DNA of 64,000 nt from contig OZ244852.1 of assembly GCA_965220965.1 (NCBI GenBank), positions 1,632,001 through 1,696,000 of the forward strand, in the 5' to 3' direction. Source of the DNA: Candidatus Marinacidobacterium sp. (GTDB lineage Bacteria > Acidobacteriota > Vicinamibacteria > Marinacidobacterales > Marinacidobacteraceae). The notes beneath the pieces were generated by a model that had not been told where the DNA came from, ran no database searches, and saw only the letters and a program-made list of their open reading frames with translations. This document shows, piece after piece, positions 1 through 64,000 of this stretch. The translations under genes and the position numbers were made by a program. The first letter of the stretch is position 1. The number at the start of each line of letters is the position of its first letter.

Positions 1-558
1 CCCGCGCTCGAGCAGGGCCCGGATGGCGTAGACCCGGTCCCGCGACGCGGCGAAGATCAGCGGCGTCTGTCCCCAGGTGTTCTCCCGGGCGTCCACTTCG
101 GCGCCGTAGTCAAGCAGCGCGGTGATCGATGGCACGTTCCCGGCGCCGGCGGCGAGGTGGAGCGCGGTGGCCCCGGTGCCGGTGCGCGCCATCGCGTCCG
201 CCCCGGCGGCCAGCAACTGGTCCACGACCTCGTCCTGACCCGCTTCGCTCGCGACGTGGAGCGGGGTGTACTGCCCGATGCGGGTCAGCGCGTCCACCGT
301 GGCCCCCGCAAGGGTCAGGGTCCGCACCAGCTCGACATCGCCGCGCTGGGCCGCCCAGTGAAGCGCGGACATGCCGTCCCCGTGGGCGGCGTTCGCGTCC
401 TCGCCCTCGGCGAGAAGCGCGCGCACTCCCGCGAGGTCTCCGACGCGGGCGGCGTCTGCGACCGGCGCCGGGGCGGGCGGCGCCGAAATGCCGGAACTGG
501 CGAGCAGCAGAACCGCCGCGGCCGCCCCGAAGCGACTCCGGTTCGTTGTAAGGCGCAC
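1..558 (-). CDS. Ankyrin-repeat protein with signal peptide (partial, runs off window)
   Basis: Manual translation from GTG at 558 (SD GAGGAGG upstream): MRLTTNRSRFGAAAAVLLLASSG...DGMSALHWAA...GQYTPLHVAS...GATALHLAA...GQTPLIFAA; repeated TPLH-type ankyrin motifs; not in ORF track because no stop inside the window. Confidence 0.9.
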   Translation of the reverse strand, partial: MRLTTNRSRFGAAAAVLLLASSGISAPPAPAPVADAARVGDLAGVRALLAEGEDANAAHGDGMSALHWAAQRGDVELVRTLTLAGATVDALTRIGQYTPLHVASEAGQDEVVDQLLAAGADAMARTGTGATALHLAAGAGNVPSITALLDYGAEVDARENTWGQTPLIFAASRDRVYAIRALLERG

Positions 559-589
559 GGAGCTCCCTCCTCGGACCCTTGAGGCCCCG

Positions 590-1999
590 CTAGTCGGTGT
601 ACGTCTGGGGCTCGGTGAGCGCCAGCGTGCCGTTGCTGTCTCCGAACGAGTCCATCTCCAGACCGAGCTGCTGGACGAGCCACAGCATGGCGTTCGCCAT
701 CGGCGTCTCGTCGGCCGCCTGGATGTGCAGGTTGCCGGCGAGGTGACCGTTCGCCCGGCCGAGCAGGATCAGCGGGCAGCGCCGGTGGTTGTGGATGTTG
801 GCGTCCGCCATCGGCGAACCCCAGATGACCGCCGTCTTGTCGAGCAGGGAAGCCCCGCCCTCCTTGGTCTCCTGGAGCTTCTCGAGGAAGTACGGAAGCT
901 GCCCGACCCGGTACTGGCAGATCGTGTTGAAGTCCATGATCCGCTTCTCATCGTTCCCGTGGTGGGAGGCCGGGTGGAACGGGGAGTTCGTCCCGCTCTC
1001 GGGGAACGACCGGTTCTGGGCGTCGCGTCCGGTCTTGAACGAGATGACCCGGGTCATGTCGGTTTCCAGCGCGAGCACCTGGAGGTCGAACATGAGCCGC
1101 ATGTGCTCCGAGAAGGAGTCGGGCACGCCCGCCGGGGCGTCGGGGAGCTCCCGCGACTCGCCGCTGTTGTTGTAGTTCTCGACCATCTGGATGCGGCGCT
1201 CGACCTCGCGGACATCGTCGAGGTATCGATCCAGCCGCAACCGGTCCAGATTCCCGAGGTGCTTGCGGACCTCGGTGGCGTCGGACAGGATCCAGTCGAG
1301 GATGCCGCGCCGGGTCGCGCGCCGCTCGGCCCGCTCCTCCGGAGTGCCGCCCGATCCGAACAGCATCTCGAACGCGACCCTGGGGTCGCGGATCATCGGC
1401 AGCGGATCACTGGGCGTGGACCAACTGATCGAGTCCGTGTAGGCGCACGAGTAGTTGTAGGTGCAGCCGCCGGCCTGGTCCAGGTTCTCGATGCACAACT
1501 GCATCGAGGGCATCGGCGTCGACTGGCCGAACCGCGTCGCGTAGTACTGATCGAGGGACTTTCCGACCCACAGATCCGAACCCTGCGTCTGCTTCGGGTG
1601 CGACTGCGTCAGGAAGACCGCGGAGGAGCGGAAGTGGTCGCCGCCGATCTCAGGCGGGCTGAACGCCTCCGCCATCCGGCAGTCCGTGTTGCTGACGATC
1701 GTCAGGTACTCCTGGAACGGCTCGAGAGGCTTGAGCGCGTTGTCGGGCAGGAGCTCGAAGTCCCGCCCCACCTGCGCCGGGGCGAACAGATGCTGGCTCG
1801 CTCCCCACTCGTTGCAGCCGGGAAGGCCATGCACTTCCTCGATGCAGACCAGACGGGTGACGTCGGTCGCTTCCTCGGCCGAAGCCGCGCTGCGGCGACC
1901 GGCGGGGACCATCGCGTCGAGGAACGGAAGCGCGACGGATGCGCCCATCCCTCGCAGGACGGTCCGCCGGCGAAGGTGTTTTCCGGTAAGGATCGACAT
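590..1999 (-). CDS. DUF1552 domain protein (Tat-type signal)
   Basis: N-terminus HLRRRTVLRGMGASVALPFLDAM; YSCAYTDSISW, DPRVAFEMLFG, HPASHH, HNHRRCPLILLG typical of DUF1552; follows DUF1592 gene. Confidence 0.9.
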   Translation of the reverse strand: MSILTGKHLRRRTVLRGMGASVALPFLDAMVPAGRRSAASAEEATDVTRLVCIEEVHGLPGCNEWGASQHLFAPAQVGRDFELLPDNALKPLEPFQEYLTIVSNTDCRMAEAFSPPEIGGDHFRSSAVFLTQSHPKQTQGSDLWVGKSLDQYYATRFGQSTPMPSMQLCIENLDQAGGCTYNYSCAYTDSISWSTPSDPLPMIRDPRVAFEMLFGSGGTPEERAERRATRRGILDWILSDATEVRKHLGNLDRLRLDRYLDDVREVERRIQMVENYNNSGESRELPDAPAGVPDSFSEHMRLMFDLQVLALETDMTRVISFKTGRDAQNRSFPESGTNSPFHPASHHGNDEKRIMDFNTICQYRVGQLPYFLEKLQETKEGGASLLDKTAVIWGSPMADANIHNHRRCPLILLGRANGHLAGNLHIQAADETPMANAMLWLVQQLGLEMDSFGDSNGTLALTEPQTYTD

Positions 2000-2025
2000 T
2001 CCTGTTCTCCCTGAAGAGTGTGTGC

Positions 2026-4461
2026 TCAGTTTTGGGCCGGGGCCAGAGTGGTATCGACCGGAGCGTCAGCGCGCTTGCGCTGGAAGGCGTCGCTTCGGAC
2101 TACGCCCATGACGAACGACGCCATCCGGTAGTCGTTCGCCTCCGCCTCGCGCGCGATCGCGCGGATGGCCGGCTGGTCGAAGGGCTCGGCCCGCCGTCCC
2201 ACGGCGAACGCGAGCAGGTTCTCGGTGAAGGTGCGCGCCAGCGGGATGGGCCGCGCCAGCAGGGCGTTCACCAGTTCGTCGGGACTCGAGACGGGGGTGC
2301 CGTCGTAGAAGTCCCCGAGGGTGTCCAGCGGGGCGCCGAACTCCCGGACGCGCCACTTGCCGGTGACATCGAAGTTGTCGAGCGCGAGCCCGATCGGATC
2401 GATCAGGCGGTGGCAGGAGTTGCAGCTCGGGTTGGTGGAGTGCATCTCCAGCCGTTCGCGGGTCGTCAGCCGCCGTCCCTCGACGGCCTCGGCGGTCTCC
2501 TCGAGCGCCGGGATGTCAGGCGGCGGCGGGGGAGGCGGCGTGCCGAGCAGAACCTCCATGACCCACTTGCCGCGCAGGACCGGCGACGTGCGGTTGGCGA
2601 GCGAAGTCAGCACGAGCACGCTCCCGTGGCCCAGGACGCCCCGCCGGGTCCGGTCGGGGTATTCCACCCGCCGGAACTGGCGTCCGGCGACATCGGGGAA
2701 CCCGTAGTGGCGGGCGAGCCGTTCGTTCACGTAGGTGTAGTCCGCGCGCAGCAGCTCGAGCAGGCTCCGGTCCTCGCGCACCAGCTCGGCGAAGAACATT
2801 TCCGTCTCGCGGCGCATGGCGTCGGCGAGGTTCTCGTCGAAATTGGGGAAGAAGTTCGGGTCCGGCCGCACCTTGTCCATGTCCTGGAGCCGGAACCACT
2901 GGGCGGCGAAGCGCCGTCCGATCGCGGCGGAGCGCGGATCCGCCAGCATGCGCAGCGCCTGACGGTCCAGTTCCTCGGGAGTCAGCAGGCCCTGCTCGGC
3001 GATCTCCTGCAGCTCATCGTCCGGAGGCGTGCCCCACAGGAAGAACGAGAGGCGCGAAGCGAGGTCGAGATCGCCCAGCCGGTACCCCCGGGCTTCCGCG
3101 TTCCGGGGCGCGCGCTCGAGACGAAGCACGAAATGGGGGCTCGCGAGAATGGCCTCGAGCGCGGTCCGAACGCCGACCTCGAAGCCGCCGACCCCCCGGC
3201 CCTCGTCAAAGAACCGGAGCAGGCCTTCCAGCTCGTCGTCGGCCAGCGGCCGCCGCCAGGCCTCGCGACCCAGCCGCGCCAGGATGCGGCCGGCGCAGGG
3301 GCGCGCCTCGTCGGGAGCGGTCGGGCGGCAGGTGAAGATGCGGCGCCGGCTCGGCGTCTCGGAGAGCCCGGTCGGGTTGAACGGGCCGGTGATGACCAGA
3401 TCCCGGATGTGCGGGAGCGTCGTGATCCCCGCGCCCCCCGAGCCGCCTCCGGCGTAGGACCAGTCATGCGGCCGGATGAGGTCCTCGTAGGGCCCCTCCT
3501 GCCGCCGCAGGAAGGCCGCGGCCACCCGCTGCGTCCCCGCCCGCACGAAGACCCGCTGCGTCTGGGTGACGACGCCCCCCCGTCCGTCGGCGCCGACTAC
3601 GCGGTTCGTGTCGTAGGGGATGAGCGCGATCTGTTCCCCGTCGATCGAGACGTCCACATCCTCGATGCGGGTGTTCGCCCCCGAGGTGAAGGTGACCCCG
3701 AAGGTGTACTCGGCGTCGGCCGGGAACACGTGGTCCACCACCAGCCCGCCGCGGGTGCCGTAGGGGGCGCCCTCGACGTGGTCCCAGGGGTGCTGGGAGA
3801 TGTACTGCGAGTTGGTGTAGGTGTGGTCGACCGCCTTGACGCCGCGCTCGCCAACCGCGAGGCGGCTGATGGCGCTCGCCGCGTTCAGATATCCCTCGAG
3901 GAGCGTCGCCGACAGCGTCTGGGCCTCGGCGATGTTGTCGAAGTTGTGCGCCACCGGATCGAGCGGCAACCAGTTTCCGGGGTCTACATCGAGTCCCAGC
4001 AGATCGCGGATCGCCTCGGCGTACTCGGCGCGGTTCAGGCGCTGGAACGGCCGCGCGCCCGGGTCGGGAGACAGCTCCGCCGCCGCATCGAGGCGCGTCT
4101 CCAGCGTCTCGACGAGATGGAGCAGCTCGGCGCCGCTCGCCCGCCGGATGTTGGAGGGCGGCATCATGCCGGCCCGCAGCTTCCGGACCATCTCCTCGGC
4201 CACCTCGGGGTGGTCCGCCGCGAGCGCCACGTCGAAGTCGGCGAGCGACATGTTCCCCGCCTTCATCCGCTCGTTGTGGCACATGACGCAGGTGCCCGCC
4301 ACGACGGCGTTGGCGCCGGCGTCGGCGGTCACCGACTCGGGGGCCGCGGCGCCTTCGGCGGCGGGGGCCGCGGGGGCCTGAGCGAACGTGGACGGGGCCG
4401 CCCCGAACGCGGCGCAGACGCCCAGCGCCAGCGTCCAGGAAACAACGTATCCGATCTTCAT
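2026..4461 (-). CDS. DUF1592/DUF1588/DUF1587/DUF1585 multi-domain protein with two c-type heme motifs
   Basis: Signal peptide from ATG 4461; CVMCH and CNSCH; RLNRAEY, LASRLSFFLWGTPPDDEL, RTSPVLRGKWVME, DPIGLALDNFD. Confidence 0.9.
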   Translation of the reverse strand: MKIGYVVSWTLALGVCAAFGAAPSTFAQAPAAPAAEGAAAPESVTADAGANAVVAGTCVMCHNERMKAGNMSLADFDVALAADHPEVAEEMVRKLRAGMMPPSNIRRASGAELLHLVETLETRLDAAAELSPDPGARPFQRLNRAEYAEAIRDLLGLDVDPGNWLPLDPVAHNFDNIAEAQTLSATLLEGYLNAASAISRLAVGERGVKAVDHTYTNSQYISQHPWDHVEGAPYGTRGGLVVDHVFPADAEYTFGVTFTSGANTRIEDVDVSIDGEQIALIPYDTNRVVGADGRGGVVTQTQRVFVRAGTQRVAAAFLRRQEGPYEDLIRPHDWSYAGGGSGGAGITTLPHIRDLVITGPFNPTGLSETPSRRRIFTCRPTAPDEARPCAGRILARLGREAWRRPLADDELEGLLRFFDEGRGVGGFEVGVRTALEAILASPHFVLRLERAPRNAEARGYRLGDLDLASRLSFFLWGTPPDDELQEIAEQGLLTPEELDRQALRMLADPRSAAIGRRFAAQWFRLQDMDKVRPDPNFFPNFDENLADAMRRETEMFFAELVREDRSLLELLRADYTYVNERLARHYGFPDVAGRQFRRVEYPDRTRRGVLGHGSVLVLTSLANRTSPVLRGKWVMEVLLGTPPPPPPPDIPALEETAEAVEGRRLTTRERLEMHSTNPSCNSCHRLIDPIGLALDNFDVTGKWRVREFGAPLDTLGDFYDGTPVSSPDELVNALLARPIPLARTFTENLLAFAVGRRAEPFDQPAIRAIAREAEANDYRMASFVMGVVRSDAFQRKRADAPVDTTLAPAQN

Positions 4462-4560
4462 GGGGTGTCCCCGCCTACTCCATCCGGCAGCTTGCGCCGC
4501 GCCCACGGGACGCCCAATTCTGCGTCCGAAGGCGTCATCCTGTCAAATGGCGCGGATCCC

Positions 4561-5964
4561 CTAGCGAGCCCGGTCGAGCGGGGGATCGCGGGGCCTCTCG
4601 AGGGCGTGGGCGAGCTGGAGGACGCCGAAGTCGTCCCTTGGGCGGCCCACGATCTGGAGGCCGACCGGGAGTCCCTCCAGCGTCCACCCGAACGGGACCG
4701 AAGCCGCCGGCGCGCCCAGCAGCGAAATGAGCGAGCAGGACCCCATCCAGTCCGTGTAGTTCTCCATCCGGACGCCGTCCACTTCCCGGATCCACTCCAC
4801 CGTGACCGGGAACGGCGCAACCTGGGCGACCGGCAGGACCAGGAACTCTTGGCGCCCGAAGAATTCGCGGACGCGGGTCAGCAGGCGGCTCCAGCCTCGG
4901 GTCGCCGCGGCGAGGTCCCGGACCCCCCTCCGCCGCGCCGCTTCGATGTTCCAGACGACGGTGTCCTTCATGTCCGCCCGGCGCCGGTCGAGGAGAGGGC
5001 CGAAGTTCGTCTCGAACCACCAGGCGCGCCAGGCGTCGAAGACCTCCATCCCACCGGTCATGTCGGGGGAGTCGTCCTCGACGTCGCAGCCGAGGTCCTC
5101 GAGAGCGCTCCGGGCCGGCCGCAGCGCCTCGCGCACGACGCGATCGAACGGGAGGCCGGCGAAGTCCGGCGCCCAGGCCACCCGGACGCCCCGGAAGTCG
5201 CGCTCCAGCGGTCGCCGGAAGAGGGCGCCGGGCGCCTCCAGCGAGCGCGGATCGCGGGCGTCGGGTCCGGCGATGGCGCTCAGCAGGAGGGCGGCGTCGG
5301 CGGCGGTCCGGGCCATCGGGCCGGACACCGGAATCGGGAACCACGGCGTTTCGTCCGGGCAGACCGGGACCCGGCCCGGCGTCGGCCGCAGCCCGAATAC
5401 GCCGCAGAAGCTCGCCGGATTCCGCAGCGACCCGCCGAAGTCGCTCCCGTCCGCCAGCGGAACCATTCCGGCCGCGAGCGCCGCCGCCGACCCGCCGCTG
5501 CTGCCTCCCGGCGTCAGGTCCGCGTTCCAGGGATTGCGGGTGGGCCCGAAGACGGCGTTGAAGGTCTGGGAGCCGGCCCCGAACTCGGGGGTGTTCGTCT
5601 TGCCCACCACGATGGCGCCGGCGGCCCGGTGCCGCTCCACGATCACGTCGTCCTCCGTCGGAACGAAGTCGGCGAAGATGGGCGAGCCGAACGTCGTCCG
5701 CAGGCCGGCGGTCCGATGCAGGTCCTTGACGGCGATGGGGAGGCCGTGGAGGGGCCCCGCCATTTCGCCCCGGGCCAACGCCCGGTCGGCGGCCGCGGCC
5801 CGGCGCAGCAGCTCCGCTTCGGGAACGAGCGTCACGACGGCGTTGAGCGCCGGGTTCAGCTCCTCGATCCGGGCCAGATGGGCCCGCATCACCTCGACGG
5901 CGGAAAACTCCCGCGCGGCGATGCCGCGGGCGAGGTCGCGCGCCGAAGCGCCGGCGAGACTCAC
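4561..5964 (-). CDS. Amidase (amidase-signature family)
   Basis: GPLHGLPIAVKD, GKTNTPEF, GGSSGGSAAA, GSDFGGSLRNPA. Confidence 0.93.
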   Translation of the reverse strand: MSLAGASARDLARGIAAREFSAVEVMRAHLARIEELNPALNAVVTLVPEAELLRRAAAADRALARGEMAGPLHGLPIAVKDLHRTAGLRTTFGSPIFADFVPTEDDVIVERHRAAGAIVVGKTNTPEFGAGSQTFNAVFGPTRNPWNADLTPGGSSGGSAAALAAGMVPLADGSDFGGSLRNPASFCGVFGLRPTPGRVPVCPDETPWFPIPVSGPMARTAADAALLLSAIAGPDARDPRSLEAPGALFRRPLERDFRGVRVAWAPDFAGLPFDRVVREALRPARSALEDLGCDVEDDSPDMTGGMEVFDAWRAWWFETNFGPLLDRRRADMKDTVVWNIEAARRRGVRDLAAATRGWSRLLTRVREFFGRQEFLVLPVAQVAPFPVTVEWIREVDGVRMENYTDWMGSCSLISLLGAPAASVPFGWTLEGLPVGLQIVGRPRDDFGVLQLAHALERPRDPPLDRAR

Positions 5965-5969
5965 CGGTC

Positions 5970-7625
5970 TCAGCCGAAAACGGCCCTCCGGATGCGGTCG
6001 AGCAGGGCTTCGATGCCCGGGTCGCCGGGGCGGGGAGCGTCGAGCCAGAGGACGCGGCGCCCCCGCCGCCGCAACTCCTGGTAGTCGGCCGCCGCCTGGA
6101 GCGCCGCGAGCTGACCGAGACCGAGCTCAGGAGTCCGGCCGGGAATCGGCGGGTCGGGGCCGCCGGAGGCCCAGCGAAGCATGAGCACCCGGAGGGCGGG
6201 AGGGCCTCCCTTCTCGACCTGCCCCAGCGAATGGAGAAGCTGGGACCCGAACCCGAGGGCGGGAAGGCGTCCGGTCCGGTGCGCCAGTTGGCGCCGCAGC
6301 ATGTGGATCTCGCCCTCCGCGGCGCGGCTCTGGCGGCCGAAGGCGTTGATGACCAGGGATTCGTCCCGCGCCCCGTCGACGAACTCCCGGATATCGGCGT
6401 CCGACACCGGCGACGGTCCGGAGACCGACTCCGGATCCTCCATGATCCGGCGCGCCTCGGCCTTGGCCGCCTCTACATCGGGCTGATCGTAGGGGTTCAC
6501 CCCGAGGCGCCAGGCGGCGACCGCCACCGCCACCTGCAGGCGGAAGATCGCGGCGGGCAGCTCCACCGGGAGGACCGGGAGGCTGATCCAGGGGACCCCC
6601 GCCGCGACCGCCGCCTCCCGTTCTTCCGCTTCGTAGCGTTCCGGCCCCAGGTGGATGCGGAAGACGCCGTCGCCGGGCGCGGGGTGGGGCTCCGGCGGAA
6701 GGATCACCGGCAGGAACCCCCGGCCCTGCTTTCCGGCGCACTCCGACAGCATCTGCTCCAGCCAGACGAGCACGGCGGCGAACCGCGGCGCGGCCGAGAG
6801 CCAGACTGTCGGGCGCCCCTGCTTCGCCAGATGAGCCAGGACGACCCCGAGCCGGTACCCGGCATCCGGGATTTCGGCGTCGGATCCGGTCTCCCCGGCG
6901 GGGAGCGGCGCGGCGTCCTCAAGCTCCGCGAGCGCGCGCGCCGCCGCCCCCAGGCCCTGGTCGACCTCCCTTCCCGCCAGGACCGCGGGCAACAGCCCGA
7001 AGGGACTGAGCGCGGAGAATCGCCCGCCCACCGCCGGGATCCCGGCGAACCACGTCCGATGGGTGGCGGCCGAGCGCGTGGCGAGCCCGGAACCCGGGTC
7101 GGTGATGGCGATCATCTGCCGCCGCGCCGATCCTCCGTACTCAGCGAGGCGCCCGGCGACCACCGACTCCAGCGCCAGGGTCTCCACCGTGGCGCCCGAC
7201 TTGGACGCCACCACAAAGACGGAGCGCAGCAGCCGCCGAGGCCTCAGAAACTCCCGCACCGACTCCGGCGCGAGGGTGCTCAGCACTTCGACCGGGAGCG
7301 CGCGGCCGCGGTCTTCCAGCTCGGGCGGCAGGCCGGTCACCAGCGTCTCCGCCGCGAGCGCCGAGCCCCCCATGGCCAGCACGACGACCCGGGAGAACCC
7401 CTCCAGGACCAGCTCCTCGCGCAGGCGCCGGTAGCCCGGGATCCCTGCGCCGGCGAGCCGCGGAAGCTCCACCCAGCCGAGCCGGTCCTCCGGACTCCTC
7501 GCGCCGGTGCGGCCCAGACCCGCCGGCGCTCCACCCTCGCGCCACAGCTCGTCGGCCTCCGCCGCCAGCCCGGGAACCCGGGGGATCCCCCAGGCGCGAA
7601 AGCTCACGGGTCGCGCGAGCGCCAC
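5970..7625 (-). CDS. pgi: Glucose-6-phosphate isomerase-like protein (type seen in Tal/Pgi fusions); start uncertain
   Basis: MGGSALA, SKSGATVET, ITDPGS, GGRFSALSPFGL, EQMLSECAGK, NPYDQPDVEAAK; GTG at 7625 with GGAG upstream chosen over the ORF-track start 7775. Confidence 0.75.
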   Translation of the reverse strand: MALARPVSFRAWGIPRVPGLAAEADELWREGGAPAGLGRTGARSPEDRLGWVELPRLAGAGIPGYRRLREELVLEGFSRVVVLAMGGSALAAETLVTGLPPELEDRGRALPVEVLSTLAPESVREFLRPRRLLRSVFVVASKSGATVETLALESVVAGRLAEYGGSARRQMIAITDPGSGLATRSAATHRTWFAGIPAVGGRFSALSPFGLLPAVLAGREVDQGLGAAARALAELEDAAPLPAGETGSDAEIPDAGYRLGVVLAHLAKQGRPTVWLSAAPRFAAVLVWLEQMLSECAGKQGRGFLPVILPPEPHPAPGDGVFRIHLGPERYEAEEREAAVAAGVPWISLPVLPVELPAAIFRLQVAVAVAAWRLGVNPYDQPDVEAAKAEARRIMEDPESVSGPSPVSDADIREFVDGARDESLVINAFGRQSRAAEGEIHMLRRQLAHRTGRLPALGFGSQLLHSLGQVEKGGPPALRVLMLRWASGGPDPPIPGRTPELGLGQLAALQAAADYQELRRRGRRVLWLDAPRPGDPGIEALLDRIRRAVFG

Positions 7626-7831
7626 AGAGCGGTCTCTCCGTAACCGGACCCGGGCGCGGGGCGCGCGAAGGACACGCTCAGGAGAGGAACTGGCATCGGC
7701 GATTCGCCCCGGAATCCTGACATTCCGGGGGCGCGCGGCGGTCTCCGCCCCGGGAGGACGGGCGGCGGCTACCATTGGAACCGGCCCCCGTCCACGGGGA
7801 ATCCGTCGGTTCCGGGGCCCCGGAGGAAACC

Positions 7832-8875
7832 ATGAGCCATCTGGTGAAGACCACGAAGCGGTTGCGGTTCGAGCGGAGCCCCGTCGGCGGCGGCATCACC
7901 GACCCGGATGTCTTTCTCCGGCGGCGGGCCATCCTGAAGGCCATGGGCGCCGCCGCCGTGGTCGGGCCCTACGCCGTCGCGTGCGGGACGAGCGCGGAGG
8001 GCGCGGAGCTGCTGGACATCCCCTACTCGCGTCCCGACGTGTTCCCGGCGGAGAAGAACCAGGACTTCCTCGGCGTCCCGGCCGCAATCGAGCGCAAGGA
8101 GATGACGCCGCGCGAGGTCGCGGGCTCGCACAACAACTTCTACGAGTTCCTCGCCGGACGCGGCGGCGCCGTCTGGAAGCTGGCGGGCGACTACCGGCCG
8201 GTTCCCTGGCGGGTCGAGGTCACCGGCGAGTGCGCGAAGCCTCGGACGTTCGATCTCGACGACCTCCTCGGTTTCGCCCACGAGGAGCGGGTCTACCACT
8301 TCCGCTGCGTCGAGCGTTGGGCGATGAACGTGCCGTGGACCGGCTTCCCGCTGCACGACCTGCTGAACGCGGTCGAGCCCACCAGCAACGCCCGGTTCGT
8401 CGCCTTCACGTCGCTGAACCGTCCCGAGGAAATGCCCGGACTCGCCTCGAGCAACTGGTACCCGTGGCCCTACCACGAGGCGCTGCGGATGGACGAGGCC
8501 ATGCATCCGCTCGCCTTCGTGGCCACCGGCATCTACGGGGATCCGCTGGTCCGCCAGCACGGGGCGCCGATCCGGCTCGCCATCCCGTGGAAGTACGGCT
8601 ACAAGGGCGCGAAGGCGGTCGTGAAGATCGAGCTGACGCGCGACCAGCCCCCGTTCTTCTGGGAGATGCAGAAGCACGAGTACGGGTTCCTGTCGAACAT
8701 CAACCCGAACATCCCCCACCCGAGGTGGAGCCAGGCGGAGTCCTACTGGCTCGACAACCGGGACGCCTTCCCGACGCCGCTCTTCAACGGTTACGGCGAT
8801 CTGGTCGGCGACCTCTATCCGGACGAGCCGACCACGCCGCAGCGAGCGCTCCGTATGGGCCAGACAGCCCGCTGA
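7832..8875 (+). CDS. msrP: Protein-methionine-sulfoxide reductase catalytic subunit MsrP (YedY)
   Basis: SD GGAGGA then ATG 7832; twin-Arg signal LRRRAILK; HNNFYEF, YHFRCVERWAM, PWPYHEALRMDEAMHPL, HGAPIRLAIPWKYGYK, HPRWSQA. Confidence 0.93.
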   Translation: MSHLVKTTKRLRFERSPVGGGITDPDVFLRRRAILKAMGAAAVVGPYAVACGTSAEGAELLDIPYSRPDVFPAEKNQDFLGVPAAIERKEMTPREVAGSHNNFYEFLAGRGGAVWKLAGDYRPVPWRVEVTGECAKPRTFDLDDLLGFAHEERVYHFRCVERWAMNVPWTGFPLHDLLNAVEPTSNARFVAFTSLNRPEEMPGLASSNWYPWPYHEALRMDEAMHPLAFVATGIYGDPLVRQHGAPIRLAIPWKYGYKGAKAVVKIELTRDQPPFFWEMQKHEYGFLSNINPNIPHPRWSQAESYWLDNRDAFPTPLFNGYGDLVGDLYPDEPTTPQRALRMGQTAR

Positions 8876-8891
8876 CGGGAGTCTCCGCGAC

Positions 8892-9260
8892 GTGCTCTGG
8901 CTCCGGCTGGGCGCCAGCGCCATGCTGCTCGGCGTTGTCTGCGGCGCGTTCGGCGCGCACGCGCTGGCGTCCCGTCTGGAGCCGAAGTCGCTCCAGACCT
9001 TCGAGACGGCGGTTCGGTACCACCTGATCCACGGGCTGGGCCTGCTCGGCGTGGGGTTCGCCGCGCTCCGCGGGTTCCCCGCGCCAGTGGACGCCGCCGG
9101 AGCGCTCATGGCCGTCGGGGTCGCGCTGTTCTCCGGCAGCCTCTACTGGCTGGCCCTCGGGGGGCCGTCCTGGCTGGGACCGGTCACGCCGCTTGGAGGG
9201 CTCTGCCTGATCGTCGCGTGGGGCTGCCTCTTCGCGGCGCTGATGCGGGCCGCCGCGTGA
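8892..9260 (+). CDS. DUF423 (YgdD/TMEM256) membrane protein
   Basis: GAFGAHAL, FETAVRYHLIH, LFSGSLY, LGPVTPLGG. Confidence 0.92.
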   Translation: MLWLRLGASAMLLGVVCGAFGAHALASRLEPKSLQTFETAVRYHLIHGLGLLGVGFAALRGFPAPVDAAGALMAVGVALFSGSLYWLALGGPSWLGPVTPLGGLCLIVAWGCLFAALMRAAA

Positions 9261-9754
9261 GCGGGCCGAGCGGCTCGCCGAAGGCCTTTCAGGACTTCTA
9301 CCCGGAGTCCACCCAGCACTGCTTCGGCTGCGGGCCGAAGAATGGCCGGGGGCACCGGGTCCGGAGCTTCTGGGAAGGCGAGGGCGACGAGCGGGAGGCG
9401 GTCTGCCGGTTCACCCCCGAGCCGTTCCACACCGCGATGCCGGGCGCGGTCTACGGGGGGCTGATCGCCTCGCTGGTGGACTGCCACGGAACCGGGACCG
9501 CCGCCGCCGAGGCCTACCGGGCGGCGGGACGGCCGATGGGCGTCGGGCCGGCGCTCCGGTTCGTCACCGGCTCGCTCCAGGTGCGCTACCTCCGGCCCAC
9601 GCCGATCGGGGGCGAACTAACCCTCCGCGCCCGGGCCGCCGAAGTGAAGGAGCGGAAGGTCCTCGTGAGAGTGCGGGTCTACGCCGGCGACCTGCTCACC
9701 GCCGAGGGCGAGGTGCTCGCCGTCCGCATCCCGGAGGGCTGGCCCGGAACCTGA
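9257..9754 (+). CDS. PaaI-family (hotdog) thioesterase
   Basis: GTGA overlap with upstream stop; HCFGCG, VYGGLIASLVDCHG, VTGSLQVRYLRPTP. Confidence 0.85.
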   Translation: MSGPSGSPKAFQDFYPESTQHCFGCGPKNGRGHRVRSFWEGEGDEREAVCRFTPEPFHTAMPGAVYGGLIASLVDCHGTGTAAAEAYRAAGRPMGVGPALRFVTGSLQVRYLRPTPIGGELTLRARAAEVKERKVLVRVRVYAGDLLTAEGEVLAVRIPEGWPGT

Positions 9755-9764
9755 CCCCTGGTTC

Positions 9765-12335
9765 CTAGTCGGCGAGCACCCGCAGGGGCTTCCGGCGCAG
9801 GACATCGGCGGCCGCCACCGCGCCGACGACCGCCGCCCCGACCGAGGGGAGCGCCACCGCGAACGCGGCGATCATCGGCTCGGCGGCGAACGGGAGCAGC
9901 ATGACGTGCCGCACCACGATCCAGACGGTCGCGGCGGCGCCGATCGCGGCGGCGGCGCCGGCGATCGCGCCGATCGCCCCGTGCTCGAGCAGCGTCACCG
10001 CGACCACCCGGATGCTCCCGGCCCCGAAGACCCGGAGGACGGCGGTTTCCCGCCGGCGGGCGCCGATATGGACGGCCACCGAACCGGTGAGGATCAGCAG
10101 GCCGCCGAGGAGCGCGATGAGGCCGACGACGCGGATCGCGAGCGCGACGGTGTCAGCCACCTGCTGCATCGTGTTCAGAACGTCGCGAAGATCCACCACC
10201 GAGACGTTCGGGAAGTCGCCGACCACGGCGCCCTGGAAGCGGGCGCGCGCGACGACATCCTCCGGCCCCCGGACGAACCCGGCGTAGGACTTCGGAAAGT
10301 CCGCCACCGAGTCGGGGTGGAACAGGAACGTGAAGCCCCCGTTGCGGGCGTTTCGCCACTCCACGTCCCGGATCGAGGTCACCCGCGCGTCGAGCGTCTC
10401 GCCCAGGATCGCGAACCGGATCGTGTCTCCCAGCCGGATCCCGTGGTCGTCGATCAGCCAGTCCTCCACCGAGACCTCGATCCCCTCGGCGGGGCGATCT
10501 CCCCAGAACTCGCCGGCGACGACGACCTCGTTGTCCTCCATCGTGGACCGGGCGCTCACGGTGTACTCGCGGCCCAGTCCCGCGCGGCGCACGGTCTGCC
10601 GGTCGGGGTACTCGAAGGTGGCGCCGAAGATCCCCTGGATCCGCGTCTGAAGCACCGGGATCAGGTTGATGTCGGGGGCGCCGCTGGCGGCGGCGCGCTC
10701 CCGGACCGCCTCGCGCTGATCCTCCTGGATGTCGAGGAAGAACAGGTCGGGCGCATCCCGGTCCTCCTGGAAGGAGAACTCCCGCTGGAGGTTCCGCTCG
10801 ATGCCGACCGCCGCGGTCACGAGGAACACGCCGACGCCGAGGGCGACGAGGACCACCCGCACCTGCGCCGCGCCCCGCAGCACCGTCCGCACCGCGTGGC
10901 GCACCGCGAAGGAGCGCGCCTTCATGAGGGCCTGCAGGCTGCGCAGCAGGAACCCTCCCAGCACCCAGAGGAGCGCCGCGACGCCGACGAAGCCGCCGGT
11001 CACCGCGAGCGTGATCAGCGCCGAGCCTGACTGCCATCCGGCGAAGGCGAAGAACCCGCAGGCGGCGGCCACCGCGACCCACCGCTCCAGCCGGGGAGCG
11101 GCGGCGCCGGCGTCCTGGTCCAGCAGCTCGCCGCTGCGCAGCAGACCGAGCGGCCGGACCCGGCGAAGCGGGACTAGCGGGAAGAGCGCCGAGAGCGTGG
11201 ACACGACGAGGCCGGTCAGCAGGCCCTGGAGCGCCGCCACCGGCGTCAGCCGGGCGGCGAACTGGATCCCGAAGCTGTCCACCGGCGGGATGAAGAGGTG
11301 AAGCGCCGCCGCGCCGATGGCGATGCCGAAGAGCGAAGCCAGCCCGGCGAGCGCGAACACCTGGAGCAGCGCGATCCACAGGATCGTGGAGGCGGGGGCG
11401 CCGAGACACCGTTCGATGGCCGCCGATCGGAGGCCCTGGCGCGCGAAGGCGCGCGCCGCGCTGAAGACGCCGATGCCGCCGAGAACGAGGATCACGAAGC
11501 CGGCGAGGCTGAGATAGTCCTCCGCCCGCTGAATCCGCCGCGCCAGACGGGCCCCGGTCTGGCGATAGGTGCGGACCCGCACCGGCTGCTCGTCGAGCGC
11601 CTCGCGCAGCCCGGAGGCCAGCGCGGTCGCCGCGGCGTCGTCAGCGACGGCGAACAGAACCTCCCGTCGGCCCCGGCCCGGGGTGTCCACCAGCCCGGTG
11701 GCCCGGAGATCCTCGAGATGGACGAGGACCCGGGGCCCGCGGGTGAAGAAGTCCACGCCCGCCCCCGGTTCCCGGAGCAGCTCCCCCCGGACCTCGAACT
11801 CTTCACCGCCCAGCAGAATGGCGTCGCCGATGGCGAGGCCGAGCCGGGCGCGCAGCTCGGGCCGCACGATCGCACCCCGGCCTTCGAGCAGGCCGGGCCG
11901 GTACTCGGCGCCCTCCGCGAGCTCCATCGCGCCGTAGAGCGGGAACGCGTCGTCCACCCCCTTGAGCTCCACCATCGCGGCGCGCACCGGATCGGCGGCC
12001 GAACGGGCCAGGGTCGCGATCTGGGCGGCGCGCGCCACGCCGGAGAGCGGGAAGAGCGAAGAGGCGTCGTCCATCGCCGCCTCGACTTCGGGGCTGAAAC
12101 CCTCGGATGTCGAGGCGACGACATCCGCGGCCATCAGGAAGCGGGACTCGGTCTCGAGCGCGTCGTGAAGGCTGTCGGCCGCCGAACGCAGCACCACGAT
12201 GGCCGCCACGCCGATGCCGACGGCGAGGAAGAAGACGAGGAGCCGCCGAACCGAGGATCGAAGCTCCCGCCCCGCCATCCGGAGCGTGAAGCGAACCGGC
12301 TGGAATTCCGGTTCGCGGGAAACGGGCGCCATCAA
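9765..12335 (-). CDS. ABC transporter permease, FtsX-like/YbbP family
   Basis: Two FtsX-type hydrophobic repeats; VELKGVDDAFPLYG, APDLFFLDIQ; follows ATPase gene. Confidence 0.88.
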   Translation of the reverse strand: MMAPVSREPEFQPVRFTLRMAGRELRSSVRRLLVFFLAVGIGVAAIVVLRSAADSLHDALETESRFLMAADVVASTSEGFSPEVEAAMDDASSLFPLSGVARAAQIATLARSAADPVRAAMVELKGVDDAFPLYGAMELAEGAEYRPGLLEGRGAIVRPELRARLGLAIGDAILLGGEEFEVRGELLREPGAGVDFFTRGPRVLVHLEDLRATGLVDTPGRGRREVLFAVADDAAATALASGLREALDEQPVRVRTYRQTGARLARRIQRAEDYLSLAGFVILVLGGIGVFSAARAFARQGLRSAAIERCLGAPASTILWIALLQVFALAGLASLFGIAIGAAALHLFIPPVDSFGIQFAARLTPVAALQGLLTGLVVSTLSALFPLVPLRRVRPLGLLRSGELLDQDAGAAAPRLERWVAVAAACGFFAFAGWQSGSALITLAVTGGFVGVAALLWVLGGFLLRSLQALMKARSFAVRHAVRTVLRGAAQVRVVLVALGVGVFLVTAAVGIERNLQREFSFQEDRDAPDLFFLDIQEDQREAVRERAAASGAPDINLIPVLQTRIQGIFGATFEYPDRQTVRRAGLGREYTVSARSTMEDNEVVVAGEFWGDRPAEGIEVSVEDWLIDDHGIRLGDTIRFAILGETLDARVTSIRDVEWRNARNGGFTFLFHPDSVADFPKSYAGFVRGPEDVVARARFQGAVVGDFPNVSVVDLRDVLNTMQQVADTVALAIRVVGLIALLGGLLILTGSVAVHIGARRRETAVLRVFGAGSIRVVAVTLLEHGAIGAIAGAAAAIGAAATVWIVVRHVMLLPFAAEPMIAAFAVALPSVGAAVVGAVAAADVLRRKPLRVLAD

Positions 12336-13081
12336 ACCGCCACCAGCGCGGGTTCTTCGGCTTCGGGCGCCGCGACGGCGGCGTCCTCCTCGTGGAGCGC
12401 CCCGCCCCGGAGGAGAAGGCGCCGGTCGGCGCGGGCCGCGAGCCCGGAGTCGTGGGTTGCGATCAGGAGCGTCGCGCCGGTCCGGTCGCGCACTCCCACC
12501 AGGAGGTCGGCGATCCGCGCGCCGGTGTCCTCATCGAGATTGCCGGTGGGCTCGTCGGCGAGGATGACCATCGGCTCGTTCGCGATGGCGCGGGCGATCG
12601 CGACGCGCTGCTGTTCGCCCCCGGAGATCTGCGAAGGCAGGTGGTGGGACCGCTCCCCCAGCCCGAAGGACTCGAGCAGTTCCCGCGCCCGGTCGTGTGC
12701 GTCGCGGACGCCGGCGATCTCCAGCGGAACGCCGACATTCTCGAGCGCGGTCAGGTTGGGCAGCAGGTGGAACGACTGGAACACGAACCCGAGGTGTTTC
12801 GCCCGGAAGCGGGCGAGCCGCTCCTCGTCGAGCGAACCGAGATCCGTCCCGGCGACCCGGACCGCGCCCGAGGTGGGAGCGTCGAGACCCGCGAGCAGAC
12901 CCAGAAGGGTGGATTTGCCGCTCCCCGACGGCCCCCGGACGCAGACGATCTCGCCCGGCCGGGCGGTCAGCTCGAGACCCTTCAGGATCGTCAGCGGCCG
13001 GTCGCCGCTCATGACCGTCTTGCCGAGACCGGTCGCCTCGATGACGGGCGCGGCGGGATCCAATGTGCTCTCTGGCGTCAC
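12332..13081 (-). CDS. ABC transporter ATP-binding protein, YbbA/LolD-like
   Basis: GPSGSGKS, ISGGEQQRVAIARA, ILADEPTGNLD, IATHD. Confidence 0.95.
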   Translation of the reverse strand: MTPESTLDPAAPVIEATGLGKTVMSGDRPLTILKGLELTARPGEIVCVRGPSGSGKSTLLGLLAGLDAPTSGAVRVAGTDLGSLDEERLARFRAKHLGFVFQSFHLLPNLTALENVGVPLEIAGVRDAHDRARELLESFGLGERSHHLPSQISGGEQQRVAIARAIANEPMVILADEPTGNLDEDTGARIADLLVGVRDRTGATLLIATHDSGLAARADRRLLLRGGALHEEDAAVAAPEAEEPALVAV

Positions 13082-13102
13082 AAACAGCGTTCCTCGATGT
13101 CT

Positions 13103-13870
13103 CTACCCGCTCCCGGAACGCGCCGGCGGAACCGCGGGTTCCCCAAGGAGCGGCTCGAGAGCCTCGGAGACGGTCGCTGCGAGTCTCCGGGCGCCCTCGG
13201 GGTTCGGATGGATGCGGTCCCTCTGGTTCAGATCCGGTTCCCCCGCCACGCCCACCAGAATGTCGGGGAGAAGCGCGACGCCGGTGTCGGCGGCGACTTC
13301 CGGGAAGACCGCGGCGAACGCCTCCTCGTAATCCAGACCGAGTTCGGGAGGCGAGGGGACCCCGGCGAGCAGGACCCGGATCCCTCGCCCTTCCGCCTCC
13401 CGGATCATGCCGCGGAGGTTGTCCGCCATCGAATCGGGCGGGGTCCCGCGGAGCCCGTCGTTCCCGCCCAGGGCGACGACCACGATCCCCGCCGCTGGCT
13501 GCCGGTCGAGGACCCAGGGGAGCCGGCGCAGCCCCCCGGCGCTCGTCTCGCCCGAGACCCCGGCATTCACCACCCGCCAGGCGTGGCCCTCCGTGTCGAG
13601 CCACTCCTGGAGGCGGGCCGGCCAGGCTTCGGTCAGGTCGATCCCGTAGCCCGCGGTCAGGCTGTCCCCGAAGGCGACGATCACCGGGCGGTCGTCCGCC
13701 TCGGCCTGCGGCGCCGGCGCGGATCGGGCCTCGACCGGACGAGCGGCGACGACTGGCTCGGGCTCGGCGCCGGCGCAACCCGACAGGAGGGCGAGCGCCG
13801 CCGCGGCGGCCAGCCAGAGGCGCGGAACGGGGTTTTCCCGCTTCGATCGGGGGCAGGCGCCTCGGAGCAT
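13103..13870 (-). CDS. GDSL/SGNH arylesterase (TesA-like), probable lipoprotein
   Basis: FGDSLTAG, NAGVSG, GGND, DRIHP blocks; lipobox LSGC; adjacent to ybbA/ybbP-like genes. Confidence 0.9.
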   Translation of the reverse strand: MLRGACPRSKRENPVPRLWLAAAAALALLSGCAGAEPEPVVAARPVEARSAPAPQAEADDRPVIVAFGDSLTAGYGIDLTEAWPARLQEWLDTEGHAWRVVNAGVSGETSAGGLRRLPWVLDRQPAAGIVVVALGGNDGLRGTPPDSMADNLRGMIREAEGRGIRVLLAGVPSPPELGLDYEEAFAAVFPEVAADTGVALLPDILVGVAGEPDLNQRDRIHPNPEGARRLAATVSEALEPLLGEPAVPPARSGSG

Positions 13871-13953
13871 CCGTCGTCTCCGGGGAACCAGCGGACGGGC
13901 TTCCGCGCCCCGGGCGGGGCGAAGGATAGCGCCGGGTAGAATCGGCGCCGCCG

Positions 13954-14418
13954 ATGGACGGGGGTGTCGACGGAGGGCCGGGAGGGAAGCCCCGGATGGT
14001 CGTCTTCCTGTGTGTCGCGAATTCGGCGCGCAGCCAGTTGGGGGAGGCGATCGCGCGCCAGATCGCGCCTCCCAACGTGCGGATCCGGAGCGCCGGATCC
14101 CAGCCGTGGAAGGTCCACCCGATGGCGATCCGGGTGCTTGCGGAGGACGGCATCGATATCTCGGGAGCGCGCTCGAAGGGGATGGACGAGATCCCGCTCG
14201 CCGAAGCGGATCTCGTGGTGACGCTGTGCGCCGACGAGGTGTGCCCGGTCACGCCGCCGACGGTCCGCCATCTCCACTGGCCCCTCCCCGACCCCGCCTG
14301 CGGCTGGACCGAGGAGGATCAGCTCGTCCGCTTCCGCGAGACGCGGGATGCGCTCCGGGCTCGCATCGCCGGGCTCTTCGCCGAGGAGTTCGGCGCCGGG
14401 ACCCGCGGCGGCGACTGA
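13954..14418 (+). CDS. arsC: Arsenate reductase, LMW-PTP family
   Basis: FLCVANSARSQ, SAGS, VTLCADEVCP, HWPLPDPA. Confidence 0.88.
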   Translation: MDGGVDGGPGGKPRMVVFLCVANSARSQLGEAIARQIAPPNVRIRSAGSQPWKVHPMAIRVLAEDGIDISGARSKGMDEIPLAEADLVVTLCADEVCPVTPPTVRHLHWPLPDPACGWTEEDQLVRFRETRDALRARIAGLFAEEFGAGTRGGD

Positions 14419-16107
14419 CTACCCGATCGACGCGATCCGCCGCGTCTCCGCGAGCGTGAGGGCGCGCGCCTCCTCGGGCGAAACGACCTCGAAGGCGACT
14501 TCGGACCCGGGCAGCGCCTGACCCAGCCGGGCCAGGTCCGGCGCCGTCACGACGCCCAGCTTGGGGTAGCCGCCGGTGGCGCCGTGCTCGGGCCCCATCA
14601 CGATGGGCCGCCCGGAAGCCGGAACCTGGACGGCACCCGGCGGGCTGGCGTCGGAGACGATCTCGTTTCGTCCGGGAACGTGGGTAAGGGCCGGGCCCTC
14701 GAGTCGGACGCCCATCCGGTTCGAGTCCCCCGACACCTTGAACCGGAGGTCCGGCAGCTCCTCGAGGCAGTCGGGCGTAAAGCAGTCGTCCTGGGGGCCG
14801 AGGCTGATCCGCAGCCGGAGCGTCCCGCGCTGCGGCGGCCGGACCGCCTCGGGGAGGAACCGGTGCTCGCGCGCTCCCGGCGACCCGGGACCGACGTGGA
14901 GCAGGTCTCCGCGGCGCAGCGAACGCCCCTCCAGCCCGCCGAACCCGGCGAGCTGGTAGGTGGACCGGGACCCCATGACCTCGGGGACCGCGATCCCGCC
15001 CGCGACCGCGAGGTAAGCCCGCAGCCCCGCCGGCGGCCCGGTGAACCGCAGGACGCTGCCCTCCGGCGCCACGACCGCCGTCCCGGGGGGCGGCTTCCAG
15101 GGGGGCCGGCCCGGCATCTGGAGGAGGGCGCCATGATCGGCGCCGCCCAGCGCGAAGGTGGCCTCACCCCGGAACCGGAGCACCGGGCCCATGAGCGCCA
15201 TCTCGAGACCCGCCGCCCCGTCCGGGTTGCCCACGACGCGGTTCGCAAGGCGCAGCGACGCCGGGTCCGAGGCTCCGGACCGCGGGACCGCCAGGTGGAG
15301 GTATCCGCGCCGCCCGAGGTCCTGGACGGTGGTCTGAAGGCCACCCTTTTCGACTTCGATCACCGGACGCCCCTCCGCCGGAACGCCGGAGCCGCGGGGC
15401 GGGGCCCGGTCGGAGCGAGGGAGGTCGGGAACCGCGCGAAACCGCACGACGTCGCCGGCGAGACAGGCGGTCGGAGGATCCCGGTCGAGGTTCCACAGGA
15501 TCGACGGGTCCACCCGGCCCAGAAGCCGCCACCCGGTGGGGGCCTCCCAGGGGTACATGCCGAGCTGCCGCCGCGCGGTGATCAGCGAGCCGGCCGGCAC
15601 GCGCAGCCGGGGAACCGGACGGCGCGGCATGTCGAGACGCGGGTCCGTCATTCCCATGTACGGGAAGCCGGGCACGAACCCCATCGAGAGGACCCGGAAG
15701 TCCCGGTCGGTGTGCAGCCGGACGACGTCGTTCACCGCGAGTCCGGCGTGCGCCGCGAGCTCCGGCAGGTCCTCCCCGTCGAACACGCAGGGGATCTCGA
15801 GGCGTCGCTGCGGCGCCGGCGCCTCGTCGCCCGCCCGCCGGGCGAGCCGGAGCGCGTGCGCGCGAATCGCGACCGGGTCGGCGGCCGGATCGTGGAGGAC
15901 CAGGACGGAGCGGTAACTCGACACGCACTCCAGATACCCCTCGAAGGGTTCTTCGTCGAGGAGTCGGGCGAGCGCGGTGGCCCGCGCGCTCAGCGCCAGC
16001 GAGATCTCGTTTCCGAACTCCACCACGAAAGCGGACGCTCCGGCCCCGAGCAGACGGGGGCCCGGAAGCCCGGCGGGCGTGGTCTCTTCGGGCGACCCGC
16101 CGTCCAC
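14419..16107 (-). CDS. Fused 5-oxoprolinase subunits PxpB-PxpC
   Basis: N-half GFVPGFPYMG, PRLRVPAGS, YPWEAPTGWRLLG (PxpB); C-half QTTVQDLGRRG, ANRVVGN, GSRST, SNRMGVRL, TGGYPK (PxpC); in-frame GTG at 16107 just downstream of pxpA. Confidence 0.88.
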   Translation of the reverse strand: MDGGSPEETTPAGLPGPRLLGAGASAFVVEFGNEISLALSARATALARLLDEEPFEGYLECVSSYRSVLVLHDPAADPVAIRAHALRLARRAGDEAPAPQRRLEIPCVFDGEDLPELAAHAGLAVNDVVRLHTDRDFRVLSMGFVPGFPYMGMTDPRLDMPRRPVPRLRVPAGSLITARRQLGMYPWEAPTGWRLLGRVDPSILWNLDRDPPTACLAGDVVRFRAVPDLPRSDRAPPRGSGVPAEGRPVIEVEKGGLQTTVQDLGRRGYLHLAVPRSGASDPASLRLANRVVGNPDGAAGLEMALMGPVLRFRGEATFALGGADHGALLQMPGRPPWKPPPGTAVVAPEGSVLRFTGPPAGLRAYLAVAGGIAVPEVMGSRSTYQLAGFGGLEGRSLRRGDLLHVGPGSPGAREHRFLPEAVRPPQRGTLRLRISLGPQDDCFTPDCLEELPDLRFKVSGDSNRMGVRLEGPALTHVPGRNEIVSDASPPGAVQVPASGRPIVMGPEHGATGGYPKLGVVTAPDLARLGQALPGSEVAFEVVSPEEARALTLAETRRIASIG

Positions 16108-16136
16108 GCCCAGGGATCCGGCCTTCGGGTCAGAGC

Positions 16137-16892
16137 TCAGGCGAGCGCCGCGACCTCGACCCCGGCGTCCTCGAGGCGGCGGCGCACGGTGCGGGCGTTG
16201 CCGAGCGCGGCGGGGTTGTCCCCGTGGAGGCAGAGGGTCTCGGCGTCGAGCTCCACGCGGCTCCCGTCGTGGGCGGTCACGAAGCCGCCCGCGATCTCGA
16301 CCGCCTGCGCCGCCGCCCGCTCCGGGTCGTGGATCACCGATCCGGCGATCGCGCGCGACTGGAGCGTTCCATCCGGGTTGTAGACGCGGTCCGCAAACGC
16401 CTCGCCGGCGTAGCGCAGCCCGGCGGCGACCGCCGCCTCCCGCATCGCCTTCGACGTCGCCAGCCCGACGAAGATCAGGTCCGTGCTCAGCCGCGCGACT
16501 CCGCGCGACAGCGCCCCGGCGAGATCCGGATCGCCGACCGCCTGGTTGTAGAGCATCCCGTGGGGCTTCACGTGGACCATGCGCCCCCCGCGGGACCCGA
16601 CGAACGCGGAAAGCGCCCCGACCTGGTAGACGACATCGGCTTCCGCCTCGGCGGGCGTGACCTGGATCCGCCGCCGCCCGAAACCCCGCAGGTCGTGGTG
16701 CCCGGGATGCGCCCCCACCGACACCCCGCGCTCCATCGCGAGCTGCACCGTCCGGTCCATGATGAGCGGGTCCCCGGCGTGGAACCCGCAGGCCACGTTC
16801 GCCGAGGTCACGATCTCGAGGATCTCCTCGTCGCAGCCGAGGGCGTAGTTGCCGAAGCTCTCGCCCATGTCGCAGTTCAGGTCGATGCGCAT
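16137..16892 (-). CDS. pxpA: 5-oxoprolinase subunit A (LamB/YcsF)
   Basis: IDLNCDMGESFG, SANVACGFHAGD, HVKPHGMLYN, EAFADRVY, TLCLHGD. Confidence 0.95.
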   Translation of the reverse strand: MRIDLNCDMGESFGNYALGCDEEILEIVTSANVACGFHAGDPLIMDRTVQLAMERGVSVGAHPGHHDLRGFGRRRIQVTPAEAEADVVYQVGALSAFVGSRGGRMVHVKPHGMLYNQAVGDPDLAGALSRGVARLSTDLIFVGLATSKAMREAAVAAGLRYAGEAFADRVYNPDGTLQSRAIAGSVIHDPERAAAQAVEIAGGFVTAHDGSRVELDAETLCLHGDNPAALGNARTVRRRLEDAGVEVAALA

Positions 16893-16969
16893 GCGATGTC
16901 CCCCGCTCCTTCAGGACCGGTGAACCCGGCCGCTCCAATTATCCGCGGGACGGCGGAGCGCGCCCGGGC

Positions 16970-16975
16970 TAGAAT
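16970..16975 (+). promoter_or_regulatory. Putative -10 element (TAGAAT) of a leaderless thx transcript
   Basis: TAGAAT 6 nt upstream of ATG 16982, no SD. Confidence 0.6.
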
Positions 16976-16981
16976 TCCCTC

Positions 16982-17068
16982 ATGGGCAAGGGCGACCGGC
17001 GCACGAAGCGCGGCAAGATCTTCCAGGGCACGACCGGGAAGCGCCGACCGAAGCGCCCCAAGAAGTAG
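16982..17068 (+). CDS. thx: 30S ribosomal protein bTHX (Thx)
   Basis: Manual translation MGKGDRRTKRGKIFQGTTGKRRPKRPKK*, matching the Thx pattern MGKGD(R/K)(R/K)T.RGKI..G..GK.RP; below the ORF-track length cut-off. Confidence 0.93.
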   Translation: MGKGDRRTKRGKIFQGTTGKRRPKRPKK

Positions 17069-17075
17069 CGAAGCG

Positions 17076-17097
17076 CCTCCGGCGGGGCCGGAGGTTT
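17076..17097 (+). terminator. Putative intrinsic terminator after thx
   Basis: CCTCCGGC-GGG-GCCGGAGG hairpin followed by TTT. Confidence 0.55.
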
Positions 17098-17116
17098 GCG
17101 CGAGAGGCGGTTCGGC

Positions 17117-18082
17117 GTGCCGCCGGCTGAGCAGGGCGCCGCCGCCTCGGCGGCATTCGTCGGATATCTCCGGTCGAAGGCGACGGTCGACGCGCGGGCG
17201 CTGAACCGCGAGGTCCGGGCAGCCGCCGCAGCGGCGATTCGCCGCCGCGCCGCCGCGCTGGCGCCCGCCGGGACGTTCCGCGCGCTCGAGGTGGGCGCCG
17301 GCGCCGGACACGCCTTCTCGCGGTGGATGGACCTCCTCGCTCCCTGCCCCCGGGTCGATTTCCTCGCCACCGACGCCGACCCTGCGGTCCTCGCCGTATC
17401 CCGGGGCGAAGCGCTGCGCTGGGGCGCGGCCTCCGACCTGACGCTCACGCGCTCCGAGCCCGACCACATCGCGTTCGAAGGGGCGGGCGCCGATTCGCGC
17501 CGCGTCGATATCCGCCTTCGTCCCCTCACCCTCCCGGAGGAGACACCGCCCGGCCGCTTCGACCTGGTCGTCTCCCAGTCGCTGTGGGACCTCCTTCCGC
17601 GAGGCGCGGCGCGGGACTTCGCGGCGCGCGTCCTGGCGCCCGGCGGGGTGTTCCATGCGGCGCTGACCTTCGCGGGCGCGACGATGTTCGCCCCGCCGCA
17701 CCCCTCGGACGCCGTGATCCTCGACAACTACCACCGGAGCATGGGCGGCGCCCGGGGTGGAGACCCGAACGCCGGCGACCGGCTGGTCGAGGACTTCCGC
17801 GCTCCCGGTTCCGGCTTCCGCGAGCTCGCATCGGGACGCTCCGACTGGGCGGTCATCCCCGAGGGGGGCCGCTATCACGCGGACGAGCGGCTCTTCCTCG
17901 AGACCATCCTCGGCTTCGTGGAGAAGGAGGCCGCCGCCAACCCGGCCATCCCCGAAGCGGAGCGGCGCGACTGGTCGGGCGCCCGACGCGCCCAGCTCGC
18001 CGAGGGCCGGCTGGCCTACACCGCGCGGCAGATGGACCTCGCGGCGGAGCGGATCAGTCCGGCGAACTCCTCGTCTCGATGA
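17117..18082 (+). CDS. Class I SAM-dependent methyltransferase
   Basis: ALEVGAGAG motif [26 protein letters not shown]; GTG 17117 with GAGAGG SD. Confidence 0.75.
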
Positions 18083-19193
18083 TCCGGTCGAGTTCCGTCC
18101 GGAGCCGGTCGAGGATCCGGTCGTAGGGGTAGGCGCCCAGCGCCTCCGGCCCCCGCTTCAGGTTCACGAACGCCGGGCCGCACCACAGCCCCAGGTCGGC
18201 GTCGTCGGTCTCGCCCGGGCCATTCACCCGGCATCCCATGACCGCGATCGTGATCGCGTGGCGTTCGGCGTAGCGGGTGATCTCGCGCACGTCCTCCGCC
18301 AGCTCGATGAACTTCTCGTTCTCGACCCGGGAACACGACGGGCAGGAGATGATGTTGAGACGGTCCTTCGGGAACTCGGGCACTGACCGGAACCGGCCGT
18401 TTTCGATGTCCCGGAGGATCTCGTGGCCGGCGGTCACCTCCTCGGGCTTGCGGTCGTTGGGGAGCGTCAGCGAGACCCGCACCGTGTCCCCGATCCCCCG
18501 GCTGACGAGCTGTTCGAAGGCGATCCGGGTCTTGATGACCCCCTCCGGCGGAAGGCCCGCCTCCGTCACGCCGAGGTGAAGCGGGACCTGGGGGAGATCC
18601 TCGGCGAACCGGCGGTTCCCCTCGATGACCTGCGCCGGGTCGGAGTCCTTGAGCGAGACGACGAACCGGGTGAACCCGATCCGCTCGAGCATCTCGCAGT
18701 GCTCGGCGGCGGAGGCCACCATCGCCCCCACCGGATCGTCCCGGAAGCGGTCGCCGTGGGCGGGGTCCATCGACCCGCAGTTCACTCCGATCCGGATCGC
18801 GCAGTCGTGCTCGCCGGCGACATCGGCGAGGTACGCCACCTTGTCGGCCACCGGACGCGAGGTCTCGTGATGCCAGAGGTGGCCCGGGTTATAGCGGACC
18901 TTGTCCACATGGGGAGCGACCAGCTCCGCGAGCCGGTAGCTCTCCTGGAGGTCCACCGAGAGGTTCGCGGAGGTCCGCTTCCGGATCTCGGCGAGCGCGG
19001 CGGCCTCCTTGCGGCTGTCCACCGCGACCCGGACGATCCCCGCCCCGGCTTCCCGCAGCGCTTCGGCCTGGGCGGCGGTCGCCTCCACGTCCCGGGTGGG
19101 CGTCGCGCACATGCTCTGGACGACGATGGGATGCCCTCCGCCGACGATGACGCCGCCCACGCGCACCGACCGGGTGGGGTTCCGCACGACCAC
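18054..19193 (-). CDS. ispG: (E)-4-hydroxy-3-methylbut-2-enyl diphosphate synthase
   Basis: [65 protein letters not shown]; 3' part of ORF 18054..21149. Confidence 0.95.
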
Positions 19194-19358
19194 ACCGAAA
19201 GCGTAACCGGGAGGCGCCCATTCCCTCGCAGTGACGCCGCTGCCCGGTACGGCCCACGAGTCGCCGTTAATCAGCCGACTCGATCTCGTCCTCCGGGGGC
19301 GTAGCATTCCGCCTTCGGCCCGGCTCCCGAGGAGACGCGCCGCAGCCAGGAGGTCGCC

Positions 19359-20486
19359 ATGAAGTTCGAGCCGTTCGTGATGGAGCGCAGCCTGTGCCAG
19401 TGGGAGAACACCGTCCGCTGGAACATCTCGGAGAGCGGAGTCCACCCGATGACCTTCGCCGAGCTCGCCGGCGGGGTCGACCTCGGGGATCTTCTGCTCG
19501 GCTATCCGCAGACGAACGGCACGATCCCGCTCCGGGAGCGGATCGCCGGGCTCTATCCCGGCGCGGGGGCCGACCAGGTCCTCGTTACGAACGGCTGCGC
19601 CGAGGCCAACTTCCTCGCCGCGCTCACGACTCTGGAGCCCGGGGACGAAGTCGTGGCGATGCTGCCCAACTACATGCAGGTCATCGGCGCCTGCCGGTCG
19701 CTCGGCGCGCGGGTCATCCCCTTCCCGCTCCTCGAGTCGCAGGGATGGCGGCCCGATCTGGACGCGCTCGACGCCGCGGTCGGTCCCCGGACGCGGCTCA
19801 TCGCGATCTGCAATCCGAACAACCCCACCGGAGCGGTCCTCGCCGAAGCGGAAATCGACCACATCGCCGGGACGGCGAACCGGGTGGGCGCGTGGCTGCT
19901 CGCCGACGAGGTCTACCGCGGCGCCGAACTGAACGGCGTGGAGTGCCCGAGCTTCTGGGGCCGCTGCGACCGGATGCTGCTGAACGCCGGGCTGTCGAAG
20001 GCGTTCGGCCTGCCCGGGCTGCGGATCGGGTGGACGGTGACCTCGGCCTCCAAGGCGGCCGAACTCTGGGGCCACCGCGACTACAACACGCTCGCGGTCA
20101 GCGGGATCTCGGACCGTCTGGCGCAGGTCGCGCTCGACCGGCGACCGGAGATCCTCGAGCGCACCCGCGGCATCCTGCGCCGGCAGTTGCCGCTGGTCGA
20201 GGACTGGGTGGCCTCCCACCGGGACCATCCGGTGAGCCTGTCGTGGACCCCTCCCGAGGCGACCGCGATCGCCGCGGTCCGCTACGACCACCCCATCGGT
20301 TCCGACGAACTCCAGGAGCGGCTGCGGGTCGAGAAGGACCTCCTCGTGGTCCCGGCCTCCCACTTCGAGATGGAGGGCTTCCTGCGGATCGGCTACGGCG
20401 CAGAGCCGGAAGTGCTGACGAAGAGCCTCTCGCTGATCAGCGAGATGCTGGCCGAGGTGGCGCGGGAGACCGCGGTCGCAGCGTAG
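19359..20486 (+). CDS. PLP-dependent aminotransferase class I/II
   Basis: [27 protein letters not shown]; SD AGGAGG. Confidence 0.92.
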
Positions 20487-20544
20487 AGCGGCGGCTGTTA
20501 TCGGGCGCGGCGATCGCGCCTCCGCCGGGTGGGCCGGAGTTCGC

Positions 20545-21855
<1,311 letters not shown>

Positions 21856-21930
21856 GGTGTAATTCTACCGGCCGCCACACCGAATCCGATCCGGCAAGGC
21901 CGGACCGGCGCGTGACTCTGGCGGGCGCGC

Positions 21931-23097
21931 ATGACAAACACAAGCCGGGCGAAGACCTGCGAGGTCGCGATCGTCGGCGGGGGCGTGATGGGCGCCTCGA
22001 TCGCCGCCCACCTCGCCGAGCGTGGCGTCGGCCGGATTGTGGTCTTCGAGCGCGAGGAGGAGCTCGGGACCGGCTCCACCGCGAAGGCGGCCGGGGGGGT
22101 GCGGCTCCAGTTCACGACCCGGGCGAACGTGGAGCTGTCGCGCTACAGCATCGAGGAGATCCGGGGGTTCGAGGAGCGCACCGGGGTCGACGCGGACTTC
22201 ACCCAGGACGGTTACCTCTTCTTCCTCGACTCGGAGGTCGACCTCGACAAGTTCACCGAGACGGCCCGGCTGCAGCGGTCCCTGGGCGCCCCGGTGGAGG
22301 TGATCCCGGTCGAGGACGCGGCGCGCATCCTGCCGGGGATCCGCACCGACGACCTGGTGGGAGCGACGTTTTGCGCCGAGGACGGCGTCGCCACCCCGGC
22401 GGCGCTGGTCGCCGGGTATGCCGCGCTCGCCCGCCGAGGCGGCGTGGAGCTCCGGAAGGGGGCGGAAGTGACCGAGGCCGAGCCGCTCGCCACTGGCGGG
22501 TTCCGCTTCACCGCCGGCGGGGAGGCGTGGGAGGCGCCGTGGCTGGTGAACGCCGCCGGACCGTGGGCGCGGAGCGTCGGCGCGCTTCTGGGCGTCGATG
22601 TGCCGGTGGACCCGGTGCGAAGGCAGTTCTTCACGACGGAGCCGGTCGACTTCCTTCCCGAACGGATGCCGCTGGCGATCGACTGGGGCACGGGGGTCTA
22701 CCTCCACAGGCACAGCGGCGGCGTGCTCTCCGGGGCGGCGGACCCCGACGAGCCGCCGGGGTTCTCGCAGACCCCCGACCTGGATTTCCTCGGGCGCGTC
22801 TGGGAGCAGGGGGCGAGGCGGTTCCCGCCGCTCGGCCAGGCCGAACTGAAGACGCTGAACGCCGGGCTCTACGCCATTTCCCCGGACCACAACGCCATCC
22901 TCGGACCGGTTCCGGACCGCCCCGGGTTCCTGCTCGCCTGCGGCTTCTCCGGGCACGGGATGCAGCACGCCCCGGCGGTGGGCCGAGCCCTCGCGGAGAC
23001 CGTCGCGGACGGCGCGTCGCGCACCCTCGACATCTCGGCCTTCGCCATCGCCCGCTTCGGCCAGGACGCCCCCGAGCCCGAGGCCCGGGTGATCTGA
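21931..23097 (+). CDS. FAD-dependent oxidoreductase (DAO / sarcosine oxidase beta family)
   Basis: IVGGGVMG, GSTAKAAGG, VNAAGPW, SPDHNAILG, GFSGHGMQHAPAVG. Confidence 0.9.
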   Translation: MTNTSRAKTCEVAIVGGGVMGASIAAHLAERGVGRIVVFEREEELGTGSTAKAAGGVRLQFTTRANVELSRYSIEEIRGFEERTGVDADFTQDGYLFFLDSEVDLDKFTETARLQRSLGAPVEVIPVEDAARILPGIRTDDLVGATFCAEDGVATPAALVAGYAALARRGGVELRKGAEVTEAEPLATGGFRFTAGGEAWEAPWLVNAAGPWARSVGALLGVDVPVDPVRRQFFTTEPVDFLPERMPLAIDWGTGVYLHRHSGGVLSGAADPDEPPGFSQTPDLDFLGRVWEQGARRFPPLGQAELKTLNAGLYAISPDHNAILGPVPDRPGFLLACGFSGHGMQHAPAVGRALAETVADGASRTLDISAFAIARFGQDAPEPEARVI

Positions 23098-23150
23098 CGC
23101 CTCAGCACGACAAACACCCGACGCCGTGGCGCGCGGGTCCCGCTGGGAGC

Positions 23151-23225
23151 TGGTGCGCGGTACAGGGATCGAACCTGTGACAGCCTGCGTGTAAGGCAGG
23201 CGCTCTACCGCTGAGCTAACCGCGC
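23151..23225 (-). tRNA. tRNA-Val(TAC)
   Basis: Reverse complement GCGCGGTTAGCTCAGCGGTAGAGCGCCTGCCTTACACGCAGGCTGTCACAGGTTCGATCCCTGTACCGCGCACCA; cloverleaf, TAC anticodon, encoded CCA. Confidence 0.97.
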
Positions 23226-23335
23226 GCCCCCCGGATTCTCGCAGGGAGGGTTGCGCCGGGACGGCCCTCACCGGCTGGCCGGACTCTCCCCCGGCGCCCC
23301 GGAACCGAACCCTCCCGGGCTTCGTATTACCCGCC

Positions 23336-24487
23336 ATGAATCGAGCAAGGCCGCGCAAGCGGCTCGCAGTGTGGGTCGTCGGGGTCCTCGCCCTGACGGT
23401 GGCGGTGGTCCTGGCGGTCGGGATGACCTCGCGGTCGGCGAACGCGCCCGAGGCGCAGGCCACGACCGGTGAGACCGCCGCCGAACCGTCCGCGACGCCG
23501 GTGAGCGTCGCGGCGGCGCGGCGGGGACCGGTGGCGGTCCATCTGGCCACGACCTCGGCGGTCGAGGCCGAGCGGACCGCGAAGGTGCTATCCCGCACCT
23601 CGGGCGTCCTGACGGGCGTTCTGGTGCGGGAGGGCGACACGGTCGCCGCCGGCCAGGTGCTCGCCCGGGTGGACCCGAGGGAACGCGAGCTGGCGCTCGA
23701 ACAGGCCGAGCTGCGCCTCGCGCGGGCCGAAGCCGAACTCACGCGGCAGACCCGCGCCTTCGAGGCCGAACTCGTCTCCGAGTACGACTACGACAAGGCC
23801 CAGTTCGACCGCGACCTCGCCGCCTCGGAGCGGGAGACCGCGCGCCTGGAGCTGGAGCACACCACGATCCGCGCCCCGTTCGCCGGGACGGTCACCGAGC
23901 TGCTTCTGGTCGCCGGCGCCCACCTGGACCCGGCCCAGCACCTGCTGACGCTCGCCGACTTCAGCACGCTCATCGCACGGGTCCACGTCCCCGAACGCGA
24001 TGTGGCGGGGCTGGCGCCCGGGCAGTCCGCGGTCGTGCGCCCCGAGTCCAGCGCGGGAACCGGGCTCTCCGGACGCATCCGGGAGATCAGCCCGGTGGTG
24101 GACGCGGCGACCGGGACGGTGAAGGTCACGGTGTCGCTTCCCGGCCCCGGACGCGCCGGACCCGACGGCGTCGCCGTCCGGCCGGGGTCGTTCGCCCGGG
24201 TGATCATCGAGACCGGACGGCGCGATGACGCGATCCTCGCCCCGAAGCGGGCGGTGGTCCAGGCCGATGGCGCCGCGCACGTCTTCGTCGTCGAGGACGG
24301 CCGGGCGGTGCGCCACGCGGTGGCGCTCGGGGTGGAGACGCAGGGTCCGGAGGGCGCGCTCGTGGAGCTCCGGAACGCCGACGGCGAGGGGATCCTCCCG
24401 GGGACCCTGCTCGTGGTGGCCGGGATGGGCTCGCTGAACCAGGGCGATCCGGTCGAGGTTCTCGACCCGGCCCGCTCCGCCGGCTGA
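23336..24487 (+). CDS. RND efflux periplasmic adaptor (MFP)
   Basis: N-terminal TM; VREGDTVAAGQVLA, TIRAPFAG, ISPVVDAATGT. Confidence 0.93.
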   Translation: MNRARPRKRLAVWVVGVLALTVAVVLAVGMTSRSANAPEAQATTGETAAEPSATPVSVAAARRGPVAVHLATTSAVEAERTAKVLSRTSGVLTGVLVREGDTVAAGQVLARVDPRERELALEQAELRLARAEAELTRQTRAFEAELVSEYDYDKAQFDRDLAASERETARLELEHTTIRAPFAGTVTELLLVAGAHLDPAQHLLTLADFSTLIARVHVPERDVAGLAPGQSAVVRPESSAGTGLSGRIREISPVVDAATGTVKVTVSLPGPGRAGPDGVAVRPGSFARVIIETGRRDDAILAPKRAVVQADGAAHVFVVEDGRAVRHAVALGVETQGPEGALVELRNADGEGILPGTLLVVAGMGSLNQGDPVEVLDPARSAG

Positions 24488-24554
24488 TCCGCCCCTAAAC
24501 CATGCCGCAGCGTCGGATGCCCGGCCCGAAGTACGCCCTCCGCGAGGTTTCGTC

Positions 24555-27500
24555 ATGAAGAGCTGGATCGCCGGCTGCATCCGCCGTCCGGTGAGCGTTT
24601 CGATGTTCACGGTGGCGGCCTGCGTCTTCGGAGTCGTGGCGCTGTCCCGGCTCCCCGTGAATCTCCTCCCGGAGATCTCCTACCCGACGCTCACCGTCGA
24701 GACCCGGATGCCGGGGGCCGCGCCGATCGAGGTCGAGACGCTGGTCACCCGTCCGATCGAGGAGTCCGCCTCGGTCACCCCCGGACTCCGGCGGGTGACC
24801 TCCCGCTCGCGCGCCGGCGTCTCCGAGGTCACCCTCGAGTTCGTCTGGGACACGAACATGGACTTCGCCGGACTCGATGTCCGGGAGAAGGTGGACTCGG
24901 TGATCCTGCCGGAGGACGCGGAGCGACCCCGCGTGCTCCGCTTCGATCCCTCGACCGACGCGATCCTCCGCCTCGGGGTCTCGGGCGAACTCCCGCTCTC
25001 CGAGTTGCGGGAGTGGACCGAAGAGGACCTGAAGAAGGACCTCGATTCGGTGGAGGGGGTGGCCGCGGTCCGGATCGAGGGCGGTCTCGTCCGCGAGATC
25101 CAGGTCGATGTCGACCAGGGCCGCCTCGCCGCCTACGGCATCCGCGTGAGCGACGTCTCGGCGGCGCTCGCCGCGGCCAACGTGAACGTCGCCGGCGGCA
25201 GCGTCTACGAGGACGAGGCGCGCTACCTGGTCCGGACGCTGAACGAACTGGACACCCTCGACCGGATCGGCGCGGTGATCCTCAAGGACACCGGCGGCCG
25301 CCGGGTCCGCGTCCGCGACGTGGCGGAGGTGCGCGCCGGGTTCCAGGAGCAGGAGGTGATCCTGCGGAACGGCGGCGACGAGGGCGTCGAGGTCCGCATC
25401 TTCAAGGAAGGGGACGCCAACACCGTCCAGGTGGCGGAGGCGGTGCGGGAACGCCTCGAAGCGGTCGAGGAGGAGACGCCCGAGGGCGTCTCGCTGGCCG
25501 TCCTCTTCGACCAGTCCCGGTTCATCGAGGAGGCGATCTCGGAGGTCGTCACGAACGCCTGGCAGGGCGGCCTGCTCGCCATCCTGGTCATCGGGCTGTT
25601 CCTGCGCGACCGGAGAGCCACCAGCGTGGTCGCGCTGGCGATCCCGGTCTCGGTGATCGCGACCTTCTTCGTGATGGGGCAGATGGGGCTGTCGCTCAAC
25701 ATCATGTCGCTCGGCGGGCTCGCGCTCGGGGTGGGCATGCTGCTCGACGACTCGATCGTCGTGCTCGAGGCGATCCACCGCCGGAGGGCCGCCGGGGAAG
25801 AGCCCACCGGCGCCGCGGTCGCCGGGACCGCCGAAGTCGCCGCGCCGGTCATCGCCTCGACCCTCACCACGGTCGCGGTCTTCCTCCCCATCGTCTTCGT
25901 CGAGGGCGTCGCCGGGCAGCTCTTCCGCGACCAGGCGCTCACCGTCTCGATCTCGATCCTCGCCTCGCTCGGGTTCTCGCTGGCGCTCATCCCGGTTCTC
26001 GCGGCGCGCGGAGGCGGCGCCCCCGCTTCCCCGGCCGCCGACGGCAGGCCGGGGTTCGGCGTCCGGTTGCTGCGGGGCGGACGGAGCGGCTTCCGCGCTC
26101 TCGGACGGGCGGTCGCCTTCCCGTTCCGTCCGCTGTTTTCGGGCTTCACCGCGGCGGAGAACGCGCTGGCGCGCGCCTACCCCCCGGTGGTCCGCGGCGC
26201 GCTGCGGCATCCGGCCCTCGTGTTCCTGCTGGCCACCGGACTGCTGGGCGGCACGGCGTTCCTCGGCTGGCGCGCCGTCGGCGTCGAGCTGATCCCCCAG
26301 CTTTCCCAGGGCGAGTTCCATTTCGACATCCACCTGCCCGAGGGGTCCGCGGTGACCGCGACCGACCGGGTGGCCGCCGAGGTGGCGGAAGCCGCCGAAG
26401 CCCGCTCCGGCGTTCTGCGCGTGACGACCGAAGCCGGCGCCGTCTCCGGAGGAGGGCTCGGCGGAGGCTCGGGCCGCGCCGAACACCGCGGCCGGATCTC
26501 GGTCGCCATGGAGGCGCGCGACGACGCAGGCGCCGAGGCGGCGGTCATCGAGGCGGTCCGGAACGAACTCGCCGCGCGACCCGGCCTGCGCTACGAGTTC
26601 GGACGACCCTCCTACCTCAGCTTCCGCCAGCCGGTGGAAGTCGAGGTCTATTCGGAGGACCCCGATCTTCTGGAACCTGGCGCCCGGCGGGTCCGGGACG
26701 CGGTCGCCGCGGTCTCCGGCCTCGCCGATGTCCGCTCGACCGCCGAGGCCGGGAGCCCCGAGATCCGGGTGCGCTTCGCGCCCGACCGGCTGGCGGCGAT
26801 GGGCCTTTCGGTGGATCAGGCCTCGGGGGCGCTCCGCGCCCGGCTCCGGGGCGAGGTCGCCACCCGCCTCGATGAAGGGAACCGCCGGATCGAGGTCGTG
26901 GTCCGCGGAGAGGACGACCTGCGTTCCCGGGCGGCTGCGGTTCCCGAGCTGATCGTCCATGCCGAGGACGCCCGGCCGGTGCCGCTGCGGGCGCTCGGGG
27001 AAGCCGAAGTGGGACGCGGCCCCGCCGAACTCCGGCGGGTCGGGCAGCGCCCGGCGGTCGTGATCTCGGGCAACCTCGAAGGGACGGATCTCGGGACCGC
27101 CACCGAGGCGATCACCGAGCGGGTCGCGGGGCTCGGCCTTCCCCAGGGGGTGAGCACCCGGTTCGGCGGCCAGCGCGCCGAGATGGAGCGGTCTTTCGCC
27201 AGCCTCGCGCTCGCCATCGGGCTCGCGATCTTCCTCGTCTACTTCGTGATGGCCAGCCAGTTCGAGTCGCTGCTCCACCCGTTCCTCATCCTGTTCACGA
27301 TCCCGCTGGGGGCGATCGGGGTGATCTGGGCGCTGCTCCTGACCGGCTCGAACCTGAGCGTGATCGTTCTCATCGGGGTCGTGATGCTCGCCGGGATCGT
27401 GGTCAAGAACGCCATCGTGCTGGTCGACTGCATCAACCGCCTGCGGCGGGAGGGGATGGAGAAGACCGAGGCGATCGTGGCCGCCGGACGCATCCGGCTT

Positions 27501-27695
27501 CGCCCGATCCTGATGACGACGCTGACCACGATCCTTGGACTCACCCCGATGGCGCTCGGCCTCGGCGAGGGCGCGGAGATCCGCGGACCGATGGCGGTCA
27601 CCGTCATCGGCGGCCTGCTGGTCTCCACCCTGCTGACGCTGGTGGTGATCCCCACCGCCTACCAGGTCTTCGACCGCAAGCGGTTCGTCCGGTGA
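24555..27695 (+). CDS. RND efflux permease (AcrB/SwrC-like), subunit 1
   Basis: LLPEISYP, GMLLDDSIVVLE, GIVVKNAIVLVD, RLRPILMT; 1046 aa. Confidence 0.95.
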   Translation: MKSWIAGCIRRPVSVSMFTVAACVFGVVALSRLPVNLLPEISYPTLTVETRMPGAAPIEVETLVTRPIEESASVTPGLRRVTSRSRAGVSEVTLEFVWDTNMDFAGLDVREKVDSVILPEDAERPRVLRFDPSTDAILRLGVSGELPLSELREWTEEDLKKDLDSVEGVAAVRIEGGLVREIQVDVDQGRLAAYGIRVSDVSAALAAANVNVAGGSVYEDEARYLVRTLNELDTLDRIGAVILKDTGGRRVRVRDVAEVRAGFQEQEVILRNGGDEGVEVRIFKEGDANTVQVAEAVRERLEAVEEETPEGVSLAVLFDQSRFIEEAISEVVTNAWQGGLLAILVIGLFLRDRRATSVVALAIPVSVIATFFVMGQMGLSLNIMSLGGLALGVGMLLDDSIVVLEAIHRRRAAGEEPTGAAVAGTAEVAAPVIASTLTTVAVFLPIVFVEGVAGQLFRDQALTVSISILASLGFSLALIPVLAARGGGAPASPAADGRPGFGVRLLRGGRSGFRALGRAVAFPFRPLFSGFTAAENALARAYPPVVRGALRHPALVFLLATGLLGGTAFLGWRAVGVELIPQLSQGEFHFDIHLPEGSAVTATDRVAAEVAEAAEARSGVLRVTTEAGAVSGGGLGGGSGRAEHRGRISVAMEARDDAGAEAAVIEAVRNELAARPGLRYEFGRPSYLSFRQPVEVEVYSEDPDLLEPGARRVRDAVAAVSGLADVRSTAEAGSPEIRVRFAPDRLAAMGLSVDQASGALRARLRGEVATRLDEGNRRIEVVVRGEDDLRSRAAAVPELIVHAEDARPVPLRALGEAEVGRGPAELRRVGQRPAVVISGNLEGTDLGTATEAITERVAGLGLPQGVSTRFGGQRAEMERSFASLALAIGLAIFLVYFVMASQFESLLHPFLILFTIPLGAIGVIWALLLTGSNLSVIVLIGVVMLAGIVVKNAIVLVDCINRLRREGMEKTEAIVAAGRIRLRPILMTTLTTILGLTPMALGLGEGAEIRGPMAVTVIGGLLVSTLLTLVVIPTAYQVFDRKRFVR

Positions 27696-30600
27696 GCCTT
27701 CCCCGCCTCGCGGTCAACCGGCCGGTCACGACCGCGATGGTGCTGCTCAGCACGCTGGTGCTGGGCGCGATCTCGCTGAACCGGATCCCGCTGGCGTTCC
27801 TGCCCGAGGTCGACTTCCCCGGGGTCTTCGTCACCGTTCCCTACCAGAACGCGAGCCCCAGCCAGATCGAGCGCGAGATCGTCCAGCCACTCGAAGAGGC
27901 GCTCGCCACGATCCCCGGCGCCCGCAGGATCCGTTCGACCGCCGAGGCCGACTCGGCCAGCCTGCAGCTCGAGTTCACCTGGGGCGAGAGCGTGGATGTG
28001 GCGCGGGCCAAGGTCTTCGAGGCGGTGGAGGACGCCCGTCCCGAGCTTCCCGAGGATGTCCGCGACATCTTCGTGAACACCTTCTCCACGAACGAGATCC
28101 CGATCGTGGAGGCGCGCATTTCGGCGCCCGGGCTCGACCTGTCGGCGAACTACGAGCGGCTCGACCGGCGGATCGCGGACCCGATCCGGCGGATCCCCGG
28201 CGTCGCGCGGGTGGACCTGAACGGGGTCGAGCCCCGCGAAGTGCGGATCAATCTCCGCGCCGACCGGATCGCCGCGCACCGGGTGGACCTCGGCCAGGTC
28301 GCCGACCGCGTCCAGAACATGAACCGGAACCTCTCGCTGGGCCGGATCCGCGCCGAGGGCGAAGTCACCCCGGTGCGGGGGTTCGGGGCGCTTTCGGCGG
28401 TCGATGAGATCGGGTCGCTGCCGCTGAACGAGGACGGGCTGCGGATCGGCGACATCGCCGATGTCACCTGGCGGGAACCGCCCATCCCGTTCGGGCGGCG
28501 GCTGAACGACGACGCCGCGGTGGCGCTGACGGTCTTCAAGGCGGCCGAAGCGAACGCGGTGGATGTAGCGACCGCGGTCGTAGACGAGATCGAAACCGAA
28601 ATCGCCGCCGATCCGGCGCTCGCCGGGATCACCCTGTTCGTCTGGGACGACCAGGCGGCGGCGATCACCGCCGGGCTCGCCGGGATCCGCACCGAGGGGC
28701 TGCTGGGCGCGCTGCTGGCGGTCTTCGTGCTCTTCCTGTTCCTCCGCCGGGTGGACTCCACCACGATCGTGAGCCTCACGATCCCGATGTCCATCATCGC
28801 GACCGCGACGATCCTCTACTTCACCGGAAGGACCCTCAACGTCCTGTCGATGATGGGGATGATGCTCGGGATCGGGCTGCTGGTGGACGACGCCATCGTG
28901 GTCCTCGAGTCGGTCGTCCGCGAACACGCCCGGGGCCTTCCGGCGAAGGCGGCCGCCATCGTGGGGAGCCGCGCGGTGTCCGGCGCGGTGATCGCCTCCA
29001 CCGTGACCACGGCGGTCGTCTTCCTGCCGACGGTGCTCGGGACGAAGAACGAGATGACGATCTGGCTCGGGGAGATCGGTCTGGCGATCTCGCTGACGAT
29101 CTTCTGCTCGCTGTTCATCTCGCTGACCCTGATCCCGCTGGTCAGTTCGCGCCTGCTGGCGCGGCGCGCGTCGGTTCCCCCCGCCTGGACCGAACGCCTG
29201 GGGGCCGCCTACCAGCGGGCGCTGCGGTTCACGCTCCGGCGGCGCTGGATCACCGCCGGGATCGCCGCGGCGTTCCTGGTCACCGCGCTCGCGCCGTTCT
29301 TCCTCGGCCTCTCGACCGCGATGTTCGCGGGGGTGAACCGGAACCGGATCTTCCTCTCCTACGAGTTCGCCGACTTCCACTACAAGGAGGACTCGGAACG
29401 CGCGGTGATCGCGGTGGAGCGCGAGATCGCGGATCTCGCCGACCGGCTCGACGTGGAGTCGGTCTACAGCTACTTCGGCGAGAACGAAGCCCAGACGGTG
29501 ATCTCGCTGGGCGCCGACCACATCAGCGACGAGGAGGGCAAGGAGCTTCGCGAGGAGATCCGCGCGGCGCTGCCGCCGCTGCCCGGCGTCCGGATCGTCT
29601 TCGGGGACGACGACCAGGAGACCGGCGGCGAGAGCCTGTTCTTCCGGGTCCGCTTCTACGGGGAGGACTCGGAGCGCTTCCCGGAGCTTCTCGCCCGGGC
29701 GGAAGACCGGCTGGAAGCCATCGACGGCGTCACCGACATCCGCAGCCAGCAGGACAACGTGCGCCGGGAAGTCGTGGTGCGGCCCCGCACCGAAGCGGCC
29801 GCGCGGGCCGGGGTGACGGCGCGCGATCTGTCCGAGATCTTCGGGTTCAGCCTCGGGGGACGCCCGCTCCGGCGCTTTCAGACGGCGGACCGGGAGACCG
29901 AAGTGCTCCTCACGATGTCGCAGCAGGACATCTCCCGGGTGGAGGACCTCCGGAGCTTCACGCTGCTGGACGACGACGGCGCGCCGATGCGGCTCGGCGA
30001 CCTCGCCGACTTCGAGATCGTGGAGCGCCCGCGGGCGATCCAGCGGGTCGACCGGCGGGTGGTGAGCACGCTGCGCGCCGCCTACGAGGGCGACGCCTGG
30101 GAATCCACCCGCGAACAAATCGAGCAGGACATGGACGCGCTCGAGCTGCCCGAGGGATTCTCGTGGTCCTTCGGCGACCGGATCGCCCAGCAGGACCGGG
30201 ATCTCCAGACGATGCTCCTGAACTACCTGCTGGCGCTCATGCTGATCTACATCGTGATGGCGGCGCAGTTCGAGTCGCTGATCCACCCGCTGGCGATCCT
30301 CATCTCGATCCCCTACGCGGTCTGGGGCGCCGCCTGGCTCCTGCTGCTCACCGACAGCCCGTTCAATCTGATGGCCCAGATCGGACTGCTGATCCTGATG
30401 GGGATCGTGGTCAAGAACGGCATCGTGCTGATCGACCACGTGAACCGGCTGCGCCGGGAGGGTATGGAGCGCACCGAAGCGCTCGTCGTCGGAGGCCGCG
30501 ACCGCCTCCGCCCGATCCTGATGACCGCCGCCGCCACCATGCTGGCGCTCGTGCCGATGGCGGTCGGACGCACCGGTCTCGACGGGCTCTACTACTTCCC

Positions 30601-30781
30601 GCTGGCGCGCACGGTGATCGGCGGGCTCGCCGCCTCGACCGTCCTGACGCTGCTCATCCTGCCGTTCTTCTACACGCTACTCGACGACCTCGCGACGAAG
30701 GCGCGCAAGGCCTGGCGAGCGAGTGAAGCGCCGGCGCCCGAGCGAACGCCGGCGCCGGACGCGGCGCCCGCCCGGGTCTGA
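27692..30781 (+). CDS. RND efflux permease (AcrB/SwrC-like), subunit 2
   Basis: GTGA overlap; GLLVDDAIVVLE, GIVVKNGIVLID, RLRPILMT; 1029 aa. Confidence 0.95.
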   Translation: MSLPRLAVNRPVTTAMVLLSTLVLGAISLNRIPLAFLPEVDFPGVFVTVPYQNASPSQIEREIVQPLEEALATIPGARRIRSTAEADSASLQLEFTWGESVDVARAKVFEAVEDARPELPEDVRDIFVNTFSTNEIPIVEARISAPGLDLSANYERLDRRIADPIRRIPGVARVDLNGVEPREVRINLRADRIAAHRVDLGQVADRVQNMNRNLSLGRIRAEGEVTPVRGFGALSAVDEIGSLPLNEDGLRIGDIADVTWREPPIPFGRRLNDDAAVALTVFKAAEANAVDVATAVVDEIETEIAADPALAGITLFVWDDQAAAITAGLAGIRTEGLLGALLAVFVLFLFLRRVDSTTIVSLTIPMSIIATATILYFTGRTLNVLSMMGMMLGIGLLVDDAIVVLESVVREHARGLPAKAAAIVGSRAVSGAVIASTVTTAVVFLPTVLGTKNEMTIWLGEIGLAISLTIFCSLFISLTLIPLVSSRLLARRASVPPAWTERLGAAYQRALRFTLRRRWITAGIAAAFLVTALAPFFLGLSTAMFAGVNRNRIFLSYEFADFHYKEDSERAVIAVEREIADLADRLDVESVYSYFGENEAQTVISLGADHISDEEGKELREEIRAALPPLPGVRIVFGDDDQETGGESLFFRVRFYGEDSERFPELLARAEDRLEAIDGVTDIRSQQDNVRREVVVRPRTEAAARAGVTARDLSEIFGFSLGGRPLRRFQTADRETEVLLTMSQQDISRVEDLRSFTLLDDDGAPMRLGDLADFEIVERPRAIQRVDRRVVSTLRAAYEGDAWESTREQIEQDMDALELPEGFSWSFGDRIAQQDRDLQTMLLNYLLALMLIYIVMAAQFESLIHPLAILISIPYAVWGAAWLLLLTDSPFNLMAQIGLLILMGIVVKNGIVLIDHVNRLRREGMERTEALVVGGRDRLRPILMTAAATMLALVPMAVGRTGLDGLYYFPLARTVIGGLAASTVLTLLILPFFYTLLDDLATKARKAWRASEAPAPERTPAPDAAPARV

Positions 30782-30915
30782 ATTGGCGGCCTCGTCGCGG
30801 CCATTTGCGGTCCCGGCGCGGTGGTACGCTCCGGTCGCTTCTGGCCGTTTCCTGCCTCTTCTTCTGGCGACCGTCGGTCTCGTTGCCCCTCTGAACTGCA
30901 AGTCTGCTTTCCCTC

Positions 30916-32244
30916 ATGGCGCGCGTTACTGAACTCATCTTGAGGGATGTCCGCTGCTTCCAGGACCTTCAGCGCGCCCGCGTGCGGCCTATCACTCTGC
31001 TGGTAGGCGAAAACAGCACCGGGAAGACGAGCTTTCTGGCGAGCTACTACGCCTTCCGTCGCATGCTGCGGGCGCCTTTTGGCGCAGCGCATCCCGATTT
31101 CAACATAGAGCCCTTCTCGATGGGTTCTTTCCGGGACATCGTGCGCTCTCGCCTCGGGCCCAAGGGACTCCTCGACACATTTCAGATCGGCATTCAAGTC
31201 ACCCGAGACCAGGCGCAGTCACGATACGACGTACTCGCCACTTTCGACGAACAGAGTTCTCAGCCACGGCTCGCCTCCTTGGTCTACTCAGTTGAGAATA
31301 CCGGTCAACTCTCGTTGCGCAGCGACCTCAATGGACGCACGCGCGTGTCGGTGGGTAATGATGAGGTCACACTCCCTGAACCGATGGACATCCTGTCACT
31401 CGCCCGCCAGATCTCGTACGGGATACGCGATCTACCGAGCACTCTCCCCGACATGGAGCGCCTAGTGCAGTTTCTTGAGTCCCGATCACAGAAGGGGAGC
31501 CGTAGCCCTACTAGCAAACTTCTCTTCCCCGATTTGCCACGATTGGCCGCTATCGCTCCACTCCGCGCGAAACCACGCCGCACGTACGACCCGATCCAGG
31601 AGGCGAGGACGCCGGCGGGTGCTCACGTTCCCATGTTGATGATGCGGCTCGCCCGCGCCGAAGGCGAACGGTGGGCAAGCCTCCGCCGGGCCCTCGTCAA
31701 GTTCGGTGAGGATTCGGGCCTGTTCTCTGATATCAGGGTCAAGACGCACGGCAAACAGATGGGCGACCCCTTCCAGCTCCAGGTCAAAGTGCACTCGGGA
31801 TCCCATGCGAACCTCATGGACGTGGGCTACGGCGTCAGCCAGAGTCTTCCCATTCTCGTGGAGCTCGTCGCCGCCGAGCTGGAGAAGAGCCCAAGGGCTA
31901 GGCCAGCGCCCTCGCAGTTCCTTCTGCAGCAGCCCGAGGTGCATCTCCACCCACGCGCCCAGGCGGAGCTCGCCAGCTTTCTGGTGCATTCCGTCACGCA
32001 CAGAAAGCACTCGTTCCTGGTCGAAACACACAGCGACTTCATCCTGGACCGCGTGCGAATCTGTGTGCGTAGAGGTGAGATTTCGCCGGATGACGTCTCC
32101 ATCCTTTTCTTTGAGCCGAGAAGGAACGCTGTTGCTGTGAACAACCTGACGCTCGACCCTGAGGGCAACATCCGGGACGCGCCGGCCGGTTACCGGGACT
32201 TCTTCCTTCGGGAGACGGACACCCTTCTCGGGTTCGTGAATTGA
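30916..32244 (+). CDS. ABC-type AAA ATPase (AAA_15/AAA_21, DUF3696-like) with atypical Walker B
   Basis: Walker A LLVGENSTGKTS, signature LMDVGYGVSQSLP, Walker B region FLLQQPEVHLHP, H-loop FLVETHSD, C-terminal DPEGNIRDAPAGYRDFF; visibly more A/T-ending codons than flanks. Confidence 0.85.
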   Translation: MARVTELILRDVRCFQDLQRARVRPITLLVGENSTGKTSFLASYYAFRRMLRAPFGAAHPDFNIEPFSMGSFRDIVRSRLGPKGLLDTFQIGIQVTRDQAQSRYDVLATFDEQSSQPRLASLVYSVENTGQLSLRSDLNGRTRVSVGNDEVTLPEPMDILSLARQISYGIRDLPSTLPDMERLVQFLESRSQKGSRSPTSKLLFPDLPRLAAIAPLRAKPRRTYDPIQEARTPAGAHVPMLMMRLARAEGERWASLRRALVKFGEDSGLFSDIRVKTHGKQMGDPFQLQVKVHSGSHANLMDVGYGVSQSLPILVELVAAELEKSPRARPAPSQFLLQQPEVHLHPRAQAELASFLVHSVTHRKHSFLVETHSDFILDRVRICVRRGEISPDDVSILFFEPRRNAVAVNNLTLDPEGNIRDAPAGYRDFFLRETDTLLGFVN

Positions 32245-32257
32245 GAGGCGGCTCGCC

Positions 32258-32701
32258 GTGTGCCTGATTATCGACACGAACCGCATCGGCACATTCCTGG
32301 CGAGTCCCCCGCACCCCGACACCCTCCCCATCCATCGGTGGTTGACGAAGCAAGGCGGGATGATCGTGTACTCAGTTGCGGGGGAATTTGGGGAGGAACT
32401 GTCCAGCACGGCGAAGTCCCGTCTGTTCGCGCTCTCCCAGGCGGGTCGCGCGCGCCTCGTTCCCGCTGGCCGCGTCACAGATGAGCTCGAGCGCCTTCAG
32501 CAGAGCCCGGAATTGCAGTCCGACGACCCGCACGTGCTGGCGCTCGCCCGGGCCAGCGGCACGCGTCTTCTCTACACCGGGGACAGGAAGCTCATGGATG
32601 ACTTCCGGGACAAGCGGATCATCGACAACCCGAGGGGCAAGATCTACTCCGGTCAGCAGAACCATCGCCTGCTGACGGCGACGACCTGCACCGCGAAGTA
32701 A
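32258..32701 (+). CDS. PIN-domain-like protein
   Basis: MCLIIDTN, SDDPHVLALA, LLYTGDRKL acidic pattern typical of PIN nucleases; SD GAGAGG, 13 nt after ATPase stop. Confidence 0.7.
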   Translation: MCLIIDTNRIGTFLASPPHPDTLPIHRWLTKQGGMIVYSVAGEFGEELSSTAKSRLFALSQAGRARLVPAGRVTDELERLQQSPELQSDDPHVLALARASGTRLLYTGDRKLMDDFRDKRIIDNPRGKIYSGQQNHRLLTATTCTAK

Positions 32702-32929
32702 CCGGGCGAAACGGTCACGCCGCCGCGCGGCGGGAGAGGAGGGCTGCTCGCCCGGTGTTCGCCTCGGCTGCGCCCGTCCCGGCGTCCGTCGACGCCTGAA
32801 ATCAGGGGTCGCCGGCGGGAGGAGAGTGAGCGCGGGCGGGCCAGCGTCCCCGGCGACTCGCGACGGACCGGCTGAAGTGGAACCAGTCTTGCGACGGAAC
32901 GTAATTCGGGGAAAGACGGGAGGACGACG

Positions 32930-34141
32930 ATGCGCCATAGCGGAAGCAGGAAATACCGGTCCACGCATCCGTGGATCCGCTTTCCCGAGGATGTGCAGGC
33001 TCCTCCCCTCGTCTGGTCCCTCCTCGGACAGGTGGTCGCGAGATCGGAGACCCTGGCGCGAATGCCGCTGCCTCCCGAGGCCTCGAGGGAGCTTCACACG
33101 CTCTGGCTGGTGAAGGCCGTGCGCGCCTCCGCCGCGATCGGGGGCGAGACCCTGAGCGAGTCCGAGGTCCGGGCGCGAGTCGAGGGAGGCGAGAAACCGC
33201 CGCCGTCGCGGGCGCACCTTGGAGTCGAAGTCGACGGACTGCTCGATGCGCACAACAACGTCCGCGTCGCGCTCCTGACGGACGAACACCTGACGCTGAG
33301 CCGTGAGCGTCTCAGCGAGTGGAACCGCCTGATGCTCGAAGGGCTGGAGGCCTATATCGCCGAGGAGGCCATTGCCGGCGAGCTCCGGCGTTTCGACATC
33401 ACCCCGGGCAACTACCGCGGAGCGCCCGCCAGGGACTGCCGTTATCTGCTCGACCGGTTCACCGAATGGATCGAGACGGATCTGGGTGTCGGGAAGACGG
33501 AGGACCGCCAGAGCCTCGACATCCTCCGGGGGCTGCTCGCCCACGTCTACCTCGTGTGGATCCAGCCCTTTGGCGACGGGAACGGGCCGACCGCCCGTCT
33601 CGCCGAGTTCTTCTTTCTTCTTCGCTCCGGGCTCCCCTCACCGAGTTGCCATCTGCTCACGGACCACTACTACCGGACCCGAGACGAGTACTACCGGCGA
33701 CTGGACCGTTCCACGACGGCCGGCTTCGGCCGCGGTGATCCGTGGCGGTTCGTCACTTACGCCCTCGAAGGCCTCGTGGACGGTCTGAAGGAGCAGGCCA
33801 CAGCCGTGGAGCGCATCCAGATCCAACTCGCATGGCCCGGCTTCGTTCGCGAACAGGTCGGGGGCCGCCAGGCGGCGAGGCGGGAGCGCCGCGTGCTTCT
33901 CGCCGCCACGATCGCCAAGGCCGAAGCAGGCGCCTCCCGATCCCGACTGCTGCGTCATCCGGACCTGGCGCACGCCTACGCGCGTGGGAGGGGCAAGACC
34001 CTGACGAGGGACCTGAACCGGCTCATCGACCGGGAGCTGGTGGAGAAGTCCGACGCCGGCTACCGCGCCCGCACCGACCGACTCCGGGCGCTGCGCCCGC
34101 GGCGCGGCGCCGGAACGGCGCGGGGCCAGCCCGACTCCTGA
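32930..34141 (+). CDS. Fic-family protein paralog with degenerate catalytic motif and C-terminal HTH
   Basis: WIQPFGDGNGPTAR instead of HPFxDGNGRxxR; SAAIGGE instead of (S/T)xxxEGN; KTLTRDLNRLIDRELV HTH-like; aligns end to end with 34423..35652. Confidence 0.88.
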   Translation: MRHSGSRKYRSTHPWIRFPEDVQAPPLVWSLLGQVVARSETLARMPLPPEASRELHTLWLVKAVRASAAIGGETLSESEVRARVEGGEKPPPSRAHLGVEVDGLLDAHNNVRVALLTDEHLTLSRERLSEWNRLMLEGLEAYIAEEAIAGELRRFDITPGNYRGAPARDCRYLLDRFTEWIETDLGVGKTEDRQSLDILRGLLAHVYLVWIQPFGDGNGPTARLAEFFFLLRSGLPSPSCHLLTDHYYRTRDEYYRRLDRSTTAGFGRGDPWRFVTYALEGLVDGLKEQATAVERIQIQLAWPGFVREQVGGRQAARRERRVLLAATIAKAEAGASRSRLLRHPDLAHAYARGRGKTLTRDLNRLIDRELVEKSDAGYRARTDRLRALRPRRGAGTARGQPDS

Positions 34142-34173
34142 GAACCGCCCGCGACGGCCGAAGGGCGGGAGTC

Positions 34174-34409
34174 TTGACGGACATCCATGTCCGACAAACC
34201 GGATTGACGGACATATGTCGCGTAATGTGGCCGACAACGGAACTTGTCGGCCACCGATGGCCGACAAACAGGCGCCGGGCGCGTCCGTATCGATGAAGGG
34301 GACATCTGAAGAGACATGAGTTCGGACGTACAGGACACCTGTCTACGCTGAAATCGTTGAAATACAATAGCTACACTGGAATCCGTTGACGGCGCAAGAG
34401 GGGACATCT
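34174..34409. repeat. Intergenic array of GACA/TGTC direct and inverted repeats
   Basis: TTGACGGACAT at 34174 and 34204; CGGACAT-CC-ATGTCCG 34178-34193; GACATATGTC 34210-34219; GTGGCCGACAA-6nt-TTGTCGGCCAC 34227-34254; TGGCCGACAA at 34228 and 34258; GGGGACATCT at 34298 and 34400. Confidence 0.85.
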
Positions 34410-34422
34410 ACCCGGACACGGC

Positions 34423-35652
34423 ATGGGTCACAACGGAACGAGGAAGTACGAATCCACCCACCCGTGGATCCGGTTCCGGCTGGATCTCGACCGGGCGCCG
34501 CGCCAGGCCTGGGTGCTCCTCGGACAGGCGGTGGCGCGCGCCGAACTGCTTCGAGAGTGCCTCATTCCCCATGAGGTTGCGCGCCGCTTCCATCGGACCT
34601 GGCTGATCAAGGGGGCTCGCGCCACCGCCGCCATCGAGGGCAACACGCTCACCGAGGCCGAAGTCGGGGCGCGCGCCGAGGGCCGGAGGGAGCTTCCTCG
34701 ATCCCGCGCCTACCTCGGCGTGGAAGTGGACAATGTCCTGCGCTCGTTCAACAGAGTTGACTCCGAGATCCTCGAAGGCGGCAATCCCCCACTGAGCCGT
34801 GAGCGGATCCAGGAATGGAACCGATGGACGCTCGACGATCTCGAGGGCCACTTCGCGGAGGGAGCCGACCCGGGCGCGCTCCGGCGGCACTCCGTCGTCG
34901 TCGGCCGATATCGCGGCGCCCCCGCCGAGGATTGCGGCTATCTGCTCGATCGCCTCGCCCGCTGGCTCGAGTCGGACTGGCCGGACGATGGAGCCAACAG
35001 CGAGGACCGGATGGCCGCCGGGATCCTCCGAGGGATCGCGGCCCACCTCTACATCGCCTGGATCCATCCGTTCGGAGACGGCAACGGACGGGTCGCCCGC
35101 CTCGCGGAACTCTTCTTTCTGCTGCGCTCCGGCGTCCCGGGTCCCGCATGCCACCTGCCGAGCAACCACTACTACCGGACGCGGGAGGAGTACTACCGCC
35201 AACTGTGTCGATCCCGGGCCGCCAACCACGGCCGCGGCGACCCCTGGGGCTTCGTGATCTACGCGCTCCAGGGGCTGGTGGACGGGCTTCGGGAACAGGC
35301 TGCGGTCCTGACGCCGATCCAGATCCGCCTCGCCTGGCCCGGATTCGTTCGCGACCGGGTCGGGGGGTCGCCCTCCCTCACGCAGGAGCGCCGGATCCTT
35401 CTCGCCGTCACCCTTGCGGATCACGACGCAGTCATCTCGCGGTCCGGTCTGCTGCGTCACCCGGAGCTCGCGCACATCTACGCCCGCCGGACCGGGAAGA
35501 CCCTGGCCCGCGACCTGAACTGGCTCATCGACCGGGAGCTGGTCGAGCGGACCGAGGGCGGCTATCGCGCCCGCACCGACCAGCTCGGGGCGCTGCGCCC
35601 GGGGGGTGCAGCTTGGCCAACGCCGGACCAGCCGGGTCCGGGAGGCGCGTGA
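34423..35652 (+). CDS. Fic-family protein (class II-type) with C-terminal HTH
   Basis: Intact WIHPFGDGNGRVAR; inhibitory TAAIEGN; KTLARDLNWLIDRELV. Confidence 0.92.
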   Translation: MGHNGTRKYESTHPWIRFRLDLDRAPRQAWVLLGQAVARAELLRECLIPHEVARRFHRTWLIKGARATAAIEGNTLTEAEVGARAEGRRELPRSRAYLGVEVDNVLRSFNRVDSEILEGGNPPLSRERIQEWNRWTLDDLEGHFAEGADPGALRRHSVVVGRYRGAPAEDCGYLLDRLARWLESDWPDDGANSEDRMAAGILRGIAAHLYIAWIHPFGDGNGRVARLAELFFLLRSGVPGPACHLPSNHYYRTREEYYRQLCRSRAANHGRGDPWGFVIYALQGLVDGLREQAAVLTPIQIRLAWPGFVRDRVGGSPSLTQERRILLAVTLADHDAVISRSGLLRHPELAHIYARRTGKTLARDLNWLIDRELVERTEGGYRARTDQLGALRPGGAAWPTPDQPGPGGA

Positions 35653-36767
35653 TGGCCCCTGTGCGCTATCCGATGGGCGGATTCCCGCCCGACGAGCGGA
35701 TCGACTGGCGAGCGTTGATCCCTCTGGTCGGAACGGCCTCAGCGGCCATCGGACGCTACGACGCGATGCTGGCCGCGACGCCGAACTCCGAGGCGCTCCT
35801 CGCTTGCCTGACACTACGGGAGGCCGTGCTCTCATCGCGCATCGAAGGCATCCACGCCACGATGGGGGAGGTGCTGGGGTTCGAGGCCGGCCAGGAACCG
35901 GAGTCGCCGATCCGGAGGGAGGACGTTCGGGAGGTGCTCAATTGCCGGGCTGCTCTCCTGCGGGCCGAAGGGCTTCTGGAGGCGTTGCCGCTTTCGCTTC
36001 GGGTCCTCCGGGAGACCCACAGCATCCTGATGGAGGGGGCGCGCGGAGTTGGGAAGGCTCCGGGCGAATTCCGGAGAACGCCGAACTGGATCGGGCCGCC
36101 AGGATGCAGCATCGAGAACGCCACGTTCGTTCCCATCGGGGCCGACGCGCTGCCCGACGCCATGTCGACCTGGGAGCGCTACATGAACTCCGCGGCGCCG
36201 GACCGGCTGGTGCAGCTCGCGATCCTGCACGCCGAGTTCGAGGCGCTCCACCCGTTTCTCGACGGGAACGGTCGACTGGGACGGATGCTCGTTCCGCTCT
36301 TTCTGTGGCGATGTGGCCTGATCCAGTCCCCCAGGTTCTACATCAGCGCCGCGCTCGTGGCTCGTCGGTACGACTACTACGAGCGACTGCTGGCCGTCTC
36401 CCGGGACGACGACTGGACCGGCTGGCTCCGGTTCTTCCTGGAAGCGGTGCGGATCCAGGCCGAGGACGATCTGGCGAGGGCGCAGGGGATCATCCAGCTC
36501 TACGAGACGATGAAGGTGCGTGTGGCCGACCTCACGCGGTCGCGCCACGCAATCCAGCTCCTGGACTGGATCTTCCGGGTTCCCATCTTCCGGAGTTCCC
36601 AGTTCACGCAGGCGACCGGAATCGCGGCCAAGACCGCGCAACGGCTGCTCCAGCGCCTGACGGAGGCGGAGATTCTGCGGGTGCTCCGGACCCGGCGCGG
36701 CCGGCGTCCAGCCATTTTCGTTTATCCGGAGCTGCTGAACCGGGCCGAGGGACAGAAGGCTTCTTGA
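35652..36767 (+). CDS. Fic/DOC-family protein (Fic_N + Fic + winged HTH)
   Basis: TGATG overlap with upstream stop; EAVLSSRIEG, PGEFRRTPNWIG, FEALHPFLDGNGRLGR; C-terminal KTAQRLLQRLTEAEIL. Confidence 0.93.
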   Translation: MAPVRYPMGGFPPDERIDWRALIPLVGTASAAIGRYDAMLAATPNSEALLACLTLREAVLSSRIEGIHATMGEVLGFEAGQEPESPIRREDVREVLNCRAALLRAEGLLEALPLSLRVLRETHSILMEGARGVGKAPGEFRRTPNWIGPPGCSIENATFVPIGADALPDAMSTWERYMNSAAPDRLVQLAILHAEFEALHPFLDGNGRLGRMLVPLFLWRCGLIQSPRFYISAALVARRYDYYERLLAVSRDDDWTGWLRFFLEAVRIQAEDDLARAQGIIQLYETMKVRVADLTRSRHAIQLLDWIFRVPIFRSSQFTQATGIAAKTAQRLLQRLTEAEILRVLRTRRGRRPAIFVYPELLNRAEGQKAS

Positions 36768-36945
36768 CAGCCATCTGTGTCTGACCAACAGCCGTGAAGG
36801 ACGCACTTGGCAGAATGTGTCCGTCACTATGGTCCGAAGACGGAAATGCCCCGCAGAGAAGCCGCCAGCCCGCCGTTCAGCCCTTCTGAAGTCGACCGCG
36901 AGCAGGCCGAGGTCTGCTCCGGGGCTTGGGCGGCCTGAGGTTCCG

Positions 36946-37062
36946 ATGATCGACTACCGCAACTTCCGCATCGCGCTGGCGCGGCTCGAAGCGCAGCACG
37001 AGAGCCATCTGGCGAAGCGGCGTGGCCTGTCGAACCCAGAGCGGGAACGGCGCTCCATCTGA
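36946..37062 (+). pseudogene. Probable truncated nucleotidyltransferase substrate-binding (HI0074/HEPN-like) gene
   Basis: MIDYRNFRIALARLEAQHESH...* (38 aa) recalls the N-terminus of HI0074-family proteins but stops before the expected IQRFE motif; recognition from memory only. Confidence 0.45.
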
Positions 37063-37093
37063 AGCCTCACACGGACGGACGAACTCACGGACC

Positions 37094-38344
37094 ATGACGG
37101 GCGCTGACTTGCTCCGGCAGTTCCGCGAAGCCCGGAAGGCGACGATGCGGCTCGTGGCGCCACTGGCGGTGGAGGACTTCGTGGCGGCGGCGCCCGACGC
37201 CAGTCCGGTGAAGTGGCATCTCGGCCACACGACCTGGTTCCTCGAGCACTACCTGCTCATCCCGCACGCCGCTCGCCACCAACGCTCGCATCCCGAGTAC
37301 GACGACCTCTTCGATCCCGGCCGTCGGCCTCTCCATCGCAACCGGGGTCTCTGGACGCGGCCCACCGTCGCGGAGGTCCTCGAGTACCGGCGGGTTGTTG
37401 AGGACTTGGTCGGCGAGCTGGTGGAGGCCGGGCTCTCCCCCGTCGCGGAGACCCCGCTCGCCATGGGGATCCACCACGAGGCGCTCCACCAGGAGCTGCT
37501 CCTGACCGAGCTGAAGCGTCTCTTCTGGAAGAACCCGCTCCACCCGGCCTACCGACAGCCCGGTGAAGCGTCCTCGGGGCGGCGGGCCGCCTCCCCCCTT
37601 CGCTTCCTTTCGTTTGCGGGTGGCGAAGTCGGGATCGGTCACGACGGGGACGGTTTCGCGTTCGCGAACGAGCTTCCCCGGCATCGCGCGCTGGTCCATC
37701 CGTTCCAGTTGGCCAGCCGGCTCATCACGAACCGGGAGTTCCAGGAGTTCATCCACGAGGACGGCTACCGGACCCGGTCGCTCTGGCTCGCCGACGGCTG
37801 GGAGGCGCGGGAGCGGTTCGGGTGGGAGGCGCCGCTCTACTGGGAGCGCGACGGCGAGGCCTGGATTGAATTCGGCTTCGAGGGGCTCAGGGCGCTCGAC
37901 CCGGGCGCCCCGGTGGCGCATGTCAGTTTGCACGAGGCCGACGCCTTCGCGCGCTGGCGCGGCGCTCGCCTGCCGACCGAGTTCGAGTGGGAGGCGGCGG
38001 CCGGGGGCGTCGCGGCGGGTGGCGCCTGCCTGGAGAGCGGCCGACTGGCGCCGGCGCCCGCCGACGCCGAGTCCGGCGGACCGGGGAACTCCGCGCCCAC
38101 GCAGCTTCTCGGCGATGTGTGGGAGTGGACCGGGAGCGCGCATCGCCCCTACCCCGGCTACCGGGCGGAAGACCGGGTTCCCGGCGACCCCACGACCGGG
38201 TTCTTCGGCGCCCGCGCCGTCCTGCGCGGCGGATCCTGCCTCACCCCCTCGCTCCTCGCGCGCCGCACGACCCGCCACCACCTCGCGCCGGAGAGCCGTC
38301 TCGCCTGCGCCGGCATCCGTCTCGCCCGCGATCTTCCCGGCTGA
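37094..38344 (+). CDS. EgtB-like sulfoxide synthase homolog (DinB + FGE-sulfatase), divergent
   Basis: PDASPVKWHLGHTTWFLE, RGLWTRPT, HHEALHQELL, RLPTEFEWE, GDVWEWT, VLRGGSC. Confidence 0.85.
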   Translation: MTGADLLRQFREARKATMRLVAPLAVEDFVAAAPDASPVKWHLGHTTWFLEHYLLIPHAARHQRSHPEYDDLFDPGRRPLHRNRGLWTRPTVAEVLEYRRVVEDLVGELVEAGLSPVAETPLAMGIHHEALHQELLLTELKRLFWKNPLHPAYRQPGEASSGRRAASPLRFLSFAGGEVGIGHDGDGFAFANELPRHRALVHPFQLASRLITNREFQEFIHEDGYRTRSLWLADGWEARERFGWEAPLYWERDGEAWIEFGFEGLRALDPGAPVAHVSLHEADAFARWRGARLPTEFEWEAAAGGVAAGGACLESGRLAPAPADAESGGPGNSAPTQLLGDVWEWTGSAHRPYPGYRAEDRVPGDPTTGFFGARAVLRGGSCLTPSLLARRTTRHHLAPESRLACAGIRLARDLPG

Positions 38345-38391
38345 CGGGCGCTCCGCGCCCCGGCGTGGGCCAGTCGACCCGTTGCGGCGGC

Positions 38392-40683
38392 TCAGTGCGT
38401 CGCGGCGGGGACTTCGAGGAGCGGAGAGGGAGCTCCGCTCCCGGTCTGCGGTCGCGTCGGGAGCGCCCCCAGAATCACGCGCGCGTCGACCGCCACGACC
38501 CGGTCGGAGTAAGCGAACAGGGGGTTCACCTCGACTTCGGCCACATCGGAGTTGTCGACCAGACAGCGGGCGACGGCGGCGGCCGCCGCGACGATGCCCT
38601 CGAGGGGACCGCCAGACCCGTCCCGGACGCCGTCGAGCAGGGCGCCGACGCGCAGTTCGCGCACCATGTCACGCAACTGCTGTTCCTCCACCGGCAGCAC
38701 CCGGTGGGCGACATCGCGCAGCACCTCCACGAAGACGCCGCCGCTTCCCAGGGTGAGAACCGGACCGAGTTGGGGGTCGCGGCAGGCCCCGATCAGCAGC
38801 TCGGCGCGGGGCGGGGGGAGCATGGCGGACACCAGCGCGGCGTAGTTCTCCGGGGGCAGCCCGCACTGGCTGGCGCGCCGGCGCGCGTTGGCCATCACGG
38901 CGCGAAAGGCGTCGCCGGCGGCCGGCGCGCCGGACACCCCCAGCACGACGCCTCCCGCAGCCGACTTGTGGGTGATGGTTCCGGAAAGCAGCTTGATGGC
39001 CACCGGACGGCCGATGCGGTCCGCCGCCCTCTCCGCCTCGCCCACCGACCGGGCGATCCTGACCTCCGGGAACCCAAGGCCGGCGGCCTCGAGGAGGGAG
39101 CGGGCCTCAAGCTCGTTGAGCGTCAGGCGGCCCTCTCCCCGCGCGGCGACGATCGGGGCGGGAACGGAGACCTCCTCGACTGGTGGCGGGGTCGTCCTGC
39201 GCCGCCGCCCCGCCGTCGTGGAAGGCAACGCTTCGCGCGCCCCCGGCGCGGTCCGGGGATCCCCGAACCCGGGCCGCCCGCCTGCCGGCATCCCGAGCCC
39301 CCGTCCGCGCCGGGCCAGTTCCAGCGCGGCCCGGCACGCCACTTCCAGCGACTCGATCACCGGCGCCCGCCGCTCGCGCAGGATGTCCAGGGGAGCGCTG
39401 CGGTGGGCGGCGTACATGGCCTGCACCACGAGGCCCTTTCCCGCCCCTCGCAGGATCCCGGCCATGGCGCCGGCGGCCTCCACCTCGCTTGCGGTGTGTC
39501 GGGTGGCGAAACGAATGCCGTAGCCGCCGAACACCCCCACAACGAGCAGCACGCCGACTCCGGGGTCCGCGGCAAGGACCTCCGCGGCCCGCCCGAACAC
39601 ACCGGGGTCGCGGTCCGCCGCCCCCGCGACATCGATCGGATTACCCACGGCGGCGGCCGGACCCAGCAGGCCGGCGAGCGCGTCCCTGGTGGCCGGGGTG
39701 AGCACCGCGAGGGGGGCGCCCGCTTCGGTCAACAGGTCCGCGGCCAGGGTGTTCTGGCCGCCCCCATCGGAGAGGATGGCGATCCCCGACCCTGGTGGGC
39801 CCCACGGCTGCGAGGCGAGAGTGACGGCGAGATCGGTGAGTTCGTCGGTTCGGGTCGTCTCCACCACGCCGGCCTGCGCCAATCCCGCCCGCAGGCGGTC
39901 GTAGGGTCCCGCGACCGCGCCGGTGTGCGAGAGAGCGCCGAGGGCGCCGGGCGCGGTTCGACCCGATTTGACCATGACGACCGGCTTGTGCGGGGTCACC
40001 TGGCCCGCCGCCCTCAGGAAGGCGCGCGCGTCGGTCAGGCCCTCGACATGCGCGATGATCGCCCGGGTCGGCCGGTGCCGACCGAGGTGCTCGATAACTT
40101 CGTGAAAGCCGACATCCACCTGGTTGCCAAGCCCGCAGCAGATCGAGACGCCGGCCCGGGACCGTCGCGTGATCTCGTTCATGAGCGAGAGAGCGATGTT
40201 GCCGGACTGAACCAGGAGCGCGATATGTCCCGCGCGCACTCCGCTGGCTCCGATCAGGTTGACGCCCTCCCCGAGGTTCATGAGCCCGGACGTGTTCGGC
40301 CCGAGGATCCGGACCCCCGCCTCGCGCCCCGCCGCCCGGAGCCGCCGCTCGAGGTCGGCCCCTGACGCGCCCGACTCCCCGAATCCCACCGCCAGGACGA
40401 TCGCCCCCCCGACTCCGCGCGCCCCGCAGGCGGACACCAGCCCGGGCGCCCGCTCCGCCGGGGTGCACAGGACGGCCAGGTCGACTCCGTAGGGGAGTTC
40501 GTCCACCGAAGTCAGGAGCGGATGGCCGAGGAGTGCGCCTCCCGCCGGGTTCACCGCGTGGACATCGCCGGCGTAGCCGGACTCCTTCAACCGGCGCAGG
40601 ATCTGGTGTCCACGCTTCGTCGGATCCGTGCTGGCGCCGACGACCGCGATCGAGCGCGGCTCGAGGAGACGCTGGAGGCTCAC
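38392..40683 (-). CDS. Acetate/acyl-CoA ligase (NDP-forming), fused CoA-binding + ATP-grasp
   Basis: PRSIAVVGAS, RILGPNT, QSGN, GALSHTGA, NPIDV, HKSAAGGV, EVEVNPL. Confidence 0.9.
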   Translation of the reverse strand: MSLQRLLEPRSIAVVGASTDPTKRGHQILRRLKESGYAGDVHAVNPAGGALLGHPLLTSVDELPYGVDLAVLCTPAERAPGLVSACGARGVGGAIVLAVGFGESGASGADLERRLRAAGREAGVRILGPNTSGLMNLGEGVNLIGASGVRAGHIALLVQSGNIALSLMNEITRRSRAGVSICCGLGNQVDVGFHEVIEHLGRHRPTRAIIAHVEGLTDARAFLRAAGQVTPHKPVVMVKSGRTAPGALGALSHTGAVAGPYDRLRAGLAQAGVVETTRTDELTDLAVTLASQPWGPPGSGIAILSDGGGQNTLAADLLTEAGAPLAVLTPATRDALAGLLGPAAAVGNPIDVAGAADRDPGVFGRAAEVLAADPGVGVLLVVGVFGGYGIRFATRHTASEVEAAGAMAGILRGAGKGLVVQAMYAAHRSAPLDILRERRAPVIESLEVACRAALELARRGRGLGMPAGGRPGFGDPRTAPGAREALPSTTAGRRRRTTPPPVEEVSVPAPIVAARGEGRLTLNELEARSLLEAAGLGFPEVRIARSVGEAERAADRIGRPVAIKLLSGTITHKSAAGGVVLGVSGAPAAGDAFRAVMANARRRASQCGLPPENYAALVSAMLPPPRAELLIGACRDPQLGPVLTLGSGGVFVEVLRDVAHRVLPVEEQQLRDMVRELRVGALLDGVRDGSGGPLEGIVAAAAAVARCLVDNSDVAEVEVNPLFAYSDRVVAVDARVILGALPTRPQTGSGAPSPLLEVPAATH

Positions 40684-40734
40684 AAGGGGAACCCGCCGGA
40701 TCGGCGGATCCGCGGGGGGCCGCCGGAATGGATC

Positions 40735-41586
40735 TCATTCACCGCGGTATGCCGGCCGGCGTCCGGCGTGGAAGGCGGCCAACCCCTCGGCCCAGTCCGC
40801 CGTCGTGAAGATCCGCTCCAGGGCGTCCCGCTCCTCCCGCATCGCCTGTTTGCGGGTTCTGGCCGCCGCCGGACCGATCAGGCGCTTCGCCGCCGCCACC
40901 GGAAGCGGGGCGCGACGGGCGAGCCGCAGAGCCCACTCGCGGGCCACCGCGACAACGCTCCCGGCCGGAACCGCCCGGTTGACCACTCCCATGGCCGCCG
41001 CCGCCTCCCCAGTGAAGAAGTCCCCCAGCAGCACGAGCTCGCGCGCTTTCAGGACTCCCACCCGTTCCGCCAGGGTGTACGCCACCCCACCACCGATGAA
41101 GGTCCCCAGGGCGACCTCGGGGAGGCGCAGCCTGGCCTCCTCCGCCACAATGGCGAAGTCGGCCGAAAGGGCCAGCTCCAGGCCGGCGCCCACGGCGTGG
41201 CCGTTCACGGCCGCCACGACCGGAGCGCCCATCGTCTGCATGAGCTCGTTGGCGCGCTGGGCGGCGCGAATGTAGCGCCGCCGTTCCGCGGGGGACGGGG
41301 GGCTCTCCGCGTGCGCCTTCAGGTCGGCGCCGGCGCAGAAGGCCCGCCCCGCCCCGGTGACCATCACGCAGCGCACTCCCGGATCGGCCTCGGCGGCTTC
41401 GAGTTCCTCGATGAGACGCTCGTAGAGCGGAAGGCTGACCGCGTTCAACCGGTGAGGGCGGTTCAGCGTCAGCGTCAGGACGGAATCCTCCCGCGCGGCG
41501 AGCACCGGATCCCCGGTCGATGCGACGGCGCGCGCGCGGCCTTCTCCGGATGTCACGGCCGGCGGCTCAGGAGACGAAGGATCCAT
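40735..41586 (-). CDS. Enoyl-CoA hydratase/isomerase (crotonase)
   Basis: LNRPHRLNA, AFCAGADL, AAVNGHAVGAGLELAL, LPEVALG; start uncertain. Confidence 0.92.
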   Translation of the reverse strand: MDPSSPEPPAVTSGEGRARAVASTGDPVLAAREDSVLTLTLNRPHRLNAVSLPLYERLIEELEAAEADPGVRCVMVTGAGRAFCAGADLKAHAESPPSPAERRRYIRAAQRANELMQTMGAPVVAAVNGHAVGAGLELALSADFAIVAEEARLRLPEVALGTFIGGGVAYTLAERVGVLKARELVLLGDFFTGEAAAAMGVVNRAVPAGSVVAVAREWALRLARRAPLPVAAAKRLIGPAAARTRKQAMREERDALERIFTTADWAEGLAAFHAGRRPAYRGE

Positions 41587-41821
41587 ACGCCGCGGCGACC
41601 CGCCCCGACGAAGCGTCTGGCGTCCAGACGCCGGTGACGTTCCTACTCATCGCTGGTAGTCCCACTGCAGGACGAGTCCCGATTCTCGGTCGGAGCCCGG
41701 GGAGGCGCGAGCCTACCGGTTTTGGCGGCTACGGGACGGACCGACGCGGTCCGGAAGGATCTGCGATGCGATGGCGGTCGTGCGCGAGGCGGGTCGGGGA
41801 GATTCCCGGATAATCCACCGC

Positions 41822-43750
41822 ATGAGATGCCTCGCCCTCCTGTTGCTCGCTTCGGTCTTCCTGGCTCCCGGGACCGCCCGGTCGCAGACCGGGGAGGAGG
41901 GCGCCGGCGCGCGCGGGGATTGGCCCTTCTGGGGCGGGGACCAGGGCTCGACGCACTACTCGCCGCTCCGGCAGATCCACCGCGGCAACGTGGCCGGTCT
42001 GGAGAAGGCGTGGGAGTGGGACACCGAGGAGGCGCCGCTCGCCGGTCCGCGGCTGCCGGTGCCGCGGAACCCGGTCCGGCCCGGGAGCTTCGAGAACACC
42101 CCGGTCGTGAAGGACGGCGTCATGTACGTCAGCACCTCCTACAACCGGGTCGCCGCCCTCGACCCGGACACCGGGGAGCCGAACTGGATCTACGACCCCC
42201 GGATCATCGAGTGGGGCCAGGTCCCGAACGGCACCGGGTTCGTTCACCGCGGGGTGGCGCTGTGGGAGGGCGACGATGGCGCTTCCCGGGTGTTCCTGAA
42301 CAGCCGCTGGCGGCTCGTCTCGATCGACACGGTGACCGGCGAGCCGGATCCCGCCTTCGGCGACGGCGGCGAAATCGACCTCACCGCGCAGCTTCTGTGG
42401 CCGGTGAACCGGCTCCACTACACCCAGACCTCGCCTCCGGTGGTGTTCGACGACCTCGTGATCGTCGGCAACGGGGTGTGGGACCTGTTCGTCTACGAAC
42501 GCGATCCCCCCGGCAACGTCCAGGCCTTCAACGTGCGCACCGGCGAGCTCGTCTGGTCGTTCAACCTGATCCCGCAGCCGGGCGAGTTCGGCAACGACAC
42601 CTGGGAAGACGGCGCGTGGGACCGGACCGGGCACACGAACGTCTGGGCCCCGATGTCGCTCGACGCGGAGCGCGGCCTCCTCTACCTGCCGGTGGGCACC
42701 CCGAGCAACGACTACTACGGGGGCGACCGGCTCGGCGACAACCTGTTCGCCGAGGCGGTGGTCTGTCTCGACGCGCGCACCGGGAGGCGGGTCTGGCACT
42801 TCCAGACCGTGCGCCACGGTCTGTGGGACTACGACCTGCCGGCGGCGCCGGCGCTTCTCACCATCACGGTGGACGGCAGGGAGATCGACGCGGTGGCGGT
42901 CCCGGCGAAGACCGGGTTCCTCTACGTGTTCGACCGGGTCACCGGGGAGCCGGTCTGGCCCATCGAGGACCGTCCGGTCCCGCCGAGCGACGTGCCCGGC
43001 GAGCGCGCCGCCGAGACCCAGCCGTTCCCGACGAAGCCGCCGCCATTCGCGAAGCAGGGATTCACGGAAGACGACGTGCTCGACTTCACCCCCGAGCTCC
43101 GCGAGGAGGCGCTCGCCATCATCCGGCAGTACCGGATGGGGGGGCTCTTCACCCCGCCGTCGATCGTGGGCACGGTCACGAACCCGGGGATCCTCGGGGG
43201 CGCGAACTGGGGCGGCGCCGCCGCCGACCCGGAGACCGGGATCGTCTACGTCAAGGCGAACGAGTTCCCGTCACTGCTCTCGATCACCGAAGCCGATCCC
43301 GAGGAGACCGAGGGCCCCTACGGGCTCGACCGGAGCCGGCGCACGCTGAACCTGCCGAACGGCCTCCCGATCAACAAGCCGCCCTACGGCACGATCACCG
43401 CGATGGACCTGAACACCGGCGAGCAGGTGTTCCAGGTTCCCGCCGGCAACAACCCGCTGGTCCGGAATCACGAAGCGCTCGAGGGCGTGGACCTCGGTGA
43501 GGAGCGGCTGGGCGTCGTAGGCGCGCCCGGCCCCATCGTGACCGGCGGCGGGCTCGTCTTCTACACCGGTGGAGCCGATCACCTCTTCGCACTCGACAAG
43601 GCGACGGGCGAGGAACTGTGGGCCGCGCCGCTGGGGGCGAGCTCCTACGCCAGCCCGATGACCTACCTGTCGCCGGAGGGCGTCCAGTACGTCGTGGTGG
43701 CGGTGGGTCGCGGCCAGGGAAACCGGCTGGTGGCGTTCTCGCTGCCCTGA
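41822..43750 (+). CDS. Soluble PQQ-dependent (glucose-dehydrogenase-like) quinoprotein
   Basis: Signal peptide; DWPFWGGD..STHYSPL, ENTP, HRGVALW, WHFQTVRHGLWDYD, GGANWGG, KPPYG, ASPMTY. Confidence 0.93.
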   Translation: MRCLALLLLASVFLAPGTARSQTGEEGAGARGDWPFWGGDQGSTHYSPLRQIHRGNVAGLEKAWEWDTEEAPLAGPRLPVPRNPVRPGSFENTPVVKDGVMYVSTSYNRVAALDPDTGEPNWIYDPRIIEWGQVPNGTGFVHRGVALWEGDDGASRVFLNSRWRLVSIDTVTGEPDPAFGDGGEIDLTAQLLWPVNRLHYTQTSPPVVFDDLVIVGNGVWDLFVYERDPPGNVQAFNVRTGELVWSFNLIPQPGEFGNDTWEDGAWDRTGHTNVWAPMSLDAERGLLYLPVGTPSNDYYGGDRLGDNLFAEAVVCLDARTGRRVWHFQTVRHGLWDYDLPAAPALLTITVDGREIDAVAVPAKTGFLYVFDRVTGEPVWPIEDRPVPPSDVPGERAAETQPFPTKPPPFAKQGFTEDDVLDFTPELREEALAIIRQYRMGGLFTPPSIVGTVTNPGILGGANWGGAAADPETGIVYVKANEFPSLLSITEADPEETEGPYGLDRSRRTLNLPNGLPINKPPYGTITAMDLNTGEQVFQVPAGNNPLVRNHEALEGVDLGEERLGVVGAPGPIVTGGGLVFYTGGADHLFALDKATGEELWAAPLGASSYASPMTYLSPEGVQYVVVAVGRGQGNRLVAFSLP

Positions 43751-43799
43751 GCCCTGACGGAGTACGGACATTCGCCCTTCTGCACCCACGTGCTGCGAC

Positions 43800-45698
43800 C
43801 TACGACGAGGGGGATCGAGCCGACTCGCACACTGCCCCATGTGCCGTCTCCCGTACGACACTCTTTGGTTGCTCGTACACCAGCCGCACTGCACTGGCGA
43901 GGTCGGCACTCAGGCACGCTGGCGGGTCATGGTCCAACACGCTCTCAAAATGATCCAACGCCGCGAGAGCCTTCCCCTTGCCTCCGCTGCTCGGCACACC
44001 ACTGCAGCCCTCGAAATCCGGGTGAAGAACGGCAATGCGTCCAGATTTTCCTACGAGAGCCTCAAGCGCCTGGTTGACCGCGAAGGTCCGTTTGGCCGCG
44101 TTGACCTTGTCTGCGTTCCAACTCTCCGGAATCTCTTTTGGCACCGGGTCCTCATCATGAACCACCACATACTCAAGACAAAAGGCGTTCGCTATTGAAA
44201 CATACAGAGGGAGGTTGTGCTTCGATCCACAGTCAATAACAGATACGTCTTCCCTATAGCAGCCTAGTTTCTCCGCAAGATACGGAAAGACTACCTTCTC
44301 GGTCTCACCCTCGACGAACGCCACGCGGCGGGCGAAGAGCATCTCGCCACGATCCGGGTTCACCCAATGCCTCATGTGTAGCCGTTTCTTTCGGTCACTC
44401 TTATCCTGCCCCTCGAACAGCTCCTTCCGACACTGCACGACTGTAGTGGCCTCATTCGCCGACGCTCTCCGTACTAACCCGATATCCCGATAATGTTTCA
44501 AGTCCACGAAGTGAGTGGAATGGCTACAGATGAACACCTGATTGTTGTCCTGTTTGGCTAATTCGCGCAGGCTCGACCCCCAGACGCGTTGCTTGTGTGG
44601 ATGCAGGAAAGTCTCCGGCTCCTCTATCGCAAAGACGACCGACTCCGAGGCGTTGCGAGGCACGGTGGCCTCCGTGTGCCCATCACTCTGCCGCACAAGC
44701 GTGGCCCATGCCTTCAGGAGCGCGAAGATCACGGCGCGCTGCAGACCGTCCCCTTTGCGCTCCGCCGACGTCTTGAAGCCGTCATCGAGATGGATCTTTG
44801 TGCCCTCAAGGACTCTCGACAAGTTCGGAGGGACAACTTCCAGCGACAGACTGAGGTTGCCCCATTCAGATAGTTCCTCCTCGATAAGAGATGCGAGACC
44901 GTCCAAGAGGGGCGGCCGGTTATCGCTTCCAGAGCCCGCGCCGAGACTGTCCGATAGTGCCTCCAGCTTGTCCTGAACCTCACGAAATCGTGGTTCTGCG
45001 AGGGCGGTCGTAGCGACTACTCGGCTGAGCAGTCTTCCGAAGAGGGTCGTGCTCTTAACTTTCGACTCGTCCCGCAAGTTGCGTACAGCAGGGACGAGGA
45101 AGAACTCCGGCAAGACACCGATGGGGAGGCGCTTCGTCCCCAGCAAGAGACCCTTCTCAAGTTCCTCGCAGTAGACTAGAGTACTTCGGTGAGCCTCGAT
45201 GTATTGGCTTTGCGCCTTTCGGATGTGATTGGACGTTAGTCGGCTCGTCTTGGGAAGGTAGTCGCACAGAGGGTCCCGAGCAGAAGCGTCGCCCTTCCTC
45301 AGGGCGTCGGCATTGCGGGACTTCAGCCAGTCGTGAGTGGGTTCACGTCTGTATCCTTGGTAGACTACTGAGACTGCACCGTCGCTACTATACGTAGCTG
45401 TCTTTCGGATGCGGACAGTTCCTTCTTCGAGAAGATACTCGCTCAACGTCGCGCGCTCCCTGTCAGTCAAGCGATCGAAGACGACCTCTACCCAGGTCTC
45501 TTCGTCGTCGGGGCTGGCGAAGGCGGAGAGATCTTCCCTATCTGGTTTTGCCGACGGCGTGAGCGCGAATTCAAGGGCGGCGATTACATTCGATTTGCCG
45601 GCGTTGTTCTGGCCCAGAAGAACAAGCATGTCCTTACACACGAAGCAGGCATGCTGGATGCTGCGAAAGTTGTGAATGGTGACGGACTGGATCTTCAT
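43800..45698 (-). CDS. OLD-family ATP-dependent endonuclease (ABC ATPase + TOPRIM)
   Basis: IHNFRSI, GQNNAGKS, KGDGLQ, FAIEEPETFLHP, CSHS, AFVEGETEK, HDED; visibly lower GC than flanks. Confidence 0.9.
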   Translation of the reverse strand: MKIQSVTIHNFRSIQHACFVCKDMLVLLGQNNAGKSNVIAALEFALTPSAKPDREDLSAFASPDDEETWVEVVFDRLTDRERATLSEYLLEEGTVRIRKTATYSSDGAVSVVYQGYRREPTHDWLKSRNADALRKGDASARDPLCDYLPKTSRLTSNHIRKAQSQYIEAHRSTLVYCEELEKGLLLGTKRLPIGVLPEFFLVPAVRNLRDESKVKSTTLFGRLLSRVVATTALAEPRFREVQDKLEALSDSLGAGSGSDNRPPLLDGLASLIEEELSEWGNLSLSLEVVPPNLSRVLEGTKIHLDDGFKTSAERKGDGLQRAVIFALLKAWATLVRQSDGHTEATVPRNASESVVFAIEEPETFLHPHKQRVWGSSLRELAKQDNNQVFICSHSTHFVDLKHYRDIGLVRRASANEATTVVQCRKELFEGQDKSDRKKRLHMRHWVNPDRGEMLFARRVAFVEGETEKVVFPYLAEKLGCYREDVSVIDCGSKHNLPLYVSIANAFCLEYVVVHDEDPVPKEIPESWNADKVNAAKRTFAVNQALEALVGKSGRIAVLHPDFEGCSGVPSSGGKGKALAALDHFESVLDHDPPACLSADLASAVRLVYEQPKSVVRETAHGAVCESARSPSS

Positions 45699-45743
45699 TC
45701 ATGCCTCCCCGGACAACTGCGGCCCTTGGCGCTCTGAGATCTT

Positions 45744-45773
45744 CCAGTGCTGGAGCCAGCACTGGCCAGTGCT
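45744..45773. repeat. Nested palindromes upstream of the OLD gene
   Basis: CCAGTGCTGG-AG-CCAGCACTGG (45744-45765) overlapping the perfect 16-bp palindrome AGCACTGGCCAGTGCT (45758-45773). Confidence 0.8.
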
Positions 45774-46259
45774 CGCAAATCTGGAGGGATCCGCAGCGTA
45801 CGGCGCTGCTTCGCAAGGCGAGCGCCCATCTCTTGACGCGTGGAAGTACTTCCTGTTGCGTGAGCCGCCGACCGTTCGCAACCGTCCATCGCCACACGCA
45901 TGTCCGTCGGACCAGCCGGCGGGCGCTTTGAGACCACGGGACCCGACGGCGCAGTGGCGAGGGCGTACCGGACCAGGAACAACGGCGGTCGAGATGCGGA
46001 GGGCGTGCGACGAGATCCTCGTGCTGGGATCGGGCGTCGCAATTTCGGCGTGCGGCTCCTGGAACTGCCAGACCACTTCAACCCCTGGCGAGCAGGGTTA
46101 GCGAGGCGCTCTCCCGGACGTTCGAGCCAAGGCTACTACCTGACGACTTCTGGAGCAGGCCGCTCGGTGATGGACTGCGGGGGACTGCCACCTCCAGGCG
46201 CCTCTCGGCTGTGGGACGATGCCGGGGTACCCTTCCGAGAGCCGTCAGGAGATCACCCC

Positions 46260-46781
46260 ATGCTGCCCCCCATGTATGACCCCGAAGCCGTTCGTCCGAT
46301 GCGGGAGGAGCTTGAGGAGTGCGCCGTGAGCACTCTGGGCACTCCCGAGGCGGTGGACGAGATGCTGGGCCGCCCCGGGACGTCGCTCGTGGTTGTGAAC
46401 TCGGTCTGCGGGTGCGCCGCCGGCGCGGCTCGCCCGGGCGTCACCCGCGCGCTCCAGCACGCCCGGATCCCCGATCACCTCGGCACGGTCTTCGCCGGGG
46501 TGGACCGGGAGGCCACCGAGCGCGCCCGCGAGCGGATGGTGGGGATCCCGCCGTCGTCGCCGGCGATCGCGCTGTTCCAGGACGGCAAGCTCGTCCACAT
46601 GCTGGAGCGGCGTCACATCGAGCGGATGTCCCCGGACGCGGTGACCGAGAACCTGACCGCCGCCTTCGATTCGGTGTGTGAGCGCGAAGGGCCGTCGGTG
46701 CCGCCCGAGGTCTGGGAGCGGTCGGCCCGCGAGCGGATGTGCGGCTCCGGGATCCCGATCTTCAACCCGACGCTCCGCTGA
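46260..46781 (+). CDS. Bacilliredoxin BrxA/BrxB (YphP/YqiW) family
   Basis: VRPMREEL, VVVNSVCGCAAGAARP, TVFAGVD.EAT, PPSSPAIALFQDG; SD AGGAG before ATG 46260. Confidence 0.92.
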   Translation: MLPPMYDPEAVRPMREELEECAVSTLGTPEAVDEMLGRPGTSLVVVNSVCGCAAGAARPGVTRALQHARIPDHLGTVFAGVDREATERARERMVGIPPSSPAIALFQDGKLVHMLERRHIERMSPDAVTENLTAAFDSVCEREGPSVPPEVWERSARERMCGSGIPIFNPTLR

Positions 46782-46797
46782 CCCGGCGACCGCTTCC

Positions 46798-47439
46798 GTG
46801 TCGGGAGAGGAGAGCCCGGCCGGTTCGCCTCCGGCGGGCCGGTTCCTGAGCATCGAGGGGGTCTCGGGCGCCGGGAAGTCAACGCTCGCCCGGCGGATCG
46901 CGGCGAAACTCGAAGCGCAGGGGGTCCGGGTCGTGCACACCCGGGACCCGGGCGGGACGCCCGCCGGCCGGACGATCCGGTCGCTGCTCCTCGACCGGCC
47001 CGGGTCGCTCTGCCCGGAGACCGAGGTTGCGCTGTTCTTCGCCGACCGCGCGCAGAACCTCCACGAAGTCATCGGGCCGGCGCTGGCGCGGGGCGACACC
47101 GTGATCGCCGACCGCTTCACCGATTCGACCATCGCCTACCAGGGCGCCGCCCGGGGACTCCCCCGCGACCGGATCCTCGCGGTGGACCAGGCGATCACCG
47201 GCGGATGCCGCCCCGACCTGACGCTCCTCCTCGACCTGCCCGCCGAGACCGGCCTCGCCCGCCTCGCGCGCGCGGACCGGATCGAGCAGGAGGGCGCCCG
47301 GTTCCAGGAGCGGGTGCGGCAGGGCTTCCTCGACATCGCCCGCGCTGACCCGGACCGCGTGAAGGTGATCTCCGCGGATGGGTCCACCGACGCGGTGTTC
47401 ACCCGCGCCTGGGCGGTCGTGCGCGAGCGGCTCTCGTGA
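46798..47439 (+). CDS. tmk: Thymidylate kinase
   Basis: FLSIEGVSGAGKST, TRDPGGT, LFFADRAQ, DRFTDSTIAYQG, PDLTLLLD. Confidence 0.95.
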   Translation: MSGEESPAGSPPAGRFLSIEGVSGAGKSTLARRIAAKLEAQGVRVVHTRDPGGTPAGRTIRSLLLDRPGSLCPETEVALFFADRAQNLHEVIGPALARGDTVIADRFTDSTIAYQGAARGLPRDRILAVDQAITGGCRPDLTLLLDLPAETGLARLARADRIEQEGARFQERVRQGFLDIARADPDRVKVISADGSTDAVFTRAWAVVRERLS

Positions 47440-48551
47440 CGGCCCTTCCTTCGGCGCCGCCGTTCCCGCAGCTCGCCCGCGTCGCCGGCGCCGGCCGGCT
47501 GCCGCCGAGCCTGCTGTTCACCGGGCCGCCGGGGGCGCTCACGAAGGAGGCCGCCCTCGGGCTCGCCGCCGTCGCGAACAGCGCCGACCCGGATCCGGAG
47601 TCGGCGGCGAGCCGCCGCGTGATGGAGCGCATCGTCTGGACGGACGCCGCGGCGCAGGACCCGGCGGACGCCGGGACCCCGCCGGCGGGCGGCCCCTGGC
47701 CCGACATCCACGTCGTCCACCCCGATCCGAAGGGCGAGGTGCGCGTGGACGCCCTGCGGGATGCGATCCAGGCGAGCCGGCCCCATCCGTTCGAGGGGTC
47801 CCGGCGCTTCCTGGTCATCGTGGGCGCCGACGGAATGAACCCCTCCGCCGCGAACGCGCTGCTGAAGACGCTCGAAGAGCCCCACCCCCAACTGGGCGTC
47901 ATCCTGACCGCGGTCCGGGAATCGGCGCTCCTCCCGACGATCGTCTCGCGCTGCCAGCGCTGGAGGTTCCGGGGGCCCCGGGAAGACGAAGTCGCCGAGC
48001 GCCTGCGGCGGGAGCACGACTACCCGGAGGAGGAAGCGGCCTGGGCCGCCGCCGGCGGCGGCGACCTGCAGGGCGCGCTCGCCCTGCCCCGCGAACGGCT
48101 GTCCGGACTGGTGAAGGAAGCGCTCGGACTCGCCCGCGTCGCCTCCCGCGGCATCGTCCCGGGCGCCCGGGCGCGGCTCGTCGAGCGGCTCTCCGGCGGC
48201 CGGGGCCGGCCCGGCGGGGGCGGAGCGGCGGGGGGCGGAGACCTCCAGGTTCTGCTGACGCTGCTGCGGGCCGCCCTCCGCGATCTCGCCGCGCTCGCCG
48301 CCGGCGCCGCCCCGCTCTCGGGGGATCCCGGCGGCCTCCTCGCTCCGTTAGCGCGGGAAGCGCCCGCGACCGCCTTCGCCGAGGCGTTCGCGCTCGTCGA
48401 GGAAACGGACCGGGCGATCCATCAGGGCCACGGCAACCGCCGGATGCAGCTCGATGCGCTGCTGCTCGACTTCAACGAGATCGCGCGGCCGCTGGTCGTC
48501 GCCCGCATGCGGGCGGCCCGCAAGGCGAAGGCGTCAGCGAAGGACCGGTAA
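47436..48551 (+). CDS. holB: DNA polymerase III delta-prime subunit
   Basis: LLFTGPPG, WPDIHVV, AANALLKTLEEP, LLPTIVSRCQ; directly after tmk. Confidence 0.85.
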   Translation: MTALPSAPPFPQLARVAGAGRLPPSLLFTGPPGALTKEAALGLAAVANSADPDPESAASRRVMERIVWTDAAAQDPADAGTPPAGGPWPDIHVVHPDPKGEVRVDALRDAIQASRPHPFEGSRRFLVIVGADGMNPSAANALLKTLEEPHPQLGVILTAVRESALLPTIVSRCQRWRFRGPREDEVAERLRREHDYPEEEAAWAAAGGGDLQGALALPRERLSGLVKEALGLARVASRGIVPGARARLVERLSGGRGRPGGGGAAGGGDLQVLLTLLRAALRDLAALAAGAAPLSGDPGGLLAPLAREAPATAFAEAFALVEETDRAIHQGHGNRRMQLDALLLDFNEIARPLVVARMRAARKAKASAKDR

Positions 48552-48578
48552 CCGCGCAGCCGGACGCCCGGGGGATCC

Positions 48579-50345
48579 TCAGGCGGGCGCGGCGGCCAGC
48601 GCGGCGGCGGGGCGCCCGTCCGGCGCACCGGCCACCGGGATGCGGGCCCCACCCCGTCGGATCAGCACCGGAGCATCCGGCGCCAGCGCCTCCTCGGCGC
48701 GCTCGAGCTGCGTCTGCAGCATCGAGTCCTTCATCCCGGTATCGAGGAAGCTCCACGGAAGTTCCTCGTCGGGGTCGCGATCCCGGTGGAGGTAGAAGTC
48801 GGCGGAGAGGCCGGCGGCGCGGAGGCTGGGGTTCAGCGCCTTGCCGTCGGCGAGGTCCAGAACCACCGGAGCGAGGCGGCGGTCTCCCACCGCGAGGATC
48901 GCCTGGAGGCGCTCGAGGCGCGGCGACTTCATGTGGGCCTCGACGCCGGCGAGATCGCCGAGTTCGCGCTGGAGCGTGCGGATGCGGGAGTTGAGGACCG
49001 CGAGCGGCGCCATCGGACGCCACTGGAAGGGCGTGCCGGGCTTGGGGATGAACGGGTTCACGCTGGCGATCGTGCGCCCGCGCCGGTTCCGGGAGCGGAC
49101 CTGGTCGCGGATCTTCCGGACCAGCGGCGGTATCCCGAGGACGTCCTCCTCGGTCTCGCCGGGAAGGCCCACCATCAGGTAGAGCTTGAGGTTCTCGACC
49201 CCGGCGTCGAGCAGAACCCCGACCTTGTCGAGGATCTCGTCGTTCGTGACCCGCTTGTGGATCGCGATGCGCAGCCGGTCGGTGCCGACTTCGGGCGCGA
49301 TCGCCACCGTCCGCTCACCGCTCTCGGCGAGGGGGCGGGCGAACTCATCGCGCACGTCCTCGAACCGGATCGAGGAGACGCTGACCCGGTAGCCCATGTC
49401 CCGCAGCTCGCGCACCAGCGGCACGATCTCCCGGTGCGCCCCGACCGCGGTCGAGACGAGGCCGATCCGGTCGGTGTGGGGCCGCGCGGCGCGCGCCAGA
49501 TCGAGCAGGCGATCCAGCTCGAAGGAGCGCTTCGGAAGGTAGTTGTAGCCGGCCCAGCAGAACCGGCAGAGCGTCGGGCAGCCCCGGGAGACCTCGACGA
49601 GGAACTTCCCCGACATCTCGGTGTCGTGGGTCAGGAGGAAGGTCGCGGGGGGCGGGAACCGGGCGTCCTTGCCCATGCGCGCCCGGACCACCTCGTGGCC
49701 GCCGCGCACCCGGCGCCGGAGGATCCGCCCTTCCGGCGCGTGCTCGACTTCGTGCATCGCCGGGACATAGAAGCCGGACTCTTCCGCGAGGCCGGCGATC
49801 CGCCGCTCCTTCCCCCCGGCGCGCAGGCGCTCGGTCAGCGGCGGCAGGAGCGCCTCCGCCTCGCCGACGCCGAAGGCGTCCACGAACGGGGCGATCGGCT
49901 CCGGATTCAGGAACGTCACCGGCCCCCCGGCGACGATGAGCGGATCGCGGCGGCCGCGGTCGGCGGCGAGGGGTTCGAGCCCGGCGAGCCGCAGCATCGT
50001 GACGAGGTTCACCAGGTCCGGCTCGAAGGTGATCGAGAACGCGATCACGTCGAAGCTGCGGACCGCGCGGCCGCTCTCCAGCGTGCGCAGCGGCGTCCCG
50101 GTCCGGCGGTACTCCTCGAACTCCACCCGGTCGGGCAGGAAGAACCGCTCGCTCTCGCAGTCCGGCAACAGGTTCCAGAAGCGGTGGACGGCCTGGAAGC
50201 CCACGTTCGACATCCCGAGCGCGTAGCGGTTCGGGTAGCCCACCGCGATGCGGAGCCCGGCGCGCGAGGAGTCGGCGGGGTCGGCGCCAAGACGGGTCTC
50301 GCGGGCGAGACGCCGCTCCGCCCGCCGGTCGAGCAGGCGGCTCAT
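48579..50345 (-). CDS. B12-binding-type radical SAM protein
   Basis: YPNRYALGMSN, AGGP, EVSRGCPTLCRFC (CxxxCxxC), KLYLMVGLPGE, FIPKPGTPFQW; ATGA overlap at 50342-50345. Confidence 0.9.
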   Translation of the reverse strand: MSRLLDRRAERRLARETRLGADPADSSRAGLRIAVGYPNRYALGMSNVGFQAVHRFWNLLPDCESERFFLPDRVEFEEYRRTGTPLRTLESGRAVRSFDVIAFSITFEPDLVNLVTMLRLAGLEPLAADRGRRDPLIVAGGPVTFLNPEPIAPFVDAFGVGEAEALLPPLTERLRAGGKERRIAGLAEESGFYVPAMHEVEHAPEGRILRRRVRGGHEVVRARMGKDARFPPPATFLLTHDTEMSGKFLVEVSRGCPTLCRFCWAGYNYLPKRSFELDRLLDLARAARPHTDRIGLVSTAVGAHREIVPLVRELRDMGYRVSVSSIRFEDVRDEFARPLAESGERTVAIAPEVGTDRLRIAIHKRVTNDEILDKVGVLLDAGVENLKLYLMVGLPGETEEDVLGIPPLVRKIRDQVRSRNRRGRTIASVNPFIPKPGTPFQWRPMAPLAVLNSRIRTLQRELGDLAGVEAHMKSPRLERLQAILAVGDRRLAPVVLDLADGKALNPSLRAAGLSADFYLHRDRDPDEELPWSFLDTGMKDSMLQTQLERAEEALAPDAPVLIRRGGARIPVAGAPDGRPAAALAAAPA

Positions 50346-51067
50346 CCCGACTCGTCTTCCGGCCCGGGGTCGAAGACGATGATCCGGCTGCACGAGTCGC
50401 AGGCGATCAGCTTTTTGCCGATGCGGATCTCCTCGAACACCTGGGGCCGCAGCCGGACGCTGCAGGCCGGACAGCGGGCGTCGGGGGTGACGACGACGGC
50501 GACGCCTTCGCGCGCCTGGCGGATCCGTTCGTAACGCTCGAGGTTCGCGGCCGGAAGCCCGGAGGCCGCCTCCGTCCGCCGGCCGGCCAGCGCCTCGCGC
50601 TCCGCCCGGCGCCGGTCCGCCTCGGCGCGGACCTCCGCCTTCTTCGCCTCGAACTCGGAGCGGGTCGCCTCGAACTCCCGTTTCCGGTCGCCGACCTCGC
50701 CCTCGAGCCGGTCCATGGTCTCCATGAGCGTCAGGATCTGGTCCTCGATCCCGGAGATCCGGGACTTCGTCGCCGCGATCTGCTTCTGGAGCGCCCGGTA
50801 CTCGTCGTTGGTCCGCGCCCCCATCAACTGTTCTTCGTACTTCGCCAGCGCAGACTCCGCGTCCTCGAGCTCTCCTTCAGTCCGGCGTCGGTCGGAACCG
50901 GCGGTCTTCAGCTCGTCCTCGGCGTTCGTGAGCCGTTCGCGCGCGTCGGCGATGCGGGCGTCGATCGCCTTGAGCGCGCCGGGGACGGCGGCCAGCTTCC
51001 CGTCGAGCGAGGCGATCTGCAGGTCGAAGTCCTGCACCTCCCGGAGAATGCCCAGCTCCGGAAGCAC
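50342..51067 (-). CDS. C4-type zinc-ribbon coiled-coil protein (DUF164 family)
   Basis: LREVQDFD, RTNDEYRALQKQI, YERIR, CPAC...CDSCSRII. Confidence 0.9.
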   Translation of the reverse strand: MLPELGILREVQDFDLQIASLDGKLAAVPGALKAIDARIADARERLTNAEDELKTAGSDRRRTEGELEDAESALAKYEEQLMGARTNDEYRALQKQIAATKSRISGIEDQILTLMETMDRLEGEVGDRKREFEATRSEFEAKKAEVRAEADRRRAEREALAGRRTEAASGLPAANLERYERIRQAREGVAVVVTPDARCPACSVRLRPQVFEEIRIGKKLIACDSCSRIIVFDPGPEDESG

Positions 51068-51119
51068 GATCACCCTCGGGGAGGAATCGAACGTCGGGAT
51101 CGCCACGGCGTCCCGGCGG

Positions 51120-51192
51120 TGGGCCCACCAGGGTTCGAACCTGGGACCAACCGGTTATGAGCCGGCCGCTCTGACCGCTGAGCTATGGGCCC
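51120..51192 (-). tRNA. tRNA-Ile2(CAT), lysidine-type
   Basis: Reverse complement GGGCCCATAGCTCAGCGGTCAGAGCGGCCGGCTCATAACCGGTTGGTCCCAGGTTCGAACCCTGGTGGGCCCA; CAT anticodon, G1-C72 paired, located downstream of rpoD as is typical for Ile2. Confidence 0.9.
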
Positions 51193-51232
51193 GCGCCGCC
51201 CACCCGGCGAAGGCCTCATATCGACATCCGCC

Positions 51233-52972
<1,740 letters not shown>

Positions 52973-53249
52973 CGAATCGGTCTCAGGCGGCTCCCGGGGG
53001 TCTCAGGCCGAAAGGCGCCAGAGCCGGGCCCCGGGACCCGGAAGGGCATGCAGGCCGGGAGGCGTCACGCGCGCGGCCCGGTCCTTCGCGGCGGACGTCG
53101 GGCGGAGGAAACCCTCACGCGAGAACCCGGTCCCGAGCGAAGCCGCGACGAGACCATCCGTGGGAGAAGTCGGGCCAGCCAATGTCGTTGCTTTCGACCG
53201 CGACCCCGCCTCGTCCCCACCGATCAGGGAACAGCGCCGCGGAACAGCA

Positions 53250-53283
53250 GCTTGGAAATCTAACACGCGGCGCAGCTCCAAGC
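53250..53283 (-). promoter_or_regulatory. Putative rpoD promoter (extended -10 TGtTAGATT) flanked by a 7-bp inverted repeat
   Basis: Minus-strand TGT-TAGATT at 53265-53257; GCTTGGA (53250-53256) / TCCAAGC (53277-53283). Confidence 0.4.
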
Positions 53284-53292
53284 CTTCCGAAG

Positions 53293-55056
53293 CTACCGCC
53301 CGGACGGCAGCAGGGCGTCGAGCTGCGTCGTCAGTTCCTGGAGCTGGCCCAGGACATCCGCCGTCGCGCTGCGACGGGCCTCCCCCTTGAGACGGTCGAG
53401 GCGCCGCCGGAGCGCGCGGACCCGCAGCGCGTGGAAGCAGTCCATCGGAGTCTGCCGCTTCATGTCGAGATCCACCTGCTCCATCTCGGCGCCGACGAGC
53501 AGCTCCTGGACCTCGCCCGGCTCGGAACCCAGGTCCGCCAGCCGGGTCGGCAGGTCCCCTCCCTCGTCCGCGACCGCCTTCAGTTCGGCGAGCACCGGCC
53601 CGAGCGCGAGACCGTCGAAGTCCTCCGGCGCCGCGGTCTTCAGGATCTCCGCAACCTCGTCCGGTCGTTTCCCGATCCACCGGATCAGGTCCCGCTCCGC
53701 CGGAAGCGGCGCTGGCCGCTCGGCTCGGCGCGTTCCGGCCCCGGTCTCGCCCTCGGCTTCCCGGGGCGCCGGCTGGCGCCCCCGCTTCGCCAGCGCCCGC
53801 AGCTCGTCCCGCGCAGCGCCCAGCGAGAACCCGAGTCCTCCCGCCGCCTCCGCGAGCCAGCTTTCCCGGTCGAGCGCGCTCGGCGCCCGCGCGATGACCG
53901 CCAGGACTTCCCGCGCCGCCTCCGCGCGATCGGTCGCGGGCCCGGCGGGGGCGGCGAGCGCTTCGTCCACGAGGAAGTCGACGAACCCGGGCGCGGCGGC
54001 CACCGCGGCGCGGACTGCGTCGCCTCCCTCCTCCCGGATCAGATCGTCCGGGTCGCGTCCATCCCCGAAGCGGGCCACCCGCACCCGGATCTGCGCCTCG
54101 AGCAGCACTGGAATGCTGGCGCGGGCGGCGCGCCGACCGGCCCGATCCGAATCGAACGCCAGGATGACCTCCCGCGTCTGGGCGGCGAGCAGCCGGGCGT
54201 GCTCCGGCGTGAGCGCCGTGCCGCAGACCGCGACCGCGTTCGGGACGCCCGCCTGCCACGCCGAGAGACAGTCGAAGTAGCCCTCCATCAGAATGGCCGA
54301 GCGCTCCCGGCGAATCGCCGGACGGGCGTGGTGGAAGCCGTAGAGGACGCTCCGCTTCTGGTAGACCGGCGAGTCCGGGCTGTTGACGTACTTCGGCTCG
54401 CTCCCGTCGAGGCTGCGGCCGGCGAATCCGGCGGCCCGGCCCGACCCGTCGAGGATCGGGACGATCAGCCGGTTCCGGAAGAAGTCGTAGTGGCCGCCGC
54501 GCTCCCCGGCGCGGGCGAGTCCCGCCTCGATCTGGACCGGCCTCGGGATCTTCTTCCGGGTGAGCGCCGCCGACAGCTCATCCCAGGCGTCGGGGGCGTA
54601 ACCGAGGCCGTGCTCGGTGATCGTGGCGGTCGTGAGGCCCCGTTCGCGGAGGTAGTCGAGCGCCTTCCGCCCCGCGGCGCGCCGGAGCGCGCGCCGGTAG
54701 AAGTCGAGCGCCCCGCGGTTCGCCTCCCGGATGGCCTCCGCCCGGGAAGCCCGTTCCGGGTTGCGTTCGGGAATGGGGATCCCGGCGCGCCGGGCGAGGG
54801 TGTGGAGCGCCTCGGGGAACGAGAGCCCCTCGCGCTTCATCAGGAACGAGAACGCGTCCCCGCTCTCCTTGCACCCGAAGCAGTGGAAGAACCCCCGCTC
54901 GGCGTTCACCTGGAACGAGGGCGCGGTCTCCTTGTGGAACGGGCACAGCCCGGAGAACCGGCCGGGTCCGGCCGGACGGAGCGCAACCTGCTCGCCGATC
55001 AGCTCGACGATGTCGGTGGCGTCGCGAACGCGGTCGCGGAAGCCGTCGTCGAGCAT
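53293..55056 (-). CDS. dnaG: DNA primase
   Basis: CPFHKETAPSF...FHCFGC, FRNRL, FAGR, KYVNSP, MEGYFD, FDSDRAG, DPD. Confidence 0.96.
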   Translation of the reverse strand: MLDDGFRDRVRDATDIVELIGEQVALRPAGPGRFSGLCPFHKETAPSFQVNAERGFFHCFGCKESGDAFSFLMKREGLSFPEALHTLARRAGIPIPERNPERASRAEAIREANRGALDFYRRALRRAAGRKALDYLRERGLTTATITEHGLGYAPDAWDELSAALTRKKIPRPVQIEAGLARAGERGGHYDFFRNRLIVPILDGSGRAAGFAGRSLDGSEPKYVNSPDSPVYQKRSVLYGFHHARPAIRRERSAILMEGYFDCLSAWQAGVPNAVAVCGTALTPEHARLLAAQTREVILAFDSDRAGRRAARASIPVLLEAQIRVRVARFGDGRDPDDLIREEGGDAVRAAVAAAPGFVDFLVDEALAAPAGPATDRAEAAREVLAVIARAPSALDRESWLAEAAGGLGFSLGAARDELRALAKRGRQPAPREAEGETGAGTRRAERPAPLPAERDLIRWIGKRPDEVAEILKTAAPEDFDGLALGPVLAELKAVADEGGDLPTRLADLGSEPGEVQELLVGAEMEQVDLDMKRQTPMDCFHALRVRALRRRLDRLKGEARRSATADVLGQLQELTTQLDALLPSGR

Positions 55057-55145
55057 TGCGTCTGGGAGGGGTGAAGGCTGGCGGAAGGGTCGAAAGGGTC
55101 AGGATAATGACGGCCCCGGACGGGGCCTGTCACACCGAACGCGCC

Positions 55146-55961
55146 ATGAACGACGAGACCCTCCTGCGGATGCTCCGGGGGGTCGCCTCCGGGGGCGTGG
55201 CGCCCGAGGAGGCGGCGCGGAGGCTGCGCTTTCCGTTCGAGAAGATCGCGGAGGGGGAGGACACGCCGTTCGCCCGGCTGGACCACCACCGCGAGCTCCG
55301 GAGGGGATTTCCGGAGGTCGTTCTGGCCGAGGGAAAGACGCCGGAACAGGTCGTCTCCATCGCGCGGGCGATGGCGGGGCGCGCCGGCCAGACCCTCGTC
55401 ACCCGGGTGGCGCCCGAGGTCTCGCGGATGCTCTGCGAGCGGATCCCGGAGGCGATCGCCCATCCCGAGGCGCGCGCGGTGGTCGTGCGCCGGGTCCCGC
55501 CAACCCCGCTGGACGCGCGCATCGGGGTCGTTTCCGCCGGAACCTCCGACATCCCGGTGGCCGAAGAAGCCGCGCTCACCGCCGAGCTCATGGGCGCCGA
55601 GGTCCAGCGGACGTTCGATGTCGGCGTCGCCGGGATCCAGCGGCTGCTCGCCGAAGCGCCGGGCTTCGCGTCGCTCCACGCGCTCGTCGTCGTCGCCGGG
55701 ATGGAAGCGGCGCTCGCGCCGGTCGTCGCGGGGCTGGTCCCCTGCCCGTTGGTCGCCGTTCCCACCTCGACCGGGTACGGGGCGTCGTGGGGCGGACTCA
55801 CCGCCCTGCTCGCGCTGCTGAACAGTTGCGCCCCGGGGGTCACGGTCGTGAACATCGACAACGGGTTCGGGGCGGGTTACGCCGCGGCGCTCGCCGTGGC
55901 CCAGATGCGTCGACTCGAGTCGGCCGGGGCCTCAGGGGACGTCGCGCCGGACCGCGGCTGA
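55146..55961 (+). CDS. larB: Nickel-pincer cofactor biosynthesis protein LarB (AIR-carboxylase-like)
   Basis: ARLDHHRELRRGFPEVV..GKT, AGTSDIPVAEEA, DVGVAGI, AVPTSTGYG, VVNIDNGFGAG. Confidence 0.92.
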   Translation: MNDETLLRMLRGVASGGVAPEEAARRLRFPFEKIAEGEDTPFARLDHHRELRRGFPEVVLAEGKTPEQVVSIARAMAGRAGQTLVTRVAPEVSRMLCERIPEAIAHPEARAVVVRRVPPTPLDARIGVVSAGTSDIPVAEEAALTAELMGAEVQRTFDVGVAGIQRLLAEAPGFASLHALVVVAGMEAALAPVVAGLVPCPLVAVPTSTGYGASWGGLTALLALLNSCAPGVTVVNIDNGFGAGYAAALAVAQMRRLESAGASGDVAPDRG

Positions 55962-57296
55962 ACGCGCCGCGAGCCAGCCCGCCGCCAGCGGGATCAGGTA
56001 CTCGGCGGCGCGGAGACCGGGAGACAGGACCCACTCCGCTGTCGCTCCCGGCGGGGTCGTCCAGAACGGCTGGTAGCTGAGGACCGAGGTCAGCGAGAGC
56101 GCGAGCCCGGCGACGAACCAGCCCCGCCGTTCGGGGTGGAGCACCAGGAACGGAAGACACCAGAGGAGGTACCAGGGGTGCGCCACCGGCGCCAGCAGGA
56201 AGGCGCTCCCGGCGAGGAGCGCCATCCGGAGGGTGAGCGGCGCGGGCCGGAGAAGAAGCGCCGTTCCGACGGCGAGGAGCGCGAGGAGCGCCGCCGGGCG
56301 GGCGAGATCCCCGAGGGCCCACTCGAACCCGAGGAAGAGGCTCTCGTTGAAGCGCCAGTGGCGCAGGTAGTGAACCAGGCTGAACGACAGCTCCCCGAGC
56401 CGCGCCGGGACGCCGTCACCACCCGGGGCCGGCGCCAGGAACGGCAGGAGCGGGAACAGCGCCGCTCCGGCGCCCGCAGCGAGGATCCCGAGCCGCGCCT
56501 TCCAGCCCCGGACGCCGGCCGCCAGAAACGGGACGAGCGCGAAGCCGGCGAACTTGGCGGTCGCCGAGAGCCCCGCGAGGGCCGCGGCGGCGAAGGGACG
56601 TTTCGCGGCGGCGGCGAGCGCCACCGCGAGCAGCGCCACACCCAGCGCGTCGCCGTGCCCGCTCCCGGAGATCTCCACCACCGCGAGCGGGTTCCAGACG
56701 TAAGCGACGACCAGCAGCGGGTCGAGGCCGCGGCGCCGGAGGAGCGCGATGAGCGCCCAGACCAGCGCCGCCTCGGCGAGCGCGAACCCGAGCTTCAGGG
56801 TGGCCGCCATCGCCCGGGGCGACGGCGCCAGGCTGGTGACCGCCGCCGCGAAGAGCTGCGCCCCCGGGGGATAGATCGCCGGCAACATCCAGTAGGCGAC
56901 CTCCTCCCGCACCTCGGGAAGCCGCCGCCGGAGATCCTCCAGCTCGGGGTGATCGGGCGGGTGCGCCCAGGGGTCGAGGCCGGCCGCCACGACCTGTCCC
57001 TCCCAGACGGACCGGTAGAGATCCCCCGACAACACTGGCGGTCCCGCGAGGAAGAAGGCGCGCGCCACGACCCCGGCGGCCAGCGCGGCGATGAGCGCCG
57101 ACCTCCCGAAGGTTCGTCCGGCCAGGACCTCCCGCACGACCCAGACGAGGGGCGCGAACGCCGCCGCGTGGAGCAGAGCGTGGAGCCAGAACCCGGCCGA
57201 CCCCTCGAGAGTTCCCGAGGAGAGCGCCAGCGCGAGGGCCCCGAGCGTCGCCGCCTGCGCCGCGGCGGCCACCCACACCCTCCGGTTGCGCTCCAC
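55932..57296 (-). CDS. Polytopic GT-C glycosyltransferase (GT87/DUF2029-like)
   Basis: LSGDLYRSVWEG, IYPPGAQ, YVWNPLAVVEISGSGHGD, AHPWY; many TM segments. Confidence 0.8.
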   Translation of the reverse strand: MERNRRVWVAAAAQAATLGALALALSSGTLEGSAGFWLHALLHAAAFAPLVWVVREVLAGRTFGRSALIAALAAGVVARAFFLAGPPVLSGDLYRSVWEGQVVAAGLDPWAHPPDHPELEDLRRRLPEVREEVAYWMLPAIYPPGAQLFAAAVTSLAPSPRAMAATLKLGFALAEAALVWALIALLRRRGLDPLLVVAYVWNPLAVVEISGSGHGDALGVALLAVALAAAAKRPFAAAALAGLSATAKFAGFALVPFLAAGVRGWKARLGILAAGAGAALFPLLPFLAPAPGGDGVPARLGELSFSLVHYLRHWRFNESLFLGFEWALGDLARPAALLALLAVGTALLLRPAPLTLRMALLAGSAFLLAPVAHPWYLLWCLPFLVLHPERRGWFVAGLALSLTSVLSYQPFWTTPPGATAEWVLSPGLRAAEYLIPLAAGWLAARSAAVRRDVP

Positions 57297-57345
57297 GCCG
57301 CGAGTATCACCCCGGAAGCGGACGGGTCAGAATTCCCCGGACCCG

Positions 57346-58908
57346 ATGCCACTCGCCGAGGCGGTTCTGACCGCCTACTTCGCCGTCCTGCTCCTGCTGT
57401 CGATCTACGGCTCCCACCGCTACCGCCTCGTCTTCGCCGTGCTGCGCCACGGCGACCGCGCCCGCCGCGCCGCCGAGGCGATGCGCGCCGAGGGCGCCCC
57501 GAGGCTCGCGGCCGAACCTCCCGAGGTCCTCGTCCAGTTGCCGGTCTTCAACGAGCGCTACGTCGTCGAGCGGCTCGTCCGGGCGGTGGCGGCGCTCGAC
57601 TACCCGAAGGACCGCCTTCAGATCCAGCTCCTGGACGACTCGACCGACGACACCGGCGACATCGCCGAGCGCGCGGTCGCCGCCGCCCGGGCGGAGGGCG
57701 TGCGCATCGAACGCATCGCCCGCGCCGACCGGCAGGGGTTCAAGGCGGGCGCCCTCGCCGCCGGACTCCAGGTCTCCTCGGCGCCCTTCGTGGCCATCTT
57801 CGACGCCGACTTCGTCCCTCGCCCGGACTTCCTGAAGGCGACGCTCCCCTACCTGCTGGCGGATGACCGGACGGCTCTGGTCCAGGCCCGCTGGGAGCAC
57901 CTGAACCGCGGCTACTCCGGGCTGACCGAAGTCCAGGCCATCCTCCTCGACGGCCACTTCATCGCCGAGCACGGGGGCCGCCATGCGCTCGGGGCGTTCT
58001 TCAACTTCAACGGGACGGCCGGCGTCTGGCGGAAGCAGGCGATCGGCGACGCCGGCGGCTGGGCGGGCGACACGCTGACCGAGGATCTGGACCTCTCCTA
58101 CCGCGCCCAGCTCCGGGGCTGGAAGTTCGTGTTCGTCCCCGAAATCGGGGCCCCTTCGGAGCTCCCGGTCTCGATGAACGCCTTCAAGGCCCAGCAGCGT
58201 CGCTGGGCCAAGGGCTCGCTCCAGACCGCCAAGAAGCTGCTGCCGCAGATCGTCGCCTCGCGTCTCCCGCTGCGGGTGCGGGCCGAGGCGATCTTCCATC
58301 TCACCGGGAACCTCGCCTACCCGCTCATGGCGCTGCTCAGCCTGCTCATGGTCCCGGCGCTGCTGGCGCGGGTCCACACCGGCCTCGAGGAGATGGCGCT
58401 GCTGGATCTCCCGATCTTTGCGGCGGCCACGATCTCGGTCGTCGTCTTCTACGCGGTGGCGCAGCAGCAGATCCACCGGATGGGCGCGGAGCGCGGGCGT
58501 CTCGGCCCCCGCCTGCGGAGCATCCCCGGCGCCCTCGCGGTCGGCATCGGACTCTCGATCAGCAACGCCGCCGCGGTCCTCGACGGCGTGCTGGGCCGCC
58601 AGACCCCGTTCGTCCGCACCCCCAAGTACGGCGTGGCGCGCCGCACCGACGGCTGGCGCGCCAAGGCCTACCTCCCCCGGGAGTTCATGACGCCGGCGAT
58701 CGAGCTCACGCTGGGACTCGGGATGGCGGCGGCGACGGCCTACGCGGTGATCGCCGGGGTGGTCGCCTCGGCGCCATTCCTCCTGCTGTTCGCCGCCGGC
58801 TACCTCTACGTCGGGGGCCGTTCGCTCCTCGAAACGCTCCGCGCGCGGAGTGCGGCGGAACCGGCGCCCGCCCCCCGGCTGCGCCCGGCGGGCCCGCGCG
58901 CGGCATGA
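57346..58908 (+). CDS. Processive GT2 glycosyltransferase (cellulose-synthase-like)
   Basis: QLPVFNE, LDDSTD, FKAGAL, FDADF, TEDLDLS, QQRRW; C-terminal TMs. Confidence 0.92.
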   Translation: MPLAEAVLTAYFAVLLLLSIYGSHRYRLVFAVLRHGDRARRAAEAMRAEGAPRLAAEPPEVLVQLPVFNERYVVERLVRAVAALDYPKDRLQIQLLDDSTDDTGDIAERAVAAARAEGVRIERIARADRQGFKAGALAAGLQVSSAPFVAIFDADFVPRPDFLKATLPYLLADDRTALVQARWEHLNRGYSGLTEVQAILLDGHFIAEHGGRHALGAFFNFNGTAGVWRKQAIGDAGGWAGDTLTEDLDLSYRAQLRGWKFVFVPEIGAPSELPVSMNAFKAQQRRWAKGSLQTAKKLLPQIVASRLPLRVRAEAIFHLTGNLAYPLMALLSLLMVPALLARVHTGLEEMALLDLPIFAAATISVVVFYAVAQQQIHRMGAERGRLGPRLRSIPGALAVGIGLSISNAAAVLDGVLGRQTPFVRTPKYGVARRTDGWRAKAYLPREFMTPAIELTLGLGMAAATAYAVIAGVVASAPFLLLFAAGYLYVGGRSLLETLRARSAAEPAPAPRLRPAGPRAA

Positions 58909-58915
58909 TTCCCCC

Positions 58916-59518
58916 GTGAACTCCCTGACCGAGCGGGCGCTCTTCTTCGCCGCCGGCATCGCCTTCGGGATCCTGATCGGGGTGCTGTTCGCCAGCGCCC
59001 CCGACGCCCCCGCCCCGGTCGCAGCGTCAGCGGGCGGCGCGGCGCCCTCGGCGGCGGCCCCCGGGCCGGACCGCGCGCCGGCCGGACCCGACCGGGTGGA
59101 CCCGGACCTCCTCGAATCGCTGGTGGCGCAGGTCGAGTCGCGCCCCGACGACCCGCAGGCCCGCGCCGATGTCGGCGAAATCCACCTCCAGGCGCGGGAC
59201 TTCACCCAGGCGGTCTACTGGTTCCAGCAAGCCCGGAACCTCGACCCGTCCGACCTCGAGATCCAGGTGCGGCTGGCGTTCGCCTACCTCGGTCAGGGTC
59301 AGGTGGGACGCGCCGCCGAAATCTACGAGGTGGTCCTCGCCGCAGACCCGGAGCACCTCCTGGCCCTCATCGGGCTCGGCCAGATCCGCCTCTTCGCCGA
59401 ACAGGATCTGGAGGCCGGCATCGCGCTCTGGGAGCGGGCGATCGCGGCGCATCCGGAGAGCGAGGAGGCCGACGCGCTGCGCGCCCGGCTCTCAACGCTC
59501 CAGGAGGCGCATCCGTAG
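58916..59518 (+). CDS. Membrane-anchored TPR protein
   Basis: N-terminal TM, Pro/Ala linker, TPR-like helices (AVYWFQQARNLDPSD, AAEIYEVVLAADPEH). Confidence 0.8.
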   Translation: MNSLTERALFFAAGIAFGILIGVLFASAPDAPAPVAASAGGAAPSAAAPGPDRAPAGPDRVDPDLLESLVAQVESRPDDPQARADVGEIHLQARDFTQAVYWFQQARNLDPSDLEIQVRLAFAYLGQGQVGRAAEIYEVVLAADPEHLLALIGLGQIRLFAEQDLEAGIALWERAIAAHPESEEADALRARLSTLQEAHP

Positions 59519-59545
59519 GCCCCGATCCCTGGGACCGGGCCCCGC

Positions 59546-60484
59546 TCAGCGCGCGCCGAACCGGAAGACGAAGTTCAGGAGCGGCAGGAAGCCGCCGTCC
59601 TGTCCGACGGCGTAGACCAGCGCCAGATCGGCGGACATCCGCTCCCCGAGGAACCGGACGCCTCCGGAAACCAGCGGATTCGTGACGCCGGGGAAGATCC
59701 AGTTCTCGCTGACGAGGGCGAGGCGCCGCGTGATGCGCCGCTCGCCCCCCAGCATGAGCATCGGCTTGTCGGCGAGCTCATCGTCCGCGTAGCCGTAGCC
59801 GATCCCGGCGGTCACGCTGGCGTCGGGGGTCCCGTAAGTGGCGACCGAGAAGGCGATGCCGGCGCTGTCGGCGTCCTCATCGCCGGGGAGGACAGCGAAT
59901 ATCGCCCCCACGCCGACATGGAGGCGATCGTTCACGCTCCAGCCGAACTTGGGGGTCAGGAAGCCCACCTGCTCGTCGATGGACGTCCCCGGGAACAGCG
60001 ACATGCCGGCCCCGAAGGTGAAGTTGTCGGTGACGCCGTAGGTGACGCTCGGGAAGAAGAACAGGTGATCGGCGACGTAGCCGCCGCCCTTCGGGAGCGG
60101 CCGGGCGGTCGGGGCGAAGAAGAGCCGCGACTGGTTCGGGTTCGGGAACCAGTACTCGCCGCCGTGGATCGAGCTGGCGGGCGCGACCCGCAACTCGCGG
60201 ATTTCGGCGATGGGAACCGTGACCTCCAGTTCGCCGCTGCGGAAGCGGACTTCTTCGGCGCCGATCTCCTCGATGCGGCCGACCAGCTCGGAGCCGCCCT
60301 CGAGCACCAGGATCTGGACCTCGTCCGGCCCCGGAAGCGACAGCGCCACCGCGTCGTCCTCCCCGCCGGACTGCGCGCCGGGCTCCGCCGGCTGGGCCCG
60401 GAGCGCGCCCGGCGCGAGCAGCAGCGCCGCGCCCGCCGCGACCCGAAGCAGCGCGAGCCGCCTCGCACAGTGCGTCATCCTCAT
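59546..60484 (-). CDS. Exported hypothetical protein, possible outer-membrane beta-barrel
   Basis: Signal peptide; RLFFAPTARPL..G.GY; alternating beta-strand-like segments, C-terminal NFVFRF. Confidence 0.6.
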   Translation of the reverse strand: MRMTHCARRLALLRVAAGAALLLAPGALRAQPAEPGAQSGGEDDAVALSLPGPDEVQILVLEGGSELVGRIEEIGAEEVRFRSGELEVTVPIAEIRELRVAPASSIHGGEYWFPNPNQSRLFFAPTARPLPKGGGYVADHLFFFPSVTYGVTDNFTFGAGMSLFPGTSIDEQVGFLTPKFGWSVNDRLHVGVGAIFAVLPGDEDADSAGIAFSVATYGTPDASVTAGIGYGYADDELADKPMLMLGGERRITRRLALVSENWIFPGVTNPLVSGGVRFLGERMSADLALVYAVGQDGGFLPLLNFVFRFGAR

Positions 60485-60582
60485 GGGATTGTCCCTCCCG
60501 CCCCGGCTCTACGGGAATCGCGCCGTCAGGTTCCGTTGAGCCTTCGTCCTCTGGCAGCCGACGGACGCACAATGGAGGCGCC

Positions 60583-61536
60583 GTGGCCGAGCTGACTCCC
60601 GCGCCCGCCGGAGGACCACCGGTCCCCGCGCCGCGCTGGGCGGATGCGGTCGCGGCCGAGGCGCGGCTCCGCACCGTCTTCGCCGCGAGCCCGCTGGTGA
60701 GCGCCGGAAAGGATGTTGCGGAGGGACTGCTGCTCAAGGCGGACACCCGGCTGCCGACGCGCTCCTTCAAGGTGCGGGGCATCTGGGACGCGGTCGCCGG
60801 CCTGTCGGACGAGGCGGTGGCGCCCGGGCTCTCGACGGTGAGCGCCGGCAACACCGCGCTCGCGCTGGCGTGGGCGGCGAAACGGCGCGCCGTGACCGCC
60901 CGGTCGCTCCTCCCGGACACCGCGCCCGCGACCAAGACCGAGGGGTTCCGCGCCGCCGGCGGCATCGTCCGCAGCCGGCCGGTTCCGGAACTCTTCCGGT
61001 TCCTCGCCGAGCGCGCCTGGGAGCGGGAGCCCTACGCCTTCGTCCATCCGTGGATCGAGCCGGCGGTCCACCGGGGCCACGCGAGCCTCGCGGTGGAGCT
61101 GCTCCGCGAGGCGCCCGACATCGAGTCGGTCTTCGTCCCGGTGGGGGGCGGCGGGCTCCTGATGGGAGTCGCGGGGGCGCTGAAGGACCGGCGGCCCGAG
61201 CTGCGGGTGTTCGCGGTGGAGCCGGAAGGGTGCTGCGCGCTCCACCGGAGCCTCGAGGCGGGGCGGGCCGTCGGCGCGCCCTGCCGGACGGTGTGCGACG
61301 GGGTGGCCGTGCCGTGGCTGTCAACGGAGCTCTACCCGGCGCTCGCCGGCCTGGTGGACCGCACAGTGCTCGTTCCCGACGCGGAGACGCTCGAGACGGC
61401 CGACGAGCTCATGCGGCGCCACGGTCTCGCGACCGAGCCCTCGGGGGCGCTGGCCACCGCCGGGGCGCTGCGGATCCCGGTGGAAGACCGCGGGCTGAGC
61501 GTGGCGCTCCTGACCGGAGCGAACGCCCAGGCGTAG
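60583..61536 (+). CDS. PLP-dependent threonine/serine dehydratase-family protein
   Basis: SFKVRG (PLP Lys), SAGN, VPVGGGGL, CDGVAV, EPSGALA, LTGAN. Confidence 0.85.
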   Translation: MAELTPAPAGGPPVPAPRWADAVAAEARLRTVFAASPLVSAGKDVAEGLLLKADTRLPTRSFKVRGIWDAVAGLSDEAVAPGLSTVSAGNTALALAWAAKRRAVTARSLLPDTAPATKTEGFRAAGGIVRSRPVPELFRFLAERAWEREPYAFVHPWIEPAVHRGHASLAVELLREAPDIESVFVPVGGGGLLMGVAGALKDRRPELRVFAVEPEGCCALHRSLEAGRAVGAPCRTVCDGVAVPWLSTELYPALAGLVDRTVLVPDAETLETADELMRRHGLATEPSGALATAGALRIPVEDRGLSVALLTGANAQA

Positions 61537-61597
61537 CTGTCCGCCCCGTCCCGTATCATCGGCGACCGGGTCGCGAAGGCCCTCGGGAGGGTGCGTG

Positions 61598-64000
61598 ATG
61601 CGTCAGGTGTGGTTCGTGGTGTGGTTGGTGGCGGGGGCCTTCGTGATCGGCGGCAGCGAGGCCGAGGCGCAGGACGGCGGGAAGACCGACGGGTCGGGCT
61701 GGGACACGACCGCGGCGCGGGGCGAGGCCTACGAACTGTCGTTCGAGACCTCGGAGGGGACCTGGATGTCGGTCGATGTCTCTCCCGACGGCTCGATGCT
61801 GGTGTTCGACCTGCTGGGGCACGTCTACCGGATGCCGGTGGCCGGGGGACGCGCGGAGTGCCTGACGCAGGACAGCGGCGTGGCGGTGAACTACCACCCG
61901 AGATACTCCCCGGACGGGGCGACGATCGCTTTCGTCTCGGATCGCGGCGGGCAGGCGAACCTGTGGCTGATGGACGCGAACGGGGAGAACCCCCGGCCGG
62001 TCCATGAAGACCGGGACGCGCGAGTCAGCTCGCCGGCCTGGATGCCCGATGGCCGCGGAATCGTGGCGCGGCGGTCTTCGGTGGCGCCGGGACAGCGATC
62101 CTCCGGGCTCTACCTGTTCCATCCGGACGGCGGCAGCGGCGTGGAGCTGGTGGGATCGGACTACCCGAGGGCGGACTGGCCGGCGCCCTCGGGACACGGG
62201 ACGCTCTACTTCCAGTTCGCGCCCTCCGGGGAGCGCGACCTGCTGCGGGGAGCGGTGCAGATCCGCGAGCTGGACCTGGCCAGCGGGCAGGTGTTCGATG
62301 TGACCGAGGGCCAGTCACAGCAGCAGTACCAGGGGTCGAGCGGCGGCGCGATCGCGCCCGAGCCCTCCCCCGACGGACGCTGGCTGGCGTTCGCCCGGCG
62401 CGTGCCGGGGGGAACGATTTCGTGGAAGGGACACCGCTACGGCCCGCGGAACGCCCTGTTCCTCCGGGACCTCGAGACCGGCGCCGAGCGCATGCTGGCG
62501 GATCCGATCGAGATCGACGCGGCCGAGGGGATGAAGACCGAGCGCTCGCTGCCGGGTTACGCCTGGGCGCCGGACGGCGGATCGCTGTTCCTGACCCGCG
62601 GCGGCCGGATCGTCCGGGTGGATGCGGAGAGCGGGGACGCCTCGGAGATCCCGTTCACCGCGGAAGTGCGCCGCATGGTGTCCGGACAGGCGCGGGCCGA
62701 ATTCGAAATCGGAGACCCCACCTTCCGGGCGAAGATGCTCCGGTGGCCGACCCTCGCGCCTGACGGGTCGGCCGTCGTCGTCCACGCCGCCGGTCGTCTC
62801 TACCGGATGACGCTGCCGGGAGGAACGCCCGAACGGCTGATCGCCGGCGACCGCGCGGCCTACGAGCTCTCGCCGGCGTATTCGCCCGACGGGAGCTGGG
62901 TCGCCTACACCACCTGGGACGACACCGAGGGTCACCTGTGGAAGGTTCCCTCCGGAGGCGGCGAGCCGGTGCGGCTCACCGGGACGCCGTCCGAGTACAT
63001 CCATCCGGTGTGGTCGCCGGACGGGCGGGAGATCGTGGTGGCGCGCGGGACCGGAGCCCCGGCGCGGGGTCGCTCGTGGTCGCAGAACCTGCGCTACGAC
63101 CTGGTCCGGGTCCCGGCCGACGGCGGCGAGGCGGTCCTGGTGACGAAGACGCTGCGTCCTTACAACGCCGGGCGGCCGCTCATGCCGCGCCGGCAGATCG
63201 TGGCGCCCTCGTTCGGGCCGGAGGGGCGTCTCTTCTTCCCGGAACAGACGAGCCGGGAGCGGGGAGGCCGGCGCGAGGACGTGACGAAGCTCGTCTCGGT
63301 GAAGATGGACGGATCCGACCGGCGGGTCCACCTGACGTTCCCCTACGCCGACGAGGCGGCGCCGTCGCCCGATGGCCGGTGGGTGGCGTTCTCCGAAGGA
63401 GACAACGTCTATGTCACCGCGCTGCCCTGGCCGGGCGCCGGGTCGGAGCCGCCGCACATCGAGCGCCGGAGCGCCTCGCTGCCGATCCGGACGGTGACCG
63501 TGGACGGCGGCATGTTCCCCAACTGGACCCCCGCCGGACAGCTTGTCGTGGGCAGTGGCCCCCGGGTGACGACCTGGGATCCCGGGACCGGGGAGGCCGT
63601 GCGCCATGACGTCCGGCTGGACCTGCCGAGGCAGCGGGCTTCCGGCGAGGGGGCCGCGGTGCTGACCGGCGGGCGGATCGTGACCCTGGGACCGGCGGGG
63701 ACGATCGAAACGGGCAACCTACGGATCGAGGACGGGCGGATCGCCTGCGTCGGCGAATGCCCGGCCGCGTCCGGAGACCACGAAATCGATGTCACGGGCA
63801 AGACGCTGATCCCGGGACTCATCGACATGCACGCCCACCACCACCGGGACCACACCGGCGTCCTGCCCCGACGCAACTGGGAGGCGGCGGTCTACCTCGC
63901 CTACGGGATCACCACGACGCTCGACAACTCCCAGTGGTCCCAGAACGTGTTCGCGGCGGCGGAGCTGGTCGAGGCGGGCGAGATGGTCGGGCCGCGGATG
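61598..64000 (+). CDS. Exported PD40/TolB-like beta-propeller + amidohydrolase protein (partial)
   Basis: Manual translation from ATG 61598: signal peptide, FETSEGTWMSVDVSPDG, repeated SPDG, then GKTLIPGLIDMHAH and AYGITT; open to window end. Confidence 0.9.
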   Translation, partial: MRQVWFVVWLVAGAFVIGGSEAEAQDGGKTDGSGWDTTAARGEAYELSFETSEGTWMSVDVSPDGSMLVFDLLGHVYRMPVAGGRAECLTQDSGVAVNYHPRYSPDGATIAFVSDRGGQANLWLMDANGENPRPVHEDRDARVSSPAWMPDGRGIVARRSSVAPGQRSSGLYLFHPDGGSGVELVGSDYPRADWPAPSGHGTLYFQFAPSGERDLLRGAVQIRELDLASGQVFDVTEGQSQQQYQGSSGGAIAPEPSPDGRWLAFARRVPGGTISWKGHRYGPRNALFLRDLETGAERMLADPIEIDAAEGMKTERSLPGYAWAPDGGSLFLTRGGRIVRVDAESGDASEIPFTAEVRRMVSGQARAEFEIGDPTFRAKMLRWPTLAPDGSAVVVHAAGRLYRMTLPGGTPERLIAGDRAAYELSPAYSPDGSWVAYTTWDDTEGHLWKVPSGGGEPVRLTGTPSEYIHPVWSPDGREIVVARGTGAPARGRSWSQNLRYDLVRVPADGGEAVLVTKTLRPYNAGRPLMPRRQIVAPSFGPEGRLFFPEQTSRERGGRREDVTKLVSVKMDGSDRRVHLTFPYADEAAPSPDGRWVAFSEGDNVYVTALPWPGAGSEPPHIERRSASLPIRTVTVDGGMFPNWTPAGQLVVGSGPRVTTWDPGTGEAVRHDVRLDLPRQRASGEGAAVLTGGRIVTLGPAGTIETGNLRIEDGRIACVGECPAASGDHEIDVTGKTLIPGLIDMHAHHHRDHTGVLPRRNWEAAVYLAYGITTTLDNSQWSQNVFAAAELVEAGEMVGPRM

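What the first reader, a model, noticed from the sequence alone, without database searches (positions are those of the whole stretch)
32930..35652. Tandem Fic paralogs: a full-length catalytically dead copy beside an active copy
Seen: the two proteins align end to end (RKYxSTHPWIRF ... YRARTDxLxALRP). Copy 2 has HPFGDGNGRVAR and TAAIEGN. Copy 1 has QPFGDGNGPTAR (CAG at 33563, CCG at 33587) and SAAIGGE, yet has no stop or frameshift and keeps the C-terminal HTH-like segment. Known: the Fic His is the catalytic base, the motif Arg residues bind ATP phosphates, and the (S/T)xxxE(G/N) Glu is the auto-inhibitory/deAMPylation residue. Inference: losing both motifs while keeping the scaffold looks like a selected pseudo-enzyme, for example a dominant-negative antitoxin, a decoy or a DNA-binding regulator of its active twin, rather than random decay.
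Basis: partly seen in the sequence, partly recalled or inferred. Interest (0 to 1): 0.78.

Follow-up and report, generated by a model that had tools for sequence, protein, structure and literature searches.

The report
Dead Fic paralog beside active twin
One of two neighbouring copies of a bacterial protein-modifying (Fic) gene has lost its catalytic residues but still looks kept by selection, most likely as a non-catalytic partner or DNA-binding regulator of its active twin.

Summary
Fic1 (32930-34141) and Fic2 (34423-35652) are 59% identical end to end. Fic1 reads QPFGDGNGPTAR and SAAIGGE; Fic2 keeps HPFGDGNGRVAR and TAAIEGN. Two independent read assemblies reproduce the stretch without a difference. 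Same-genus relatives carry one Fic between the same flanking genes, so the pair is a lineage-specific duplication of roughly species-split age. No closer relative of Fic1 turned up among 5.8 billion proteins. Fic1 is not a plain pseudogene: omega on its branch is 0.15 and omega = 1 is rejected. It has no frameshift, keeps a Shine-Dalgarno sequence and folds confidently. Its loss is wider than two motifs but stays in the catalytic half: it alone departs at 17 of 63 highly conserved sites in residues 1-245 and at 0 of 26 in residues 246-395 (linker + wHTH). The wHTH-coding 3' end also shows gene conversion with Fic2. A Fic1:Fic2 dimer model passes its controls, perhaps only through likeness to solved Fic dimers. 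Best reading: a retained pseudo-enzyme acting through dimerisation or DNA binding. It is a new variant of known themes (CccR, SoFic, Bartonella BepC), seen in one genome.

The parts
32930..34141 (+). Fic1: full-length class-II-type Fic + wHTH paralog with a dismantled catalytic centre (403 aa)
   Evidence: ORF; Pfam Fic 33.1 bits; AF2 pLDDT 90.2, pTM 0.87; Foldseek matches full-length wHTH-Fic structures 8cil, 4rgl, 7xux, 3eqx; branch omega 0.149, omega=1 rejected
33128..33148 (+). Remnant of the inhibitory-helix motif in Fic1: SAAIGGE (family: (S/T)xAIEGN); E71G and N73E
   Evidence: Alignments: E in 90 of 91 and N in 90 of 91 family members; Fic1 is the exception
33563..33598 (+). Remnant of the Fic motif in Fic1: QPFGDGNGPTAR (H212Q by CAG, R220P by CCG; F, D, GNG and the last R kept)
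   Evidence: Sequence; family census H 87 / Q 3 / gap 1 of 91, and R 89 / P 1 / gap 1 of 91
33934..34099 (+). wHTH-coding 3' part of Fic1 with raised nucleotide identity to Fic2 (probable gene-conversion tract; partner 35436-35601)
   Evidence: dS 0.41 for codons 331-395 against 0.81-1.27 elsewhere; third-position identity 0.70-0.78; DNA alignment A4
34174..34267 (.). Array of six half-sites TTGwCGGmCA / TGkCCGACAA forming two 24-nt palindromes 70 bp apart plus a middle pair; either operator-like DNA or hairpins in the RNA after Fic1
   Evidence: the repeat finder; 4 of the window's 6 KCCGACAA sites lie here; the palindrome pattern occurs only at these two places in the 3.25-Mb genome, with 0 hits for the control pattern; absent upstream of the orthologs in 10 relatives; RNA fold z -2.46
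34423..35652 (+). Fic2: intact paralog (409 aa), positional ortholog of the single Fic of the same-genus relatives
   Evidence: Motifs TAAIEGN (34624-34644) and HPFGDGNGRVAR (35065-35100); 0 departures at 55 conserved columns; synteny RND-Fic-EgtB in G001 and G002
35652..36767 (+). Fic3: SoFic-type Fic_N + Fic + C-terminal domain gene (371 aa); its ATG overlaps the Fic2 TGA by one base
   Evidence: Sequence tgATGg; Pfam Fic_N 75.8 and Fic 63.9 bits; PADLOC SoFic 1.9e-103, 344.6 bits
30916..32701 (+). Context: inserted two-gene module, AAA_15/AAA_21 ATPase (30916-32244) plus PIN-like orf147 (32258-32701), in a low-GC stretch
   Evidence: Pfam; PADLOC NsnB 1.1e-40 and PDC-M55A 6.2e-36; GC 0.59-0.64; orf147 homolog directly downstream in 45 of 60 related loci from several phyla, none followed by a Fic gene; Atlas lead to PIN

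Best explanation
Fic1 is a retained, catalytically inert paralog (pseudo-enzyme) of a class-II Fic + winged-helix protein. A resident gene lay between an RND transporter gene and egtB. It was duplicated in tandem in this lineage, roughly when the lineage split from its congeners. In one copy the catalytic apparatus was dismantled: the catalytic His, the first motif Arg, the inhibitory Glu/Asn and flap residues. The fold, the N-terminal dimerisation helix, the linker helices and the wHTH stayed under constraint. The most likely mode of action (inferred, not shown) is division of labour. The ancestral protein was both an enzyme and a dimeric DNA-binding autoregulator, as shown for CccR and SoFic. 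Fic1 keeps only the non-catalytic half of that job. It would form dimers, including heterodimers with Fic2, and/or bind DNA upstream of the Fic2-Fic3 operon, so setting the level or activity of the two active, potentially toxic Fic enzymes. Shown here: the sequence state, the duplication history, purifying selection, domain-restricted relaxation and a dimer model that passes its controls. Inferred: loss of catalysis, heterodimer formation in the cell, DNA binding and any effect on Fic2 or Fic3.
For: Real and old. Two read assemblies reproduce the stretch with 0 differences. G001 and G002 have RND - one Fic - EgtB. The codon ML tree puts Fic1 and Fic2 as sisters (lnL -5205.23 against -5233.74; favoured in all 4 partitions). 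dS Fic1-Fic2 is 0.85, against 0.89-0.90 for egtB between G000 and its congeners. Selected. Fic1 branch omega is 0.149 and omega = 1 is rejected (2dlnL 27.9). For residues 1-270 alone omega is 0.155, with omega = 1 rejected at p 6e-6 (my own GY94-F3x4 script). There are no frame-breaking indels, and the codon-position GC and the SD are intact. Domain-restricted loss. Fic1-specific against Fic2-specific residues number 59:15 in residues 1-270, 6:8 in 271-330 and 4:6 in 331-390 (Fisher p 0.0075 and 0.014). At sites at least 90% conserved in 83 distant members, Fic1 alone departs at 17 of 63 in residues 1-245 and at 0 of 26 in 246-395 (p 0.002; p 0.03 for 246-335, which shows no conversion). Eight of the 17 are radical, and six of those eight lie in the inhibitory motif, the flap or the Fic motif. 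Fold and partner. pLDDT is 90.2 and the full-length wHTH-Fic fold is recovered. The Fic2+Fic1 complex scores 0.82 against a best control of 0.00 among 3 controls (that mark was reached by 116 of 157 solved complexes and 2 of 215 mismatched pairs). The runs agree in at least 69% of contacts and the partner pLDDT is at least 83. The interface uses the N-terminal helix 24-55, residues 283-305 and 384-391. Precedent. CccR represses its own promoter through its wHTH at palindromes, and its regulatory and toxic activities are independent (PMC9755527, passages read). SoFic needs dimerisation for AMPylation and for binding its own promoter (bioRxiv 10.64898/2026.07.09.737422, abstract and passages read).
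Against: Fic1 is a singleton. No ortholog above 59% identity exists among 5.8 billion proteins, so selection is inferred from one branch only. The rise of omega on that branch is not significant (0.149 against 0.089, p 0.145). The C-terminal partition alone cannot reject omega = 1 (p 0.14). The high similarity of the wHTH part is at least partly due to gene conversion, which weakens it as evidence of constraint. The dimer pass may merely reflect likeness to solved Fic homodimers (SoFic, CccR, CbFic2) and says nothing about the cell. The palindromes are not found upstream of the orthologs in 10 relatives. They lie 155-250 nt before the Fic2 ATG and could equally be RNA hairpins. Null alleles of this family arise readily. 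These include an H-to-Q allele 99-100% identical to His alleles, a deletion variant and three frameshifted genes among 80 metagenome loci.
Confidence: 0.5

Rival explanations
1. Young pseudogene: Fic1 worked as an ordinary enzyme for most of the time since the duplication, was knocked out fairly recently, and is on its way to loss. The low omega would then be a memory of its active past.
For: The Fic1 branch omega does not differ significantly from the background (p 0.145). There is no ortholog to date the loss. Inactivated relatives are common: Q alleles at 99-100% identity to His alleles in 2 of 7 members of one cluster, P0015 with the motif region deleted, and 3 frameshifted genes plus 1 split gene in 80 metagenome loci. 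In 70% G+C DNA an open frame persists long by chance.
Against: Seventeen hits at highly conserved sites, eight of them radical, imply a long time without catalytic constraint. Over the same time 0 of 26 conserved sites changed in residues 246-395. If the rate were uniform, the chance of that is about 0.73^26 = 3e-4, or 0.73^15 = 0.009 for residues 246-335 only (counts; the arithmetic is mine). There are also no frame-breaking indels, omega = 1 is rejected even for the relaxed half, and the SD is intact.
Confidence: 0.17
2. Fic1 still has a ligand-dependent or enzymatic role with an altered centre. One option is nucleotide binding without transfer, as a sensor. Another is residual or different chemistry with Gln in place of His.
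For: F, D, GNG and the second Arg of the motif loop are kept. Gln replaces the catalytic His four times independently in this family: Fic1, P0071/P0096, P0079 and L104, which are mutually 37-42% identical, each with closer His relatives. A Doc clade of 45 sequences with Gln for His is in print, and its authors argue for retained function (PMC4454073, passages read).
Against: Fic1 has additionally lost the first Arg to a Pro, the regulatory Glu and two flap residues. The other Gln members keep all of these. One Gln allele is a very young variant, which fits a null allele better than a new function.
Confidence: 0.1
3. Fic1 acts independently of Fic2, for example as a decoy or sensor for a phage protein that targets Fic defence enzymes, within a defence island.
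For: The locus is island-like. It holds an inserted ATPase + PIN-like module with PADLOC matches and low GC, and a SoFic-type gene. The Fido half of Fic1 evolves about 3 times faster than that of Fic2 (M0 branch lengths 1.44 against 0.47).
Against: There is no direct evidence and no recurrence of such a pair elsewhere. The acceleration shows no sign of positive selection (omega 0.155).
Confidence: 0.1

Closest known systems
CccR of Yersinia pseudotuberculosis (Fic + wHTH; PDB 7xux; PMC9755527, passages read)
   Same: Both have a Fic domain with an N-terminal inhibitory helix followed by a C-terminal HTH domain, and both dimerise through the N-terminal region. CccR represses its own promoter at two inverted repeats. 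Its regulatory and toxic activities were shown to be independent, which is the precedent for a wHTH-Fic protein working without catalysis. Foldseek aligns the Fic1 model to 7xux over 386 columns (E 3.2e-7).
   Different: CccR is one catalytically active protein that does both jobs and is secreted by a T6SS. Here the jobs would be split between two paralogs, and nothing has been tested. Sequence identity is about 18%. The palindromes here have a different sequence and spacing, and lie further upstream.
SoFic / EcSofic anti-phage defence proteins (PADLOC SoFic; bioRxiv 10.64898/2026.07.09.737422, abstract and passages; PMC12249575, abstract and section 2.1)
   Same: They are class II Fic + wHTH proteins. 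AMPylation or toxicity depends on homodimerisation through the N-terminal helix. SoFic binds its own promoter. EcSofic toxicity is countered by a neighbouring gene product (AS1). Fic3 of this window matches the PADLOC SoFic model at 1.9e-103, and Fic1 and Fic2 at 2.2e-36 and 3.7e-40.
   Different: Fic1 and Fic2 belong to a separate subfamily. They have no Fic_N Pfam hit and score 27-29 bits against NCBIfam SoFic, whose cut-off is 550. The known counter-protein AS1 is a 47-aa peptide, not a full-length dead paralog.
Bartonella effector proteins (Beps), e.g. BepC (PMC8401265, passages read)
   Same: They are repeatedly duplicated Fic genes. Only about half keep the canonical motif. [quoted passage not shown]
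   Different: Beps derive from a class I FicTA module, carry OB and BID domains, and are secreted into host cells. They have no wHTH and are not paired with an active twin as a regulator.
Doc clade D2 with Gln in place of the catalytic His (PMC4454073, passages read)
   Same: It shows the same His-to-Gln replacement at the catalytic position of a Fido-fold protein, conserved across 45 sequences.
   Different: These are single-domain Doc proteins with an NKR-type motif. The rest of the motif is kept there, whereas Fic1 has also lost the first Arg and the inhibitory Glu.
Class I FicTA modules such as VbhT-VbhA (recalled from Engel et al. 2012, not read here; mentioned in PMC8401265)
   Same: A neighbouring gene product keeps a Fic toxin in check.
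   Different: That antitoxin is a small protein which inserts the inhibitory Glu in trans. Fic1 has lost this Glu (E71G), so it cannot act in that way.

Membership tests
Fic/Fido domain (Pfam PF02661) | Profile match above the gathering score, and the Fido fold | tested here: met
   Fic1 33.1 bits and Fic2 45.1 bits, cut-off 24. The Fic1 model matches solved Fic proteins at probability 1.00.
Canonical AMPylating Fic enzymes | Signature HxFx(D/E)GN(G/K)RxxR with the catalytic His and both Arg | tested here: not met
   Fic1 reads QPFGDGNGPTAR: the His and the first Arg are replaced. Fic2 and Fic3 meet the signature.
Class II Fic proteins (intramolecular N-terminal inhibitory helix) | Motif (S/T)xxxE(G/N) N-terminal of the Fic core | tested here: not met
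   Fic1 reads SAAIGGE, with the Glu replaced by Gly. Fic2 (TAAIEGN) meets it. The helix itself is still modelled (H49-69).
SoFic defence system / SoFic equivalog | Match to the PADLOC SoFic model; NCBIfam NF046030 at or above 550 bits | tested here: inconclusive
   PADLOC: Fic3 344.6 bits, Fic2 136.4, Fic1 124. NCBIfam: Fic3 170.6, Fic2 28.6, Fic1 27.1, all below 550. Defence activity cannot be tested here.
wHTH-Fic autoregulators (CccR-like) | C-terminal winged HTH retained | tested here: met
   The model has helices 337-367 and a beta hairpin 371-380. It aligns full length to 8cil, 7xux and 3eqx. All 11 highly conserved sites of residues 336-395 are shared with Fic2.
wHTH-Fic autoregulators (CccR-like) | Palindromic operator in the promoter of the regulated gene, bound by the dimer | tested here: inconclusive
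   Palindromes at 34174-34267 are unique in the genome. They are absent upstream of the orthologs, no consensus promoter was found, and binding cannot be tested here.
wHTH-Fic dimers | Dimerisation through the N-terminal helix | tested here: inconclusive
   The complex model scores 0.82 against a best control of 0.00, and its interface includes residues 24-55 of both chains. This may be memory of solved homodimers. Six Fic1-specific changes fall in 50 interface residues against 9 expected (p 0.37).
Pseudogene | Stops or frameshifts, omega near 1, loss of coding signals | tested here: not met
   No stop or frame-breaking indel. Omega = 1 is rejected. The codon-position GC is kept and the SD is present.
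FicTA class I antitoxin | Supplies the inhibitory Glu in trans | tested here: not met
   E71G in Fic1.

The most novel reading that the evidence does not exclude
A bifunctional toxin-repressor was split by duplication into an enzyme and a full-length 'paralog antitoxin'. Dead Fic1 would be the dedicated repressor and dominant-negative dimer partner that holds the active Fic2 and the translationally coupled SoFic-type Fic3 in check. Gene conversion of the wHTH region would keep both paralogs reading the same operator. This would be a way of regulating Fic toxins or defence genes that has not been described: neither a small antitoxin nor an intramolecular inhibitory helix.
Probability: 0.2. Interest if true: 0.65.

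Novelty: new variant of a known kind. Interest (0 to 1): 0.42.

Why it matters
Fic enzymes are toxic when unrestrained. Their known brakes are an inhibitory helix, a small antitoxin, the oligomeric state and autorepression. A full-length dead paralog kept beside its active twin would add a further brake. It would also be a natural separation of the enzymatic and regulatory roles that CccR and SoFic combine in one protein. The case shows as well how to tell a pseudo-enzyme from a pseudogene when no ortholog exists, by using domain-restricted loss of constraint. Its weight is limited because it occurs in a single lineage and nothing has been tested at the bench.

Tried and rejected
(1) Assembly error was rejected: two read assemblies agree with the window.
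(2) Orthologs of Fic1 with the QPF..GP signature were not found. Searched: 5.8 billion proteins, 41 and 55 related genomes and 80 metagenome loci. The metagenome scan used intact motifs as bait, so it could only find dead copies lying within 3 kb of an intact one.
(3) Fic1 as part of the upstream ATPase + PIN-like system was rejected. The pair recurs without a Fic gene (45 of 60 loci have orf147 downstream and none has an adjacent Fic; L031 and L032 have a Fic3-like gene about 5 kb upstream).
(4) The protein ML tree leaves the order of Fic1, Fic2, G004 and the G001 clade unresolved (supports 73/36 and 32/59). Only the codon model separates the topologies.
(5) The partitioned branch model for the C-terminal 126 codons was unstable and inconclusive.
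(6) 'Gln is specially selected at the catalytic position' was weakened. In the P0071 cluster 2 of 7 members have Q and 5 have H, and six of the seven are 99-100% identical to P0071 (the seventh 89%).
(7) Expression: no RNA holder was listed for the stretch, so nothing can be said about it.
(8) No sigma-70-type promoter or intrinsic terminator consensus in 32600-34500 and no Rfam match in 30500-37500 at E up to 0.1.
(9) The motif GGACAY is not enriched window-wide (70 against 57.9 expected).
(11) Ancestral-state reconstruction was not available. I used counts of departures from the majority residue of distant members instead.
(12) Earlier findings of this scan were not open.
(13) Small ORFs after Fic3 (31-81 aa) were looked at as possible AS1-like genes. 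Nothing supports any of them.
Full report
OBSERVATION. On the + strand lie two ORFs, 32930..34141 (Fic1, 403 aa) and 34423..35652 (Fic2, 409 aa). They align end to end: 237 identities in 404 columns (59%), 3 gaps, E 5e-162. Both pass Pfam Fic (33.1 and 45.1 bits; cut-off 24). Fic1 has CAG at 33563 and CCG at 33587 (QPFGDGNGPTAR), where Fic2 has CAT and CGG (HPFGDGNGRVAR). Fic1 has SAAIGGE where Fic2 has TAAIEGN. Logan contigs of two runs from two studies (depth about 115 and 7.3) each cover 32700-36800 in one piece with no difference. One of them may be the window's own source, but the substitutions are not assembly errors. One caveat applies: in this roughly 70% G+C DNA, long open frames occur by chance, and one search lists 390- and 475-aa ORFs antisense to the two genes. 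The absence of frame-breaking indels counts for more than the absence of stops.

A third Fic gene (Fic3, 35652..36767, 371 aa) starts with an ATG that shares its A with the TGA of Fic2. It has Fic_N + Fic (75.8 and 63.9 bits) and intact SSRIEG and HPFLDGNGRLGR motifs. It matches the PADLOC SoFic model at 1.9e-103. Upstream of Fic1 lie an AAA_15/AAA_21 ATPase (30916..32244; PADLOC NsnB 1.1e-40, PDC-M55A 6.2e-36) and a 147-aa ORF (32258..32701). The ORF has no Pfam, PADLOC or NCBIfam match but resembles PIN-domain clusters in the ESM Atlas (0.96; a lead only). This stretch has 0.59-0.64 G+C, against 0.66-0.78 around it. The closest relatives of the ATPase (50-57% identity) are in MAGs labelled Acidobacteriota-type and Gammaproteobacteria. 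An orf147 homolog follows directly in 45 of 60 related loci, and no Fic gene is adjacent in any of them. It is therefore an independent, horizontally acquired two-gene module.

HISTORY. In two same-genus genomes (G001, G002) the order is RND transporter (89% identical) - one Fic - EgtB-like gene. Fic2 is nearer to those single copies (65-67%) than Fic1 is (56-58%). In the order, 13 of 55 genomes carry the subfamily at E <= 1e-40 and only G000 has two copies. Of 94 proteins at E <= 1e-20 in a 5.8-billion-protein collection, the nearest to Fic1 is Fic2 (59%), followed by the congeners' orthologs (55-58%). A protein ML tree does not resolve Fic1, Fic2, G004 and the G001 clade (supports 73/36 and 32/59); the end branches are 0.66 for Fic1 and 0.36 for Fic2. 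A codon model (GY94-F3x4, my own script, 5 genes, 396 codons) prefers Fic1+Fic2 as sisters (lnL -5205.23 against -5233.74). That holds in all four partitions (delta lnL 15.3, 2.2, 8.6 and 0.4 against the better alternative). dS Fic1-Fic2 is 0.85 by NG86. This is comparable with egtB between G000 and its congeners (0.89-0.90). The pair is thus an old, lineage-specific duplication, later flanked by inserted genes.

IS FIC1 DECAYING? On the Fic1 branch omega is 0.149, against 0.089 in the background. The rise is not significant (2dlnL 2.12, p 0.145), but omega = 1 is rejected (2dlnL 27.9). For residues 1-270 alone omega is 0.155 and omega = 1 is rejected (p 6e-6). The C-terminal 126 codons alone are inconclusive (p 0.14, unstable estimates). 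The GC pattern by codon position (.725/.506/.836) equals that of Fic2 (.746/.516/.839). GGGAGGA lies 5 nt before the ATG. AlphaFold2 with a 31-row alignment gives pLDDT 90.2 and pTM 0.87. Foldseek finds full-length Fic + wHTH structures: Coxiella Fic2 8cil, 4rgl, CccR 7xux and SoFic 3eqx, besides FICD.

WHERE FIC1 CHANGED. Residues were polarised by three outgroups. Fic1-specific residues number 71 and Fic2-specific 31 (p 7e-5). The split is 59:15 in residues 1-270, 6:8 in 271-330 and 4:6 in 331-390 (Fisher p 0.0075 and 0.014). Among 91 family members, 55 columns are at least 95% conserved. Fic1 departs at 8 of them (G63A, E71G, N73E, Y96H, N103G, P149A, H212Q, R220P). Fic2 departs at none and the median is 0. 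Against the majority residue of 83 distant members, Fic1 differs at 21 of 88 sites conserved at 90% or more. Fic2 and five close orthologs differ at 9-12. In the less conserved classes Fic1 is like the others. Fic1 alone departs at 17 of 63 such sites in residues 1-245 and at 0 of 26 in residues 246-395 (p 0.002; p 0.03 using 246-335 only). Nine of the 17 are conservative (T/S, V/I, L/I, L/V, L/F, A/S, A/V, N/D, G/A). Eight are radical: two each in the inhibitory motif, the Fic motif and the flap strand, and two in helix 92-117. It also argues against plain decay, which would not spare the C-terminal 150 residues.

A COMPLICATION. Between Fic1 and Fic2, dS is 0.41 for codons 331-395 against 0.81-1.27 elsewhere, and third-position identity reaches 0.70-0.78 there. 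The DNA alignment shows runs such as 36 nt with 2 mismatches. The wHTH-coding ends have probably been homogenised by gene conversion. The similarity of that segment is therefore not clean evidence of constraint. Residues 271-330 (dS 0.92) are free of this problem and still show symmetric rates and no lost conserved site.

HOW IT MAY WORK. I read passages of three papers on relatives. CccR, a Fic + wHTH protein, is a dimeric autorepressor. It binds two inverted repeats near its promoter through the C-terminal domain alone, and its regulatory and toxic activities are independent (PMC9755527). SoFic needs homodimerisation through its N-terminal helix for AMPylation and for binding its own promoter DNA (bioRxiv 10.64898/2026.07.09.737422). 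EcSofic is toxic, needs dimerisation, and is countered by a 47-aa neighbour, AS1 (PMC12249575, abstract and section 2.1). A Fic2+Fic1 complex model scores 0.82 (median of three runs). The best of 3 controls scores 0.00. The mark was reached by 116 of 157 solved complexes and 2 of 215 mismatched pairs. The runs agree in at least 69% of contacts and the partner pLDDT is at least 83. The interface uses residues 24-55 of both chains plus 283-305 and 384-391. Because homodimers of relatives are solved, the pass may only show likeness. Fic1-specific changes are not enriched in the 50 interface residues (6 against 9 expected; p 0.37).

THE INTERGENIC ARRAY. Between Fic1 and Fic2, 34174-34267 holds six half-sites TTGwCGGmCA / TGkCCGACAA. 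They form two 24-nt palindromes 70 bp apart plus a middle pair. The palindrome pattern occurs only at these two places in the 3.25-Mb genome. It is operator-like. However, it is absent upstream of the orthologs in 10 relatives and lies 155-250 nt before the Fic2 ATG. As RNA it also folds better than 198 of 200 shuffles (z -2.46). Its role is open.

BEST READING (confidence 0.5). Fic1 is a retained pseudo-enzyme that kept the dimerisation and DNA-binding half of a formerly bifunctional protein, and that modulates Fic2-Fic3.

RIVALS. A recently killed gene (0.17), altered ligand binding or chemistry (0.10), and an independent decoy or sensor role (0.10).

RELATED OBSERVATIONS THAT TEMPER THE STORY. 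His-to-Gln at the catalytic position arose independently in three other family members: P0071/P0096, P0079 and L104. These are mutually 37-42% identical, and each has closer His-bearing relatives. All three keep the Arg and the inhibitory Glu. In the P0071 cluster only 2 of 7 members have Gln; five of the other six are 99-100% identical to P0071 and one is 89%, so that allele is young. P0015, close to the G001 ortholog, lacks about 77 residues including the motif. Three of 80 metagenome loci show frameshifted genes and one a split gene. Inactivation of this family is thus frequent, which is why the pseudogene rival keeps weight.

COMPARISON AND NOVELTY. Dead or non-canonical Fic paralogs that act by binding are known: Bartonella BepC (PMC8401265, passages) and a Doc clade with Gln for His (PMC4454073, passages). 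So are wHTH-Fic proteins whose regulatory role does not need catalysis (CccR). A full-length dead twin next to its active paralog, proposed as its regulator, did not turn up in two full-text searches. One used 'pseudoenzyme' + 'Fic domain' (1 paper, a general review seen only as a listing). The other required at least 3 of 'Fic protein', 'paralog', 'heterodimer' and 'antitoxin' (138 papers, 10 listed, none on this). I rate the finding a new variant of a known kind, found in one lineage and untested. Interest 0.42.

Noticed in passing
window 35652-36767 (+): A third Fic gene of SoFic type (Fic_N + Fic, intact motifs; PADLOC SoFic 1.9e-103). Its ATG overlaps the Fic2 stop codon by one base, which suggests a Fic2-Fic3 operon. 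It is absent from the same locus in G001 and G002.
   Followed up: partly
window 30916-32701 (+): An AAA_15/AAA_21 ATPase (PADLOC NsnB, PDC-M55A) plus a 147-aa PIN-like ORF in a low-GC stretch. The pair recurs in 45 of 60 related loci from several phyla. It is a candidate two-gene defence module acquired horizontally.
   Followed up: partly
window 34174-34267: An array of six TTGwCGGmCA half-sites forming two 24-nt palindromes 70 bp apart. It is unique in the genome and not present upstream of the orthologs. It could be an operator or RNA hairpins after Fic1 (fold z -2.46).
   Followed up: partly
window 33934-34099 and 35436-35601: The wHTH-coding 3' ends of Fic1 and Fic2 are much more alike at synonymous sites (dS 0.41) than the rest of the genes (0.8-1.3). 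This is a probable gene-conversion tract.
   Followed up: partly
P0071/P0096, P0079; L104 2986-4182: Three further family members carry Gln at the catalytic His position. They arose independently and keep the Arg and the inhibitory Glu. L104 stands alone, with no second Fic within 3 kb. In the P0071 cluster 5 of 7 members (all but one 99-100% identical to P0071) keep His.
   Followed up: yes
P0015 (355 aa): A close relative of the G001 ortholog has an in-frame gap of about 77 residues that removes the whole Fic motif region, and a divergent C-terminus. It is a deletion variant, a pseudogene or a gene-call artefact.
   Followed up: partly
L129, L132, L138, L133: In three metagenome loci the family gene is split into two consecutive frames (a frameshift or a sequencing error). 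In L133 an N-terminal piece lies 2 kb upstream of a 5'-truncated gene.
   Followed up: no
window 33480-33630 and 33699-33849 (run X3): A third study holds 151-nt contigs of Fic1 with 1 and 0 differences at depth 3, so the organism or a very close strain occurs in another sample. The position of the single difference was not listed.
   Followed up: no
window 37022-38344 (+): An EgtB gene (TIGR03440, 415 bits). The relatives' proteins align only from residue 19-31 of this ORF, so the true start is probably later than 37022. That leaves about 300 nt after Fic3 holding only unsupported small ORFs.
   Followed up: no
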